A DNA stretch of 5,702 nt from Halalkalibacterium halodurans. Its GTDB lineage: Bacteria; Bacillota; Bacilli; Bacillales; Bacillaceae_D. Below the pieces are notes generated by a model. That model did not search any database, had not been told where the DNA came from, and was given only the letters and a program-made list of their open reading frames with translations. The stretch's first letter is position 1, and each line of letters begins with the position of its first letter. Positions 1-5,702 of this stretch are shown one piece after another. The stretch covers positions 1-5,702 of the forward strand of contig NZ_SNUY01000111.1 of assembly GCF_004376175.1 (NCBI RefSeq), written 5' to 3'. The position numbers and the translations under genes were made by a program.

Positions 1-49
1 TAATTTTATCAAAAGGTGTCCTTTTGGTTTACACAAAATACGAATAAAA

Positions 50-103
50 AGGCGTGAAGCCTACACTTTTTAGTGTAAGCTCCTACGCCTTATTTTTTTA
101 TTT
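50..103 (+). terminator. Putative intrinsic terminator (imperfect hairpin plus T-run) closing unseen DNA to the left of the window
   Basis: Three helices pair around the loop ttttta (67-72): aggcg (50-54)/cgcct (86-90), agc (58-60)/gct (79-81) and tacac (62-66)/gtgta (73-77). A T-rich run tattttttta ttt follows (91-103). An A-run (46-50) precedes the hairpin, so it could act in either direction. The stem is interrupted by an internal loop and a C.A mismatch, hence modest confidence. Confidence 0.4.
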
Positions 104-112
104 CCTGGGGTT

Positions 113-430
113 TTGTCCCAGCCCCTTATAACTGGATTATTACTTAATTGTTTTGGATTCTTTTTTGCCCACTCAACTGCTAGTTCTTGGGTTAGCAGTC
201 GAGCAAAATCCGCAAAAGCAAGTGCTGCAGGCTTGTACTTAATTTTCTATTATATTGGAGGCAGCCTTGGACCTTTATATTTAGAACCATTTTGGAACCT
301 TCTAAACTGGCAAGGAATTGTGTTAGGTAGTATGTTCATCCTCATCTTAACAACCTTCCTTGGTTTGAAAATGAAAAAAATCGAAACACAGCACCTATCA
401 GAACCATTAAAGCAAGCGAAGAATTTCTAA
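113..430 (+). pseudogene. 3' remnant of an MFS permease gene (YnfM-like; last ~2 transmembrane helices only)
   Basis: The track ORF starts at TTG, and the frame is open only back to the TAG at 71-73. The translation contains FGFFFAHSTASSWVSSRA...GLYLIFYYIGGSLGP...IVLGSMFILILTTFLGL, which reads like TM11-TM12 of a ~400-aa MFS transporter. There is no Shine-Dalgarno site. Upstream of ~105 the sequence is AT-rich non-coding DNA with a terminator-like hairpin. Confidence 0.6.
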
Positions 431-434
431 CATT

Positions 435-466
435 AAAAAAGCAGGCCACCTCATGTGCCTGCTTTT
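435..466. terminator. Bidirectional intrinsic terminator between the convergent MFS remnant and the amidase operon
   Basis: The stem gcaggc (441-446)/gcctgc (457-462) has extra inner pairs around a ~5-nt loop. It is flanked by aaaaaa (435-440) and tttt (463-466). Read on the minus strand the hairpin is followed by UUUUUU. Confidence 0.7.
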
Positions 467-554
467 GATCATTTAACAATCCTTCCTAATCACCATCATT
501 GAGTTAGCGTTTTTCTGAAACTCATATGTAACGTGAACCTCTTTTAATAACTCC

Positions 555-1727
555 TTATTTCTCCCACAAATCATAATGCTGATCCATCCACCTTAGTAAC
601 CTAATATCTTGCTTTGGTCCTGCAATCACAGATAGTCCAATTGGGACACCTTTCACTTCAGCCACTGGTATCGTGACTTGCGGGAGTCCTGCCAACCCTG
701 CAATAGAAGCGAGCTGGATCGTTTCGGATCTTCGTTTTTCAATTTCTTCTCCAGACAGGTTAACAAGAGGAGCTTTCCCAGGTGCAGTGGGAATGATCAG
801 TAACCCATCATCACCGAGCAGCTTTTCTAAGCGGTTTTGAATACGCTCTTTTAACTGTTGTTCGGTCACACTCTCATCTTCTTTTAAAGTACTTGCCCAT
901 TCGAATCGCGCTGCAATGTCTGGACCAAAATGGGGCTTAACCGTTTCAATCCATTCACCATGAGATTTCCATACTTCAATTCCTTGTAACGTTCTAAATG
1001 CATTCATCCATGTGACTAGCCCTTCGTCTGCAATCTCGATTGATTCCCTTTGAGTAAAACCATTTTCAATCGTTGTAAGAACAGGAGAGAGCACTTGCTT
1101 ACTCTCTTCATCCGCTAATGCCCACGCATCCTTACCAATCATTACTCGTGTAAATGCTTGAGCCGATGATTTTTCTTGAAGTAAAACCTCACCAACTTTA
1201 AGCAATGTCTTCGTATCACGAGTCATCCAACCAACCGTATCAAAGCTAGGTGCTAACGGAATAACCCCTTCAATCGAAAGAAAATTATGTGTCGGTCGAA
1301 AGCCGTACAGCCCGCAATAAGCTGCAGGGATTCGCACGGAGCCTGCTGTATCTGTTCCGAGGGCAAAATCAACTAGTTTAGCTGCAACAGCGACAGCCGA
1401 ACCACTAGAAGAACCGCCAGGAATACGCTGATGATCTTTTGGATTAACAGGTGTCCCGTAATGAATATTTTCTCCATTTAAACTATACATGAGCTCATCG
1501 GTAATTGTTGTGCCGACTAATGTTGCACCATTTTCTAATAAACGCTGTACAACAGGCGCATGACTTTTTGCAGGTGAATGCGTACGCAACCAATCTGGAT
1601 TTCCAGCACTAGCCGTTATTCCTTTTACATCCAACACATCCTTAACCGCAAACCTAAGTCCTGACAGGCTTCCTTTTGCTAATGGTTCCATATTCAGCTC
1701 TTCAACAAAGGCATTATAATCCTTCAT
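555..1727 (-). CDS. Amidase-signature (Ser-cisSer-Lys) family amidase, AMI1/Toc64-like subgroup; substrate unknown
   Basis: The long ORF is 555-1754. It carries the catalytic Lys in FAVKDV, GGSSSGS (nt 1398-1418) and GTDTAGSVRIPA (nucleophile Ser). GGAGGG (1733-1738) lies 5 nt upstream of the ATG at 1727 (Met10 of the track ORF), which I favour over the ATG at 1754. Stop is TAA at 555-557. Confidence 0.9.
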   Translation of the reverse strand: MKDYNAFVEELNMEPLAKGSLSGLRFAVKDVLDVKGITASAGNPDWLRTHSPAKSHAPVVQRLLENGATLVGTTITDELMYSLNGENIHYGTPVNPKDHQRIPGGSSSGSAVAVAAKLVDFALGTDTAGSVRIPAAYCGLYGFRPTHNFLSIEGVIPLAPSFDTVGWMTRDTKTLLKVGEVLLQEKSSAQAFTRVMIGKDAWALADEESKQVLSPVLTTIENGFTQRESIEIADEGLVTWMNAFRTLQGIEVWKSHGEWIETVKPHFGPDIAARFEWASTLKEDESVTEQQLKERIQNRLEKLLGDDGLLIIPTAPGKAPLVNLSGEEIEKRRSETIQLASIAGLAGLPQVTIPVAEVKGVPIGLSVIAGPKQDIRLLRWMDQHYDLWEK

Positions 1728-1757
1728 GTCATCCCTCCATAACCATTCATACATTAA

Positions 1758-3017
1758 TTAGCCATCATTTGCTTTTGAGATTCTTTCTTTTTGTTGATAT
1801 ACATTTAACGCTGCTTGAACACCTTCACCGACATTGACTTTCACATCGTGTCTTGTTAGTACTGCTTCTAATGCCCCAAGAGTTAATAGGATATTTCTTT
1901 GTTGGCAGCTATAGCCCATCGTCCCGATTCTCCAAATCTTGCCGTGGAGCGGACCAAAGGAGCTAGCGATCTCAATACCGAAATCATCTAGTAACATTTT
2001 TCGAACAGAATCACCATTCACTCCATCTGGTATCGCCACGCAAGTAACTGTAGGAAGTTTATTTTCTGAATGACCAAATAATTCAAGACCCATCGCTTCA
2101 ATTCCTGCAACTAATGCTCGTTCATTTACACGATGACGTTCAAACCTCGCTTCCAATCCTTCTTCTAATATGAGACGCAACCCCTCATACAGTCCGTAAA
2201 GCATAGATGTCGCTTCTGTATGATGATTGAGCCGTGCTGGACTCCAGTAATCTTGTAATTGACTCAAATCAAAGTAATTACTACGAATACGTCTTTCAAA
2301 ATTGCTTGATAACAGCTGCTCTTTCGTTGCCAGACCTTTCTCAATTGACTTTCGTTGCAAAAGAATATCTTCTATTCTTTCATTATAAGTAAGAGGAGCC
2401 ATTCCAGCGGGCACAGATAGGCATTTTTGCGTTCCCGTTATTAAACCGTCAATCATCCATTCATCTGTGTTTACTTCAGTCCCGCCGACCGTTGCGACTG
2501 CATCAACAAGCAATAAAACGTCCATTTCTCGGCAAGCATAGCCAATTTCCTTTAATGGCTGTATTCGTCCCGTCGATGTATCACCATGAACGATCGCCAC
2601 CACTTTTGGTTTTACTCTCTTCATTTCATTGATCACATCATCAGGGTCAAATACATCTCCCCATTCACAGGTCATCACTTGAACATCGGCCCCACAACGC
2701 TCAGCAATTTCTGTTAGCAAGCCCCCGAATCGACCAAAGGAGGGAACAAGTACGATGTCTCCTTCTTCAATCACACTACAAAGCATCGCCTCAATTCCTG
2801 CTCGTGATGTGCCGTCGATTGGAAAAGCCCAATGATTAGTTGTTTGTAGCACTAGTCTAAGCAGCTTCATTGTTTCATTCATTAAAGTAGTAAAACTTGG
2901 ATCAAATTGACCTAGAATTGAATTTGACATCGCCTGTCGTACACGAGGATCGACCTCAACTGGTCCAGGTGTCATAATCGTACGGACTGGAACATGGAAT
3001 GGTGTTGAATGATGCAT
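1758..3017 (-). CDS. Class V pyridoxal-phosphate aminotransferase (alanine/serine-glyoxylate, PucG-like ureidoglycine-glyoxylate aminotransferase family)
   Basis: The long ORF is 1758-3032. AGXT-type motifs are present: TGTQKCL with the PLP-lysine codon at 2424-2426, plus HGDTSTG and LLLVDAV. GGGGGA (3025-3030) lies 7 nt before the ATG at 3017, which I favour over the TTG at 3032. The gene sits 26 nt downstream of the M20 hydrolase stop. Confidence 0.85.
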   Translation of the reverse strand: MHHSTPFHVPVRTIMTPGPVEVDPRVRQAMSNSILGQFDPSFTTLMNETMKLLRLVLQTTNHWAFPIDGTSRAGIEAMLCSVIEEGDIVLVPSFGRFGGLLTEIAERCGADVQVMTCEWGDVFDPDDVINEMKRVKPKVVAIVHGDTSTGRIQPLKEIGYACREMDVLLLVDAVATVGGTEVNTDEWMIDGLITGTQKCLSVPAGMAPLTYNERIEDILLQRKSIEKGLATKEQLLSSNFERRIRSNYFDLSQLQDYWSPARLNHHTEATSMLYGLYEGLRLILEEGLEARFERHRVNERALVAGIEAMGLELFGHSENKLPTVTCVAIPDGVNGDSVRKMLLDDFGIEIASSFGPLHGKIWRIGTMGYSCQQRNILLTLGALEAVLTRHDVKVNVGEGVQAALNVYQQKERISKANDG

Positions 3018-3043
3018 CTTGCAATCCCCCAATCTTGCTCGTA

Positions 3044-4288
3044 TTATTCTGCTAACCTCACTAATGTATTTAACAAAACTTGCGTACCAATCATACAGTC
3101 TTCATAATCTGACCATTCCTTTGGATTATGGCTAATTCCCTCTTTAGAGCGAACAAAGATCATACCCATTTTCGTCAGCTTCGCCATCATCAAGGAATCA
3201 TGACCAGCCCCGCATTGTAATCTCATCGTTGGCACATCAAGCTCTTTACACGATTCCTCAATCATATCAATTACCTCTACTTGGCAAGAAGTAGGATCGA
3301 CAGCTTTTTTGACTTCCATCTCAGCATGGACGTCCCTTTTCTGGCAAATTCGATTGATAGCTTCATTGACTTCATTCATCATTTTTGTTCGACTTTCTTT
3401 ATTAATATGTCTAAGATCAACGGAAAAAGCAGCAAGACCTGGGATAATATTGACTCCACCTGGCTCTATGTTTACTTTCCCAACTGTTCCGACTCCATCA
3501 TACGTCTTGGCAATCTTCTCAATGTCTAGCATGAGCTCCGCCATCGCAAGAGCAGCATCCTTTCTCATATACATAGGAGTGGCACCAGCATGATCGGCAT
3601 GTCCTTTTACAACAACATCTAACCATATCGGCCCCTGAATATCAGTCACAATTCCAACAGGCAGCTGATGTTCTTCAAGAACCTTCCCTTGCTCAATATG
3701 CAGCTCAACATAGGCTTTTAATTCTTCTCGTTCTCTCTTTGCTTGTTTGTATAAGCGAGGATCTAATTGTGCTTGACGAAAAGCTTCTGCGTAAGTCAGC
3801 CCATTTGCATCCGTTAATGAAAATGTCGCTTCATCTAGCTCTCCTGCCATTGCTTTACTACCAATATAACCTGTGCCAAAACGAATTCCTTCTTCATCTG
3901 TAAAGGAGACAACCTCGATTGAATGCTTCAGCTGAAAACCTGACTCTTTAATCGAACGCACGGCTTCAATTGCCCCAAGAACACCTAGAGCCCCGTCAAA
4001 AATCCCTCCTTGAAAAACCGTATCAATATGTGATCCTGTTAAGACAATTGGCGCTTGTTTCACTGTTCCCTCTAGCTTTCCGATAATATTACCAACTACA
4101 TCAATGCGAACCTTAAGCCCTGCCTCTTCCATTAAATTGATTACATATTGTCTCGCTTTCAAATCCTCTACACTAAGCGAAAGTCTTGTCACTCCTTCTT
4201 CTTTAGAAGATGGTGAAGATCCAATCTCACCTAATTCCAAAAGAGTATTCCATAATCGTTGTTTGTTGATCTGACATGTAATAACCAA
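3044..4288 (-). CDS. M20-family Zn/Mn amidohydrolase of the allantoate amidohydrolase / N-carbamoyl-L-amino-acid hydrolase group (PucF/AllC-like)
   Basis: 414-aa ORF with a TTG start at 4288, preceded by GGAGGGGAG (4297-4305, 8-nt spacer). Metal and dimerisation-domain motifs are GSHIDTV, FDGALGV, FTDEEG, GHADHAGATPM and CGAGHD. The adjacent PucG-type aminotransferase favours allantoate amidohydrolase, but I cannot assign the substrate from sequence alone. Confidence 0.85.
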   Translation of the reverse strand: MVITCQINKQRLWNTLLELGEIGSSPSSKEEGVTRLSLSVEDLKARQYVINLMEEAGLKVRIDVVGNIIGKLEGTVKQAPIVLTGSHIDTVFQGGIFDGALGVLGAIEAVRSIKESGFQLKHSIEVVSFTDEEGIRFGTGYIGSKAMAGELDEATFSLTDANGLTYAEAFRQAQLDPRLYKQAKREREELKAYVELHIEQGKVLEEHQLPVGIVTDIQGPIWLDVVVKGHADHAGATPMYMRKDAALAMAELMLDIEKIAKTYDGVGTVGKVNIEPGGVNIIPGLAAFSVDLRHINKESRTKMMNEVNEAINRICQKRDVHAEMEVKKAVDPTSCQVEVIDMIEESCKELDVPTMRLQCGAGHDSLMMAKLTKMGMIFVRSKEGISHNPKEWSDYEDCMIGTQVLLNTLVRLAE

Positions 4289-4328
4289 AGATCCAACTCC
4301 CCTCCACCAAACGTATTTTAGTAAATAA

Positions 4329-4352
4329 GGTCAACCAAAAACTTGGCTGACC
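4329..4352 (-). terminator. 10-bp palindrome between the binding-protein remnant and the hydrolase gene; terminator and/or operator
   Basis: The minus-strand RNA reads GGUCAGCCAA-GUUU-UUGGUUGACC, with 9 Watson-Crick pairs plus one G.U. That G.U position is an A.C mismatch in plus sense. The hairpin is followed by UUAUUUACUAAAAU. It lies 30 nt after the TAG at 4383-4385 and 40 nt before the TTG at 4288. Confidence 0.5.
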
Positions 4353-4382
4353 CCCATTCATTTCATGTAAACTTTCATTATT

Positions 4383-4829
4383 CTAATGAGAAGGCAAAAA
4401 TTCGGTTGTGAATATCTCATTGGCATCAAACGTTTCTTCTAGCAACCCTAATTCATGTAATTGATCGATCAGTGTTGTCCACCGTTCCTCTGACATATAA
4501 CCAAAACCGTGCTCCTCTGCATCACCACCATAAACAAATTCCATTTGTGCCTCCGTTTCAAAGGCAAGACTCTCTAAAGCGAGATTTGGGTTCGCCTCAT
4601 GAATCACTTCATTTATTTCATCAGGCGCATCCTTGTAATAGTTCCACCCTTCAACAAATGAAGTCACAAACTTTCTCACTGTCTCCGCGTTTTCTTCCAC
4701 GTAATCTTTAGTCGCAAATAAAACAACATTGTAAGGATCAAATCCTGATTCTGATACTAAAATCGTTTCCGTCTTCACTCCTCCCTCAATAAAGTTTAAT
4801 TTTCTCGCTAATACTCGTGTATTCTCCAA
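4383..4829 (-). pseudogene. 3' half of an ABC-transporter substrate-binding protein gene (NMT1/THI5-SsuA/TauA type, NitT/TauT family), 5' half missing
   Basis: The 148-aa ORF (…VSESGFDPYNVVLFATKDYVEENAETVRKFVTSFVEGWNYY…FTTEFLP) matches only the C-terminal lobe of ~330-aa binding proteins. There is no signal peptide or lipobox. Two in-frame stops (TGA 4833-4835, TAG 4836-4838) lie immediately upstream, and beyond them is IS-associated DNA. Confidence 0.7.
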
Positions 4830-4922
4830 ATTTCACTAACACCAAATAGTAATCTCACCAGTACTACTGGATAGAAGTAGAACGAATTAAAATTTCTTAC
4901 AGGGGATAATCCATCCTAACGT

Positions 4923-4941
4923 CCAAACTGGTATAGTTTGG
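4923..4941 (-). repeat. Perfect 7-bp hairpin with 5-nt loop
   Basis: ccaaact (4923-4929) pairs with agtttgg (4935-4941); the loop is ggtat. Confidence 0.7.
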
Positions 4942-4945
4942 TAAT

Positions 4946-4990
4946 TGAGTAGTATGACCGTGCCTATAAATCTCCACGCTACTCACGGTC
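4946..4990 (-). repeat. Two interleaved 7-bp inverted repeats (H-type pseudoknot topology)
   Basis: tgagtag (4946-4952) pairs with ctactca (4979-4985). gaccgtg (4956-4962) pairs with cacggtc (4984-4990). The order is B' A B A', with a 2-nt overlap. Confidence 0.7.
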
Positions 4991-5159
4991 GCTAACCCTC
5001 CCATGTCTCTCCGGATTGGTATCCATACCTTCCTTCGTCCTGCGTATCCATGAGGTGGAGGTCGGATAAGCTCCTTTGCTGGGTCATAAGCCCGTATGGT
5101 GAAAATAAACTCCGACTCTGCACTATTGGTGTTTGTTATTTGTAAGTATACAGATGATG

Positions 5160-5274
5160 CACGGCTTTACATGGAGTGGCGGGCATGGTAGGCTTCCTTA
5201 GCCATGGGCGAATCATTGGATGACTCGCCGCTTCGCCAAGGAGCCATGCCCGCAGAGGCTCCGTGTCAAGCCAC
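5160..5274 (-). repeat. 115-nt imperfect inverted repeat forming a rod-like hairpin 23 nt downstream of the transposase stop
   Basis: Basal helix 5259-5274/5161-5176 has 12 WC pairs, 2 G.U and 2 mismatches in minus sense. Helix 5244-5253/5179-5188 is 10 perfect bp. Helix 5235-5243/5193-5202 has 9 pairs (one G.U) and one bulge. The apical helix 5207-5216/5220-5229 is 10 bp with loop 5217-5219. Confidence 0.8.
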
Positions 5275-5297
5275 TTTGGGTGATCTGCTTTCTAAGG

Positions 5298-5702
5298 TTA
5301 CACTGCCTGTAATCCATCCATTTGAGGAATATCTTTTATTAATCTTGAACCATCAAATTCACACTGTTTTTGACCAATGACAAACAACACACGTAGTAAC
5401 TTACAACACAAGGCAATCAAAGATTGTTGCTTTTTCAAAGGGCGTTCAGGGCGTTTGGTGTAATAGTGATGCAGGGCTTTAAATGTTGAATTATGGGCGA
5501 CAAGGGGACGAATCGCTAAATATAAGGCTCGGCGTAATCGTTTCCTTCCTCGCTTTGTAATCCTTGTTTGCCCTTTAAATTTACCTGAACTGTGCTCACG
5601 TAATGATAGCCCTGCTAAGTTCACTAATTGTTGAGGATGAGAGTACTTTGAAATGTCCCCAACTTCCGCAAAGAATAATCCAACAGTCACCGCCCCTAAG
5701 CC
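5298..5702 (-). CDS. IS110-family (IS116/IS110/IS902, DEDD-type) transposase, C-terminal Tnp domain; 5' part lies outside the window
   Basis: The frame is open to the window edge (GLGAV-TVGLFFAEVGDISKY…), so the GTG at 5690 is not the start. The hallmark Transposase_20 pattern is AGLSLREHSSGKFKGQTRITKRGRKRLRRALYLA, with Ser-Ser-Gly codons at 5583-5591. Stop is TAA at 5298-5300. Confidence 0.9.
   Translation of the reverse strand, partial: GLGAVTVGLFFAEVGDISKYSHPQQLVNLAGLSLREHSSGKFKGQTRITKRGRKRLRRALYLAIRPLVAHNSTFKALHHYYTKRPERPLKKQQSLIALCCKLLRVLFVIGQKQCEFDGSRLIKDIPQMDGLQAV

What the first reader, a model, noticed from the sequence alone, without database searches (positions are those of the whole stretch)
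4833..5297. Long structured non-coding tail 3' of an IS110-family transposase: candidate IS1111-style bridge/seek RNA locus
Seen: the transposase ORF stops at 5298-5300. ORF-free foreign DNA then continues ~465 nt to the break in the binding-protein gene (4830-4838). This tail looks more GC-rich by eye than the other intergenic stretches. It is packed with helices: a 115-nt rod (5160-5274), interleaved 7-bp repeats (4946-4990), a 7-bp hairpin (4923-4941) and ccagt/actgg (4858-4870). Established: IS110-family recombinases have no terminal inverted repeats. They are guided by an element-encoded RNA whose internal loops pair with target and donor DNA (bridge RNA of IS621, seekRNA of IS1111/IS110). 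That RNA is encoded 5' of the gene in the IS110 subgroup and 3' of it in the IS1111 subgroup. Inference: this 3' tail encodes such an RNA. It is far longer than the roughly 180-nt IS621 RNA, so extra or different modules are possible. I could not identify target- or donor-binding loops with confidence.
Basis: partly seen in the sequence, partly recalled or inferred. Interest (0 to 1): 0.8.

Follow-up and report, generated by a model that had tools for sequence, protein, structure and literature searches.

The report
Bridge RNA tail of IS650-like element
The non-coding stretch after this transposase gene is the right end of an IS650-type insertion sequence and most likely encodes the guide ("bridge") RNA that steers the element into ribosome-binding sites; this was already predicted for IS650, so it is a well-supported but largely ordinary case.

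Summary
The transposase is 100% identical over the window part, and 93% over full length, to ISfinder IS650. Durrant et al. 2024 (Supp. Table 5) list IS650 and IS653 as "Detected Bridge RNA End = RE, group IS110". Comparison with 80 related loci shows the element ends at window 4781, not about 4833. The conserved RNA core (about 5136-4898) is closed by a long-range stem and has two arms, each with an internal loop. Covariation supports it: 17 pairs changed on both sides against 7.2 in shuffles. The 3' side of loop 1 (AAAGGAG) equals the left flank and covaries with it across lineages (permutation z about 10). Loop 2 carries GGGAG, which equals the right-end terminus, with one covarying position. 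It also carries AGGAAUG (AGGAAGG in the window copy), complementary to the left end. Targets are Shine-Dalgarno sites (AAAGG-AG-G). The "115-nt rod" is not part of the conserved RNA. It is a discrete 147-nt palindromic insertion that is absent from most relatives. It belongs to a widespread hairpin family, absent from Rfam, usually found just 3' of transposase genes. IS1111 membership fails: no subterminal repeats, 427-aa transposase.

The parts
5298..5702 (-). C-terminal 134 codons of the IS110-family DEDD transposase. The gene runs off the window; the stop codon is at 5298-5300.
   Evidence: PF02371, E 2.4e-20. The window part is 100% identical to ISfinder IS650 Tnp. The full-length copy in L001 is 93% identical to IS650. 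NF033542 'IS110 family RNA-guided transposase', 257 bits.
5146..5292 (-). It sits in the spacer between the tnp stop and the guide RNA and is lineage-specific.
   Evidence: Absent from the 89-90% identical copy L006, where 5293 joins 5145 directly. Most relatives have a 17-73 nt spacer here, mostly weakly structured. Folds at -69.8 kcal/mol, z -6.62. Homologous rods occur in other IS families and in metagenomes.
4960..5136 (-). Conserved guide-RNA core. It comprises a 5' leader ACAAACACCAAUA, closing stem P1 (5120-5123 with 4960-4963), arm 1 (target-binding loop) and arm 2 (donor-binding loop).
   Evidence: Alignment A1 of 46 lineages, RNAalifold, the count of structure pairs. 97.1% of cells are paired. 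17 pairs changed on both sides, against 7.2+-1.5 in shuffles (0/500) and 2-7 in slid controls. The single-sequence MFE reproduces the same architecture.
5061..5116 (-). Arm 1: stem A (5111-5116 with 5061-5066) enclosing an internal loop and the hairpin 5081-5093. This is the target-binding loop.
   Evidence: Stem A shows compensatory changes: CG 33 / UA 9, plus CCGGA/UCCGG and UCAGA/UCUGA variants.
5071..5080 (-). Left-target guide plus core (AGCAAAGGAG) on the 3' side of loop 1. It has the same sense as the top strand of the left flank plus core AG. The next bases, C(A/U)U in relatives (CUU at 5068-5070 in this copy), continue at least partly into the first bases of the left end.
   Evidence: Guide against left flank in 42 unique insertions: 220/336 matches against 154.9+-6.3 in permutations (p<2e-4). 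Main group alone: 194 against 152.9+-4.2. Lineage-specific examples: UCGUAG, GCGGAG, GCGAAG, AGAAAG, GGGCAG, GGGAAG.
5098..5104 (-). Candidate right-target guide (UUUCACC) on the 5' side of loop 1. It would pair with the top strand just 3' of the core (predicted GGTGAAA).
   Evidence: Register-0 matches to right flanks: 144 against 119.3+-6.9 (p=0.0002). The signal comes mainly from the divergent L074-L080 group (AACUAAA against flank TTTAGTT) and L047 (GGTTAAA, 7/7). For the main group alone p is about 0.1, so this assignment is weak for the window copy.
4973..5059 (-). Arm 2: P2a (5055-5059/4973-4977), P2b (5048-5053/4983-4988), CGC/GCG, AC/GU, an internal loop and the hairpin 5013-5024. This is the donor-binding loop.
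   Evidence: P2b: CG 35 / UA 10, AU 31 / GU 12 / GC 3, UG 27 / UA 19. The G-U pairs fit only the tnp strand.
4997..5002 (-). Left-donor guide candidate GGGAGG on the 3' side of loop 2. It equals the right-end terminus GGGAG (core AG included) plus the usual first flank base G.
   Evidence: L010, L033 and L048 have AUAGGAGG here, and their right end is ...TTGAAGGAG instead of ...TTGAGGGAG. L011 shares the loop variant but its RE is not in the contig. L004 is one exception, a degenerate copy.
5028..5034 (-). Right-donor guide candidate on the 5' side of loop 2. It reads AGGAAGG here and AGGAAUG in most relatives, which is the reverse complement of the left-end start CATTCCT.
   Evidence: Sequence complementarity only. 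Both partners are invariant, so there is no covariation test.
4923..4941 (-). Conserved hairpin CCAAAC-N7-GUUUGG 3' of P1, followed by the conserved GUUAGGAUGG (4911-4920).
   Evidence: Covariation CG 26 / UA 11 at 211-222 of A1. Whether it belongs to the mature RNA is unknown.
4836..4910 (-). Poorly conserved spacer of the right end. It includes ccagt/actgg at 4858-4870.
   Evidence: The alignment is variable and is replaced outright in a subset of lineages.
4781..4835 (-). Conserved right-end terminal block UGAAAUUUGGAGAAUACACGAG...AACUUUAUUGAGGG-AG. The last IS base (core G) is 4781.
   Evidence: Conserved in all relatives, and homology stops here.
4383..4780 (-). Right flank: the 3' part of an NMT1/THI5-like binding-protein gene interrupted by the insertion. 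The site lies inside the coding sequence and is GGAGG-like.
   Evidence: The PF09084 match starts at residue 16 of the mechanical ORF, exactly after the IS-derived codons.

Best explanation
Identity. Window 4781-5702 is the right part of an IS650-type insertion sequence of the IS110 family. The IS110-group assignment is the one Durrant Supp. Table 5 gives for IS650. The host is probably Alkalihalobacillus alcalophilus. The element has inserted into a binding-protein gene.

The RNA. The 517-nt tail is the element's right end. Its conserved part (about 5136-4898, tnp strand) encodes a bridge/seek-type guide RNA. A closing stem holds two arms, and each arm has an internal loop around a small hairpin.

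Loop 1 reads the target.
- Its 5' side (UUUCACC) is proposed to pair with the top strand to the right of the core.

Loop 2 reads the donor, that is, the joined ends of the excised circle.
- GGGAG matches the right-end terminus plus core.
- AGGAAUG pairs with the left-end start CATTCCT. The window copy reads AGGAAGG, with one mismatch.

The target. The programmed target AAAGG-AG-G(G) is the Firmicute Shine-Dalgarno sequence. Copies therefore sit between the ribosome-binding site and the start codon of genes, co-oriented with tnp. The right end (GAGGGAG+G) rebuilds an SD-like sequence in front of the gene.

Shown here: the element boundaries, the structure covariation, guide-flank covariation for the left target guide, and one covarying donor position.

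Inferred: that the RNA is made (probably from the tnp transcript, since no promoter was found), that the recombinase binds it, the right-target and right-donor guides, and AG as the crossover core.

The rod at 5146-5292 is a separately acquired palindromic insert and is not needed for this mechanism.
For: - Transposase identity.
- Literature: IS650 and IS653 are listed as 'Detected Bridge RNA End RE, IS110 Group IS110'. The IS1111 guide order and the 3' NCR come.
- Boundaries from 80 loci.
- Structure. 97.1% of cells are paired; 17 pairs and 77 cells changed on both sides; 0/500 shuffles reach this; slid controls give 2-7 pairs. Thirty-nine G-U cells in P2b fit only the tnp strand.
- Left target guide: (220 against 154.9+-6.3).
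- Right target guide: (p=0.0002 overall), plus L047 and the L074 group.
- Donor guide.
- SD targeting: 27/45 right junctions have a start codon 2-15 nt downstream, against 146/920 at control positions.
Against: - There is no expression or binding evidence.
- No sigma-70-like promoter or intrinsic terminator was found in 4750-5400.
- No Rfam family matches. I do not know whether Rfam 15 holds a model for this type of bridge RNA.
- The core RNA is not thermodynamically unusual (z -0.16).
- The right-target guide signal is weak within the main group (p about 0.1). In the window copy it fits the flank only with a 1-nt bulge (GAGTGAA against GGTGAAA).
- The donor guides are short. Only one position covaries, possibly through a single evolutionary event, and L004 is an exception.
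- The RTG/RDG candidates do not pair with both core bases, unlike IS621.
- The window's own left flank lies outside the window, so its target cannot be reconstructed.
Confidence: 0.82

Rival explanations
1. The conserved tail is conserved as DNA, for example as transposase-binding sites or right-end recombination sequences, or as a cis-acting 3' UTR. It does not provide an RNA guide.
For: The terminal 55 nt are conserved, as expected for a recombination end. No promoter or terminator was found. The core has an unremarkable folding energy.
Against: Compensatory base-pair changes occur over long range, and G-U pairs are tolerated on one strand only. A loop segment far from the terminus (about 290 nt inside) tracks the left flank of each lineage. 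A DNA-binding-site model does not predict this.
Confidence: 0.06
2. The tail encodes a regulatory small RNA that controls transposase expression, like Ssr9 downstream of tnp in ISPpu9, rather than a targeting guide.
For: A small RNA gene downstream of an IS110-family tnp with a regulatory role has been reported for ISPpu9 (abstracts). The RNA contains SD-like and anti-SD-like strings (AAAGGAG, CCUCCACCUC).
Against: The variable loop positions covary with the flanking insertion sites, not with the tnp 5' UTR. The architecture has two internal loops that match target and donor.
Confidence: 0.05
3. The 115-nt rod is a genuine extra module of the guide RNA in IS650-type copies. It might be a processing (RNase III) or stabilising domain that separates the mRNA from the guide RNA.
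For: The rod sits exactly between the stop codon and the RNA leader. Three lineages carry long hairpins at this same spot: the IS650 type, L043 and L068 (the latter two differ in sequence). L055 keeps the rod base but has a different, still paired, apex.
Against: Most relatives, including the 89-90% identical L006, lack it. The same rod family occurs next to IS3, IS256 and ISLre2 transposase genes, in either orientation, and inside a TIR-bounded MITE. G-U pairs are no commoner than A-C mismatches. This points to a DNA palindrome or a mobile insert.
Confidence: 0.12

Closest known systems
IS650 / IS653 (ISfinder, IS110 family; Bacillus halodurans; described by Takami et al. 2001, from my own knowledge)
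   Same: The transposase is 100% identical over the window part and 93% over 427 aa. Total length is about 1.92 kb in L002. Durrant et al. 2024, Supp. Table 5, list both with the bridge RNA detected in the RE and group IS110.
   Different: At 93% amino-acid identity this is a close relative rather than IS650 itself. I found no loop assignment, target description or structure for IS650 in the papers I read or among the full-text search hits.
IS621 bridge RNA (IS110 group; Durrant 2024, Hiraizumi 2024)
   Same: A two-loop guide RNA. The left guides have top-strand sense and include the core. The target loop lies 5' of the donor loop. The recombinase has DEDD and Tnp domains (PDB 8wt6, E 1e-18 over the C-terminal domain).
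   Different: - Here the RNA is 3' of tnp, in the RE.
- The order within each loop is reversed: the top-strand binder is on the 5' side.
- The two arms are tied together by a closing stem, P1.
- The core is AG, not CT.
- The RTG/RDG candidates do not pair with both core bases.
- The identity of the left guides runs past the core into the non-cognate partner. In IS621 the handshake guides flank the RTG/RDG.
- The transposase has 427 aa against 326-328.
IS1111-group seekRNA elements (ISEc11, ISPa11, ISKpn4; Siddiquee 2024)
   Same: The long NCR lies downstream of tnp, and the top-strand match is 5' of the bottom-strand match.
   Different: - There are no subterminal inverted repeats of 7 bp or more.
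- The transposase has 427 aa, not 330-350.
- Durrant Supp. Table 5 lists IS650 in the IS110 group.
- The conserved RNA is about twice the 82-96 nt peak seekRNA.
IS900/IS901/IS902/IS116 (mycobacterial and Streptomyces IS110-group elements)
   Same: As I recall, these insert between a ribosome-binding site and the start codon in one orientation (consensus CATGN4-6*CNCCTT). This precedent is from memory and was not verified here.
   Different: Durrant's table places their bridge RNA in the LE. The hosts are Actinobacteria, and the transposases are only distantly related.

Membership tests
IS110-family RNA-guided (bridge) recombinase element | DEDD RuvC-like N-terminal domain plus a PF02371 C-terminal domain | tested here: met
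   PF01548 (7.9e-34) and PF02371 (5.3e-22) on the full-length L002 protein. NF033542, 257 bits against a cut-off of 140. The window part carries PF02371.
IS110-family RNA-guided (bridge) recombinase element | No terminal inverted repeats, site-specific insertion, and the same short core on both sides of the element | tested here: met
   In about 45 junction pairs the left junction reads ...AAAGG-AG|CATTCC and the right junction ...GAGGG-AG|G. The L074 group shares only AG. No uninterrupted target site was available to fix the crossover position.
IS110-family RNA-guided (bridge) recombinase element | A non-coding end encodes a structured RNA with two internal loops | tested here: met
IS110-family RNA-guided (bridge) recombinase element | Loop guides complementary to, and covarying with, the target flanks | tested here: met
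   The left guide is strongly supported. The right guide is significant overall (p=0.0002) but weak within the main group (p about 0.1).
IS110-family RNA-guided (bridge) recombinase element | The second loop is complementary to the donor (RE-LE junction) | tested here: inconclusive
   GGGAG equals the RE terminus, with one covarying position in 3 lineages and 1 exception. AGGAAUG is complementary to the LE but is invariant.
IS110-family RNA-guided (bridge) recombinase element | The RNA is expressed, bound by the recombinase and required for transposition | not testable with these tools
   No transcript data are available. The promoter/terminator scan was empty.
IS1111 subgroup | Subterminal inverted repeats of 7-17 bp | tested here: not met
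   No consistent inverted repeat of 7 bp or more between the first 90 nt of the LE and the last 128 nt of the RE in 8 lineages.
IS1111 subgroup | Transposase of 330-350 aa that clusters with IS1111 | tested here: not met
   427 aa. IS650 is listed as IS110 group. No phylogeny was built here.
IS1111 subgroup | Long NCR and guide RNA downstream of tnp, with the top-strand match 5' of the bottom-strand match | tested here: met
   The 5' NCR is about 125 nt. The 3' NCR is about 400 nt, or 517 nt with the rod. Guide order.
IS650 (ISfinder entry) | Near-identical transposase and element | tested here: inconclusive
   100% over 130 aa in the window and 93% over 427 aa in L001.
Any Rfam 15 family | Covariance-model match | tested here: not met
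   No hit in the tail at E<=1. Only chance microRNA/snoRNA hits appear in the rod at E<=10.

The most novel reading that the evidence does not exclude
The 147-nt rod unit would be a member of an undescribed, widespread family of palindromic elements of about 110 nt. Its features are:
- conserved arms, TTGACAYGGAGCCTCTGYGGGCATG ... AGGCTAYCATGCCCRCCNCTCCRYRTAAA;
- a covarying outer stem;
- a variable apex.

The family has been acquired repeatedly just 3' of transposase genes in at least four unrelated IS families (IS110, IS3, IS256, ISLre2). It may be a mobile REPIN/MITE-like palindrome that ISs retain as a 3'-end module. In IS650 such a module could act as an mRNA stabiliser, a terminator or insulator, or the processing site that releases the bridge RNA.
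Probability: 0.35. Interest if true: 0.6.

Novelty: new member of a known kind. Interest (0 to 1): 0.3.

Why it matters
For the finding itself the value is mainly confirmation. A catalogued IS110-family element (IS650 type) carries its guide RNA in the right end, as a published table already states.

The analysis adds four things:
- exact boundaries of the element;
- a covariation-backed secondary structure;
- explicit target and donor guide assignments;
- the observation that this Bacillaceae-wide lineage is programmed for the Shine-Dalgarno sequence and rebuilds one at its right end.

The lineage mixes an IS110-group recombinase with IS1111-like RNA position and guide order. That is useful for understanding how the RNA moved between element ends, and for choosing diverse bridge recombinases.

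The rod family is a side result that may deserve its own study.

Tried and rejected
- Rfam over the whole window at E<=1, and over the rod at E<=10: only chance hits.
- Megablast of the tail against plasmids: no match.
- Search for subterminal inverted repeats: none that is consistent.
- Promoter/terminator scan of 4750-5400: nothing. A semi-conserved CTTCNGAATAC upstream of the RNA did not look like a promoter.
- Circle-junction promoter: I could not find a convincing -35/-10 across the RE-LE junction by eye.
- Right-target guide within the main group: the permutation test was not significant. My early by-eye matches at varying offsets were discarded.
- Alternative cores (GG, GGAG): rejected because the L074 group shares only AG at both junctions.
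- Longer left-donor guide pairing upstream of GGGAG: no match.
- Literature check of the IS900 RBS-targeting precedent in PMC4607514: not stated there, so it remains a recollection.
- Full-text search for the rod core sequence: 0 papers.
- Rfam on three plasmid rod loci: no family.

Full report
**What is in the window**

The minus strand carries the last 134 codons of an IS110-family transposase, with PF02371 and the stop at 5298-5300. Non-coding DNA follows. Then comes the 3' part of an NMT1/THI5-like binding-protein gene. Downstream of that are M20 peptidase, class-V aminotransferase and amidase genes.

A supplementary FASTA of Siddiquee et al. 2024 shows that the window's transposase part is identical to ISfinder IS650. 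L001 (Alkalihalobacillus alcalophilus ATCC 27647) is 100% identical to the window where they overlap. Its full-length protein is 93% identical to IS650 over 427 aa. The full protein scores 257 bits on NF033542, 'IS110 family RNA-guided transposase'.

**Boundaries**

A scan of one genome per species found 233 relatives, and 80 loci were kept. BLASTN and MAFFT comparison gave these results.
- Homology among copies in unrelated genomes ends at window 4781 (...AACTTTATTGAGGGAG|flank). It does not end at 4830-4838.
- The 'ORF' start at 4829 is IS sequence. The NMT1 match starts right after the IS-derived codons.
- The left end, outside the window, starts ...flank|AG CATTCCTGTAATG. The four bases before AG differ between copies in one genome, so they are flank.
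- The complete L002 copy is about 1.92 kb. The transposase has 427 aa, the 5' NCR about 125 nt, and the 3' NCR about 400 nt, or 517 nt with the rod.
- Many collapsed 1.8-kb contigs end exactly at these termini.

**The tail has three kinds of sequence**

   - It is missing from most relatives. In the 89-90% identical L006, 5293 joins 5145 directly. Most others have a 17-73 nt spacer, mostly weakly structured.
   - It folds at -69.8 kcal/mol, z -6.62. This accounts for the z of -4.39 for the whole tail.
2. *Window about 5136-4898* is 75-85% identical across genera.
3. *The remainder* is a variable stretch followed by a conserved 55-nt terminal block (4835-4781).

**Structure of the conserved part**

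The evidence comes from alignment A1 of 46 lineages, RNAalifold and a manually completed model tested with the count of structure pairs.
- 97.1% of cells are paired.
- 17 pairs and 77 cells changed on both sides. Shuffles give 7.2+-1.5 pairs (0/500 reach the observed value) and slid controls give 2-7.
- The model consists of:
  - P1 (5120-5123/4960-4963; GC 36, AU 8; UA 42, CG 4);
  - arm 1, which is stem A, an internal loop and the hairpin GGG/CCC;
  - arm 2, which is P2a, P2b, CGC/GCG, AC/GU, an internal loop and the hairpin GGAU/AUCC;
  - a further hairpin at 4923-4941.
- P2b has 39 G-U cells. These would be A-C mismatches on the other strand, so the RNA is on the tnp strand.
- The window sequence alone folds into the same architecture, but with an ordinary energy (z -0.16).

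**Guides**

The IS621 rules are these (Durrant 2024). Left guides pair with the bottom strand, so they read like the top strand of left flank plus core. Right guides pair with the top strand.

*Left target guide.* The 3' side of loop 1 reads AGCAAAGGAG-C(A/U)U, and the left junctions read ...AAAGGAG|CAT. The variable positions track each lineage's left flank:
- TCGTAG in L048
- GCGGAG in L066
- GCGAAG in L071
- AGAAAG in L043
- GGGCAG and GGGAAG in the L074-L080 group
- ATAGGAG, CGAGGAG and others elsewhere

In 42 unique insertions there are 220/336 matches, against 154.9+-6.3 under permutation. For the main group alone the figures are 194 against 152.9+-4.2.

*Right target guide.* The 5' side of loop 1 is complementary to the right flank in register 0 (144 against 119.3+-6.9, p=0.0002).
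- The signal comes mostly from the divergent group (AACUAAA against TTTAGTT) and from L047 (7/7).
- Within the main group p is about 0.1.
- The window's own flank fits only with a bulge.

*Donor guides in loop 2.*
- The 3' side has AUGGGAGG, which equals the right-end terminus GAGGGAG plus G.
- L010, L033 and L048 carry AUAGGAGG, and they are the lineages whose right end reads GAAGGAG. L011 shares the loop variant but its RE is not in the contig. The degenerate L004 is an exception.
- The 5' side has AGGAAUG (AGGAAGG in the window), the complement of the invariant left-end start CATTCCT.

*Core.* The only dinucleotide shared by both junctions in all groups is AG, so I take AG as the core.

*Differences from IS621.*
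- The RNA lies in the RE.
- The guide order within each loop is reversed, as Siddiquee et al. describe for IS1111 elements.
- The two arms are closed by P1.
- The right guides do not cover both core bases.
- The identity of the left guides continues into the non-cognate partner. This resembles, but does not equal, the handshake guides of IS621.

**Target biology**

The programmed site AAAGG-AG-G is the Firmicute Shine-Dalgarno sequence.
- 27 of 45 unique right junctions have a start codon 2-15 nt downstream with an open frame. At control positions the figure is 146/920.
- The right end plus flank (GAGGGAGG) recreates an SD-like sequence in front of the gene.
- The window copy is an insertion at an SD-like GGAGG inside a coding sequence.

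**What is known**

Durrant et al. 2024, Supp. [quoted passage not shown] It lists IS650 as RE, IS110 and IS653 as RE, IS110. IS900 and IS116 are listed as LE.

Siddiquee et al. note that some IS110-type elements carry the long NCR downstream.

The existence of a right-end bridge RNA in this element type is therefore already on record as a computational detection. I found no published structure, guides or target for it. IS1111 membership fails on subterminal repeats, on transposase size, and on the IS110-group listing in Durrant's table.

**The rod**

Copies with 72-78% identity occur on plasmids:
- inside a TIR-bounded insert of about 235 nt that splits an IS256-family transposase gene (L081);
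- 23 nt after an IS3 transposase stop (L082);
- next to an IS4/IS5-like (DDE) transposase fragment, judged by eye from the translation (L083).

A metagenome scan with the 5' arm returned at least 120 loci. The family has:
- conserved arms;
- a variable apex;
- a covarying outer stem (GC 30 / AU 6 / CG 5, GC 31 / AU 12 / CG 3, CG 37 / UA 7 / AU 3).

G-U pairs are no commoner than A-C mismatches. The rod usually lies 0-60 nt after the stop of a transposase gene, in either orientation. The genes are IS3, IS256, ISLre2/UPF0236 and IS110, with some non-transposase genes as well. Neither Rfam nor the full-text search knows the sequence.

I read it as a mobile or repeatedly captured palindrome. It is not a conserved part of the guide RNA. 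A role in processing or stabilising the transcript is not excluded.

**Verdict**

The element is a close relative of a catalogued IS whose right-end bridge RNA was already predicted. Interest is modest.

Noticed in passing
window 5146-5292; L081 2938-3175; L082 3001-3111; L083 3001-3110; L084-L203: The rod belongs to a widespread family of palindromic hairpins of about 110 nt. It has conserved arms, a covarying outer stem and a variable apex. It typically lies 0-60 nt 3' of transposase genes of several IS families, in either orientation. In L081 it is the centre of a TIR-bounded (GTAACCG/CGGTTAC) insert that splits an IS256-family transposase gene. It is not in Rfam, and no paper holds the core sequence.
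   Followed up: partly
L043 about 4400-4575; L068 about 1380-1570: Two other IS650 relatives carry long GC-rich hairpins of different sequence (apex GTCAAGG-GAAAG...CTTGAC) at the same spacer between the tnp stop and the guide RNA. This suggests an insertion hotspot or selection for a hairpin at that spot.
   Followed up: no
L014 4802-4830; L035 right junction: In two unrelated genomes the right flank repeats the last 13 nt of the right end (TATATAGAGGGAG TATATAGAGGGAGG). This could be a footprint of a second insertion into the element's own SD-like right junction, or of an excision/recombination event.
   Followed up: no
L002 2960-3000 and 4910-4930: The 99.8% identical copy in Halalkalibacter oceani has an atypical right junction: ...TTATTGAGG|TTGGCATC, lacking GAG. 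GGTTGG also occurs in its left flank. This points to a rearranged or off-register insertion.
   Followed up: no
L002 3020-3125 (left end, outside the window): The left end contains a conserved TTGAAC-N17-TAT(T/G)AT promoter-like pair upstream of the tnp SD. The start of the left end, CATTCCTGTAATG, is itself a small palindrome.
   Followed up: no
L074-L080: A divergent subgroup (65-67% Tnp identity) has different guides (CGGGCAG / AACUAAA). It inserts at a different, conserved site (...TTGAAGTAAA-GGGC-AG-TTTAGTT...) in several species. This is a natural example of reprogramming, and the identity of that target is unknown.
   Followed up: partly
window 555-4288 (minus strand): Downstream of the disrupted NMT1-like binding-protein gene lie M20 peptidase (3044-4288), class-V aminotransferase (1758-3032) and amidase (555-1754) genes on the same strand. 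The insertion may therefore be polar on, or drive, this cluster.
   Followed up: no
window 5055-5065 and 4997-5002: The RNA itself contains anti-SD-like (CCUCCACCUC) and SD-like (GGGAGG, AAAGGAG) strings. I did not examine whether it interacts with ribosomes or 16S rRNA.
   Followed up: no
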